Source: Sphagnum compactum | Lineage: Eukaryota | Direction of reading: 5' to 3' | Length of the DNA stretch: 64,000 bases | Assembly (NCBI GenBank): GCA_965153455.1 | Contig: OZ234494.1 | Coordinates: forward strand, 1,798,001-1,862,000 | Part shown: piece after piece, positions 1 through 64,000 of the stretch | Layout of the letters: each line of letters opens with the position of its first letter | Numbering within the stretch: the first letter of the stretch is position 1 | Program-made: the position numbers and the translations under genes | Notes under the pieces: generated by a model | The model's database searches: none | The model's input: only the letters and a program-made list of their open reading frames with translations | Told to the model about the DNA's origin: nothing

Positions 1-929
1 CTACTGGATTCCACCTGCTAATTAGATCTAACATCTTCAGTCTATCTTCTCTTTCCTAAAGCAGACCCCTTCCTCTTCCCTTTTTGCATTTGAATGCTTG
101 CAGAAAACTATAGCATTTCTTGGAATCTCGGCTCATTTTTCTCACGTAATGAGAATTCTGAGGTTGGAACATTCTCCTTGGGGCAGTTAAGATACCACCC
201 ATAGTCGATGAGGTGTGACAAGCTCCAGTCCTTCAGAAGATCCTTATGATACATGATGTTGTCTACTTTTGGATCCCACCAGATCCCAAAAGGGGGGAGG
301 GGGGGGAGCTGGTCAATGGTTCCCATCAAAAGGATGTGATAGAAACATTTGCAAAAAACAACAAGATTTTAGTTCTAAAATGTTCTTCATGCTCTACTTT
401 CGACACCAAGAGTAGGGGAATAGTCGCTGCAATAGAAGGAGGAAGGAAGTGCTAAACCTGTACAACACTCATTTGAGGGCCTCCTTCCTTCTTGTAAGTA
501 GCTCTTAGGATTTACTTCTACGCACTATGTCCCTTGGCTTGAACTCATGGAAGAAATAGATCTCCCAAAGAGCTTGTTGTCAGTTGTAAATGTAAATGGA
601 AAATCCAACACGGTCAAGCCTAGATTCGTGACTATAGAAGCATAATGCTTCAAAGCCTTGGACTCCAACTGCATCAAATAATTAAAGGATTAATAGCCAA
701 CGAGAAAGATGAAAGAAAGCAAAGTAGAGGAAGAAATCATACCTTGTGTTAGAAAGTGGCCTTGTGGAGCCACTTGTTAAATTGCTGGTTCAAAAATCCT
801 TGCTTTAGGAAATTCTTGGCCTCCTTGAGCACACTAGACTCATTCTAGGTCTTGAGCTAGGAGAGTTTTTGCCGTGGAGTCACACATGACTCTCGCTCTA
901 AAAGTGAAAATGGTTACTATTACATATAG

Positions 930-3050
930 GATACTTGTTTTCCAAGGCAACATATTGGAAAGAAAATGTTTTTGTCCAAGATGTCTATGCATGGAGATGG
1001 TATTGGCTGTGATTTAGTTAAGCGGATGCAACCTGGGGGCAACCTCTAAACCACTTAGATCATGTTTGATCATCCAAAACGTGTTGAAGGTTGGATGACA
1101 TTCACTTGCCATGTGTATGATTTTTTCTATTGCAAGGTCATGATGATTGCAATATGTGATATGCAATTTGAAGACACAAAGGTTTAATGTGTATTGTGGT
1201 AGAATCTAAACAAGGTGATGGGCAATAATGGTGTTCCCAATCCAAACTTCAAAGGATTCATGGTCAACAATGCCTTATGGTAGCAGAAATGCAAGTGAGT
1301 TGATGGTTAATAGAGAACAAATTTGTTTTTTTCACTAAAATCAATCCATGGATAGACACACAAAACATCAGATCAAACCAGAGTTGTGAAAAAAAATAGA
1401 ACATTGTGCTATGAATACCAAAATGCCATTTTTTTGGAAGAGGTAGATGCTCGACATGCAGCAATTCAATGTTGGTGGTGTTTTTCGAAGGTAGCTAATG
1501 AAGTTAAACTTCAAGAGTTGGAAAATTTGTTTAGTTTTTGGCACTTTCGTGTGAGGCAATGGGGAAGATTTATGATACATGTACTATTTTCAACCCTCCC
1601 ACACATCTCTTCTTTCACCCCATATTCTTGACAATTTCACATCTATGGTAGCAAACTTTTTAAATATCACAACAAACATTTATTTTGTTTTGCAAAAATT
1701 CTCTTCAGAAGAGCTTGCAAACATGCCCAGATGCAACCTTTCAAAGACAATGCATACGACTTTAACAATCTAGGAAAAGGGGAACCTACTTATATGTTGC
1801 GACATCGGATGATTATGTTCAGGCTTTCAAACAATCGACATTATATTCTCATTTCAAGTGGGGTCTCACATTCAAGGAGTTGGGAGCGCGTCAGGCTTGA
1901 TAAGAATGAACTGCTTTTGCATAGAACAACCCAATCTGGAGATCCAAAACAACTTGCAAACATAGTTCTAAAATATTCCCTAGGTTCAGCTTGCACGTTA
2001 GAATCACACATATGGAAGGTGAGGAGATGTTTGGTTCTTGCAAACAAAAGGTAAACCTAGTCGTTGGATTAGAAGGGGATTCACATAGGCATGACCGTGT
2101 GAATTTCTCTCATCCTTGTGTAAGCCATACAATTGCTAGTCGAAGTGTGAACATTGAGGAACGTTTTGCAGATCAAATTGAAGAAGATGTTGAGGTCCTT
2201 GAGGTTTCATGTGGAGATGGAGTTTGGTTATTGAGAGATGCCCCCCTACGTTGCATGTTCAATGTTTTGTGTTGTAAAAATCCACCAAACATTCTTGGCC
2301 ATAAGGATAATTACCAAGCCAACTTCCATTGGTGTCCATGCCTCGACTTACTCAAGGTTGTGGTCTCAATTCCCTGGTGCACCTTTAAAGCTACATAAGT
2401 TTTGGTTCTATGCAGATGACAGTAATTGTTGTGTTGGTAATATGAAACGCAAGTATTCATTGGATAGACTAGTTGTCCCAAAAATTTGGCATGTTAAAAT
2501 TGAAACCAATCTCACCCAAGATGAAATCAAGTCTCTTGAAAAAGAAGGATTTGTTTTGAATAAATGACAACCAATCTTTCTTCAAAGCCTATTCAGAGGG
2601 GAAACCTCCATTCCTATAAATAAGCTAGTGGATGAAATGTCATGGCCAACATATGTAATGGTAAGGCTATTCATTGTACAATGCCATTTAAGATGTCAAA
2701 TCTACATTACAATTAGTGGGAGGGTGGTCAACTTCTTGAAGCAACTATAAACCCACCATTGGAGGTTCCCCCTCCTAGATGTGGACAAATATATAAGATT
2801 CTGTCTCGTCAAAATCCAAACAAAAAAGAATTATGAAGTTACAATAGGGAATTTCCCAGCTTGCACTTGTTTGGATTTTGTAGCAATGATTTCCAGTTCG
2901 TTAGGTTGACGAGGGAAATGGGTGCCTTGTAAACACATGTATTATGTTTTACAACCATGTTTTGTGGAAAATTCAAAAGTTTCATCCATTTTCCAACTTG
3001 GAGTTGTGATGAAGTTCATCGCTTATTGAATCGTAATGTAACTTTGGTGT
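930..3050 (+). mobile_element. Degenerate MULE-like DNA transposase relic with SWIM zinc finger
   Basis: Manual translation at ~2840-2955 gives TIGNFPACTCLDFVAMISSSLG*RGKWVPCKHMYYVLQ (SWIM C-x-C-xn-C-x-H). Upstream fragments such as MFDHPKRVEGWMTFTCHVYD..CKVMMIAICDMQ look transposase-like. Many stops and frameshifts; boundaries approximate. Confidence 0.6.
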
Positions 3051-4149
3051 AGGTAGGAGTATTATTTTGAATTGTCAATGATAACGTTCATTTTGATGTT
3101 ATGTGTTTGGCTCTTAGATTACAACTTGCAAAGGATGTTACCGATTTGGTTTTATAAACAATTTCATAATTATTCATTCAACATTTTGTTTAGCATGAAT
3201 GATTAAACACTATTAGATAGAAATTAGTTATTAGACTAATTTAAATGTTCATGAATAATTAAAAACATTATCTTGAAAGATTATGGGAAATCAATTTTAA
3301 GTTTCAATTGCAAACAACTACAATAAAAGTTATGATATCCTTGTCACCGACAACATATTCTGCTTATTTTGATGACTATTCTATATCACTAAAAGAATAT
3401 TTTTGCCATGTGATATAATATTATGTCCACATGGATGGAATATTTTTATTTACGTGGAAAATATTTGGTTTACGTGGTAAGAATATTTTTCCAAAATTCT
3501 ATGTTGTTCACAAAAATTTAGCTCACTACTCATGTTCATGCGTTCGCATGATAGTTGCGTTGAAAATAAATTAACGTAATCAAGCCTAATTAAGACTACT
3601 TAGGCTCTAGGCTACATTTTGATTAAGTTAAGGTAAACCTAGCTAAGTTAAACCTAAACTAAGGTAAGCTCGACATAGGTTCTAATCTAAAGTAGACTTA
3701 GATTAAACTAGGTTAATTTAGGTTAGACATAAAAATAGTTAGTCTAACATGGCTAGCACAATTTTTAAAATAAATTTGGGAAAAAAAATCACTTGGGGGT
3801 AAACATAGCTGAATTAAAATTGAACATAACTATTGAAGTTAAACATGGTTAAAAAAACATAAATATGGTTAAACAATTTAAAACAAAATTACTTAAATTA
3901 AACATGGTTAAAATAACATAAATGCAATTAAACAAAAATTCTTTGACTAAACATGGTTAATCAATGATAAATTAAGCTAAATTTGAAATTTAGGTTATAT
4001 TTGGAATTTTTTTTTTAAAGTTCATTATTGAAGCAATACATGGTTAAATCTGATTGAATTATGATAAAATTATAACCTAAATTAGGTTCTTTAAACTAAA
4101 CTTGGCTAATAAAATGATTGGTCCTATGTAATTATAGGTTTTTTTTAGT

Positions 4150-4520
4150 CATTTTTATTAATTATATGAGTCATGAAGTTAACTATTAGTTGTTAAAGAC
4201 ATTTTTAGTCATTTTAAAAATCATATTGAAAATTATAATTGCATAAAAAAAGTTGTAAAAAACATGTTTTGGCATTATGAACATTTTAAACCAATCAACA
4301 AATAAAATTTTATTGAAATTAGTGTCATAAATCATTAGGTTAACTATCAATCTTGCTAAAAATATTTTTAATTGTTTTGTTAATTGTGTTGAATATTATA
4401 ATTACATAATACAAGTCGTAAAAAACATGTTTTAGTATTATGAAGATTTTGACCAATCAATAAATGCAATTTTATTGAAATTAATGTCATGAATCATGAT
4501 ATTAACTACTAATTGTAACA
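4150..4520. repeat. Degenerate ~170-bp direct repeat in AT-rich DNA
   Basis: AAAAAACATGTTTT(G/A)G(C/T)ATTATGAA...ACCAATCAA..AAAT..AATTTTATTGAAATTA.TGTCAT recurs at ~4257 and ~4420. Confidence 0.6.
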
Positions 4521-5027
4521 CCTTGTTGACACATGGCATGCCACATCATCATCATTAAAAATTCAATTTTTATTAATTGTTATTAGTTGCAAAAGTAAAC
4601 TGTATTTTTGAATCCTAATTTTAAATCATTCAAAAATATATTAATACAATTTTTTTAAAAAAAAATTCACCTAAAGTTTGAACAAGTTGTCATATTGACT
4701 ATAGTTGCAAAACTATGATGCCAAGTGACATCTTAATGTCCTTTGCAACTACATAACAATTTTTGTGACCAAATAATTACAAATATACTCAAAAAAAAAA
4801 TCATTTAAAAAACTGGTCACAAAATCCAAAATGTGTTATTGTGATGGAAAAAAAAAATGATGAGGTTAAAGTTATTGTTAAGTGTGCTTTGCATGTTGAA
4901 CATTTTAAAATGAAATCCACAACTTTGTCACACCTTTTCTTTTGGTGCTCATTGATTTTCATTTTCGAATTCTTCTTGTAATAACAATAGACACAAAGAA
5001 ACTCCTTCCTATCCTCTTGGCAATGAT

Positions 5028-5847
5028 TGACGCGCTCCCAAGTTCCTAATTAAACCTAAGATGGGTCCAAGTTACTTAAACAACGAAATTGTGAGGAACT
5101 CAGGGCATGCTCCCAACTCTCAGCATTAAAAGGGGTAGAGGGGCGTGCTGAGGCTCCAAGATGGGATTAGGAAGAGTGACAAGCTTTAGTTACTCACTCG
5201 AATCTGCATCAAACCAACCAACAAGTTGGTTAGTTCACTTTCTGGATCACCTTTAGTGTTAGGACAAGCCACGGGCAACTCTGGATTCACAAGACTCACC
5301 ACGGCCTGGACTTGGGGGAAGCCACCACCTCCCCCCATATAGTATTCTCTGCGTCTCTCCACGAAGCCTACATCCGAATGGCTTTTTGTCCAGGGACTCC
5401 CAAGGAGGAGTCCCGAAACTGTCATGGTTTGGACTCCCGCAACTTTGCGAGACTATAACTCTTTGCTCAGACCTCTAATTGGGACAAGGTCTAAAGCAAA
5501 GTTGTAGCTCTCGTCAAGAGCTTTCCAACGGTGTGTCGCACTTCACCTGCACGCACCAGGGTCGGGTCGATTCTTGACTTTTAGTGGTCGGGAGTCAAAT
5601 TGCCAGTTTGACTCCCGACCCTTCTTTTGGCCATAACTTATGCTGCAAATCTCCAAATGGCTCATGCGAACCCAATTTCACATCTGCACTTCAATAGCTT
5701 TCCAGTGATATAAAGAACTCCTCAATGCGAGGTGTTTTGACCCCTGGAATCGAACTCTGAAGTTTCAGGAGTTCCGGAGGACTCCCAAGTCCCCATTTCG
5801 TGAGTGTGAGGCTCATCTTCACACTCTCTCAAAGTAGGGTTGCGACA
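5028..5847. mobile_element. Solo LTR (820 bp) with 5-bp target-site duplication
   Basis: Begins TGAC (5028) and ends GACA (5847), i.e. TG...CA. Flanked by the perfect direct repeat ATGAT (5023-5027 and 5848-5852). GC-richer than its flanks, with no gag/pol. Confidence 0.85.
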
Positions 5848-6180
5848 ATGATTATGACATTCTTGAAGTAATTATAATCACTCCTCACGAATGTAGGTTT
5901 CCACAAAAATTGTTTTGTTTATTTTGACATTTTTTATTATTAAGTTAGTTCCTTTGCTCTCCATGTTTCCTTTCTTTTATCACACCTAATTCAACTATTT
6001 TGCTAAAAATAACGGAAAACATGAAGAATAGAATGTTATGCTTGGATTGCCTCACAATTGTGTTGAAAAGAAAGAAAGTTCGTAATTATAACAAAACCAA
6101 TAAATGGTACAAAGAAACTAAACCTTAATTGAAACATGGGTTATGAACAATTGTGACGATTGACATGCGACCCATCTCAC

Positions 6181-6350
6181 TTGTAATCCATTATACCTAA
6201 ACTTAAAAACTTATTCCATTACTTTCATTAATTGTCTTATAATCCATTATACCTAAACTTTAAAACCTATTCCATTACTTTCATTAATTGTCTTGTAATC
6301 CATTATACCTAAACTTTAAAACCTATTCCATTACTTTCATTAATTGTCTT
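6181..6350. repeat. Tandem repeat, ~56-bp unit x3
   Basis: TAATCCATTATACCTAAACTT(T)AAAA(A)C(C)TATTCCATTACTTTCATTAATTGTCTT occurs three times head to tail. Confidence 0.9.
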
Positions 6351-7567
6351 GATAGAATAGTTCAAAGAAAGATGGACCATGCGTGAGAAAATTGAAAAAG
6401 GTTCAGAGTGTTGTGCATGGGGCATGGATGGGTTTCACATTGGGGCACATGGAGCATGTGCACATGGTGTCAAAACATAAGTCTTGAAACATGTTTCGAT
6501 GGGTGGTATGTTTTAGGCATTAAGTTGCCCAAGCATCGAAAGTTGTGTTGGGTCGTTCGCCAAAACTTGACATGTTTCGATGGATGAATGGTTTCAAGGT
6601 TCAAATTTCAAGGAACATGTTTAGGGGCATGGCACTTCTAGGTGGTCAAAATTGACGTGTACTTATTTGATGACCCACACCACTCACGGATCAAAACTTA
6701 CACCAAAACACTTGGAACGAGCGACATTTACGACTTGTTGTTGAAATAATGTTAAACATCCTTTAGGAGGTCACATTGACAAGTTCTTACAACTAATGGG
6801 ATCATTGTAACATCACCTTAAAAAATTTCATGATTGTAAAACAAAGAAAACTCAAATGAATTAAATGTGAAAACAAATGGAATGAGTTGAATGATGTCCC
6901 CACTTGCAACATCAAGTTTTTGAAACATGAATCTTCTTGACACTGAATTGAAAGCATTGAAAGCATTTGCAGCATCAAGTTGGAGGACAACCTAGTGAGG
7001 GTGGTGAAGGTGTGAAGCACGTTGGAACCCATGCCACTACATTGCCTGAACCTCGAAAAAGAAAACAAAGGGAGAAGAAAACCGGGGTTCTGAAGTCTGA
7101 GACTTTTGCGGGATGTCGAAGCTTAGCAGGGCGACCCGGGGAAAGCGCGGGTGAGAGACAGAGCAGGATGGTAAGGTGGGGAGAAAGGTTCTTCTTGCAA
7201 GGCCGTGGTGAATACGATTCCGATCAGGGATTGCTTCATCGCGCCGTCTGTTTGCAGGTAAGTTCTTGCACTTTATCTTCTCATTCCGGTTCCCTTGATG
7301 TATCGATCTCGTTTTAGAATGCAGAACCGGGGAAGCGTTGGTTTGGCAAACTTCTAACGCTTTTTCTGCAATAGGAATGGATCCTTCAATCTGCTGTTTC
7401 TCTCATCTGAACAGTATATTGTGAAGATATATATGGTTGGGGTTTTTTTTTCCTCAGATGTACAACCTTTTTGCAGTTAGCTACACTCTACATTCAGAGA
7501 GCTTCAGTTTCGTTTGTCTCGGGTTCAGGACATGGGCGTGTGAGCGGCTGCGGGCTTGTGGAAGGAG

Positions 7568-10500
7568 ATGGCAACTACAGCCCTGCAGAGGACGGGAAGC
7601 TCGTATCAGAGGACCAGCCCTAGCTCTTCCCCTCGTCAACGCTTGTCCAGTCACAGATCTTCGTCCCTTTCACGGTTCGAGAAGGATGGATTTTCTCTCG
7701 CCAACACGACTGACAGCGGAACGGAGGCTGCGGAGGCGGCATCCCGGGCTGCCATAGAAGAGTTTCAGAAGGACAGTGTTTTTGCGAAGTTCCTTGCCGA
7801 AGACTTCAGTCCAACACAATTTGCTAGCGAGGCTCTGAGCAGTGGATCGGCGGCATCCTCATCAGAGAAATTGCAAGAAGGCATTCAGCTGCTTGAGAAA
7901 CAGCTAAGGAGCGAGGTCTTCCTTAGACGCGATGAGTTACTTCAACAGCTCTCCAATTTGAAGGAGACAGAGAGTGTTCTGACAGTGGTAAGGGCAGGCG
8001 TGGAAAGTCTGCAAGCGTCAACTCAGAGGGTTAGGTCGGAGATTGCAGAGCCTTATAAACAGATAAAAATCAAGTCACGACAGCTTGCGTCACTTCACGA
8101 CACTGTGGAGCTTCTGCGGTCGGTGATCCGGGCTCTCAAGCAGTTGAAAAAACTGCAAGAATTGATGGAGTCAGGGGGTGCTAAAGCTGACCTAGCAAAG
8201 GCGGCTCAACTTTACAATGAGATTGAAACCTTGACAAAGGAAGCTGACCTTGCAGGTGTGGAGGTGCTGGACGAAGAGATCCCTTGGCTCTTGGAGGTTG
8301 GAAATCAGATTAGATCTGAGGCAATGAAAGGTCTTGAGAGCGGAATGGAGGCACTCAATCAAGCTGAGGTAGGGAGTATCTTACAAGTGTTCTATAACAT
8401 GGGCGAGCTCAAGTCTACCGTAGAATCTTTGATCAACAAGTACAAGGGACTGGTTGTGAAGAGTGTGAGTTCTGCATTGGACATGAAGGCAATCTCTGCC
8501 AGTGCTGGCAGTTCCCAGGGATCTGGGGGTTTGCAGAGGAGTGGAGCTCCTCAAGCTGGTGGTGGTTCCAGAGCAAGAGAAAGCCTTTGGCAAAGGATGG
8601 GAGCTTGTATGGACCAGCTACATTCAATTCTTTTGGCAGCATGGCATTTGCAGCGGGTCCTATCAAAGAAGAGAGATCCTATTTCTCATATTGGATTCCT
8701 TGATGAAGTTATGCAGGTAAGAGATTGTTATATGAGGGCACTGTTGCTCAGAAGGGAAAATACAATAGGAGACCTTAGTTTTCTTAGGTCTAACTTGCTG
8801 TAAGACCCAAAACCATTGCCCAGATTTTTGGAGGTTGATAATGATGAACACTAAAATATTAAGAAAACTCAGTGATCTCTCAAGAGATCATAAATGTCTC
8901 TGCTATAACACTGCAACCAACATGGCCAAAACTGCACAAATAATAGTTAAATGATCATGCTAGAAGGTGCAACATTAGTGTGACCCAGTGGCCTATAAGC
9001 TTAAAAGTACTTTTGATTTTTTAAAAATAATTTTTTAAATGGGCCAGAACTTATTATTCTATCTCTTGTTAGATACAAGTGTAATCCTTGTTACAGAGTA
9101 ATGTCCTGGCAAACCCAAAATTCATAACAAAATGGTTGCAGGAAGAAAACTGAGAGGAACACTTTCATAAAACTGTGGAATAGACCTTGGTTTGATGTAA
9201 CATTGTTCTGCATTGTGATTTCAAAGAGGGACAAACATCCCTGTGTTTTTCTTGTGTACTGTGCAGGCTGGTGATCCAATGCTGACAGAGCGGGTTTGGG
9301 AAGCTTTGGTGAAGTCATTTGGAAGCCAGATGAAATCTGCATTCACAGCCTCCAGCTTTGTGAAAGAGACATTTGTGATGGGGTATCCTAAGCTTTTGAG
9401 CTTGATAGACAGCTTGGTGGAGAAACTGGTCCATGACACAGATGTCAAAGGTGTACCTGCAGCCATCAAGCCAGAAGCTAGAGAGCAGCTGATTGCTGCT
9501 CTTGAGCCATTCCAGACAGCATACCTAGGAAAATCTTTTGGCCGCCTTTCTGATTTTGTCAATAGCATTTTTCCAACTGCCATTCGGGGCAGCATACCAA
9601 CTCAAGAGCACATCACAAGACTAGTCTCCCGCATTCATGAGGAGCTTGATGCCTCAAAGTCAGATAAGGGTCTTACTCTTCTGGTTCTGCATGAAGTTGA
9701 CAAAGTTCTTCAACTCTTTGCTGAGAAAGCTAAAAGTCAGGTAATTTTAAACTTGCCTTTTGTAAACATCCTTGACATGCTCTTATGACTAAAGTGTTGG
9801 AAAATTGCTGACATAAGAAATGATTTCTTTGTTATCTGGAGTAGGGCCCTCACTGAAGTTTACCAGACCATGTTTTTCATATGCAACATGGTAACAAACT
9901 TCATATGATTAATAATGCAGTGCATCAATGCTCTTTGGGAATCTTATAATAGCAATTCAGAATCAAAGGACCAAGAATCAGAAAGACCTTGTGTGTGAAT
10001 GTTATCTGAGAGACCAGTTGGTCTTATTATCTAAAATTCGGCTTTTGAACATAGCAAAGCTCTATTAGGAACATTCAGGACAATTTCATACAAATGTACG
10101 AGCAGTGCATTTAAGCCTGTCTCGTATTGGTCTGTTTGTCTTAAGTTGAAAAGATATCAGCATAAGACATCTTGCTGACTTTTGTGTTTGTGTTATATGT
10201 TCAGACATATACAGGCTTGGAGGCACGACAAGTCACAGGTCCTGTAACTCCACAACAACTGAAGAACTTCACCCTGTGCCTCTACCTTCAGGAGGTGCAT
10301 TCACGCATATCTATGCTTGGTGGTCTCCCCAGTGCAGCACCTGAGGTACTCTCTGCATCTTTAGGTGCCGTATATGGAGTGGCCTCTCATTGCATCACAC
10401 CACTCTTCAAGGCAATGGTGGAGAAACTTGAGAGCTGTATTTTGCAAATTCATGATCAAAATTTTGCTTCTGAGGGAAGTGTGCGTGATGGCTGCTCAAA

Positions 10501-11119
10501 GTACATGGAAGAGGTGCAGAAATGGATCATGCATTTCCGAAGTGAGTTTTTATCAAAGCTTTTGCCAGGTTCCCTTTCAGCTGCAGTACCTGTTGCTGGG
10601 CAGTCAATTGCTGCAAGCTTAGCAAGAAGAATGGCTTCTCGTGTTCTTTTGTTTTGGGTAAGACATGCTGCCATGGTCAGGCCTCTCTCTGAGTCGGGAA
10701 AGCTTCAATTGATTCGTGACATTTCAGAACTGGAGCTTGTTGTGGGTCAAAGCTTGTTTCCTGTGGAACAGCTAGGATCCCCATATCGAGCTCTTCGAGC
10801 ATTCAGACCCCTTGTGTTTCTCGAAACTTCAGAGTTAGCCAATAATCCAGTGCTGCAGGAACTGCCTCCAAGTGTGATTCTCCATCATCTCTACAGCCGA
10901 GCACCAGAAGAATTGGAGTCTCCAATGCAACAAGAAAAGTTATCTCCTGAGCTGTACTCTTTGTGGTTAGATTCTGAAGGTGAGGAGCAGGCCTGGAAAG
11001 GTATCAAAGCAACTTTGGATGAATATGCTGAAAAAGTGAAAGCCAGAGGAGACAAGGAATTCTCCCCCATATACCCACTGATGTTGAAGTTGGGCACATC
11101 ACTAATTGAGGGTGGGTGA
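7568..11119 (+). CDS. COG5: Conserved oligomeric Golgi complex subunit 5 (~845 aa)
   Basis: Exons 7568-8716, 9267-9740 and 10205-11119 join in frame through GT-AG introns. Motifs FSPTQFASEAL, AAWHLQRVLSKKRDP, GYPKLL, VRHAAMVRPLSESGKL and RGDKEFSPIYPLM match plant COG5. Probable 5'UTR intron 7258-7528. Confidence 0.93.
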
Positions 11120-14100
11120 ATTTCAAAGTGGTAAGACTTTACAGCGTGCCTACTGGATTCCATTAGTGCTTCCGTTGATACATGCTAGCAGAGATTGTAA
11201 ACAATTGTTATACTGGTTTCTTAGGCTGCATTGGCCTCAATTATAAAATGAATGACTTTATATGACATTTTCGGGGCTCTTATTCAGAGTGTAATCTTTT
11301 GGAGCATAGGCCATGATGTGTCAGAGCCAGATAAGCATCTTTATGCAAAGAAAGGTTGCATCTACTTCCGCAAAGAGCAGCAAACTGGTCAGCAAAGTAC
11401 ATATGGAGAATGACAAGGGAAGGGACAGAGAGGGACATGTGGGAGAGAGCAGTCAACAGTCTGGGTAGACAATGAGATGCTCAAATGGCTTTCTCTTCTG
11501 CTCTGTTTTGTTGAATTAAACCAAGCTTCTCTGACATATTGAGGGTTCTTTACAACCACTTCACCAGAATAAATCTCTGTTGGTGCCTCGTGTCTTTTCA
11601 TTGCTTTGTTTTGAGGGTAATTATGTAGAACTTTATCAGGTGTTCGACTTACTGACAAGGGTTGATTGTGAACAACGGTTGCTGTAGCATCCAAGGATCA
11701 GGGCTCTTTAGTGTGGCTGCTAGAAATCCTGAATGTCCCCATTCAACCCTTGTGACTTCAGGACAGCCTGAAGCTATTCTCTTCCTTCGTGTTTTTGTTA
11801 GGGTTTTTGAGCTGCTCAGTGGAATTGTGAATGCGCTCATAAATTTTGCACTAATAGCAGACCAACATGAAAGAAAATGATTGCACCTCATCTCCTTGTC
11901 CCATTTGTCTGACATAGCCTTGCTATCTTCGTACACATAGTGTTATCCCATTACTACTTATTGACATGCTTTCAATAGTCTGCCAATGCAACGCTTAGCA
12001 TGTGGTAATCTGGTGTCACAGTAGTCAGCGTAAGGTGTGGTCAATTAACCACATTTGTCATGTATCCAATGAAAATTTGGGACTGCAGGGAATTCAGACA
12101 ATGATTTTCCAGATTTGTTGATGCAAGACTTTTGAGGAAGCATAACGAACAAGAGTCCACCATGAGTGTCTTTGACAAAACTTAGTTGCCTGAGGTGTTG
12201 TGATGCCAAAATGGTATAGGGTCTTTAATGTAGGCTCTAGTGTAGGATTTAGGGTCTTTTGTCAGGAGAAAGCTACTCTGGCTGTCTCAGTCTTAACAGC
12301 TTGGAGCAAAGTGCTGCCAGCACTTTTCTGGTGATGTGGATTGTTTGTGTACTTGATGTGAGGATTTTGTGGGCGCTGGTGGCAAGAGCTTTTGGTGGTG
12401 CAGGCAAGGCATTGATGTGGTCCTGGTTGTTTCTTGGCTTCTGCTGGCTTTTTAAGGTGCTTGGAAGCTGAGCAACACAGTTTTTCTGGACTTGGAGGTG
12501 AAGATCTGATTAGTGAAGTTTCTTGCATCATAGTTCTTGCTAAGATTCTAGGAGAGACAGACTCTGGATTCTTAGCCTTGAATATTTCAAACCGTTTGTG
12601 CACAATGTGGGCTGTATATCTCATGAATGAAAGAGGGTAAGTGTATCTGGCATCTTGTGGCTTTCACTGATAATAATGAAAGAGCTCTCAGATTTTTTGG
12701 ATGATGCGGAGGATGACTACTGGGTTCTGTGTGTTCACTTCTGCTGTGCTGCTCTTAGGTGGTCATGTCTCAATTGTTTGCACATGTGTGGTGATTCCCA
12801 GTGGAAAAGTGGTTGGGATTGTTGTCATCTGTGTGGAACTGTATTGTCAGAGTAAGAGGAAGGGAAAGAATAAATGCTGGATTCAGTGAGCTTGGGTTTA
12901 GGGTTTGCACTTAGCTATCCAAGAAGTATTTACCTTCTTATCCATCTTCATGGTGAATATCTGGAACACAAAGTAACCAATTCAGACAGCTGGTTGGCTC
13001 ATGTAATTTACTGGAATTCAGTGTACTGCATGAATCACTGAGCATTTTGGGAGTGTGGACTTATTGATGAGTCACAATCTAGTATTCCTCACTCTTATGA
13101 GAACTTCCCTTATTAGTACCACTTTCACTCATCAGTCCATTCTTGCACAATTCATTTCATTCCAACTGTATCATTGTTTGTGACTCAAGAAGGCCTTTTC
13201 TTATCAGGATTGATGATGGAAGACCCAAATTAGGGGTTGTAAAGAAGCCCAAAAATGTATCGTGTTCTTCACAGATTTTTCTCCTCCTTTTTGCTCCAAG
13301 GATTCTGCTCTTTTTTCAAGAAATGACGAATTGGTCATGGTAACTTCAAGCAAACAGCTCATGCATAGAAGTCCATAAAGTAATCATGCACAACTTGTTT
13401 ACTAGAAGAAATTGTGCTCCTTGAGGGCCCTGGAGCCCAGGTGAGGTTGGAATGGTGTGGTGGCACAGCTGCAGAGCATCTGCTGGTCTTGTCCATGGGT
13501 GACTGGCCCTCTAGATAGTTAACAAAGAAGATGAAGCAATTAAACTTGGGTTCCCAACCTCCTAGGGATGGAGTCAACCTCTGAGACTTTGTGACTCCAT
13601 CAGTACACTGATCATCTCAGAACCTTGATGTGCTTTGAAGCATAATAGGTTAGTCCCTATGTTGCTGGAAATTGGGAAATATGGTTCCTTGTATACACTG
13701 TACCTCTCTGAAATCATTCCAGGATATTGCAGTTTGGTTTTGCTATATCTATGCATATTGCACATGCCGTTTGCCACATGCAAGCAACTGGTGGTCATGA
13801 TGCACTGCTGCATATGCAAATAGAAGTTATTTTCTCAATTGCTTGACAAACCTCTCTATTCCAGGAGTTGAGGTGGGTAAGGATGCAGAAAAATTGTGTG
13901 AATTAAGGCAGGATGCCATCCTGCATAGTTTACTCAAGTATGACTTTGTCTGAAGATGCAAGGTAACATGCAAAATTGACTACCACTACATTGAATGTGC
14001 AACAGCATTCATATTGAGTGAGGGACAGCTTGTATTATGGACCCTTACACTGCCATTATGACCAGACTGAAATCCATGGTGACTCTTCTGAGAGCCCTTT

Positions 14101-14907
14101 GTCTAGAATGACTGTAACACCACTGTTCTGTTTGGATTTGTCAGTGTCCAATTGTTCAACACTTGATAATACCATGGATTTCTAATCCAGCTGGTTTCAA
14201 CAAACATTAAAAGATGCATCTCATCATGATAGCAAAATGTGTAAAATTTGTGATACAGGCGCGTGACTGAAGATGGATTGGCTGTCCCATACATCTCATA
14301 TATGTTGATGACCAAACAAAAGGTTGAATTTTTTTGATGCTGCCAAGCCTGGATGGCTTGGAGATGTTTACCCTCTCAACTCAGTTGTACAATGAATTTT
14401 TCATTCACAGAGCATTACCTCATCATTACGTGTTATTTGCAATTCTTTTTTGGGTTTCTTTTGAGAATTGTGCCTTTTCTTGATGAGAATCAGCTTAACA
14501 ACAACATCATCACAGAATTTCTCATGAGGATGAGAGTTGTGCAGGATAGAGTTGATATTTACAACTGGGACTGCTTGTCTTCCACCACAGTGTTTTCACA
14601 ATGTAAAGAATCTGATGGTTGATCTGCTTTAACCACCATAGCTGAGACCTGTAATGGTATGCCCAAAAGCAATGTCAATGTCAAGATGCTTCAAGGCCAT
14701 GATCAAACACAAATCTTGCAGTGACAATCAAAGGGCTTTGGACATCAGTTCCTTTCTGGAATGTTGGGATTGGGCACTGTTTGTTCTCGGAAGAAGGATT
14801 GGCCTAAACTATCAAGTTTACAAGAACAAATCTGTCCTTGATAATTCCGCTCAAAGATTTTACAGTGGCCCATCATCAAGTCTAGTGTTTGATGTCTTGT
14901 CATTCAT

Positions 14908-16143
14908 TTATCTTTGCTTGATGGCAGCTCGGGTGGCCTCTTCATGAGAGGATGGAAAAAGCTCCACATATCGACTCCCCAATGTCATTTTGTCCTTGTT
15001 CATTGCAGCCTTAGCCTCCAAAGTACTACTAAATTCCACAAAGGCTTCCCCAGTGGCCCGCCCATCACCATGCACTACAATATGCACATTCTCCTCTGCA
15101 AGGGAAAAACCCCTGAAGAACTCTATCACATTCCGTTTGGATGCTGAAAAGGGCAAGCCCCTGAGCTTTAATACCCCAGTGTGCTTTAGATGCTCTTTTC
15201 CAGAGCGAAGAGGTTTCATAATCACCGACGATATTATTGGAGGCATTGGCCGAGATGGTAAGAGGTCATCGGATCTCTTGCAGGGGTCGGCAACATCAGC
15301 GGCAACGGCATGGTAGTAGTCTTGTTTCTTGCACCTAAACACTTCAATGTAACGTCGTCCCATATTGTGTCGGTTCTTCTGTAGTGCATATTCTACCTGC
15401 ACAGGTACTCCAAGGACCACAAAAGCCTCCCCTGAGAAACGGCCTTGTTTGCGCACAAGGAGTACATCCACCACGTCCAACCCCGCAAAGAACTCAAACA
15501 CATCCCCATCGCTGCAGTTAAACGGCAACCCCCTGAGGCGCACCACAGGCAGTGGCCTGGGCTGCCCCAGCAGCAGGGAGGCCCCCCCATCTATGAGGCG
15601 TTGCCTTTTTGCCCCGACCTCGTATGCATCCGCACCCCCCAAGTAAGACCTTCAGTCCATCCCCACCCAACATCCCACGTACTCACCCGCGTCAATATTG
15701 CTCCCATCTCACCCTCGGCTAATCTCTATTTAGTTGGCGTGTTTCATAACACACTGGCTCCCCTCGGAGCCTATTGTTTTTAGTCTAAAGAAGTGAGAGA
15801 GGAAACTAACGAGTGCATGCGATGAAGAAGACACTCACTGATCAATGTAAACCCTTGTTTTCCAAAAAACTGTGGTTTTTCTACCATTACTTTTCTCCAA
15901 TTTGGACTAAACAGAACAATGTCGTCGGAAATTGCCACAGAAACGAGGCCAACTCAAAAGCCTTTGACTGTGCCTTTATGTTAACTAAATTCTTTTTTGA
16001 GTACAACCAAACATATACAAACTCCTTTAGAAAAGTTCGGGAGATGGGTGCCAATTGAAATCATCATCTTCATCAAGCTGGAAAACATTATGAGCTTGTA
16101 TGTTTATTCCTCTCTCACTCACTTACCCCCTGGAAAACATCAT
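14908..16143 (-). CDS. hnRNP F/H-like RNA-binding protein with two qRRM domains (~252 aa)
   Basis: Exon 1 is 16143-16127 (ATG ATG TTT TCC AGG GG|GTAAGT), spliced to exon 2 at 15649-14908, giving MMFSRGSYLGGADAYEVGAKRQR... It has two qRRMs: VVRLRGLPF...GEAFV...RYIEVF and VLKLRGLPF...GEAFVEF...RYVELF. Confidence 0.9.
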
Positions 16144-16264
16144 AATTGGTGTCCTCCACCTGACTTTTCTCATACAATCGATCCCACTCACATGATCCTT
16201 TGGTTTCAATAGGTCCCTTTTCACAGAAGTGACTCAAAATTATTTCCGTCTGCTCCTGCAGGCG

Positions 16265-16286
16265 TCTCTCTCTCTCTCTCTCTCTC
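16265..16286. repeat. (CT)n microsatellite in the 5' leader of the hnRNP F/H-like gene
   Basis: About 11 TC units in a row. Confidence 0.85.
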
Positions 16287-18129
16287 CTTCGCCCTTGGGC
16301 CCCCCACCAACCCCCAATCTTTCCAACCACTTTTGGTAAGGATGTTGACGTAATTGAACAATGGATTTCGACACCGCCCTTTGAGGTGGCCTAATTGCAA
16401 CTCTCTCTCGCTACGCCTTTCTTCCTCTACTTCTCTGTCTTTCACATAGTCTGACTCTCTTTTCTGCAACATGATGGTTAGGGTTAGTTTCTGTTCCTTG
16501 CAAGAAATAGTGGTCGTTAGGAGGAACCAACCGCAACATCGGCACTACCAACACCTGTCCACCACATTACCTGTCTACCTCCCCAACACACATTTTCTAC
16601 CTGCTGGAGATTGTAACTGGGCACTTGCAACAGCATCAGAAGGATTTAGGGCTTCTCGGCCTCATGAACATTCATCTAATTTTAACAAGTCAAGATGTGG
16701 CTAGCTCATAGCTTTCCAAACTGTGGGGATTTCACACTGGGTATTATAGGGGAACCACTTCCAAGATTATGTTGCAGTGCAATAATGCATTGTTCTAATA
16801 GAAGGTGCACAGCAGTAGCCATGAGGCAGGGACTGACAGGGTTCCACAGAGACCTGATCCCCACCACAATGTGCCTGAGCATTGAACAACTTGAACAAAC
16901 ATGGAATGTCATGTAGATAAACATTGATCGGATATGTAGATAAACAAGATCCCCACCATGAAGTAGTGCAGTCTGGGGTTTGCTGGGTGTTCTTCATGTA
17001 CTTCATGTGCTTGCTTTCAAACCTTCCATGCTGGACAGCCCAGGCCTCAACATATCATTAGAAGAGTTGACTTTACTGACATTGATCATCCTACTATCAG
17101 AGACAGAAATTCAAAAGTTGTGGATTGCAAAGAAGGCCTACCTAGCAGCTTTTAGTTCTCAAGTCAGAAGGTGTCATTTAACCATAAGAAAAGATGAGGA
17201 GATACCAGGTCTGATTTGCCATGCTTGAAGTGATGCGACATGGCAATATGCACAAGTAGAATACTACTTCACTTGCAAGACCAGAAAATATTATGTAAAG
17301 CCTTCCTTGCAAGTAAAGGATTGAGAGTCCTACTAGAACCAGCCGAGTACAAGACTATGCCAACCATAACTATGGTCTTGCACATATGTGACTAAAAAAG
17401 GTCAGCAAGCAACTCCATGGACATTTCTTTGCAGAAGCATTTAAGTCCAAAAGCCCTCACATTTTATGGGAAAGTGCAACTGCACAGCAGATCCCACCAA
17501 CTCCTTGATATATGCCACATTCTCCAGGTTTCCCATCCATCCACAAGATACACCTCATGGAAGTCAACTAGCATTCAGTGTCTACTTCCTTAACATCATC
17601 CATAATTATTGAGACAACACTAGTAAGAATTTTCAACCAAAAGGCATAAAAGCATTGTCCACCAGAGATTTGATGGGGTTACTTTGTGTTTCAAATACAT
17701 ATAAACTAACCAGCCCTACTGCAGGCATCCTGGGGTATTTTATCAAATAGGCAGCACTCATTGAGTTTGGTACTTGTTTGAATGCTCGAAGAGGCCAGAT
17801 GAACTCACCACAAAGCGGTGATACATGCAGTTTCCAAAAGGTATAGGGCATAAGAATGTTGACATTCAACACCCGTCTGCTTCAACTAATTAGGGTAAGC
17901 TTGGAACCCAATGTTTCTCAAATTCAATGGTACAAAATTGGCATCCCCAACAGGACATGTAGGCTTGAATATAGGGTTCAAGAGAACATACAACTTGAAC
18001 AAAGTGAATGCTGGAAGACCTCAGTTTCAATGGGTTACTAGGTCAAACAGATTATCATGGTTCTGACTCATATACAAGCAAGGTGGAGTGACAAGAGAGT
18101 TCATAAAATTGATGAGTTCAATGGCCCAC

Positions 18130-20318
18130 CTTAATTTGCTGGTGATTGTAGGTGTATGTTGCATGAATGTGATCATCAGAGCCCAATACTACTGCAGAAT
18201 AAGAAAACTGCCCTTCATCTTGATTTTCCAGTGTCATGTAGTAATCGTTCCAAGTGTTGCCATCATCATCAGAGATGGCCACTATAAGAACCCCACGAGT
18301 TACTGATTTATAAAGCACTAGAAACCGTCCATCAGGTAGCTTCACACCATAAAATCCTGACCATTTGGCCACACTACAGTTTGTGAGAGAGAAGCACATT
18401 GAAGTATGCTGCAACTTTGCAGTAAACATCAAAGAAAGAGACAAACTGAGTTGTGAATAGCCTTATTTTTAGTATTCAAAGTGAAATGGAAACTGCTAGA
18501 AATATGCATGTGAGGAGGTTGAGAGTGGAATAGAAAAAAGAATGGAGGTGCTTATGTCAATTAGTAAGTTGCATAGAAGAGTACACAAGAATTATTTGCT
18601 CGTCCAAGAAATACAAGGACTAACCAGAGTTGCAATTGACAAGATCAGTGGGAGTTGCAATACTCCATGTGACTCCCTCATCAAGTGATGATGCCATGCA
18701 TATTCTTCCAATCCCATCTGAAGCCCTCAAGAGGACCGGAATGATACCCTGGGCTGTTACAAATGGAACTGGTTGAACTCACAAGGCAGCAAGATAATGT
18801 CAATCTTGTAGAAAGAAGCAGCTTGCCGGTAGGCATTTTGAAAAAGGGTTCCACATGGGCCCTTCTGGTTCATCATCCACCAGCTCTGGAGAGCTCCAAA
18901 CCCCTCCCTATTTGTGCTAGCAACAAACATTTCAGTTCCCTTCTTCCTACTTCACTTCATATGCATATCAGGACTGAACATGGCAAACAGCACTATGATA
19001 GCCTTGACAAAACTCCTGCCACTTAGAAGTCATCACGGTTTGAATCCTCAATCTGAGAGATCCACTAAAGAAAAATACATTAGACATGGAGATATATTGT
19101 CTAAGGAAACAATTCCATCTGTCTGCTTTTGGAGAATCCAATCAGGGGGACGCAACATTCAATGTGGCGTCTGGATACAGTACATTGTTCATATTGAGCC
19201 ACTCTGGCTAGGCAACAGCAATGAGAATGACAATACAGAAGAACTAAATAGGTCCAAAAAACTTGAAGACCATAAAAAAAGATGGATTAGAGGTATACCT
19301 TGAGGTGGGAGACCTATATGCCAACATCACCAAGCCCCTCGTAAGTGCCTGCAAAATAGGCTACAAGGAAAGATCCTGGTTCCAACTGCATGCCAATAAC
19401 AGACGTGGTAGCCAGAATAATGATATGTAGCTCTCTCAATTTCATCAGCGTCACTTGCCAATCAACGATCTGAACACTGGTGATCAGAAAATATGACACA
19501 AGAAAATCCAAATATGAAATAACAAGCGACCAAAGTGACCATCTCACAGTACAGTAATGTCCCAAGTTCTGGCAGCCATTGTTAAGAAGTACCTCAACTA
19601 TGGAAGAGGCATGACAACTAGGGAATGGCACTGCTCCAAGCTCAAACAAATACTCCTCTTTCACCAGGGCACTCTGAGGGAAGGGGCTTGTCTCATTCTC
19701 AAACGCAGACTGCATCTGAGTATCTTCCTCAGGATTTTCTTCCATACTACTGCAGCCACAACCACATGGCCAAATTGTTTACACATGGGCACAGCTATTT
19801 GTGTTAGTTGCACACAGTCGGGTTCAATAATTTGCTCAAAGCTAGCAAGTGTTTTGAAAGTCTATCAGATTATGCTCTTAAAGACCAGAGGATGAATCCC
19901 TAACCTCTAAACATAAACTTCTGCATGAACTGGAGTAGATGTGGGCACCAACTAGGTTAGAAAAAATGATATTCCTAGCAACAATGTTAAGACATGGACA
20001 TGTTCTAATGTAAATGAAACTCAGTCTGAAATATGCATATTGCTGAGAGATTTTGCTGTTCTTAGGTCTAAAAATTTCTTTACTACCTCTGGAAGTTGTT
20101 TTTGTGTGTCTTTTTCAATCCAGGGGAACCTTATATTATCAGTCTCAGGAACTGGGTCACCCGTGTCATCATCAGCTGTAGGCAAACTTTTGCAGAAAGA
20201 GGATATGATCCCAAGGGCAATGCAAATAGTAATCAACACAAGTGCCCATTCTGTGGAAAATTTGGAATAAACCGCTGGAGTCCTGACAATGTCCTGAGGC
20301 TCCAGCAATCCCACCCCC
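18130..20318 (-). pseudogene. BNR/Asp-box repeat (sialidase-fold) family pseudogene
   Basis: Exons ~19749-19593 (PFPSCHASSIVE), 19385-19299 (FLVAYFAGTYEG..DVGI*), 18907-18625 (PMWNP...QPVP...SLDEGVTW) and 18356-18130 (ISDDDGNTW...FSY..V...HATYTYN). Lesions: TAG at 19314-19316 where Trp is expected, frameshifts at ~18810-18845 and loss of the central region. A signal-peptide-like exon lies at ~20318-20130. The first and last exons are unresolved. Confidence 0.85.
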
Positions 20319-21769
20319 CTATAGAAAAATGTAAGGCTGTATGAATTGGACAGATTTTCTTCAATTCAATGCAAAAACCCCCACAAGCTAAGCTATTCTA
20401 CTGTGAACAATTAGTTGGCTGACATCCCACCATGCACACATGCATTCAGGAATATGTTTATGCTATGTGCAAAAATCCCAGCTAAAATCTACACAAAGGA
20501 TTACGTTAAAATATGTGCAGATTTCTCATGAGCTGCTTTCTGAAGACCACCAATACCCCTTATTTCATTTTACTGTAAACGGAAAATCTGTTGAAATCAC
20601 AAAAACACACGTAACCTCAAATAATTCTGGGCATTTCCCCGAACTTTTTCCCCAAGAGAGAACTACATCCTTATCCTCCGGGACGCAAGAGAAAGGTCCC
20701 TATGTTGCTATGAAGGAAATGGCTACTATAATCCCACCCCAAATGCTCACAGAAGCCCATAGACCACTAAGAGATTCCCCTGAAGCGTTTCTCACAGCGC
20801 CCGCCATGTCCTGATAGTCTACTAGTTGAAGAAAAGGGACGCAGGAAAAATAGCGAAGGATTTGACTGCAACGATTCCACCACGAGCCCACACACGCATA
20901 TAGAGATTTCCCGATGAACTGTTTCCAAAAGCACACGATAGAGCTTGATTCTCTACGACTGGAAGGAAACGAGTGCCTGGCATTCTTATTCCCGAGCCCG
21001 TCTCCGAGAACTGCTCCATCCTATGGAAGCGTCAACTGAACAACACGGCCTCCTACATGGGCTCTTTACAGAGTTGCGAGCGCCGCCGAGATTTTCACGC
21101 ATGAAATTGGACCCGACAACAACCTGGGGTTGTCGTCAATGTTGTTGTTTTTCTTCGTCAATGCAGCGATGAAACAGCCGGTTGATGATGAGTACTGTTG
21201 GTGTTTCTGTCACCAATGTTGCCCAGTGCCTCTCTTTTGTCCCTGCGATTGCTGCTCACCGGCATCGCCATGTCAACAAATTGTGTGACTCTCTCTTTCC
21301 TCCGCCGAGGCATTACTGCGCAAGGACCTTTTCTGCCATCGCCACAGACAAGAGGCTCCCCGACAAGAGCAGCAGCAGCAACAGCAGTGCCGCCTTGGCA
21401 AACACTCGCACAGCGTTCTCACTGTGTCAGTCGTCCCCTTGAGATCTGTTATTTTTTAGTTACCAAATCTCTCTCTCAATGACGTTTCCTTGTTCCCCAA
21501 TTCTCCATCTGCTACAATCTGATTGAGTGAGTGTCGGGGCGAAGAAAAAGAAGATGGTTTTGCTCCTCTCTCGTAAGGTGTGTTTTTTCCCACCATTTGA
21601 TTTTGAAGTTAAGGATGTTCTCTCGTTTCTTGTTATCAGCTTTGGGCGATAGTCCACGCACTCTCTCCCATCGCCTGGCAGAATACAATGGGAAATTCAA
21701 AATGGGACAAAATTGCAGTGTGTTTTTCCATACAATGAGGTTTTTGATCCAGATACTCTTCTCTTCTTG

Positions 21770-22137
21770 GAGCATCTCGAGCGGTGCTCAGTATGTGACG
21801 CTGCGAAAATATTTTTCACATCCAAGTTTAGTTACGTACTCTTTTACAACCCCACCCATAAAACTGAAACTGAGACATCAAATAGGGGGGGGACTAGTAA
21901 TAGCAAACCACCTGGACCAATCAATATGATGGGCCAATCAGAAACACTGGGCAGCAATTGGCTCATATTTATTACACTCTTTCCTGCAGGTGCACAGCGC
22001 TGCTGCGCCTTTTACTAGCCACGGCAAACGTGCGCAATTATGCGCAGCCAAAACCAATTTCCTGAGCCAAACTGGCATGTGTTGGATTTTCTTCATCCAA
22101 TTTTACTGTGCAGGATCACATACTGTTGGAGATGCTC
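21770..22137. mobile_element. Tourist/PIF-Harbinger-like MITE
   Basis: Terminal inverted repeats GAGCATCTC...CAGTATGTGA and TCACATACTG...GAGATGCTC. The right flank is TTA and the left flank TTG (imperfect 3-bp TSD). Non-coding, 368 bp. Confidence 0.7.
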
Positions 22138-22282
22138 TTAGAAGGCGTATTATGGCCGGTGGGCTTTCTGTTTTCATAAAGTCGGATGGCCATTTTTGAT
22201 TTTTTGTGGTGATATCCTGTGGGTACCAACCGAGTATCACATGAAAAAAGAAAAAGAAACGCTCATTTCTACACTATCTAGA

Positions 22283-23063
22283 AGAAGAAACCCCGAGAAG
22301 GGGTGGGAGGCAGCAGCCCCATCAAACATTAAAGAAATCCAAGAAATACAAGGGGGGCAAGAAGCACCACACGATGGTGACGCAATCAACCCCAAAGATG
22401 CCTAAGTGGCACCATTCCGCCTTAAAGGCTTGCTCAATCCTATCTTGAATACTAGGGTCCCGGGTGGACCGAAGGGAATTAATGGCCTTCCAAGTGGCCA
22501 TTCCAACCTCAACTGTAGCAACCCAGGCTTTTTGAAGGATTTTCCTAGAGGAATACTAGTTATCAAAATGCTTCCGGCATCTCTCTGTCCAAAGAAAGTA
22601 GAGGATAAAACTGCGAAGGATGTCAAGTGGTTGTCTGATGTAGGAGAAGCCTCCTACATGGTACCCTTGGACTCCAGGGGGGTCATCTTCTCTCCCGAAG
22701 ACAGCTTCACCAAGCATGACGAAAGGCCAGGAAAGAATGATGTCATTGGGCGCTCCCCATTTTTGCCATATGTGATAGAAGGCCTCCCAAGCTCGTTTGG
22801 CGCGGGGACACTCGAGGAGACAGTGTTGAGGGGATTCAGGGGCCTCCTCAGTGCAAACCTTGCACGTGGGGAAGATCCCCATGCATTGTAGCCATGTGCC
22901 AACCGGGAGAGACCCCGGTTTAAAGTGAGCCATATGAGAGTGCCGACCTTCCGGGGTCAGGCGTTATGCCAGATTCTGGCAATAACTTGTGTAACGGTGG
23001 AGTTTTGCAAGTTTAACCTTTGAATGAAGGAACAGATGTTGGCGCTATGGGTGGGTTTCCTTG
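22283..23063 (-). mobile_element. 5'-truncated LINE (3' end of ORF2, zf-RVT) with 11-bp TSD
   Basis: Minus-strand translation IARIWHNA*PRKVGTLIWLTLNRG/LPVGTWL...CKVCTEEAPESPQHCLLECPRAKRAW (zf-RVT CCHC). The direct repeat CACTATCTAGA flanks it at 22272-22282 and 23064-23074. Confidence 0.85.
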
Positions 23064-23586
23064 CACTATCTAGAGCCCATGGACAAGAGCTTTATGGAAA
23101 TTCGAGCCTCCCTCCCCCCCTCACTCACCCCAGGGTCCCTTATTTCCATAAAGCAGCTGTCCTGGGGCTTTACCCAACACATGGGATAAACCGGCCAGTG
23201 ACCAAACACTTAAGTGCTCAGTGCAGGCTGGATTCAAGGGGAGGGCTCTGTTGTTTTTAGTGTCCAAACAAAATTTGAACCCCTCCTATTGGCGCATCTG
23301 GCACACTAAAAATCGTCTCAAATGAAATAGATTTGAGAAAATTACAGCCTCCCGAAGTAGAAGGGTGGAAGAACTAAAAGAAACAAACCACCAAATGCTG
23401 CGATGCTTATTCTCCATCGCTCAAAAAATTCCTTGTCTGTTGCTATTAGAGTTCAAAGTTGATTTGTAGAACTTCAGTTGAGCGGCTATAACATTTTAAA
23501 TTGTTTAAAATGAATAAGAAATAAGAAAGTTATGAGGTTTGAAAGTAGAAGGGATCAAAATGAAAAAAATTGAAAAAAAATGCGAT

Positions 23587-23882
23587 TTACAATTCGAAAA
23601 AACGTGTTTTCTTTACCTATCTTTTTTGGCTGGTTCTTTGGCTTTGTGTTTCAATCATGATTTTTACAATTCGAAAAAACATATTTTGTTTACTATCTTT
23701 TTTGGCTGGTTCTTTGGCTTTGTGCTTCAATCATGATTTTTACAATTCGAAAAAACATATTTTGTTTACTATCTTTTTTGGCTGGTTCTTTGGCTTTGTG
23801 CTTCAATCATGATTTTTACAATTCGAAAAAACATATTTTTTTTACTGCTCTGTTTTGGCTGGTTCTTTGGCTTTGCATTTCA
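23587..23882. repeat. Tandem repeat, ~77-bp unit x~4
   Basis: TTTACAATTCGAAAAAACATATTTTGTTTACTATCTTTTTTGGCTGGTTCTTTGGCTTTGTGCTTCAATCATGATT is repeated, and the two middle copies are identical. Confidence 0.9.
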
Positions 23883-26800
23883 AAGACTATTTGTAGAGCT
23901 TGAGAAGGTGCTCCTATAACATTTTAAATCACTCAAAGTGGAGAAGAATTGTGAAAGATCTGCCAAAATGTTCGATCATAGGTAGGCAATTGGTGATGGG
24001 CCAGTTTACCTGAAAGAATCACCTGATTTTCCATAGTAATTTTGGTTATTTGTGCACATGAAAGACCTTTAGACCTTTTTGAATTGGAGCCTCAAATTTG
24101 GCCTTCTCCCATATCTAGGAGTGTCATGTTGACATGGCATCTATATGGTGCTGACATGGCTCTGACATGCCATGTGGCATTTTATGTGGCACTGATGTGA
24201 AAGCTGACATGGCATTCATGTGGCACCTTGAAAAGTTTAGGAAACAGACATTCCCACACACGTATTTCCCATGTTGAGAGCGTTGTATTCCCATGTGAGA
24301 TTGTCACATTCTCCTATGGCACATGATGTTCCCATGAATGTGAACATTGATAATCTTGTTGTCCTTTCATGTTTTGGAATGCCTGGTCCTCACACAATTA
24401 TGATCATTGAGTATCATCCTATCATGTTCCCACATTTGGGAGCATCTTGTTCACACCTATTTACATATGTAATTTGTAAAATTAAAAGGAGGACAAAGGA
24501 TATGGGATAAACTTTTTAGTTATAATATAATATGCAACTAAGTTGTTTAATTATAAATTAGGTTGCAATTAAAAGTTTTATCCCATATGTTTTGTTCTTT
24601 ATTTCTATCCTGTAAACTATATATCGAAATTTTTTTTCATACATTTTCATATTTAAAAAATGTGCCATTTGAGATTATTTAATCAAATAAACTTAATCTT
24701 AACTTCACTAAAACCAAAACACTATAAGAAATTGCGTGTGTTGAATCCATGTTGTCCTACAACGAGAGTTTTAAAAAACTCATATACAATGATTGTGCAA
24801 CTATTCCTTGAGTATTACAATTATCATGCAATTATCCCCTTAAAAATATGAGGACTTAATAAATAAATTTTCATGTTAAAAAATCAATTAGTTGTATTAT
24901 AATTGCAAATGAATTGAAAATGGGTCTTCTATATAATAATTCGTACACACCATACAATACATTCGTAGTGAACCATGTTTGATTTTTTGAAAAGTTGCAT
25001 TGTAATTGCATGTGATAATTAATTTTAAAATGTTATAAATGTGTTGCCACTAACACAACAACTATGTTACAATTAATGTACAATGTACATACATGTGATC
25101 ATGCCATGTGTTTGCATTTTCACTATCTATTATGGGATACATTTACAACTAATTTTCAACCATGATTCTCATTGATACAACTAGTAAGCCCATTAGTGCA
25201 CCACTATTGAACTATTAATGTTCAACTATGTTATGATTATTATGTAACAATTTATAATTTATATGTATTTAATATAATTTGATATGTATTATTTTATAAA
25301 TATATATTTTAAATAATTTGATTATTAGATATTGATTGTGCTTAATACATTTAATTATTATGAACTTATCAATTATATTAAATAAATGACTATTAATCTG
25401 AATAAATAAAAGCAATCCACATAATTATTTTTAATTAATTAATTAATTATGTTAATTAAACTAAATAATATGGATGTATTAAAAAATAATTATTCATCAA
25501 GTAATAATCAAATAAATATTTATTTGAATTGTGGATATTTAATAATGAATAAAACCGATTAATGAAAAAAATTATTATTTCATCAATAATTACAAGATCA
25601 ATAATTTTTTAAAGAAAATAAAAAAATTAATTATATGGATAATTATAATTAAATTAAACATGACTATGCATATAGATAATTAATCATCGGATAATAAATG
25701 ATCAAAAATCAAATAATTTGAAATAAATAACTTAAAAAATAAAATGAATTAAACTGATTATTTCACATAATTTTTATTTAGCTAATTAAATTAAACTATT
25801 TTTAATTAATTAATTACTTAATTGAACTAAAATAACTAATTTAAAAACTAATTCACTAATTAATCCAAATATTTAATTCTCAGATATTTAATTCAAACAT
25901 TTATTTTCAGATCATTATTTCAGATAATTAAATATTAAATAATTGATTCACACATATAAATATCAAATAATTACTAATTTAATTGTATGACTTAGATAAT
26001 GAAAAACAAATATAAAGCATGTGAGAAAATCTTTTTGTAGTTATAACTAAAAACCAACTAAAAGATTTAACCCATATGCTTTGTTTATGAATCCCATATC
26101 ACAAATTGTATAAAGAAGGTGTCTTCTCTTATGTTTTTAAATTAAAATACACATGCCATTTTATGATAAATTAAAAATACTTAACCCCAGAAGCAAAACA
26201 TAAAATAAAATGAAAATATTTACATAACTATTTTTTAATTCTCCTAGTCTTGTATTTTTCTACCTACTTTCCTACCTATGTAAGTAAGTAGGTCTTATTT
26301 TTCTACCTACCTATGTAGGTAAATAGGTATGTAGTGTAAGTAAGTAGGTTTTAGGACCTACCAACCTACCTATCTATGGCTATGTACTGACCTACTTAAC
26401 ATTAAAATAGATTATTTTTCCAAATTTCAATTAATGCGCCATGTGGCAATTTTTTTTATTGTGCCACATGTCATAATCTCAAATTATCATTGACAATCAT
26501 AATAGATGATGGAAATCAATACTTCAAAAAGAAAATCATTTTTAGATTCCAAAATCCTCATAATGTCATGTGTCAAATGAAATTAACAAGATTAACATGA
26601 CATTATGGCTATAGTTGTAGTGAAGTTGCATGGTAGTTGAAAATGAATTGTCTTGACAAAATTGCAATTGAATTGTGATGAATTACATCATATATATGAT
26701 GTTTTGTAAATGGTCATTACAACTCAAAAATTAAGTTGTAAGGTCAATTACAAAACCCCATTTTTCTCATAGTGAAATAAAAATATGTTCCTAACCGTTA

Positions 26801-28289
26801 ATTACCCTACTTCTTTAACCTACCTTGGTAGGTGGGTACCTCCCTACCTACCTACTTATTTATTCCTATTTACCTACCTATTTAAAGATCAATTTAAAAT
26901 TTATTTTGACCAAAATTTTATTTCATTTTCGTGAACTTTGTCCACATTATGCCATGGGGTAGAATCCCATTAAAGCAAATTATGCCACATGGCAATATCC
27001 CATTATAACACATTGTGACATGTGGCATATTTCTATTGATCAATGTGGTGACATTGTAAACTGTTTAAAGTAAACATGAAAATTGAATTTACAGTTTCAA
27101 AACAAAATTATTTTAAAATCTATTATGTTACCAAATGGCAATTAGTGTGAATGGATTATATGTTAGTTATATATGGATAATCAATGGATGAAAGTGTATT
27201 TGTTGATCATATACATCATCCATGTGAAATGTGTTGACATCATAATGAGTCATTGTTCGTGATTAAGTGTTGAATGCGGCTTCACTTATGCAATTAATAT
27301 TTTTTTAGTTGTTGATGTTAGTTGCAACTTATTTGGAATCACAAACTTTAATTGAAATTTGACCCTTTTCTTTTAATGTTACATGTTTTTCATATGCCAT
27401 TTAGTTGTTGGTAAGTTTCAACTTGTGTGTATGTTATGTGTGTGTTTTCAGTCGTTTGTGTGCATGTGTAACTTGTGTACTATGTATAATTCTTTTAGTT
27501 TGTTTTATTAGGGTGTAACATGCATAGGTGGGTCATATGCATGTGTTTTGTTTGTAGTGTTGTTGGATGTGTGTATACACAACATACAACACAAACATAA
27601 AACATATTAGCATATTACACAAACCCTAATATAATAAACTACAATGAGTAATTAAATGTCCATAATTATGTGGCTAATATAAGATTTTAGATATGTGCCA
27701 TGTGTGTAGTCAATGTAATCAAAAGAGACAATTATTAATTAGCATTTGGACAATTAAATAAAACATGATGTTAGTAAATAAATCAACACAAATCCACATC
27801 AACAAAAACTACTAAACAATATAGTTAAACATACATGACACTTATTTAATCCACATCATCAAGGTTCTTAGACAAATAGTCAAAAAATACATGTTAATTA
27901 TTATTACATGTCATCTAACAATACTAGATGATTTAGTGAAAAAAGACATGCCAATTATTATGCCATGTCATCTATCATTACTAGACAATTTAACAAAAAA
28001 ATACAAGACACATGTCATAACACATTAGCTAACATTAGTAGGCATTTTAGTCAAAATGGACAAAACACCCATAATGACATGTCAACTAGCACAAAGTCAC
28101 AAGTTAGTCAAATTAAACATGACATGTTGGAATAAAGTAATAACTTTGTCATGATTGATTTGTCAATTTATATTGTATTAAATGATTGATTATTTCTTAT
28201 TATATCATCACCCTATCTGACTATTGTTTTTACTAAAACTTAGTTTTAAAAAACAGTGTCAAAGACAAGTTTTGTAATAATGACTATTC

Positions 28290-28750
28290 TATCCTTTAAA
28301 ATAATGGTTAGGATATTGTTTCCCCAATCATTGTAAGCTTTTGTGTGCTTAAGCCACAATCTTTGAAATAATATTGAATATGCTTCCTATCCTAATTCCA
28401 TATTCAATACAATCACAAAGACCTTGTATGAACACTTTGCCAAATCTATTTTCAAGTTAATCAATCCAATAGGCTACACCTTTCATTGGTCAACCATATA
28501 GACCATGAAAGGAACTAGTTGAAGCCTTTTCAACCCTAGCTTCTTTTTCAATTCTTTTAAAATGATGTTAAATCTAGATCCTCCATCTAAAAATAAATTT
28601 CACATTCCCAACGTCATAATCTTAATTTGAACAAATAACATTGTTTCATCAAAATCTTCTAAATTTGTTCTAATAACTTCATAAACATCAACAACTTTTT
28701 ATAATTTTGTTGTTGCTCGCAAATTTTCCAATATCCTTTTCAATTCATGA
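28290..28750 (-). mobile_element. Degenerate Ty3/Gypsy-type aspartic protease fragment
   Basis: Minus-strand translation LFLDGGSRFNII..ELKKKLGL...MVDQ*KV*PIGLINLKIDL...VIVLNM...AYSILFQRLWLKHTKAYNDW resembles retroelement proteases (LLDGGS..NII; ILLGRPWL). Confidence 0.65.
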
Positions 28751-29499
28751 CAAATTCACAACAACTTTCCTAACTTCCCTTTGATTTAATGGACTAATCC
28801 ACTAAAGGGTCAAATTAAAAAACCATTTTTTTGAAAATGTTTTTTTACCTTTTGTATATGATTTATGACAAAGGTGGATTGTGGGACCCATGCAACAAGG
28901 AAACAAAATTGAAAGTAGCAACACTTGGTATTAGATGGTCATTATAAAACAAGTAAAGGCCAATGCAACATAAAATACATACCTCTTCGAGTCACCGAAC
29001 CAACCAGCTAGTTAAAAGTGTCGTGGTGTGTCTTACGACCATGTGAAAACACAACAAGCTTTCCACCACAAAATTATTTATCATTTGAAAAATTGTTATA
29101 CACAATTTTTGAAGTGGATTGGAATTTTTGTGAAGGGGGTAACCAATCCATTGAAATCACTTTTTAAAAAACTTTTGTGCAACATTACTTGTCTCAGGAC
29201 TTACAAGACTAGGAACAAAAAATGTAGCTTGTAATATTTTGGTATTAGGGTTGTAGCTAAATCATGCTAAACCTAATAGAATAGTGATTGTGACACCCAA
29301 GCTTATAACAAAGTTAGGGTTTGGCTTTGACATAATGCTTTAGCTAGAACCCTTCGGAGGTTTCTTATTTTTTTCTTGTTAATTCATTTAGTATTGTGTG
29401 GTTCATTTTGTAGACTTCAAATTACCTTGTCATAGCAGGTAATCTTTAGAAAATAGGGCCTTTGCTCTTATTAAGCCTTTTTCCTCATAGGCACCAAAC

Positions 29500-32400
29500 A
29501 TCCCATGTCCCCAAGTTATCATGTATCTAAACTTCGTAGTTCCCATTGCCCATCTGCTTTATTATCCGCCACCACAAGCCCATTTTTCACCCCATCCCCC
29601 ATGCAAACCACGAACTACCCACTAGTTCCCCCTCCCATTCCAACAAATCACACACCACCTATTAGTTCCCCTTACCCGCCCCCGTCCCTTTGTCTGAATG
29701 TCGAACCCCAACCCTACATTTTCCTAAACCCCCTTGATCATGCACATGTAGGACCTTTTCCCCTTTCCACTTTATTGGCCCCTATAGTTGCCAATGATCA
29801 GACCTCCCAACCTACCCCCATTTCCTCAACACATTCACAATTTCCACTTAAAATTTCTTGTCCCACCTATGGGCGCCAATTTACTAGTCAAAGGTTAATT
29901 TGTCATCAACATTTTTGTTAGGCATCCAATTCATCTAATCTAAACCCCTATGACCATCCCGACTCAATACCTTCTTTTGTTCCCACCCCACCTGCATCAG
30001 CTTGGACTTGGGTTTCGTCCTTGGATGTCATCGAGTCTTTCCATTTAAGCTTTTGTTGTCTTCAATTATACAACCGCATCCCTTTAATTCGTAAATTTTT
30101 TTTTGCAGTTTAATGTTGGGACATGTAGGGGAATATTTTCGAACAATTCGCGTTTTAGCACGATTTTCCCACGCACCCACGTCCTTTAACACCACCTCAG
30201 CTCTCCCTGCAGTACACCCTGAATTAGATGACTACTTCTTGCTTTTCTTTGAAAACTACAAGCTAGACCAGGACCTTGAACTTTTTTCTAATTCCTTCAA
30301 GTTGACATTCTAATGCATGCCACATTTATCGGCAAATGGTGCTTCTAGGATGGTTTTTGAACACCTTTGAGATTATTTTCACCCAAAAGATTCAACAAAT
30401 GGATTCCCTTAGTTGTTTTACCTTTGTTTTCATATTGCACAAGTCACATTCCACCTCAAATTGCATGTATCTTTGGAGTGGCCCACCTTTTAGCCATGAC
30501 CAAACCTTTAGGTGGAGTTTGTTCCACTGTAGTGGGGGAAACATTATATTGAATCACAAGTCATGCTTTATGCTTTCAATTCCACAATGCCTTAGCAATA
30601 CATTTCTCCTCACACCAATTTGGAGTTGTAACTAAAGGCGGTTGTGAAATAGTAATTCAATTAGGTGCACCTTGGACCTTCACCCCAACTAGGTTGTTTT
30701 TTAATTGGACGTGGCAAATGCCTTCAATTTGGTGTTAAGAAAGGTCATATTTTAAGAACTTTGTGTAATAGGTGGAGACCTTACACAACTCATGCCCTTT
30801 ATTCATGCATTCTATGCATTTGAGTCTCCTTTAATTATAATCATCCCATCTACCATAGGAACCTATCAAGGTGATCCCTTGGGAGGGGCACTATTCATTT
30901 TAACCCATTTTAAGGCTTTACGTTTTACATCTAGTCATTTCCATTTTTATTTAATTCCATCCATTGCAAATGACACTCACATCATAAGTCCCCTTTTAAT
31001 TGTATCATCTACATATGATCAATTTTAGACTGAATTCCATGCGATAGGTTTTTCTATTCAACTTTAAAAATGTGTAGGATGGTCACCTTTTGGCTTACCG
31101 TCTTATTTTAACACCCCATCCCAATTTACTACCCCATAGAAAGGAATTAAAATATTGGGGGTTCCATTGGGCACCTCATTAGTCATATCATCCTTCATAA
31201 AAGATGCCCTGCTAGAGGATGTTCGACATGTGAACCTTTTCCCTATAATGGGTGATGTTCAAGTAACTTTTGGAATTTTAATTCATTACTTTGTGCAACA
31301 ACCATTGTATCTCTTATAATGCGCATTTCCCTCTTCCACCTTCATAGAATCCTTTATTTCTTTTGACTCCAGCCTCCTTCAAGTGTTTGGGCGCCTTTTG
31401 GGTCCAAGATCCTTTGATAGCCCATAAAGACCTTTAGCCCATAAAAAAACCTTTCTCCTAATAACTTTTGGTGGCATTGGGCTCATATCAATAGCCACCA
31501 TTGCCCCAGTAACCTATTTAGGGAGTTGGGTCCTTATAATTTCAGTCATAATTGTTAAGTTTATGGTTGATCAATGTCCCTTCCTTCTTGAAGCTTTAGC
31601 ACAAGTCGACAACAACACCCTCCTTTTCCAATGACACCTCAAGGCAACATGTGATCTTTTACTGCCCCTGACTTGCCCGTGTCTTCATCCGTTTAAATTA
31701 CTTATCGAACAACAACTGGTTTAACTTCAAAATTCTATCTTGGAACATCTACACCAGCATACCCTTTCCAGCATGTTGTTCGATGAGATGTTTAAGGCCC
31801 ATCATGCTTGAATTTTATCATGTACTGGCCCACGGGCGGGCACTTAACTTACAACTTGACTAGTGTTCCCAACCTTTCAATTATCTTCCCCATTATTTTC
31901 CATAACATTTTGAACACAATTTAAACTACCCCATCCTTCAATTGCAGGTATTCATTAATGTGTGTGCACACATCCCATTGACCCTATTGGTATCCACTTC
32001 TTATGTTGCATTCATGGCAAACGCATGGAAACCCATGATGTAGTTTGTGACACCTTTGTTGCCATTGTGCAAGATGCTAATTTTCACATGGGACGAAAAC
32101 AACTTCATGCGTTTCTTTCAACCACGTTCAATTCCTCTTATTAACAAGTTGACATTGTGCTCACCAAAGATCATGGCATTTGCACTCTAGCCGACATTAT
32201 CATTGTTGACCCAACAGGAATGGATTTACTTCCCCAATCTTGTGCAATTGAAAGATTTGCTGCCTCCGATGTGATTCAAGCCCAAAAAAAGAACTATCGC
32301 AACGAACACCCCATTGATCAATTCTTCTTTTCAACAATTAGGGTATTTGAATGTTTACACAAATAAATTAATGTGTTTTGACACGATTATGCCAATGCCA

Positions 32401-32770
32401 TTCAGAGCTTGAAAAGGCTAGAAGGCTCTCATCTTTTTGTTTTGGTTACTTTTTTTTATCAAAAAATTTCAATCACATTAAAAAGGGTGCAAATGTCTTC
32501 CATCTTAAGTCGAATGGTAGTTGTAGGTTTAACCACTTCTTGACTTCCACCCCTTCAGAACACACCTTCCATCAACACGACTGATCTGATCTATTGTAGG
32601 CAATTGATCTTTGACATGGAGAAATATGGCCGACCTACTATAGACAATCGGTTTTTGACATGGAGAGATTTTGACATCTAGTGTTGAGCTACCTTGACAT
32701 CTTGTAACTTCTCCCTTATCCTTTTTCTTATTCCTTTGTACATTTTCCAAATCTATGGTGTGTTTACAAA
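29500..32770 (+). mobile_element. Degenerate non-LTR retrotransposon, CRE-like (RT + zinc finger + restriction-like endonuclease)
   Basis: RT motifs HQFGVVTKGGCE (~30612), LDVANAFN (~30705), QGDPLGGALF (~30867), a decayed YADD equivalent IANDTH, and ILGVPLG. The C-terminus has CVCTHPIDPIGIHFLCC..THDVVCD and DIVL...LADIII.DP. Many stops and frameshifts; boundaries approximate. Confidence 0.75.
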
Positions 32771-34539
32771 TAACGTTTTGCAGGGATTTTAAATTTTTTT
32801 TAGGAAAAAAATTTATACTTGGAATTGTTGTGAAAGGTTGTCTAGCACAATGGCAAGGACAAAATTCAACAAATAAAAGAACACAATTGTAGGCTGTTGA
32901 TGACTGGGGTGAGACCAAAATAAACTATCCGGATTAACCGCAGTCCAAACTTCTTCAAAATGCCAAGATCAAAACTTTCGATCGACAACTTCAAAAGTGG
33001 GAAAAGTACACATATTGGGCGACGAAAAGTGAAGCAAACAGTAACAAGTGAGAGTTAGTGGTTGTGTAACAAGGTGGGTAAGGAAGGAGTGGCGGAGGGC
33101 CGGCCATGGCCACGGACAACGGGCACTCCATAGCCATGGCTATGGCGGGCATTCGTGTGCATGCAGTGCGGTCTGTGCACGACACTTCCCTCACACTTCC
33201 TGCACCTCCCGCTTGACAAACAACGCTGGCGCGCTCACCCGGGGTAGACTGTCGCAGGGCACAACAGAGTGATGCCGCGGATAATTCCAGGTGCACAGCC
33301 TTGTTATTGCGGGTGGGCGAGGATGGAGAGGGGAGTAAGTCGTAGTTTGTCGTTTGCAGTGTGGTCCCGAGCATGAACGCAGGGGTTTTGTTGCTGCATT
33401 CTATCCTGATGTCATATTTGGTCGATTCCGTCGGCGGTTCGTTATTCTAGGGTGTGGTCTTAACTGCAAGCTGTGGGATCGGAATGTTGGAGTCCATGCC
33501 TCTGAAGCTCTCGTTTTTGTTACCGTGCCTGTTTAATTTGGTTTCTGAGCTCTTCTCATCCGGAGAAGTTTGTGGGGAACAGGCAGTCTTTTGAAGCTAT
33601 CACTCGTCATACCTTGGCTTTAGGGACTCATGCAAGCAATTATAGCCTTCGAGCTTGCCAGGCACTGGTGCTCGTGTCGTTTCTGGACAAGCAACTCGAA
33701 CTCGTCGCTTTTGAAAGCAATTGTACTATTGGATTCTTGTTTCGGCTGTGTCAAGGCCCCATATTGCGCTGTTACCTCCTTTCCTCAAGGCGCTTCTTCG
33801 GACTCTATTGTCCTATTAGACATCTGTATGTATGTAACGGACAATAGGAAAGTTGGGGACAAGTCAACCCGTCGCTTACTCAAGACGTCAGAGAATCTGT
33901 CTGTCTTTTAGACAGAATTTCCCTATTCTCGTCATTTTTTCCTGGTCCGAGTGCCTCCTGCTTTTTTCTCGATATATGCTTTTCTTTATTTCTGCATCGC
34001 ATTTCTTGGTCCCGATCCATATTCTCAATTAATCGGTAAAGGCAGCCCATAGTGTGCCAGCTTTGCAGTGGAACAGCTTGTGTGATACACTCGACAGGGA
34101 ATGTCGTCTTCCCGTTGATACAATTAAACTGCCTGCTTGTTCTTCTTTTCCCAGGCTCTTAGGAATCTTCAATAACCTTACATTGTTGAGATGCTGTTTA
34201 TGTCCTTGAAACATCCTGAACATCCTGAAAGTCGAAGGTGTGGAATCAGGAAGAAAGGCTTTGCTTGTGTAACTGAGATTTTGGTGTGGCAGGATCGAAC
34301 GGTCTACTGTTTGGCTCACCATTGTCGAGGACTCAACAATGGCCTTCCTGGAGACAAGAGCACTTTGTCGTAGGCAGCAGGAATGTTTTCCTTCGGACTG
34401 CATAAAGTGATGCCTCAATCATGCATTAGAGCACAACCATAAATTACTCAGGATTTGAGGATTGGAGCAGTGGAGGTTCAAGGTGTACAGAGAGGACAGT
34501 TATTGTCCAGAGGAAGAGAGTTGGTGACATGTGAAAGTG

Positions 34540-37207
34540 ATGTCAGAAGCTGATCATCATTCTCAAGCTCTCCATGCACACCGTCATGCCACACACCATT
34601 CCACCTTGAACCATAGCCTGGGTCATGGGCAGCCTGCTGATTCCCATGAGATGCATGCCCACACTCAGGCTGATGCAAATGTGCAGGCACATGGTGAAGC
34701 TCATGCCCAGGGACATATAGATGCCAATAATGTGCATGGGTATCACGTGCATCACAGGCATCCTATCCAGCACAATGAGGAGAATGGTGCAGGACTGGAG
34801 GAGCATGAGGATGACCCTGATGAAGAAGGATTAGATGAGGCTGAAATGCAGTCTGATAGTGGTCATCAAGATGTGCCCCCCCAAGTTCTTGCTGTGCGCT
34901 CTCAAGAGTCCACCCAGCTCACACTTTCTTATCAAGGCGAAGTCTATGTGTTTGACACAGTGCCACCTGAAAAGGTATTTCTACACTCTTTTTATTTCAT
35001 CACTGAGTTTTGCCCTGTTTGCCTTTGGTGTCTGTATACACAAGTTTCTGGCCCATTTGCAGTTTATAGCATACAGCCCACAATTTTCTGTCCAGGAATA
35101 TAGAAGTTCTTTTTGGTATGTAGTTCCATGAGAAGCTGGAATATCATTGGCATAATGTTGATTGTCACATGATGTTTGCAGGTCCAAGCTGTGCTACTTT
35201 TACTGGGAGGTCGTGAGATTCCTCCAGGCATGTCTGTTGGAAATGTGTCCAACCATCATAGTAGCAAGGTGCACTACTGTTGACTCATCCTTTTCTTGGC
35301 TACTTGGACAAAGAGTGCTCATTTTAGAAACTTGGAGCACACATCCAAAGTGGATCAAGTGGGCTGTGATTCCACATTCAGTCCTGTGGTATTCAAGCAT
35401 GATTCAACTGGCAGGGGCTCATGGAGCTTCCAGTGCGCATGAACATGCCACAGCGGCTTGCATCTTTGACAAGATTCCGGGAGAAGCGCAAGGAGCGTTG
35501 TTATGATAAAAAGATCCGCTACACAGTGCGCAAAGAGGTTGCTCAAAGGTGTTCCCTGTTCCTTCTCTGTATTGTGAATTTGCAAATTGTGGATTCACTT
35601 CTTCTAAGCACAATGTGCTATTGCTTGGTCATGCATTGGAAATTTGCAAGGTGATATGGATTTGATCTGGTACACTCCATGTAAGCTTCCTAAAAGTACA
35701 TGGCAGACATCTTCTGCTTAATACAAATATTCACTGTGGTCTTGGTTAATCTTAAGCAAGCTCTGTGGTAGATCCTAATGGAAGTGAGTCTGTGTTTTGT
35801 TTTGCCCAGAATGCACCGCAAAAAAGGTCAGTTTGCATCATTGAAATCTGCTGCTGAGGAGCCTACCTCTGTTGCTAATTGGGATGGCTCTCCTGCTCAA
35901 TTGGCTGGTCCCACAGCTGTGCAGCAAGAAGTAATGTAGGTCTTGATTCTCTTGCTCTTCAACTCTCAGAATCTTTTCTGTTATGTTGTAAAGAAGCTTT
36001 GGAATAGCGAAATAGAATATCAGAAAGTCCTCACATAGAAGAATAAAATTGCAGATGATATGTCCAACACCAATGACAGTGACTGATATTCCAAATGAAT
36101 AATCTTTCTCAAGTACTGGTGATGATTGCAAAGCAATATCCCTGTGCAATTTGCCAGAAGATGAGCATTTATCCCTGTTGATGGTTATGTCTTGACAGCT
36201 TCGAGTTGTTGTGCCGATGAATTGCTACTTGATCTTCAGCAATAGTTGATCGGACAATGTAGATGTTTAAATGCCATGTGGCATACCAGCTCACATATCA
36301 GTGGACACAAGGGATGAACGGACATCTGTTGGGCTAGATGTCAGGTTTTTCTGGTTTTAAAACCCCTTCTTGAATGCAGGTGTGTGCATTGTGGTATTGG
36401 AGAGCGGTTAACTCCCATGATGCGTCGTGGACCAGCAGGACCTCGAACTCTGTGTAATGCATGTGGCTTAATGTGGGCAAATAAGGTCAGCTCATTTCAT
36501 TAGAACTTAGAAGAAGTGGCAACGTACAATATTTTTGGCATTGCCTGACAATCTTCTGATTGGAGAACAGGGGGTGTTGAGAGATCTATCAAAGAATGTA
36601 CCAGTTTCACAAACAACACCACAACCACAAGCTTTGCTACAACAAGTAAGCTCATCTGATGCAGTGATACTTTCACACCAATCTGAAATTTTTGTCTTGT
36701 GGATGGCAATGGGTTATCAGCTGTTCTTTGTGCAGACCAAGGTTTATCAGGTCTTGATCAACAGGAGTATTAGTAATGTGACACTGCCTGAATACATCCT
36801 GATGTTTATGTATTCCTGTGTTAGGAGAAATGACTGATAAGAGAGGAGTCTTGCCTTCGTCATACAAACCATTGTAGTTGCCCTACGATTGAGAACCCAG
36901 ACTTGCATGACTGCCCACTTGTCTGGGCTCTCTCATTTGCAAGAGGTCCCATCAACTCTTATTGTTAGGGGAAGCACTGTTAAGGATAGTGCCATGAACA
37001 AATGTGACTGTACATTTGTGAGAGGAAAGTAACCAATCTGCAAACATTCTCATTTGAAGAGAACTGCCCTGTTGCACTGTGAGAGAAAGGATGCTGGAAA
37101 GTTGGTTTGGGTGGTGTGGATTAACAAGGACATGTATATGGTTATTGTGGATGAAGGGTTCAGATCCGTCTGCAGCAACAGGTGCAGATAGCAGCCTTGC
37201 AGCATAA
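34540..37207 (+). CDS. ZIM/ZML-type GATA transcription factor (TIFY + CCT + GATA zinc finger)
   Basis: Exons 34540-34974, 35182-35268, 35415-35548, 35810-35935, 36380-36485, 36571-36645 and 37157-37207 (the last is less certain). Domains: [30 protein letters not shown] (TIFY), [40 protein letters not shown] (CCT) and CVHC-x20-CNAC (GATA). Confidence 0.93.
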
Positions 37208-37329
37208 TGTGGACAACTCCATCTCAAGCTGTGGTAAAGTAACATGCTGTCATACTGATGCCTAGTAACACAGGAAATCAATCAAAATCTCAGCTATGTA
37301 AAATTTTGATTGAATTATTATTTATTTAT

Positions 37330-38900
37330 TTATACCCTCTGATGGTAGCTGATGACATCAGTGGGGAGTAATGGTAGCTTATAACTATCATTCATGATGA
37401 AGGTGATGGTCTGATACTTTGTGAGTGGTACTCACAAGGTTATGACTGCACTCATTCTTGTTGTGTTTGTTATAATCTGGCTGGAATTGACATTACTTTT
37501 TAAAAGTCATTTTGCAGTCTTCTCTGCAATGTCATAGAAATGTCATATTTATCTGTAGACTATGCCAAGAGCCCTAGAATGTGTGTATCAAGCTGTGGTG
37601 ATGCCAGAAAGTTCATTCTCCTATGTCTGGGCAAGTCAATTATCAAATCCTTTGCTGCTATCATAGTTCTCTTCCGGATGGGGCATAGGGTGGTAAATCC
37701 AATGCAAAGTTTGGCATGCAGTTGCTTGCTTTATTTGCCTTGGTGGGATTAAGAACCTTTCTTCGTGCCTTAGGCACTGGAATGCTATTGATGTTCCTTG
37801 AAACTTAAAAAGCAAGGGCAATGAATTTCAATCCAGTCTCTATTTCTAGCAGTTCCCACTCTCACTCAACCAGGAATCGATACTATAGGACATCATGACT
37901 GGGTATTCCTGTTGCTTCTGGAGATGCAACAGAACCTCAGGATGTAGATTTTTGTGTAGTTGTTCACCTGAAAGTTTGACCAAATTATGATATATATCTA
38001 CACCTACTGTGAGGAGCTGATGAAGTCAGTTGGGTAATGTCAGTTATTCATTGCCATTCATCATAAAGGTGATGGTCTAATATTTTGTGAGTAACATGGT
38101 TGCTTACAAGGTTATGACTTCACTTGTTCTCATCATGCGCAATTTGGCTTTGCTGGACTGACACAACAGTTACCTTCAAAGTGTCATCGTGGAGTTTTTC
38201 CTGCAATCTTGTAGATATGTTTTCCGATGGCTACCATAGTGCATCCAAGTTGTTACCCATGGTGTGCTTGAAGGATTTGTTTATGTTGCAGGAGGGAACA
38301 ACAATATGCTTTATTTAGGCCTCTCTATGCCTGAGGCTTAGATGCTTGCTTTTACAGGGGCAAAGCTAAAATGAAACAAGCTTACCCTCAAAAGTCTCTT
38401 GCTGCTTGAATGAGGATACTATTGATGCTATCAGCGACCATTTTAGTTCAGCTGACATCATGGTTGAGTCTTTCTGTTTGCTGCAGAAATGCACCAGAAA
38501 CTCAGGATGCAGAGTATAATTGTTTGCCCAAAGCTTTGAGCATATCTGGGAGTTTTTCTTTGACTTAAAAGGAAAAGTTTGTCACCTGGTCTGGTTTTTC
38601 TTAATCACGAATATGGAGATTTGTCAATACTCATGGGTGTTTTTATCCACACCCACTTATAGGAGCTGAGGAGGACAGTGGGGAGTAATGGAAGCTAGTC
38701 ACTGCCATTCATGATGAAGATGATGATTTGACAGGTGTGAGTGTAGGAGGTTATGACCACACTCTTTCTTGTCACCTCAGTTGTTGGAACTGACTCAATG
38801 GTTACCTCCAAGATGTTATTTTGTAGTTTTCTCTGCAATCTATAAGCATTCACAAATCAGATGTTTACATGCTTATCTCATCCATGGTGCTTTCTCTTGA
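37330..38900. repeat. Diverged tandem repeat, ~650-670-bp unit x~3, with a fourth partial copy at ~52910-53095
   Basis: The core AGCTGA(T/G)GA...CAGT.GGG...ATGATGAAGGTGATGGTCTGA...GTGAGT...AAGGTTATGAC occurs at ~37350, 38018 and 38667. A second shared block, GA.ATGCA.CAGAA.CTCAGGATG, is at ~37921 and ~38486. Confidence 0.8.
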
Positions 38901-40029
38901 ACTGAATTCAGTCTGATGCCAAATACCAGATGAATTGTGCAGACTTTACAGATGTAAAACCAATATATGGACTTGGGGCATCAAAAGGACGTGACGGACT
39001 ATGACTGGCCTCCAGTAACAGCAGTTGGATAATTGTTGTTCATAATCCACCATCTGCTCCCAAGAACACTTTGAAAATCAAGACTCAAATCTGTTTGTGG
39101 TATTTTCATGCAGCACTGATTGGAATCTTACAGGGTCTTGGCTTCTAAGATTAGCACTGCATCACACTTCTTGTGAACTAACATATGATTAGTGAGGCTC
39201 GTTTCATAGGTTTGCCATCTTTCATATAGTTGATGTTTTCTAAAATATAGCACCTATTTGACTTGAACGAAGGTGCCAATTTATTTATGACTGTAGTTGA
39301 TCAAGTCAGGGCTGGGTACTCTTGAGGTGTTGCAAAGGCATGCATTTTCTTTGACTTTTCCTTGTTGGGGCTTGAGTCATATGTTTTGTCTAGACTCTTG
39401 GTTGATCACTCCCAGGGCAATGGGAGTATGTGCTTGGAAAATGCTGAACAGTTTTCAATTGGCAGTTTGTCTGGAAACTCTTACTTGCCCACTTCATTTT
39501 GTACAGAGGGTCTAGACTGAAAGTAATTTTTTTTGTTTGGGTCCAAGTATTAAAGTATTGGTTGGAATTTCTGGAACTCATGAAGGACTGACAGTTTGCA
39601 GCAACCTATTGTATTAATACCAAAGTAAATCTGTAGGAAGGCTAGTCAAGAGAGGGAGGAGCAAGGTAGGACAATCAAGGGCAGCAAGCCTGTACATTGA
39701 AGACGAGGAGAGAGTGAAGAATAACAGCTGACAAAGACGACAGAATTATGAGCAATGACGATTGCCTCTGAAATTCCTTCAATGCTCGGAAGATGTGTAA
39801 CCTGTAGCTCAGTCTCCAATGCAAAAGTAAATAAATAAGTAAATAAATAAAGGAACAACACATGGCAAGGGAACAAGAGAAAAAAAAGAAAGGATCAAAA
39901 TCTAAACAAAAGACCATGCTTGAAAGTGCAGAACACACAATGGGGAACCTTAAGAGAAGATAACATGAAACTTAGGACTTAGCACGGAGCAAGTTGTGCA
40001 AGGAGATGGGTGAAAAACTTTTAAAGACA

Positions 40030-41260
40030 CCAAGCCTAGAAGAGGCATCTCCAATTGTCACAATTGCTCAATGCAAGATAGTGGTGACTTGAATTTTTTG
40101 AAAAGCCACTGACACCCTCTGCTTATAAAATGAACATATAATTGAAATAGGGGGATCTCTAAAGCCCTTCGTTGACCATGCCATGTTGGCACATCAATGA
40201 AGGAAATCATTTGTTTGCTGATGTAAACATTCAAATATTTTTACTGCTAAAGGGATAAAATCGTCTTCAAGGTGTCAATTGTGATATGACACAATCTTTG
40301 CTTGAGCTGCAATTGTCGTAGCCATTCCCCGATAAGAAGCGACTCACAAAGCAAAATTTGCACGAATCAAATCAACAATGATTACATCTGCAAAAATACA
40401 ATTACCATCTACACAATATCCACTTATCATCATGATGATTAGAGAGATGGAACTAGGAAAACATGTGTTTGTCCATGTAAAACATGGACCCTAACATTCC
40501 TAGCAATGGAAGTGAAAGAATCTCGAACTACATCATGTGTGGTCATGCATTTCCACCCCATGAACATAACGAAATAGATGTATCCATGTTAGATCTATGG
40601 CATGGTCGCATATGCATCGAAAAAGACCATGAGCCATGGGATGGCAGAAGCCCAATTTGGTGCATAGTGATAAAGAGAAAATGTCAGAGGCCATCCTAAA
40701 AATGGGATGACTGGGCGAACATAAAGCCAAGCACCTGAGCTTAAAGCCTACATAAGATCTCAGTGGATCATGATGATAATTTGAAGACAATTCTGAAATG
40801 ATGTTGGAAAATGAATGTTCATGCATGTTCTCTGAGATGTTCTCTTGAAGACAATCCACTCCTTTATTTGATAGTTGCTCAAATGGTGGATGGAAGCTTG
40901 AGCAGCTAAAGGTAGAAGGTCAAGAGCCCACTTAAAGTGAGCTTGGAATGGGGATTTAAGTGGGTTCTTGAAGTGGATTTGAACTGGTCGCCTTTATAAA
41001 AATGGGCAGTTGTTTTGCAAAAAATTGGATGTGATGATTGGGGCGACAAGCCCCCAATTCCCTAAGTACATTGTCAATGTGATAACCTCCACAAAGACAA
41101 GACCTATCCCACATTTGGAGATGGGAAGAGAGGTTTGTTGCCGAACTAGGGGAGCCTTTGAACACTCCAAAAGCCTAACCCTGATAGTCTCCCAAACATG
41201 TTAATGAAGGTTGAATCAAGGAGGCTAATTAGCATTGAAAATCTAGGAGTGGGGGGAAGA
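40030..41260 (-). mobile_element. Second degenerate CRE-like retroelement fragment (3' part)
   Basis: Minus-strand THDVVRDSFTSIARNVRVHVLHGQTHVF...VDIV and YLGNW match the THDVVCD...VDIV and YLGSW segments of the element at 29500-32770. Confidence 0.65.
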
Positions 41261-44200
41261 ACCGAAAAGGTAATAAGGCCTCTGTATAAAACAACGAGTG
41301 AAAATCCCAAACGCCATTTGCACATCCCCCAACTTGCAATGCATAGCTCCTATAGGTAAAAGTATGCATGCATGTTAATGGCAATGTGCAAGAAGAAACT
41401 AGACTCTTAAACTAATCAGGGTACCCAATTTATAATGAACACTTTGGCTATGACTATTATATGTTGTTTACATATGGGACCATTTACACAAACACATTGC
41501 ATAACATATTTTGGAGTTTTAGAATGAAAATCAATAAAAATATACTTAAGCATAATAGAATGGCTATGGCTTAACATTTTTGTTCATTATGTTGGGGCTG
41601 ATAAAGGCCACAACACAATTTAACATTTGTTCTTGAATGATCAAATGTATTGATTGGGCTAGGTGGTTGTTATTAGTACGTTCTAACTTTTTCATGTCGC
41701 AAGTTCATGTATAGGAGTGGAGTTTGCAATTAATAAATGCTAAGGGAAAACAAATGCAAATTGCTTATACTTCCAAAAGAATTACTATCATTTATCAATT
41801 TTACTACAATTACTCATATAATAGTTATGTAATAATTCATGGAGAAGGCAATGAATTTTTTTTAAATGTTTGTTTTCAGAGACTAGTCCTACTGTTTAAA
41901 CATGTCACTAATCCAACGAGTGAAACTTGTGGTGAAATAATTTATTATAAGAACAAGATAAAAGGGGGGGGGGGGGTGGAAGGTAATTACTTTCCAAATT
42001 TTCTAGAGTACCTTCAAGTATAGATAATCTAGTTCAGTGGGTCTGCAAGCTTCCAACATATATTATATCTTGTTTACAATGTTTATAAACCCTTTATGAT
42101 GGTCTCCTACCGCATGCATCACCCAAATACCCTTTGTAATTGTCTCCTACTATCTACAACCCTTTGTAGACCCTTTGTGGATGTTGCTTACCGTTTGTAG
42201 TTGTTTCCTTTGTCTCGTAGATTTCAATTTTCAAGTCTACCACATTTCTATTACCGTTTATTGGCAACCACCATCATGTGGTAGTAGGATGCTTCCTAAT
42301 GCAAAGACTAAAACAAATAATGCATTTCTATTACTCTTGTAAAAGAAATGGAAAACTATAAATATAACAGAACATTATGCAAATTTCAAAAGTACTACCT
42401 TTCCCCATTATTTGGAATATTCCAAATAGAAGAAAACACCAATAAAACAATATGTTACTATTTCAACCATTTTCCATTGCAATAATCAAAATACAACTTA
42501 ACTCCATACTGACTTCCTCTCCTTGATGTGACACATCCTTTCTTCATAAGAGAGTCATATTATACCATAAGCTTTCAACTAGAACATAATAGAATGAGCC
42601 CCAAGTTTTATTTTTATCCCCATTTAATTCTATTTCCTAAACCATAGAAGGCCCATATCACTCCCATGAAAATGGGTCCTTATCCTAATTTTTCATAGAA
42701 ATCCCCTAGGTGATTAATGGATTACAACCAACCACTCATATTCTACATGAACTAATTAATCCCATTAGTTTCATCCATAGGTAAAGGATAATAAGTCTAC
42801 CACTAATAACTAACTAATTACTAGGATGTCCCATGGTATTAATTAGTTTGGGGATTTCTACTTTTAACATTATCCTTTGTCTACTTTGGATTACATCGTC
42901 GTAATTTTCACTATGTGGGTTGAGATTTTGAAGATGTGTTATTGCCTACTATTTTCGAGGGGGAGATAATAGCTTTACTTTTAAAAGTCATGTAGTTTTT
43001 GTCCAGACCTAAAATTGCCCTTGGTGTCTAGAAGGTAGATTGATGCTGTGGATTACCTTCTATATTGCTATTATTAAAGCTACTAGAAATGTTTGGTCGT
43101 ATAGTGTCTACCTTGAAGTTTGGGAAGGTTGTTTTGTAAGCAACCAAGTATTGATGGTAGGTTGCTTCATCTACTAGTGCAGGGAAGGGAACAACATCCA
43201 GAATGGCATTAAGCTCCCCCTTGAGTTCATTCCACCTAGCCTCCCTCTTTCTAGTCTTTTAGTTCTAGGCCAACATTTCCATTTAAGCAATTAGTTTTGT
43301 AGCTTTGGCACTACCACCCTTGTAAGCAACTCCGGTTCAAACTATAGGTTGGCTATTAGTTTTTGTGACAAATGCAAACATGACATCTCCTTGTGGTCCT
43401 ACTTTACCCTATTGGTGCATGAAGGTAAAATTTTCATCATTTAATTCACTCAACCTATCCAAGAGCCCTTCCTTAGCTACCCTTTCCATCTTTAGATATT
43501 CTTCTAGGGTGGCTATTTTATAATTCCTCTATTGGCTAACCACCATCTCCTTAAAGGATTGCTTTAATCCATTCCTAGTAAATTGGGCAAAGGAAGTAGG
43601 AGGTTGTTGTAGTAGTGGTGCCTTCTCCATTTGTTCTTCAAGTATGGCAACGAGGGTAATTAATACCCTTAGCATACATTATCCTACACCCCTTCCATCA
43701 TCTCGCACAACTTGTTTGGCCAAATCGGGTTCTTTTTCTTCTTTTCTTGCATGTGGCGCCATAATAAGCCCTTATTCCATTTCATCTTGTTGTGCCGTAA
43801 CAAACCTTTCCCAAGTTGATTGTACTGACAAGAATGGGGGACTTCATTGGTGGTGTTTATGTGTGCCTACCTTTAGTCGGGGGGAAAATTCCTTCTGTTG
43901 GTGATTTGAAAAAGGAACATGCATGTCTCTTAAGTTGCATCTTCTTGTTCATTGTTGTTATCCTTAAAGGTGACGGTACCTTGGTTGCTTGTTGTCTGAC
44001 GGTTGGAAAATGTACTATCTTAGAGGTAGTCTAAGTTGCCTATAGTAAACTTTTCCTTGGGTGGTACCACCAAGAACCACTTTACCAAAATCACAAGAAA
44101 GTTGGACCCAATTAAGAAATAAAATTCCATATACTTAAACATTAGTTTATTTGAGTGGACTAGGTGGGCTATGTGTTCCCCATCTATACACACACTCATG

Positions 44201-46664
44201 AAAAATAATGAACACCCAAAAATGTATAATATGCATTAACATTTTGATTCCTAAACCATTCCTAACCCATTTTTGACCCAATTCCTAACCTTTTTTTTAA
44301 AAAGTGTCCTTACACTTACACAATAGATTTTTTTTTGGATTATTTAGTACATGCACAAAAGAATGATCCAAACTAGTCATTAAAAAAAACAAAAGGTGAA
44401 AATAATTATCATTTGTGTTCTTGACATCAATGCCCTTTTGGGGCTTCACAATCTTGATTTCAAAAATTCATAACTAAATCAAAATTGATTCAATCAATTA
44501 TTTATAAAAGATATTAAATAGGTTGGCATTTGAAGTATTTTCAAAAGTTAACATCCAAAAAAAAATTTCAAAAAATATATTCATTTTGTGTTCTTGATAA
44601 AAGAAAATCCTTTGTGGGACAATCCTAATACTTTTTCCTTATGCATTCATTTTTCACATCAAAACACATTTTTTCGTAAATTTAGTTAGAGTTTTGAATT
44701 CTACATGACTTGGGTAACCTTTTGATAAATAATTTGGAATGAAAAGCTTTCTTTACGTGAATCCTATGTTGTTTTGAAGTTGGATGGGTCACAAAAATTT
44801 GGGGTGTGATGTTCCTAGTGGTACCACCCAAGGATAAATTTACTGCGTGGTCTCTTTTTGTTTTTTTTAAACCTCCCATTATGTGGCAAATTTTTTCTTA
44901 GTAGGGGAGATGGTAGTTTGGTATTTAGTTGCCCTCATACTAGGCACAAAAACATGTAGAGATCATAAGCTTTCATTCACAAACACAATAGCCTTCTCAT
45001 GAACAATAAAAGCAATGGGGGTAAGGTTACCTGTAATAGTTGGAAACTCCCCTTTTTCATCCAACATTTGTCTTTTCCCCTTTGTTCCACCCAATATGAT
45101 GAGGAACCACCATCGGGTTCATGTTTGGGCCACTTGCCTTTTTATGGTGTAGTCTTGGTAGGTCGACCACATGTTAACTACGTCAAAGCTACCAAGGAGG
45201 TCATTGGGTTTTCCTTACTAAACCCAAGGGTGATCACCCATTTTTCCACCATATTCATCTTGATGCCTTTTGTGGAACACACTAGCCAATGTGGGTTGTG
45301 TGGATTAAAGTAGCATGGGCATCCCACATTTGTCCCTTTAACTCTTTGTCCAAAATTTCATACCACAATTAAACAAATTGAACCTTTGTCATGCCTTGTA
45401 CATCACCATAATCAACATATATATTTTTACATAGGCTTTTTAAAGCTCTCATGGGGCTTATGTTGAAATTTTTACCTTCCATTTGTTCCACTATTATTAA
45501 AAGCTATGGCCCACTAATTGGAACCAAAGTTCTTTAGTGATGGAAACATAATTGAGGGACCAATATAGTTGCCATTCTTCAAGCTCAAGCTTGTAGGCAC
45601 ATTTGAATTCATAGTAATAATCCATGGGCAATCCCTCCAAATGTTGGAACAACCTTTTCCATGCCATGAAGGGTGTAAAAAATTATGGATTATGCATTTG
45701 TTACATATCACACCAATTATCAAACTCTTGGATAAAATCATTTAGTTCAATGTTGCTAACTGCCCCCAAATATCAACAAGGCCCTTTGGTGGCTCCATAT
45801 ATGTTTTCCATGTCCCACAATAATGGTGTGGTGACAAAGCTTAGAGGTGAATTTTTATTTGAATATGAGGACTCCCCACTAAATGAAGATGATGGTGGTG
45901 TGGTGGTTTCAATCACACCCCACACTTGGTAAAACCATTCGTACTTTTCAAAGTATCCCTTATTTCCAAATCTTGTGTTATTTTTGTGATGAACATTACC
46001 CCTAAACCATTAATAAAAAAACTATCTTTTGTAGCTTGTTTTGTGTAATTACACATGTCGCATGCAACTAAAAAACAACTTTGCATGCGACATTTTTTAA
46101 TTGCACACGACATGTGTAGTTACATAAGACAAGTTGCAAAAGACAATTTTCTTTTAATGAACTAAGATGGACTTGTGGGTTTTTCTTGAACCTAAAAGGA
46201 TGTTAAACCTATTACGGTTTAACCTGCCTTTTAACCATGATCCTTATAACATAAACATAGGGATGTTGCACCTATATGGTTAGGGCGCCTACACCAACAA
46301 AAACATTTCGCAAGGCCAACATAACTTGGGCACACTGTGAACACAACAAAAATGGTATATCGGCCATCAACTTGATTTCATCACTACAAACACAACATGG
46401 GATGATTGGTGATCAAATCCAACACATTTGTAACAATGCCATTTTGATACAACCTATCCCCAACTAAACATTAATCATTATGTTTGAGAAAAAAAGGGGT
46501 CAAATAGGATTTACATAGTGGTCAGAATTAGGTGGTAGTCTTGTTTTATGCTCAACCATTAACCACACCGGCCACAACCCCAAAGTTCATTATGATAATA
46601 AAAACATGTGAGGGAAGGTACATAACTTTTCACCTTGGGTTTCCCATTATGTAATATGTATGAA

Positions 46665-47318
46665 CTAGTGTGTACCCGGTGCATAATGCACCCGTCGAGC
46701 TCCCCCCCGCCCGGTCCTTCCCATTGCCCACTCCGGTTCTTTACCCCGTCGACCCCCCCCCCCCCGTCCTTCGCATTTTCCACTCCGATTCTTTAACCCG
46801 TTGATCCCCCCCGTTCCCCTGTTATATATAATTAACTTCCCGCCCCGTGCTGGCCCCCCCCGCCCGTGCTGGATGGATTCCAAACATTTCATCCATTTAA
46901 GCCGGACGGACATTTCATGCATCTCATCATCCGTCTATTACTGGACGAACATTTCATCCATCCCGTCATCCGTCTAATTAAGCCGGACGGACATTTCATG
47001 CATCCCGTCATCCGTCTATTACCGGATGAACATTTCATCCATCCCGTCATTCGGCTTAAATGGGGTGAAAGGAGGACAACATTTGACAAAGCATGCATGG
47101 AAAGGGTGACTATCTACTGTCCAAGTGAAAATTGAACAGTGGACAGTCCACTCTCCACACCAAACACAACTGGCCAAAAAAATCCCCTTCCTCTCCCCCC
47201 CCCCTCCCTCCACCCACCCCCCAAAACCTCACCCGCTGCGTCACCGGGTGACATCCCTCCCCCACCCCCCAAAACCTTCGTCACAAACACAGAGACTTAC
47301 TGAATTAATATATTAAGA
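46665..47318 (-). mobile_element. Non-autonomous Helitron (654 bp)
   Basis: On the minus strand the 5' end is A|TCTTAATATATTAA (47318) and the 3' end is CTAG|T (46665). A GC-rich hairpin GGTGCA-TTA-TGCACC lies just upstream of the CTAG. It sits in an A|T target with no TSD and contains internal ~40-bp tandem repeats (GGACGGACATTTCATGCATCCCGTCATCCGTCTA). Confidence 0.85.
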
Positions 47319-49270
47319 TTTATGATAAATCAACATAAGAACTTATATTCACCCATTAAATTGGTTATCAATGGCTCACAACTCATGAAACCCCTTTAAA
47401 ATGATTTAAAAGCCCAATCAACACAATGACATGAAACATGTGCACCCAACAAACATAAAGGGAAATGCACAAATCATGCAACACAAATCCCCATTTTTAC
47501 AATTCTCACACAAAAATCACAACATGAATTCAAAAGTTTCCCCATTCATTAATGTTGTGGCACTTCATCACATGTTGATAATGGGAATGTGTGTTTATTT
47601 TGCAAAAACAAAATTAAAAAAATTCAAATTGAAGTTGTTGACCTGTCTCACACATAATCACATGGTTCATTAGAAAATTCTTCCAAAAACTTTTGTCTCC
47701 AAATTAGGTTGTAGCATTCCACATGCATAGATTTTTTTCTTAGAATTCAATGTTGCAAATGGTATTCCATTTTGAATAAGTATGAAAAATATATGAATTT
47801 ATGAGATTTAATGTGAAACAAAGCCCCAAAAATTAAAAAGTAGTTTTTTGAATTCCCCAAACTGCAGTTTTCAAAAATTTTACACGTTTGCACATTTATA
47901 TGTGAAGCTATGAGCTTTTAAAGTTTAAGGATGGATGAAAATTTCTCATCCACATGAGGAATGACAAATTGACCATTTGGATGAAAATAAAAATGAAAAT
48001 AAAAAACCTTGAATGGATGAAACATTCTAACTATATGGAATATTCCAATTATGGATGAGAAGGATTCCAAATGGATGAATTTTTAAAAATACCAAAAATC
48101 CAAAAAAATGAAGAAAAACTGTAAAATGGGCGAGCTTGGAACTCATAGCAATGGTGACACGGAGCTCCAAGCTTGAATTCCCAAAGAAAGATTAACAAAC
48201 AAAAATCACTGCCCCGAAAACACCCATATCACCTCTAGAAGCAGACCAAGCTCTCGACGCGAACTACAACTCTTACCCTAGTTGCAACATGAATTTTTTT
48301 TTTGTGCAAAACACAAAAATAAAAACCTAGTGCTCAGCAAAGATTGAATCTAAATACAACACAAAACAAAACAAGAACAAACAACTTTTGATAATTTAAA
48401 AAAAAAACTCACTCACAACAACCAATGATTCGAAGAATCCAAAATATAAAACATAAGAACACAAAAACCATGTGCAAATAAAAACTGAAAAAACCTACAA
48501 AACACAAAACATTATATTTTAGAATCATAAAAAATAAAAATGATTTGAAATCACAAAACTTCAAATTAAATCTCAAACACGAAATACTTTGTTCACACTG
48601 GAACTAATTTCAAGATAACTTATCTGGTTTGTTTATGCCACGTAAGGTGTTCCAGAGCCAATGTGAATTGGCCTAAAAGAAGAGAAGTTTGACGCATACA
48701 GGCATTGCAGGGTATGGGTATGGGTATCCACATTTGGTTCAAACCCTAGATGCGGTGAAGGGATAAGCTTCTTCGCCATCTCCCCTACGCTTGTAAACTT
48801 GGTTTTAACATACATTTTCCATCTCGCTATCGCGTCTCCTAACACTTTGCGGACCGTCAAAAACCTCCATGACCTACGTCTCTCTGAAGAGATTGCTCTG
48901 AAATAACTGCTGAGGACGTTCTCTCGGCTGTCTTCGGCTTCGGACGGCTCCAGATTCTCAGAGTTGTGAAAGGTGGGTATCCACTCTTGTTCTCTGGATT
49001 TGATTGTTGTGGCTCGCGGTTGCCTGAGGCTGGGAATTATGGGCTGAGGATCTGATTCTTATGGAGTTGAACTTTCTGGTCTGGGGACCGTCCGCGGGTG
49101 GTTGTTTGGGTAGAATGTGTTCAGATCTGCGGTTTACATGCTGTGGTTTTGGGGGGGAATGCGGAGGCGAAGCTTAGACCTTGTAAGGGTTTCAGGCGAG
49201 GAGGAAGGGAAGACGGAGGGGGAAGGGATTGCAGACAAACCGAGGAAGAGAACGGGGATTTTTGGATGCA

Positions 49271-50161
49271 ATGTCTGCCGCAGTTTGTGGGAAGCGGTCT
49301 GTGTTTGAGGATTTGCACAGCTCCCCGCCTGTAGCCAAGCGCCTGCGCTTCGCTCAGGCTAGTTCTGCCATCCGTTTCCACAGCACAGCAGCGACAGCCG
49401 CGTCCCCGTCCAGCACCGCAGGTGGCAGTCCTTTCGAGGCCTGCCTGGAGGCGGGGTCTTCCGGGCATCACTTTGAAGGCTCGCTCATACCGCAGCTCCA
49501 TGCCCTCTTCCCTGAGATGGAAGGAAATCTTGTAGAGAAAGTTCTGGAGTCGTGTGGCAACAATTTGGATTCTGCAATCAAGAGCTTGACTGATCTGCGG
49601 TTGTCTTCCTCGGAACGAGCCGTTTCTTCTAGCCAAGATGTTTCAGGTGCTGTTGCCCGTCGTTCCAGTCTTGCAGGTATCGAGTCGCCATCCCCCTCGA
49701 CCAGTTCCCATCGGCAGCATGTGGAAGCAGCAGCGTCGCTGCAGCCATCGGAGGGTGAAGAATGGGTGGAACTCGTCGTGAGGGAGATGATGAACGCTGC
49801 AGACTTGAATGATGCCAGAGCCAGGGCAGCCCACACGCTTGAATCTTTTGAGAAGACAGTAGCATCCTGGTCTGCTGCACTTGTGGAAGTGCAGCAGAAG
49901 GAAAACATTGCATTGAAGGAGCAGCTTCAGAGCCTCACCCGAGACAATCACATTTTGAAAAGAGCTGTTGCAATACAGCATGAGCGGCAGCTAGAGCATG
50001 AGGGGAGGACACAAGAGCTTCAACAAATGAAGCAGCTTTTGTCACAATATCAGGAACAAGCTCGGACACTTGAATTGAACAACTATTCTCTCACACTGCA
50101 CCTTCGCAAAGCTCAGGAAGGAAGTTCTATGCCTGGTCGGTTCCACCCCGATGTCTTCTAG
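49271..50161 (+). CDS. Ubiquitin-system CUE-domain protein (296 aa)
   Basis: Motifs MSAAVCGKRSVFEDL, CUE core LHALFPEME..LVEKVLESCGNNLDSAIKSL, EWVELVVREM..A.D..DARARA, ILKRAVAIQH and the terminal SMPGRFHPDVF are typical of this plant family. Probable 5'UTR intron ~48973-49123. Confidence 0.9.
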   Translation: MSAAVCGKRSVFEDLHSSPPVAKRLRFAQASSAIRFHSTAATAASPSSTAGGSPFEACLEAGSSGHHFEGSLIPQLHALFPEMEGNLVEKVLESCGNNLDSAIKSLTDLRLSSSERAVSSSQDVSGAVARRSSLAGIESPSPSTSSHRQHVEAAASLQPSEGEEWVELVVREMMNAADLNDARARAAHTLESFEKTVASWSAALVEVQQKENIALKEQLQSLTRDNHILKRAVAIQHERQLEHEGRTQELQQMKQLLSQYQEQARTLELNNYSLTLHLRKAQEGSSMPGRFHPDVF

Positions 50162-51236
50162 TCTTCTGCCTCTTTCTGCAATTTTGATATTCCTCCTGCT
50201 ATGCTTTGTTCTGACGTGCATCTACCCTGGTTCATAATAAACTGCAGCTGCAGAGGGGCAAGTTCTGAACCCATTAACATTTGCCTTGCTTATTTTGAGT
50301 TTCAATAAACACTTGCTTGTCCTATGCAATTGTGTCACTATCCACTGCAATTGTTTGGACTAAATTTTAATTTGGATTTGTTGTTGCAATTCAGGATGAG
50401 TATGTAGTCAATGATCACAGTCAATGAGTCCATCTGTTCCATTTCAATACCAGACTAGGGCAAATGGTATTGGTATTTTTATTGAACAAGGGTCTTTTGC
50501 TTGCCATTCAAAGAGATCAGACTGTTCAATATCATTTGCAAATTGACCAATCAATCTGCCAAAACCATTCCATTCCCCAAGCCCCAGGGATTCACGTGGT
50601 TGCAGGATGTCAACACAAAGAAAACTGGTCAGAACTTCATGCACTGCAGGGGCTGGTGATTTGTTATATCAGAGATGGTTTGAATAAGCTGCATGTTGGA
50701 GCACAGTGCTCATTGCAAAGAAAAAATTCAAAGTGAATTTCAATGGTACAACACAAATTCTATTCAATATTATCCTTAACAGAAAACTTGCCAAAATCCA
50801 AAGACTAAGCATCATCCAGATGCAACTCCTATGCCAAGATTTCAACAAAAACAAGTTATCTATCTGAGATCACTTCTCGAATGTCCATTGAATGGCATTG
50901 TACATTCACAACTCTTATTCTAACTCAAAACCCAAGACCCCTTCTATACTTCTTGATGGCAATCTAAAGTATCATCATCCATTGTGACTCCCAGGCTGGA
51001 ATCCCTATAGAAGATTGAGATTCTCACTCGAACCTGACAGTAGAGTTTTCTGACCATCCTGACCACAACCTTGATATGCAAATTCCTCAATGCCAAAAAG
51101 AAATCTAGAAACTTGGAAATAGTAGACTTGCAGCCAATTCAAGAAACTCCAGATGCTCAAGGTAGAGAAGATTTAGTGCTCAGCATCGATGCCTTTCTTT
51201 CACAAAGGGCAGGAAAACAGGGAAATGACCAATGTA

Positions 51237-51263
51237 AAACCCTAAAACGAACTAAAACCCTAA
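51237..51263 (+). promoter_or_regulatory. Two telo-boxes upstream of BUD23
   Basis: AAACCCTAA at 51237-51245 and 51255-51263, ~170 bp before the ATG. Telo-boxes are established elements of plant ribosome-biogenesis and translation gene promoters. Confidence 0.65.
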
Positions 51264-51430
51264 AAGTTTTCCTTGCAAAGTTTAGTTTTAAGAAGTGATA
51301 ATTAGCGCGTTTGGTTTCACGCTTGATCTAGAGAACTCATTCTCTTTGATCCCAGTATCTTATTTTGTTTTAGCTGCTAGTATTCGAGACCCGGGGAGAA
51401 AGGAAATAGAGTCTCGCAAAGTGCTCAAAG

Positions 51431-54400
51431 ATGTCGTTGCGTCCAGAGAGGCAGGCGCCGCCAGAGTTTTTCTACAATGAAACAGAAGCGAGGAAGTATA
51501 CAACCTCATCCCGGATAATCGACGTCCAGGTGCTTCGAACTTTGCTTCTGTTGCATACAATCAGAAAAACGTCTGTTTTCGGTTTATGGTTTAATGGGGT
51601 TGTTGTCTTGTGCTTGTCTTGTGCCCCAGCCGCGCGAGCAAGCGGGAGCGGTTTTGTGTCTTTACACGTTCATATTTAGTCACATGATGTCTTTCTCATT
51701 AGTCGACTTTTCTTTATTGACCTTGCTTGAATTGACGTAACAGATTGGTCATTTCTGCTGCAGGCCAAGCTCACAGAAAGGGCGCTGGAACTGCTTGCAT
51801 TACCTGACGATGGTGTTCCAAGGCTTTTACTTGACATTGGTTAGAAAATGACGTCTGAAACCAGGATTCATGTTGCTGTACATATTTTTTGGCTTTGAAA
51901 AGAGGCGGAAAATATGACAACCCTAGGAACTCTGTTTTGGATCATCTTCAGTGTAATTGTTCCTTCTTTGTCACCTACTTTCGTTAAGAGAGAACCTGTG
52001 TTCACATCTATAGTATTTTTCTTCGGATGCAGGTTGTGGCTCTGGACTTAGTGGAGAAACATTGAGTGAACATGGACATCAATGGATTGGCTTGGATATT
52101 TCACAATCTATGCTTGGTAACACCTTGTCACTTGAACCAGCTGCTTCTTATTGACAGTATGGTGGCAGTTGCAACAGCATCGAGTTGAAAATATAAGACT
52201 TCTCAAATTCATTTTGTTTACTGCCTCTCACATGATGGAAAAATGCAGATATTGCACTGGAACGAGAAACAGAAGGTGACTTATTGTTAAGTGACATTGG
52301 CCAGGTTTGTCTTTGTGAAGCATTTTTATCTGTTGAACATAGATGGGCACCTTTAACATGGATTGTTTCTGAGGGGTTTGAAAATGTATCTAGTTGCTCA
52401 CAGAAGCTATTGACTCCTGGAGGTTCCTTATGTGGCAGTCATGTAGACTGACGATATTAGGTTACAGTTGATGGAGAAAGGGCCTTCTCTGAGGTCCAAC
52501 AGATTCTAAACAGTGATTGTGATTGTAGTAATTTCCACACTTTTATTGTTTCTCACCACCATGGTCAGGTACTTACTGCTGACTTAGACCTTCTTTGGAG
52601 ATCTAATTTACTTGAACTCTTTTCCAAAGTTACAAAGGTCAAGAGTTGTTTACTTAGCAGTATGTTCTCTCAAAAGTGGTTGAGAAGGGTATCAGTTTAT
52701 TTGTCTCTCAAAGTAGAACTTCTCGAGTCCCTAATTACATTATGTTGAAGATCCAATGTTTGCCTCATATCATGCTTGTAGCCCCTTTTATTTTCCGTTT
52801 ATGTTGATTCCAAGCACCTGAGTCTCCATGTAACTTTGTTATCATCTACTCTGGGAAAATGCTATGGTAATGACTGGGTTTAGGGTTTAGGGTAAATTGA
52901 CAATGCAGTTTTTAGTTTACTTGTTTACCTGAAAGGGCAGATTAGTATATAATCACCTACCTCTGCTGTCAGGAGCTGATGAAGTCAGTGGGGATTCATG
53001 GTAGCTCATCATTGCTGTACATGATGAAGGTGATGGTCTGACACTTTGTGGGTGACACTCATAAGGTTATTGTGGACTCAGATCTTGATGCAAGAATGAA
53101 GGCTCTAATGAACAATTTTGTTGGTATAAAGTTCAAGTCTTCCTACTTCAAAACTCTCCCTGGTTCAAGGAACAAGTCCTTAGCTTTTAATAGCCCTGTC
53201 GTTAAGGAGGCAGGAGGAAACCCAAGTCCTAATGTAGACTGTTTCAAAATAGCAGAAAATTTCTTGTTGGCTGTTTGGTCAGTCCATTTTCAGGCAGTTG
53301 ATTGCTACTCCAATTGTTTCAGCTGATATGTACGGTTTCACATATGAATTTGAATTCAGCTCTTGTTCAGACCTTCATACCAGGCTTATCCTTCATAAGA
53401 AGATTGTAGGCAGTTCATTGTTATAGATATTGACAGTATATCTGACTTCATATTTTTCAATAAGTCTGAAGTGGTGGTGGCTTCTAATCTGAGTCATCTT
53501 GCAAGCTAGATGATACTTGTAATGGTTTCTCTTCTGAACATTACAAGTTTCATATATTTTACAGCTTGTTAGTTCAAATGATGAGTTCTATCCTTCTGCT
53601 GCTATTTCATACTCAAATTGAGAAAAACCAGTTGGTCATCAAAGAAGGTTTATTTTTTGGGTTCCAGTGTCTGGCATCTTCAGAGTGATTCAATCATGGG
53701 ATTTTCCAGATTAAGCAGATAGCTTATTGAAGCCAAGTGCCTCAATAGTTGTATGTTTTTAAAAAGATGAAATTTTCATCTTTTGTTTCTTCCTCTACCT
53801 CCTTCCTCTATTTTTCTTTCCCTTTTCTTCTTGGTCTTCTTCTCATGTTTTCATGGCAGTCATGTTCTTGTGCTGCTTAGCATCATGGGTGAGTACTCCC
53901 ATTGCTTCTGGTTTGTGCAAACTCTATAGGTGGGTTGCATTCATCCTTATGTCTGAAAAACATAATTCAGCTTGACTTAAATTGTATGTATGAAGGATTC
54001 TTGACATTGTATCTGATGGTTGAATGTGCACCAAATTGGTTCTCTGCACAGGGACTAGGTTTACGCCCAGGTACAATGGATGGTGCCATCAGCATTTCTG
54101 CAGTTCAGGTGCTGTTACTTTCTTTCATTCCACTGCCTGTGGTTCTTCACTTGTAGCGATCCCTACTAACAAATCTGCCACCAAGCCTTGGGTTCCACAT
54201 GATAAATCACCTGGGCCCTTACAGAATTTTTTTTGACTTCAAATGACTTGTAGGCATCTGTACTCCTACATTTGCTGATCTGTTACTAACAACAGAGGGT
54301 GCTTAATCCTTATCTAAAAGTCAAACTCTTGTTTCCTTGGCGTGCACAGTGGTTATGCAATGCAGACAAATCCTGTAACCATCCTCGAACAAGACTCAAG

Positions 54401-55536
54401 TAGGGACTGTCTCCCTCTTGCTTGCTATCTCCCTTTTACTCATACAACCATAGTTTACTGCCACATTCACAGTGAGGTCAACATGTTGTTGATGTTGATC
54501 TTTCTTTCATTCTTGTTGTCTACTTGTTGGTGGATTTCCCCTGTTTATGATTATGCATTGGGAATGACAGTAATTGGTTCTTCAGTCTTGACATCATGGT
54601 GAAACACTGGAAAAAAGTTTCAGCAGTGTCAGATTAAGAATGATTTGACTGCTAGAATGCTGATAAGGACTTTGGGTCTGGTATTGGGGGTCTTGTTCAG
54701 GCAGTTTTTTGGGTCATTGTATAAGTGCTTGGCTCGAGGAGCACGGGCAGTGCTGCAGATCTATCCAGAGAATGCACCTCAACTAGAGATGATTTCTGCA
54801 GCAGCTCTGCGTTCTGGTTTCTCAGGTGGCTTGGTTGTTGATTATCCCCACAGGTGGGCTGTTGTTTGCTTGTGCCTTTTTCGCTTATTACTCTTTACTG
54901 TCTCCTCCATGTACTCTCTATTATTGGTTATATTGTTTCTTTTGGACTTGTGGATTCAGTTCCTTGGCATGCTTTGGTAGAATTTATGCTGTTTTGATCA
55001 GGGTTCTAGCAAATTCTTGTTAATGTCAGATGCAGAATTACTTCTTTTGGCTGGTAACAAACATCTTGTGGGTCCTGATCACAGCACTCGGGCCAAGAAG
55101 TATTTTCTGTGTCTGATGTGTGGGCCACCAAGTACAAGCACAAGCCTTCCAAAAGCAAAAGGTTTAGATAGGGGGAGTGAAAGTGAGGGCAGCAGTGATG
55201 CCGATGAAGAAGCTGGCACTGTATGTTCCCTCTGTCATTCAATGGCAGCCTGTTTTCTCATTTGTCACCCTGTCTCCAATTTGCAGCTTGCACAGGTAGT
55301 TTGATTAGTTATTGATAGTGACACAAGAAGCTGAAGATGACAGGTCCACTGCATCATTGTGGCAATTGCAGGTGGATATTTTGGAGAGAAAAAGGCCTTC
55401 CAAGAAGCAAAAAGATAAGAAGGGGAAAGGCCGATCTTGGGTGTTGAAAAAGAAAGAACAACGTAGGCATCGAGGTTATACGAACGTTCCTCAGGACACG
55501 AAGTACACTGGTCGCAAGAGAAAATCTCAATTCTAG
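51431..55536 (+). CDS. BUD23: 18S rRNA (guanine-N7)-methyltransferase BUD23/WBSCR22 (RID2-like), 291 aa
   Basis: Exons 51431-51529, 51764-51839, 52033-52116, 52249-52304, 54052-54108, 54350-54399, 54701-54853, 55085-55220 and 55372-55536 total 876 nt in frame. Motifs [56 protein letters not shown] and [10 protein letters not shown]. Confidence 0.95.
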
Positions 55537-58500
55537 CAGGTTGCACTTGACCAGAATCCAGTTCTCTTGATTTCTTACTGTATGGTCTTTATATGCATTG
55601 ACCCCACTCCCCGCACATCTATGCCTCCATCTTATGGCTGTTTAGTTAGGCCCTTGTTGCACATGACCCTGGAGATTGCTTGACCTAGCAATCCCTTTGA
55701 TTTTGAACAGGGGAGAATTGGAAAGGATTACATGGTGTTGTTGATAGTATGCCTCATTTTGCAGTGGTGCTGATTGATCACCAAAAGAGAGCAACAAGCA
55801 GGTGAACTTTAAACCCTAAAACATTTCCAATTGCTAACAACCAGAACGTCACAAATAATATAATACTCCCACTAAGTCCCATACAAACTGGGAAGGTTAT
55901 TTTACACAATCTTTCTGGTGTAGTGGCAGGTTTCTTGTTGGAGAGAAGTTGTCATATGCGATCTAAATCCAATAAACAGAGTTGTAAACCTGGATGCTAA
56001 TTCCTTTCAAGCTGCAAGTATTTGTAGTTGGGAAATGACCTTTTTTGTCTAGATGTATAATCGCAAAACTGTTGATTGTGCATGACTTTTTCTCTGGATT
56101 ACCTTAGGGATGATCAGTATATGGTCTTTTGATATTTATCCATTTTCTTTCTGAAACTTGGTTAAGGATATCTCAATCTCTACTTTGATTCGCGTGCTTT
56201 ATGTGGAGCAGATGGTTTAGTAGGGTGAAGGCCAGTTTGTCACCTTCAGGTGCCATCTCCAGCATTTGAGCTTCTATTTCTTGTTAAGAAAGCATCCATC
56301 GGATAGGAGCTGTATAACCTGTGGCTAACAAGGGAAGGGCATTTCAGGATGAATTAGCTTACATTTATAGTTTTATGAAACATGAGAGAAGTAATGCAGT
56401 TGAAGGATAGGAAAAGGTTCAGGAGGGTCACCTATGATCCACCTCAGGCCAGCAAGGGTGTGAACTGAGTATTAGCTATGATACTTTCACTTGGTGAATA
56501 AAAAGCCAAATTAACTACCCCACTCAGGCTGCCTGAGGATATCACAGGCCAGAGTGTCTATATACCCCTTCCAAGCACCAAAAGAAGCAATGAGCCACTA
56601 CAGACCCAAGAGACCTTTGGTAGAAGGGAGGCCTACAGATGACATGTTAGTCAACTTATGTCATTCTGGTGTCAACTGGAAATGCGAATGTATTTCACCT
56701 GTAGTTAATTAGAAACTTATGTTTTGAACTTAAATGATTCTGATGTCAGTTGAAAGTGAGTTCACATGAACTCCAGCTCCAGTGCTTACATTATTGTGAG
56801 GATGCTTTATGGTTAGATGTTGGGAAGAACTGAGGCTAAATGGCCTCAGCTAGTACGACAGAACATTCTTATCATCCATGTCTGGTGCGGCATGACATAA
56901 GGTGAGTTTAGAGGATCGTGATCATGTAAATAATGGTCATATTTGTTGTAGCAAGTGACAATGATACATAGGAAAATTTAGCAAAATTTGGCTACATGCT
57001 AAACATGAAAATGATGTTTGGGAAACATCGTTTTATAATTTCGGCTACCTTCTTGAACCATGTACAGAAATTTGGAAATGGTCAAAATATGGATATTGGA
57101 GTCTCAAACAACACAAACATGTTCTTGCTATTAATTTTTAATAATGTGCTTTTTGGCTACATGTACTAATGCAAAAAAATTGGTAGCATGATCCAAGTAA
57201 TGGTTTAGGTTGAACTACCACCATATTTTTTGTCTTTTGTGCCTAGTTTCTTTGTTTCCCTCCACCTTTTTTCTTTGTCTTCCTTTTGGTTTGAAGAAGT
57301 CATTTTCACCTTGGCTGTCTCTCCCCCCTCCCTACCCTCTCCCTTTTTATGATCAATGTGCAAGGACAAAAAAGTGAAGAAAAGGTGTTGTGGCAAGACT
57401 AGGTGCAAGAACAAGCAATCAAGCAAGCCATGAAGACAAATGGTTGCATTACCTTACTTTCTCTCCCTTGGTTTGTAATTGCATGTCTTTTTGTGCACGA
57501 TGTTAGTTTTTGCATTTTGTTGAATGGATGTGTTGAACTTGGATTCTTGTTTTCATTTTAATTTAGTGATCATTTTGAATTACCTAAAGTGTTATTTCTT
57601 GAGTTTTGTGCAACTCCATAAATTTAGTTGTTTTCATGGGATTTGTTGCAACAAGTGCTAAAGCAAGTCTTGTTTTGAAATGTTGTGTGACATGAATTTG
57701 TTTTGGTTTTGTTGGTTGGTCTAATTTTGTGTTATGCTATAGCCAAATTTAGTTTTGTTTAACACACAACACGAGTTGGGTGAGGCAAGTTGCCATGTTG
57801 ATTGTGTTATTTTTGAAAGGTTTGGATTTTGTTGTTTTTGAGTTGCAACAAGTAAGAGTTGCACTATGAGGGTGTTCTTGGTTTACTTTTTGAGTTAAAA
57901 AAACTCATCTGACAAGTTTTTGATTTTCGGGTTTAATTTGTGCATAAAACTCTTGTGAGGGTTGAACCTAAACATGGCTTTGACTTTGGAGTTTGTTGTG
58001 CAAAAGAAAGGAGAAAATGAAAAAGAAAACCATTGAGGAAGAGGCCTTTGCTTTTGTCATAAGGGCCCCCTCGTTCTTTCTTTCTTCCTTTCTGTCTTTC
58101 TTTCCCATTCTTTTTCCCTCTCCTTATTGAAGTTAGCTCCATGTGCCCAACAACAAACAATGACAACAATAATAAAAGGAACAAATGAGGGGTTTACCAA
58201 GAGGATGCAATGGTGGGAAGAATTGAGCTCCATCACCATCATTGTTGTGCGTTGAAGAATTATGCAACTTTTCCAAACCTTAAAGGTTTGGCTCATTTGG
58301 AGGTTGGGTTTTTTGGATGAAGCTCGAGATGATGAGGTTTGGGGGGTCCAATTCAAATGTCTCTTTTTATTGTTCAATTTTATTTTATTTTTCCAAAGCA
58401 AGAGGTTATGTTCGTTTTACCTATATGAAAATAGTGATTTGGTGATCACACAAATTATTTTTTTGTGAAAATTTTTGGACAAGTTGGTGCCTATGGTTGG

Positions 58501-59199
58501 ATATGGCATCACATCATTTCAAATCACAACATGAAATGATGTGAGACCGAAAAAATGTTGCAAAATGATACGTGACATCATGTGATGTGAGATGTGATGT
58601 CATATGACGTGAAGCACAACGTGACACATGATTTCACCTAATATGGTAAAAAAATTGGGAATTTTTTAGAAATTTTTTATAGTCATTTATGGTGTGGTTT
58701 TGGCATGAGTTTTGCACCATCAAATTTATGAAGAGAATGACTATGTATGTGCAAATGTTTAGAAGTTTTAGAGACAAAATATTTTGGAGGTTAGAAGTTA
58801 ATTTTCCATTTATTCTTTGAAAATTCACATATCACTTGTATAAAGGTAATGCTAAAGACATGAAGAACCACAAGAACAAAGCCTAAAGGAAAGGCTTAAG
58901 TTCAACTTTCAAACAAGGAACAATTCAAGATTATGTGATTCAAAAAAAAAAACACAAGAACTATGAACAAGAACAAAAGATGTGCAAGACAAATATGAAA
59001 ACGAATCTTTAATATGCTAACATATGTAAACATGAACATGAAAAGAACATGACAAGATTATGGTGCAGATCGTGCTTAAGACTAATGTTGAATATACTTA
59101 AGGAAATGAAGGGTTTTACTTTTATTTATACCCTTTTGAGGACCTAGCTCAAAGAACCTTTCAAGAATTTTTTTATGTGTGCATTGAGTAAAGAACCTT

Positions 59200-59530
59200 T
59201 TTAATTGAAAGTCAATTATGAATTAACTGAAACTTACTGAAAGTTAATTAGGACTTAACTATGAGTTAATTGGATTTAATTAGGACTTAAATAAAAGTTA
59301 ATTAAGACTTAACTAAGATTTAATTGGAAGTTTACCTAGAATTAACTAAGATTTAATTCGAAGTTGACTAGAAGTTAACTCGAAGTTAACTCAAATTTAA
59401 CTAAAAGTTAACTAAAACATAACTAAAATGAACTAAAAGTCAACTGGAAGTGAATTATGAATCAAGTGGAAGTGAACTAAAACTTAACTAAAAATTAATT
59501 AAGAATGAATTGAAACTAAACTAAAAGTTA
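59200..59530. repeat. Degenerate ~11-bp AT-rich minisatellite
   Basis: Recurring AAGTTAACT(A/C/G)/GACTTAACTAA units. Confidence 0.7.
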
Positions 59531-62500
59531 GGTACATGGATGAACATTCAAATGAATGAACTCCATGGTGTTGACATTTGTTATAGGTAGAATTTTGAAT
59601 CTTGTGCACTAATGAATTGATGGGAAGAACACCATGGGTGTGGGAGATTTTAAACCATTTGGAAACATCATAAAGGTTTGTTTAAGAGTTTAGAAAGGTT
59701 GTGTGCGCGAAATCAATTTTGCCAAGTTTTTCAATACCAACCTTTTGTGTTGGTGAGCACCCATTTTTATCATTGATATGTGGTGGAGTGTCACACCATC
59801 AATGAACGGAATGGACTTTTATTTGAATGCATGTCGTGATTCATGTGCGAAGATCACAAAAATGCAAATTTTTGCATTTCCACTTGTGTTGTTGGGTTAT
59901 GCATGTGCATATTAATTTGGTAATTGGGTTGTTATTTGATTTCAAGGGGTAGGGGTTGCCAAGGTGTGTGCCATTTGGTTACGACCTAATACACACTTTC
60001 AAGTTGACCTTTTTGTGATCTAATTATATTATGTAATGTGAAACCCTAGGTGAAAGGTCATGTGCAGTCCTACACATGCCTTTGTCATTGTCGTAACCTA
60101 GGGTTTCAACCAAAAATTGAAAAGTTTGTAAAAGTTTTAGCATAAATGCCATGAAAATTTATGGGAAGTTTATGCATAGATATGTAGGTTCATCATGGTG
60201 ACACAAGGCATGATGGAAGCCCAAGTGGTCTAGTTTGGGTATGGGATCTTGAACAAAGAGCTTAGGCATTGAATGTAGGATGCCATGTTATTTCAACTTG
60301 CACAACTCATTTTGGCAAGTGTGTTCAATTATCAAAATGAATCAAAATGACCATTGTGAAAAATGGGTGGTCTCATTTGGGTTTAACAAGGAAAACACAA
60401 TACCATCAATTCAACAACCTCATGGCCAACCTAATAAAATTGCACCACAAAAGACCAAAGGGGCCAAATTGGAATAAGGTGGTTCCACATCACATTTTGC
60501 TAAGCAAGGGGGAGAGGATAGGTGTTGGAGATTTGAGGGCCTTCATTGGAAATAAAATTAGGGTATTTCCATGGTACAATGTACACTTTTTGTCGAAATT
60601 AGAAATACATATATCAAAAGTACTCACACATACAATTTCACTCATTTTAAATTCTTCGAAAGATCACATATAATTGATTTGGGCCTTAACAATAAGACAA
60701 GTTATATAAACCATGAATATGTAATTGATTCATATGTTTGTCTTTATGTAATTGCACATCAATAATTTGATATAAAATTTTTAAAACACCTTGTTTAACA
60801 ATAGTTTACCATTTTTCATTAATTAAAAAAATTCACGTTATTTTTGAAGAATGAAAAAATAACATTTAACCCAATTACCTCCTTAATATATGAAAAAGAT
60901 CCTTAATATATGATTTTACAATTGAAAAAGATCATAATCATCAACATAATCATAACATAATGTATTATCGAACATTTATTTATAATCTAATATGAACATC
61001 ATATATTTTAACAAATTGGAAGTGTTCATGGAGAAGATTACTCATTATGATTGTCTATTTGTATGTGAAAAAATTCATGAACAAATTCTCATTAAAATTA
61101 ATATTTCTTAGACCTTTTGTTATGTTAGTCTTTATAACAAACTCTTGCAAGTTAGAAATGTATTCCAGTCAACCATTGCATTATTCAAATGTGCATCAAT
61201 TTCACAATTTAATAAAAGTGTAGGATGTTATCCACCTTTAATTACATATTTCTAGCACAAAATCTTTTCCAAATATTTAGAAGGGCACATAAAAACGTGT
61301 TGCACTAAAAATTGTCAAATTGTGATTCCTTTTTGTGTACACCACAAGGCCTTTATGACACCTACCAATTTCAAATCCTTAGATTCAAGATCTAGAAAAG
61401 TTGGTGTTAATTGTTTTAGTGAGTCCACAACAATATCACAAGCATAAATCATGCATCTGAGTACTTTGAATTCATTCTCCTATCCTTTACATTTGTTTTC
61501 TACAACATGTAGGTATTCTACCGATACCATTGTTTTGTTTCTATAATGGGGATTGCTTATGTCTTCAAATTTATTGCAAGCCTACCTCCCAATTATCTCC
61601 ATCCTTGCATCTAAGCTTCTTTCCTTCCTAGTTTGTATTTACACATCTTTTGTGATGTTTTTAATGGCCTTGCACAATTGGTGGTGTGGGTTGAAAATTG
61701 CAAGCATAACAAATTCATTCATCTTTAATTAAAAAAGATGAACTATTTATTGCACATATTGTTAAATTGAAGATGTATAAAAAATTAATGGCAATACCTG
61801 TGTTTTCACTTGTGGGTTGACAACCTTTGACATTGGCATTGCTAAATCAATGTCAATGTCAACTTGTTTCACCTTTTTTAATTTTTTGAAAAGTGGCGTT
61901 TTTTACGCCGGTTTCCATTTTTGTGATTGGAAATGCAAGTAAAAAAGATTTGGTGATACCTATTTTGCCCCATCCCTTGATGATTAGTTTTTCATGGCTT
62001 TCATCTCTATTCATGTTAAATGTAACTAGTTGCAAATCCTAGGCTTTAGGTTGTTCATTTTGAAGTCTACTTCTAGTTCTCGTCCATCATCAATTTGGTC
62101 TTTAATTGTTTGAAAAGTCCATGAGTTAAAATGAACTTCTTATGCATGTTTTTATGACTTTTGCAAGATCACATCCACTAGTTGTAATTCACTTGTGCAA
62201 TTAGCAAGAACAAAAATGAATATGATGTTTATATGTTTTTAAAAAATCCAACTAAGGAACTTTTCATTTATATGAATGTTCCAACAATTTATAATCCATA
62301 TTGTTTTTAACCCTAAGAACTAGATTTGGATTATGGGTAGGGGAAGATAATGTTTTTTACAAATTGCTTGGTTATTTCCAAAGGTAAACATTGGTTTTCA
62401 CTAAAAGTAAGGTTCCAACCATCTTTGATGCAATTATTTTCCCTTTACTGTTTGGTGATAATGTCCTAGGTGTAGAATTAGTAAACACAATAGTGGGTTC

Positions 62501-64000
62501 ATTGTAGCACTCAACGGCACAACCACTATCACCTACTTTTTATCTGAACCAAACCTAACATTCGCGCATACTCTTCAAGTTCTAGCAAGTTTTTCTTGGG
62601 AATCTTCATTGATGTCTCACGTTATGTAGCTATAATATAGTTTTCTTTCAATGCACCTTCTTTTGTGAACCATTCCCACATTGTACTCGTAGTTAGCTTT
62701 GCATAAGGACTAGGCATGCTTGGTGATTTGATGTAAGCAATCTACAAAAATGTAAGAGAAATCTAATTTTATTTTCATATTTCTTCATTGTTGCTAGTAT
62801 TTGGGGCCATAAATGTGGTTGAAACCAAATTTGATATTTCCCTTGTTTCTTACTATGTTTTGAGGGTCTCTTGTTTTTAGTGTCATTTTTCTTGATCTCT
62901 TGTTCACTCAAAATCCTCACATTCTTTTGCTTGAACTAGGCTGCCCATTGGATGCTTTTCTTTTTGCACAATAAATTTTGTTGCATGCCAGCTACTATCT
63001 CTCAAGCTCTCTCTTCACAACCAACACCCTTTTTTCACTTGAAATTGTTTGAAATAGACTAATAATGTACTTTTGTCCCCCGTTATCAACCATTTTGCAC
63101 AAACATGAAATTAAGGTAAAAATTGGAAGAGCATTAGAATGTGGCCTAAGAAGGAAGAAAAGGAGTCTGGAATGAAAAGTAAGAACTTGAGAATTGCCAG
63201 AAGGCTGAAATACAAGAACAAGAAGTAGCCTTGATTTAAAGATGTTATAGTAGACCTAACCATATTGGAAACTACCTATTATTATGTACCTGACCAAGAA
63301 AGGTACATAATGAGAGTACCCAATTGTTGAAAAAAAAAAATTCACCTAAACTGTAGTGGAAATTTAAAATATTTATATTTATATTGCAAGAGTAGATTTT
63401 TCATATTGTCCTTCATAAAATTGGATTGGTATTTAGTTTGGCACTTCTCTAAATTGGATTCATTCAGAGCTCACATGAATTTGTCTTGCTACTTTGATAT
63501 AAATTTTTCTACCAAGATAGAAATGACTATTATTTTGGGGTCACATGCATGCCATGTTGCAATATATTAATGAAGATGTCGTGCCACAATACACTAGTAT
63601 AATTTGATACATTCCTCAATATGACTAAGTTAAGTCGCGCCTTGTCAAAGCAGGAAACCATACTAACCCTTTTTCAACCTTTTCAACCATCATTTTATGC
63701 TTGGGAGGTTTTAGTGTCTCCCTAAAAACAAACGTCTTGCCCCTGTGACTTATTGTGCTTAGATGGGTCGTTGGAAATCCATATTGGGGACGGGCTTTGA
63801 CAATCGTAGAGTTAAAAAGGGTGAAAAACGTGAAAAACAACAATCATTCATTCTTCATGGCTCCTTTACAGGCGCGGACTTTGGACCTCGGACATTACAC
63901 AATGTCATGATGGATCATTGCGCAACTACCAAACAAACTCTTTTAGCACTGCTCCTATATACTTTTACGTGACCCCGAAGCCTCAGGCAGCAGCAATAGA

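Follow-up and report, generated by a model that had tools for sequence, protein, structure and literature searches.

A tract-less 3' splice site within a G-tract cluster in an hnRNP F/H-like gene of Sphagnum compactum: a candidate site of regulated unproductive splicing

Self-limiting splicing loops are well documented, e.g. for SR proteins, PTB, and GRP7/8, and the rules of NMD in plants differ from those in metazoans. In Arabidopsis, AtGRP7 and AtGRP8 are subject to negative autoregulation in which use of a cryptic splice site is linked to NMD (PMC2602770). Among metazoan proteins, hnRNP L and PTB/hnRNP I are autoregulated by unproductive splicing; the available part of the review concerned (PMC7547044) mentions no loop of this kind for hnRNP F/H and gives G-triplets as the preference of the hnRNP F/H family. 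In vertebrates, G-triplet and G-run splicing elements are bound by hnRNP F/H (PMC3606458; bioRxiv 10.1101/2022.11.29.518269). PphnRNP-H1 and PphnRNP-F1 of the moss Physcomitrella are phytochrome-interacting splicing regulators (PMC11060691), and moss hnRNP F/H-like proteins connect phytochrome signalling with splicing. In Physcomitrella, no other class of alternative splicing is as common as intron retention.

The closest described plant case is Arabidopsis At5g66010 (at-hnRNP-F / AtRNPH/F_1), which appears in the Arabidopsis AS RT-PCR panel as no. 59, an alternative 3' splice-site event (PMC3526319, PMC3315328), and in the ASRG table as 'AltA (1)' (PMC545797). Its isoforms stand at about 30/70% and shift under AtGRP7 or SR30 over-expression; the PTC form shows no significant change in upf1-5 or upf3-1 (p>0.1) and gives p=0.049 with cycloheximide (PMC3526319, PMC3315328). 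Self-regulation of At5g66010 is not reported in the available portions of these three sources (PMC3526319, PMC3315328, PMC545797). More generally, a self-regulatory splicing loop for plant hnRNP F/H-like proteins was not found described in the literature searched, the matches listed for alternative splicing in Sphagnum held nothing relevant, and the supplements of the Physcomitrella light-splicing paper give hnRNP-complex genes by GO term only, with no link to the hnRNP F/H-like family.

The gene considered here lies in a 64,000-nt stretch of Sphagnum compactum contig OZ234494.1 (positions 1,798,001 to 1,862,000), referred to as the window. All coordinates are positions in the window, and all features of the gene are on the minus strand. 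An initial annotation of this DNA proposed a switch between two competing 3' splice sites of the gene; a cluster of G-runs, the recurrence of the productive acceptor in a second moss gene, and the At5g66010 event are added here.

Gene structure and encoded protein

The gene has a single intron inside its CDS and encodes two qRRM domains. Its designation as hnRNP F/H-like is borne out by phmmer, Pfam, and the names of homologues, which are themselves called hnRNP F/H-like. A phmmer comparison with PDB sequences matched human hnRNP H qRRM1-2 (6dhs) over two stretches at E 1.8e-32 and hnRNP F (2hgl/2hgm/2hgn) at E 1e-13 to 3e-17; Pfam RRM_1 likewise matched over two stretches (E 3.1e-14). Two or three quasi-RRM domains are characteristic of the hnRNP F/H family. 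An annotated Sphagnum protein (P0001) is 99% identical over 100% of the query. The N-terminus M[FY][SA]RG is common to land-plant homologues from lycophytes to Amborella; the Physcomitrium homologue (P0011) is annotated with a different N-terminus. The N-terminal extensions of 34 ORF-called homologues are mostly internal or alternative starts and are uninformative on the ends of the intron. Binding of G-tracts by the plant protein is presumed by analogy with its metazoan relatives.

Exon 1 (16127..16256, with a 5' extent at least to 16256) is drawn from RNA contigs and sequence, carries 5'UTR, and ends in ...TCC AGG GG at 16127, i.e. in phase 2 (GG/, the slash marking the splice point). It contains a minimal uORF, ATG TGA (16193-16188), an in-frame ATG (16173-16171), which is the start chosen in P0001, and an ATG ATG (16143-16138) that opens the conserved N-terminus, here MFSRG. 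The 5' splice site GG/GTAAGT (16121..16126) is the same in 6/6 Sphagnum sequences. The CDS intron (15650..16126) is 477 nt long and is followed by the coding part of exon 2 (14908..15649), which comprises 246 codons plus a split Gly, holds the two qRRMs, has no further CDS intron, and ends with the stop codon TAA (14910-14908). Upstream, a TGA 3 nt 5' of the acceptor closes the frame of exon 2, and no in-frame ATG occurs until mid-qRRM1. On re-reading of the minus strand the coordinates of the initial annotation were all correct.

RNA evidence came from four runs, three of them represented by metatranscriptome assemblies (X1, X3, and X4) and one by poly(A) raw reads (X24, n=6). The joint 16127>15649, which skips 477 nt (CT..AC, cut +2), is present in one 1229-nt contig of X1 at a depth of 6.6 and in 1/6 raw reads of X24. 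Within X1, record 3 spans 16125-16256, and the spliced record 1 covers 16125-16154 of exon 1.

The productive acceptor and the surrounding G-tracts

The functional mRNA joins 16127 to 15649 by way of a tract-less acceptor inside a dense G-tract cluster. The role of 15649 as productive acceptor, assigned originally from the letters of the sequence, is confirmed by the RNA joint and by the match of its product to P0001 and to the M[FY][SA]RG N-terminus. The acceptor AG (15650..15651, exon start 15649) stands in the context CTGAAG/G and is overlapped by an in-frame TGA at 15654-52; it is, therefore, the only AG that leaves all of exon 2 open. The lack of a pyrimidine tract also holds on counting: 7/20 of the preceding nucleotides are pyrimidines, compared with a background mean of 9.7, and 11/20 are G, which places the site in the top 0.83% of the 7323 AG sites of the window, both strands considered.

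A candidate branch point, TTGAC (15691..15695, with the A at 15692), lies 42 nt 5' of the productive AG; the branch-point consensus is YTNAY. The sole AG between the two lies at 15683-82, ~10 nt from TTGAC. A donor-like GTGAGT does occur between the two acceptors as annotated (15681..15686), but at 37 nt from the productive acceptor (15650) it is too near to be the donor of an intron ending there. Minimum intron length in plants is roughly 60-70 nt, and 15784-15687 is therefore unlikely to be spliced to 15649 as a cassette poison exon, across an intron of only 37 nt. Recursive splicing via 15784 is ruled out, since the joined sequence makes no GT donor. An Rfam scan of 15400-16500 found no intronic RNA gene, its sole match, to a Streptococcus sRNA, scoring 24 bits where the gathering score is 48 (E 0.24).

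The composition of the intron changes along its length. Its core (16126-15785) is 62% AT with 1 G-run, and its final 135 nt are 36% G with 7 G-runs. From the run list and sliding windows, the G-tract cluster extends across the productive acceptor from 15714 to 15565 (15565..15714). Intronic runs are located at 15714-12, 15705-03, 15688-86, 15676-74, 15668-66, and 15664-61, and exonic runs at 15640-35 (G6), 15615-12 (G4), 15588-82 (G7), and 15568-65 (G4). A 150-nt span with the productive acceptor at its centre holds 9 runs of G>=3 versus a window mean of 1.19, a density that ranks among the top 0.33% of sliding windows and that 2/852 non-overlapping windows reach. In terms of motif presence, the putative motif of the hnRNP F/H family thus adjoins the weak splice site. 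The exonic runs are partly explained by the Gly-rich N-terminus together with a gene-wide preference for the codon GGG, which encodes 5/6 Gly residues among the first 33 codons and 8/15 thereafter. When the 6 Sphagnum sequences are compared, all 11 variable intron positions fall in the first 392 and none in the final 85 nt, an invariance that is not significant (estimated P about 0.09).

A second moss gene, L006, with 68% identity, has the same TGAAG/G acceptor with its in-frame TGA. Of the 20 nucleotides before this acceptor 6 are pyrimidines and 13 are G, the G-run density is 9 per 150 nt, and an ATTGAT lies 45 nt upstream, at a distance similar to that of TTGAC in the S. compactum gene. When the window intron is aligned with the 401 nt that precede L006, only a GA microsatellite is recovered, and the G-rich intron ends of the two genes align no better than composition-matched shuffles (75/500 score as high). 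An apparently shared CTTTAGACT near a possible decoy was set aside as being at chance level (173/300 shuffles). The two genes share composition and the acceptor motif, not demonstrable sequence. That the family's putative motif clusters about an unusually weak acceptor in both moss genes provides a concrete and cheaply testable case.

Regulated, constitutive, and competing-acceptor splicing

The reading favoured here, tentatively and with something short of even confidence, is that the weak, G-tract-embedded 3' splice site of this first and only CDS intron is a regulated step, controlled via qRRM proteins. The efficiency with which the 15649 acceptor is used would be set by qRRM proteins that bind the G-tracts around it, the likeliest being the protein encoded by the gene itself and paralogues of it. 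Where the acceptor is unused the RNA would be unproductive either way, through a retained intron, in which the frame runs GGG TAA to an immediate stop, or through the 15785 AG, which would give a PTC. Feedback could run in either direction, as repression via the exonic G-tracts or activation via the intronic ones.

On thin data, whole-intron retention or inefficient intron removal would be an outlet at least as likely as the 15784 acceptor. Intron-covering contigs are found in 3/3 metatranscriptome assemblies at depths comparable to those of the exon (intron versus exon 4.5 vs 6.6 in X1, 10.7 and 2.66 vs 5.7 in X3, and 2.5-6 vs 7.8 in X4). These may represent retained intron or DNA in the RNA libraries. 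Coverage in X1 and X3 drops to zero upstream of about 16280, an edge that fits unspliced RNA better than DNA; a contig of X4 extends to 16562, and the poly(A) raw run X24 gave 0 intron reads among 6 reads in all. Regulated unproductive splicing, possibly through intron retention, is a plausible description of the locus. Self-regulation of the gene is plausible as well, with circumstantial support from the G-tracts flanking the weak acceptor, the recurrence of this arrangement in L006, and the At5g66010 event.

It is possible, though not what we would expect, that splicing at 15649 is constitutive and without feedback, the 15785 AG being a chance decoy that is perhaps masked by structure or lacks a usable branch point. 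The G-runs would then be generic intronic enhancers, or would reflect local composition and Gly-rich coding sequence, as the gene-wide preference for GGG among Gly codons suggests. Consistent with this, the productive joint is the only one observed, and the annotated Sphagnum homologue has a single productive model. The decoy is also within chance expectation: the intron holds 38 AGs, and simple arithmetic from the AG-site fraction puts the chance of at least one equally strong site among them at ~15%. By itself the decoy is, therefore, statistically unremarkable; what stands out is how it differs from the real acceptor, which is rich in G, together with the G-run cluster. Masking would agree with the minimum-free-energy fold of 15830-15600, in which the pyrimidine tract is paired with purine-rich 15715-15700, but this fold is no better than those of shuffled sequences (z -1.45; 21/200 shuffles fold equally well), and structure is thus not counted as evidence. 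Inclusion of G-quadruplex energies leaves the fold unchanged; no canonical four-run G4 with loops <=7 nt is present in this segment, and one G4 candidate with loops up to 12 nt lies at 15688-15661. Against constitutive splicing stand the return of a G-rich, pyrimidine-poor acceptor in L006 at 68% identity, the exceptional G-run density within the window, the intron-covering contigs at near-exon depth, and the alternative splicing of At5g66010 in the same interval. Even if splicing here is simply constitutive, the locus would still show usefully that a 3' splice site in a plant can function without a pyrimidine tract.

The model of the initial annotation, in which the 15784 acceptor is used to give a PTC transcript subject to NMD and the encoded protein tips the balance between 15784 and 15649, is considered unlikely. 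Much of its description of the upstream site stands. The acceptor, TTTCCTCTCTCACTTCTTTAG/A, consists of the tract TTTCCTCTCTCACTTCTT followed by TAG/A (15785..15806; AG at 15786-15785, exon start 15784) and is textbook-looking, with 17/20 pyrimidines and a rank in the top 0.42% of the 7323 AG sites counted on both strands of the window. It sits at the switch from AT-rich to G-rich sequence at about 15784, a position favoured by the rules of plant splicing, and the G-tracts adjoin the productive site. A further 13 AG sites come after 15785, and hence there is no AG-exclusion zone that would serve the downstream site. Use of 15784 would truncate the protein as claimed, GG/A reading through 17 additional codons to a first in-frame stop TAA at 15730..15732; this would leave a 3'UTR of >820 nt, and long 3'UTRs trigger NMD in plants. 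Further in-frame stops, both TGA, lie at 15711-15709 and 15654-15652. It is these three stops in the extra 135 nt that make the upstream acceptor unproductive: a distance of 135 nt, or 45 codons, separates the two acceptors, which share a phase, so that 15649 is productive as annotated but does not correct a frame shift. At5g66010, where acceptors compete in the same interval and one of them gives a PTC, also speaks for the model.

Other observations count against the model. Of the two junctions on which the model turns, 16127>15649 was seen, whereas 16127>15784 was found in none of 4/4 runs, at a very thin depth (6 raw reads and contig depths of 2.5-10.7) that is too low to exclude a minor NMD-depleted isoform. 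The unspliced X1 contig is unbroken from 15676 to 16154, across 15784, which by de Bruijn reasoning argues against a second branch at 15784 in that sample. The pyrimidine-tract AG and the TAA are identical in 6/6 Sphagnum sequences, but these differ by only 2-3%. The 50 nt directly past 15784 change faster among these sequences than any other part of the intron (3/50 variable). In the 401 nt upstream of L006 there is no strong pyrimidine-tract AG comparable to the decoy, the best having 12/20 pyrimidines. A strong tract among 38 AGs has, as above, a chance of about 15%. The Arabidopsis geometry is different, with a shorter PTC form, and the upf mutants gave no significant change.

A different true start or first exon, with 16127>15649 not the main junction, is very improbable: the differing annotated N-terminus of P0011 and a GA repeat at 16257-16298 that was skipped in read mapping, with the transcription start unmapped, would leave room for it, but the joint occurs in two independent RNA data sets, yields an N-terminus conserved from lycophytes to Amborella, and is followed by a reading frame that the TGA 3 nt before the acceptor closes, with no in-frame ATG before mid-qRRM1.

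Comparison with known systems

Regulation at the 15649 acceptor, as favoured above, would resemble the established loops in part. In the metazoan loops of hnRNP L and PTB/hnRNP I, the protein binds its own pre-mRNA beside the regulated splice site, and the other outcome is a PTC or nuclear retention; unlike the Sphagnum candidate, these loops use poison exons or exon skipping. AtGRP7 and AtGRP8 differ in using an alternative 5' site, not a 3' site, and in that binding and NMD dependence were demonstrated experimentally for them. The vertebrate G-run elements are like the Sphagnum site in placing GGG clusters beside a splice site with few pyrimidines around it; they are known from vertebrate genes, and the same reading by plant qRRM proteins is assumed. 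PphnRNP-H1 and PphnRNP-F1 come from a moss, belong to the same protein family as the Sphagnum gene, and have a demonstrated role in alternative splicing, the likeness being at the level of the family.

The nearest parallel is with At5g66010. It belongs to the orthologous family, and its event, judged by the primers, lies between the start codon and VRLRGLP of qRRM1; in Sphagnum this interval contains the intron, which suggests that the intron position is the same. As proposed for the Sphagnum gene, two acceptors compete and one leads to a PTC. The two genes differ in that the Arabidopsis PTC form is the shorter (105 vs 182 nt), its unproductive acceptor being downstream and the Sphagnum candidate upstream, and in that the Arabidopsis PTC form is abundant, at about 30-60%. 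It is doubtful, but worth stating, that the Sphagnum splice site could be the sensor of an ancient plant hnRNP F/H-like self-regulatory loop, with the At5g66010 event as the same loop, kept since mosses and seed plants split. In such a loop the protein would recognise the G-tracts of its own pre-mRNA and so direct it either to productive splicing or to a truncating form, by retention or through a competing acceptor. Regulation of this kind would offer a candidate explanation for the long-listed and so far unexplained alternative 3' splice-site event of At5g66010.

Gene identity and the productive junction

The window comes from a moss. Translating 15648-14911 on the minus strand gives 246 residues, which match the 262-aa Sphagnum troendelagicum protein P0001 from end to end at 99% identity. 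Other proteins from bryophytes and lycophytes, several of them named hnRNP F/H-like at source, share 65-73% identity with this translation. It contains two RRM_1 matches; among solved structures human hnRNP H qRRM1-2 (6dhs, E 1.8e-32) ranks first, ahead of the qRRMs of hnRNP F, GRSF1 and ESRP1. The identification as an hnRNP F/H-like gene in the initial annotation is therefore right.

A TGA at 15654-15652, overlapping the productive acceptor, closes the frame of exon 2, which has no in-frame ATG ahead of mid-qRRM1; an upstream exon is therefore required. The 16127-to-15649 joint reproduces the P0001 N-terminus exactly, and from the ATG ATG at 16143-16138 the product starts M[FY][SA]RG, common to Selaginella, Diphasiastrum, Amborella and others. 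Four RNA runs were mapped to 15290-16639, with about 12% of the poly(A) run X24 read. The joint ('skips 477, CT..AC (cut +2)') is present in one 1229-nt contig of metatranscriptome assembly X1 (depth 6.6) and in one of the six raw reads mapped from X24. The first mates of all six X24 reads map to the plus strand, as stranded libraries usually show for RNA from the minus strand. Protein homology and RNA thus agree that 15649 is the productive acceptor, as had been proposed.

Exon 1 carries a minimal uORF (16193-16188, minus strand), an ATG followed directly by TGA, and an in-frame ATG (16173-16171, minus strand) ten codons 5' of the conserved MFSRG start, where an annotated Sphagnum homologue begins. 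Just upstream of exon 1 lies a GA/CT microsatellite (16265-16298, minus strand) whose length varies among six Sphagnum sequences; a similar GA repeat occurs in another moss (locus L006, 275-306), 95 nt ahead of exon 2. Read mapping skipped 16257-16298 as repeat. Farther upstream, a 114-codon open frame at 18118-18462 (minus strand) with an SDDDGNTW-like motif, which we take to resemble Asp-box/BNR repeats, is probably an exon of a neighbouring gene. An AT-rich block at 24001-28000 has a GC content of 0.25-0.28, against about 0.35-0.45 elsewhere in the window.

Splice sites, G-tracts and their recurrence in relatives

On re-reading, the donor (GG/GTAAGT, exon end 16127), the upstream acceptor (TTTCCTCTCTCACTTCTTTAG/A, exon start 15784), the TAA reached from it (15732-15730), a donor-like GTGAGT (15686-15681) and the productive acceptor (CTGAAG/G, exon start 15649), all on the minus strand, lie exactly where first placed. 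The two acceptors are 135 nt apart and identical in phase, and the extra 45 codons after 15784 hold three in-frame stops. The upstream site is thus unproductive, as claimed, but through these stops and not through a frame shift. The 15784-spliced form would stop 17 codons into the insert, and a retained intron stops immediately (GGG TAA). A cassette exon ending at GTGAGT and spliced to 15649 is unlikely because the remaining intron, 37 nt, falls below the plant minimum of about 60-70 nt. The productive AG is preceded at 42 nt by a candidate branch point fitting the consensus, TTGAC (A at 15692, minus strand), and the sole AG between them is about 10 nt from that A.

Acceptor strength was judged from the 20 nt before each AG dinucleotide on either strand of the window, 7323 in all. 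The upstream acceptor is strong, as described, with 17/20 pyrimidines before the AG at 15785 (top 0.42%). The productive acceptor indeed lacks a pyrimidine tract (7/20 against a mean of 9.7), and 11 of its 20 nt are G (top 0.83%). Since the intron holds 38 AGs, one or more sites as strong as 15785 would arise by chance about 15% of the time, and the decoy by itself is unremarkable. Thirteen further AGs lie between the two acceptors; the stretch is thus no AG-free zone across which the pyrimidine tract upstream could act for the productive AG. The pyrimidine tract (15806-15787) pairs with purine/G-rich 15715-15700 (minus strand) in the minimum-free-energy fold, so that G-tract binding could in principle unmask the upstream acceptor, but the fold is no better than shuffles (z -1.45).

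A feature absent from the initial annotation is a cluster of G-tracts. G makes up 47% of the final 60 nt of the intron, which hold five runs of at least three, and G6, G4, G7 and G4 follow within 100 nt of the start of exon 2. The 150 nt centred on the productive acceptor hold 9 G-runs, where the mean for the window is 1.19; this count lies in the top 0.33% of sliding windows and is reached by 2 of 852 non-overlapping windows. GGG is the gene's favoured Gly codon (5/6 in the first 33 codons, 8/15 in the rest), and the exonic runs are therefore not clearly beyond coding needs, which give no explanation of the intronic ones. Elsewhere in the window, densities within one run of the acceptor's value occur only at about 29400-29800 and 46600-47400 (both minus strand) and at about 49000-49200 (plus strand).

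Relatives came from one scan of metagenome contigs, which gave six loci. Five are genomic Sphagnum DNA, 96-97% identical across 2.4 kb. The donor, pyrimidine-tract AG, TAA, GTGAGT, G-runs and productive AG are identical in all six Sphagnum sequences. Variable positions number 1/124 in exon 1, 8/342 in the intron core, 3/50 at 15784-15735, 0/85 in the last 85 nt of the intron, 4/739 in the CDS and 35/508 in the 3' flank. The most variable part of the intron is thus the segment right after the putative poison acceptor. The lack of variation in the last 85 nt suggests that the part with the branch point and G-tracts is constrained, though not significantly (P about 0.09, our own estimate). At L006, a 68%-identical gene of another moss, the acceptor is again TGAAG/G with an in-frame TGA (6/20 pyrimidines, 13/20 G, 9 G-runs per 150 nt), with ATTGAT 45 nt 5' of it; the 401 nt upstream hold no strong pyrimidine-tract AG (best 12/20). 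The intron ends of the window and L006 align no better than shuffled sequence (75/500 shuffles). Judged from these sequences, an acceptor design rich in G and poor in pyrimidines recurs and the decoy does not. P0014, a close relative of the L006 gene on a 10-kb contig, has an ORF-called Gly/Trp-rich N-terminal extension that reads through the G-rich intron end (L006 356-402), where a sense codon must replace the TGA before the acceptor; the extension may be an artefact of gene calling, or the intron end may have become coding in that lineage.

Intron RNA and readings of the locus

Of the two junctions, 16127>15649 is seen in X1 and X24, and 16127>15784 in none of the four shallow runs (depths 2.5-10.7, at which an isoform at a few percent under NMD would escape). 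An unspliced X1 contig is unbroken over 15676-16154 and ends about 27-28 nt inside both real splice sites, which fits branching of spliced and unspliced paths. By de Bruijn contig reasoning, not a tool output, the contig should have been interrupted had there been a third path at 15784. The missing joint and the unbroken contig are weak negative evidence. Intron-covering contigs occur in all three metatranscriptome assemblies at depths near the exon's (X1 4.5 vs 6.6; X3 10.7 and 2.66 vs 5.7; X4 2.5-6 vs 7.8). X1 and X3 have no coverage 5' of about 16280, which fits unspliced RNA; the X4 contig, reaching 16562, may be DNA, a contamination the mapping tool cautions is possible in such libraries. 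The six X24 reads include none from the intron. A 212-nt X3 contig (15622-15833, intron end and exon 2 border) has depth 10.7 against 5.7 in the exon and 2.66 in the rest of the intron. It could be low-depth noise, a fragment of the intron that is stable, or a transcript started internally; Rfam has nothing there.

The initial observation is confirmed and its interpretation partly supported. We tentatively favour, at somewhat short of an even chance, regulated unproductive splicing at this acceptor in some form. The weak acceptor would be the regulated step, qRRM proteins binding G-tracts, the gene's product included, would act on it, and failure there would yield unproductive RNA; hnRNP H/F prefer G-triplets, according to a review (PMC7547044). 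Plain constitutive splicing with the decoy unused is possible though doubtful: the 15784 joint is absent from the four runs and the decoy is unremarkable, and the G-tract cluster recurs in a second moss. The specific two-acceptor autoregulatory switch is unlikely; its strong in-phase AG and stops are present, and the decoy is not seen at L006. A wrong gene model is highly improbable, given the joint in RNA. The locus is a good, cheap lead for experiment rather than a discovery.

Comparison with the Arabidopsis orthologue

Our literature search on plant hnRNP F/H self-regulation and Sphagnum splicing, which covered PphnRNP-H1/F1 through a review, found no description of such self-regulation. 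The Arabidopsis orthologue At5g66010 has one alternative acceptor in the ASRG table (PMC545797). In a panel of Arabidopsis splicing events assayed by RT-PCR it is event 59 (PMC3526319, PMC3315328); the start codon (M-Y) forms the end of the forward primer and the reverse reads VRLRGLP, so the assayed interval corresponds to the one holding the Sphagnum intron. Its products of 105 and 182 nt are classed 'coding (PTC in s)', at about 30/70%; AtGRP7 over-expression shifts the ratio one way and SR30 the other. The NMD study gives the 182-nt band as 0.37 in wild type; it is 0.27 in each of upf1-5 and upf3-1 (p>0.1 for both) and reaches 0.52 under cycloheximide (p=0.049; 'change in CHX only'), values that show no clear NMD dependence. 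The family thus already has a documented case of competing acceptors with a PTC in this interval. At5g66010 differs from the Sphagnum gene in geometry and resembles it in the interval and in having acceptors, candidate ones in Sphagnum, of which one leads to a PTC.
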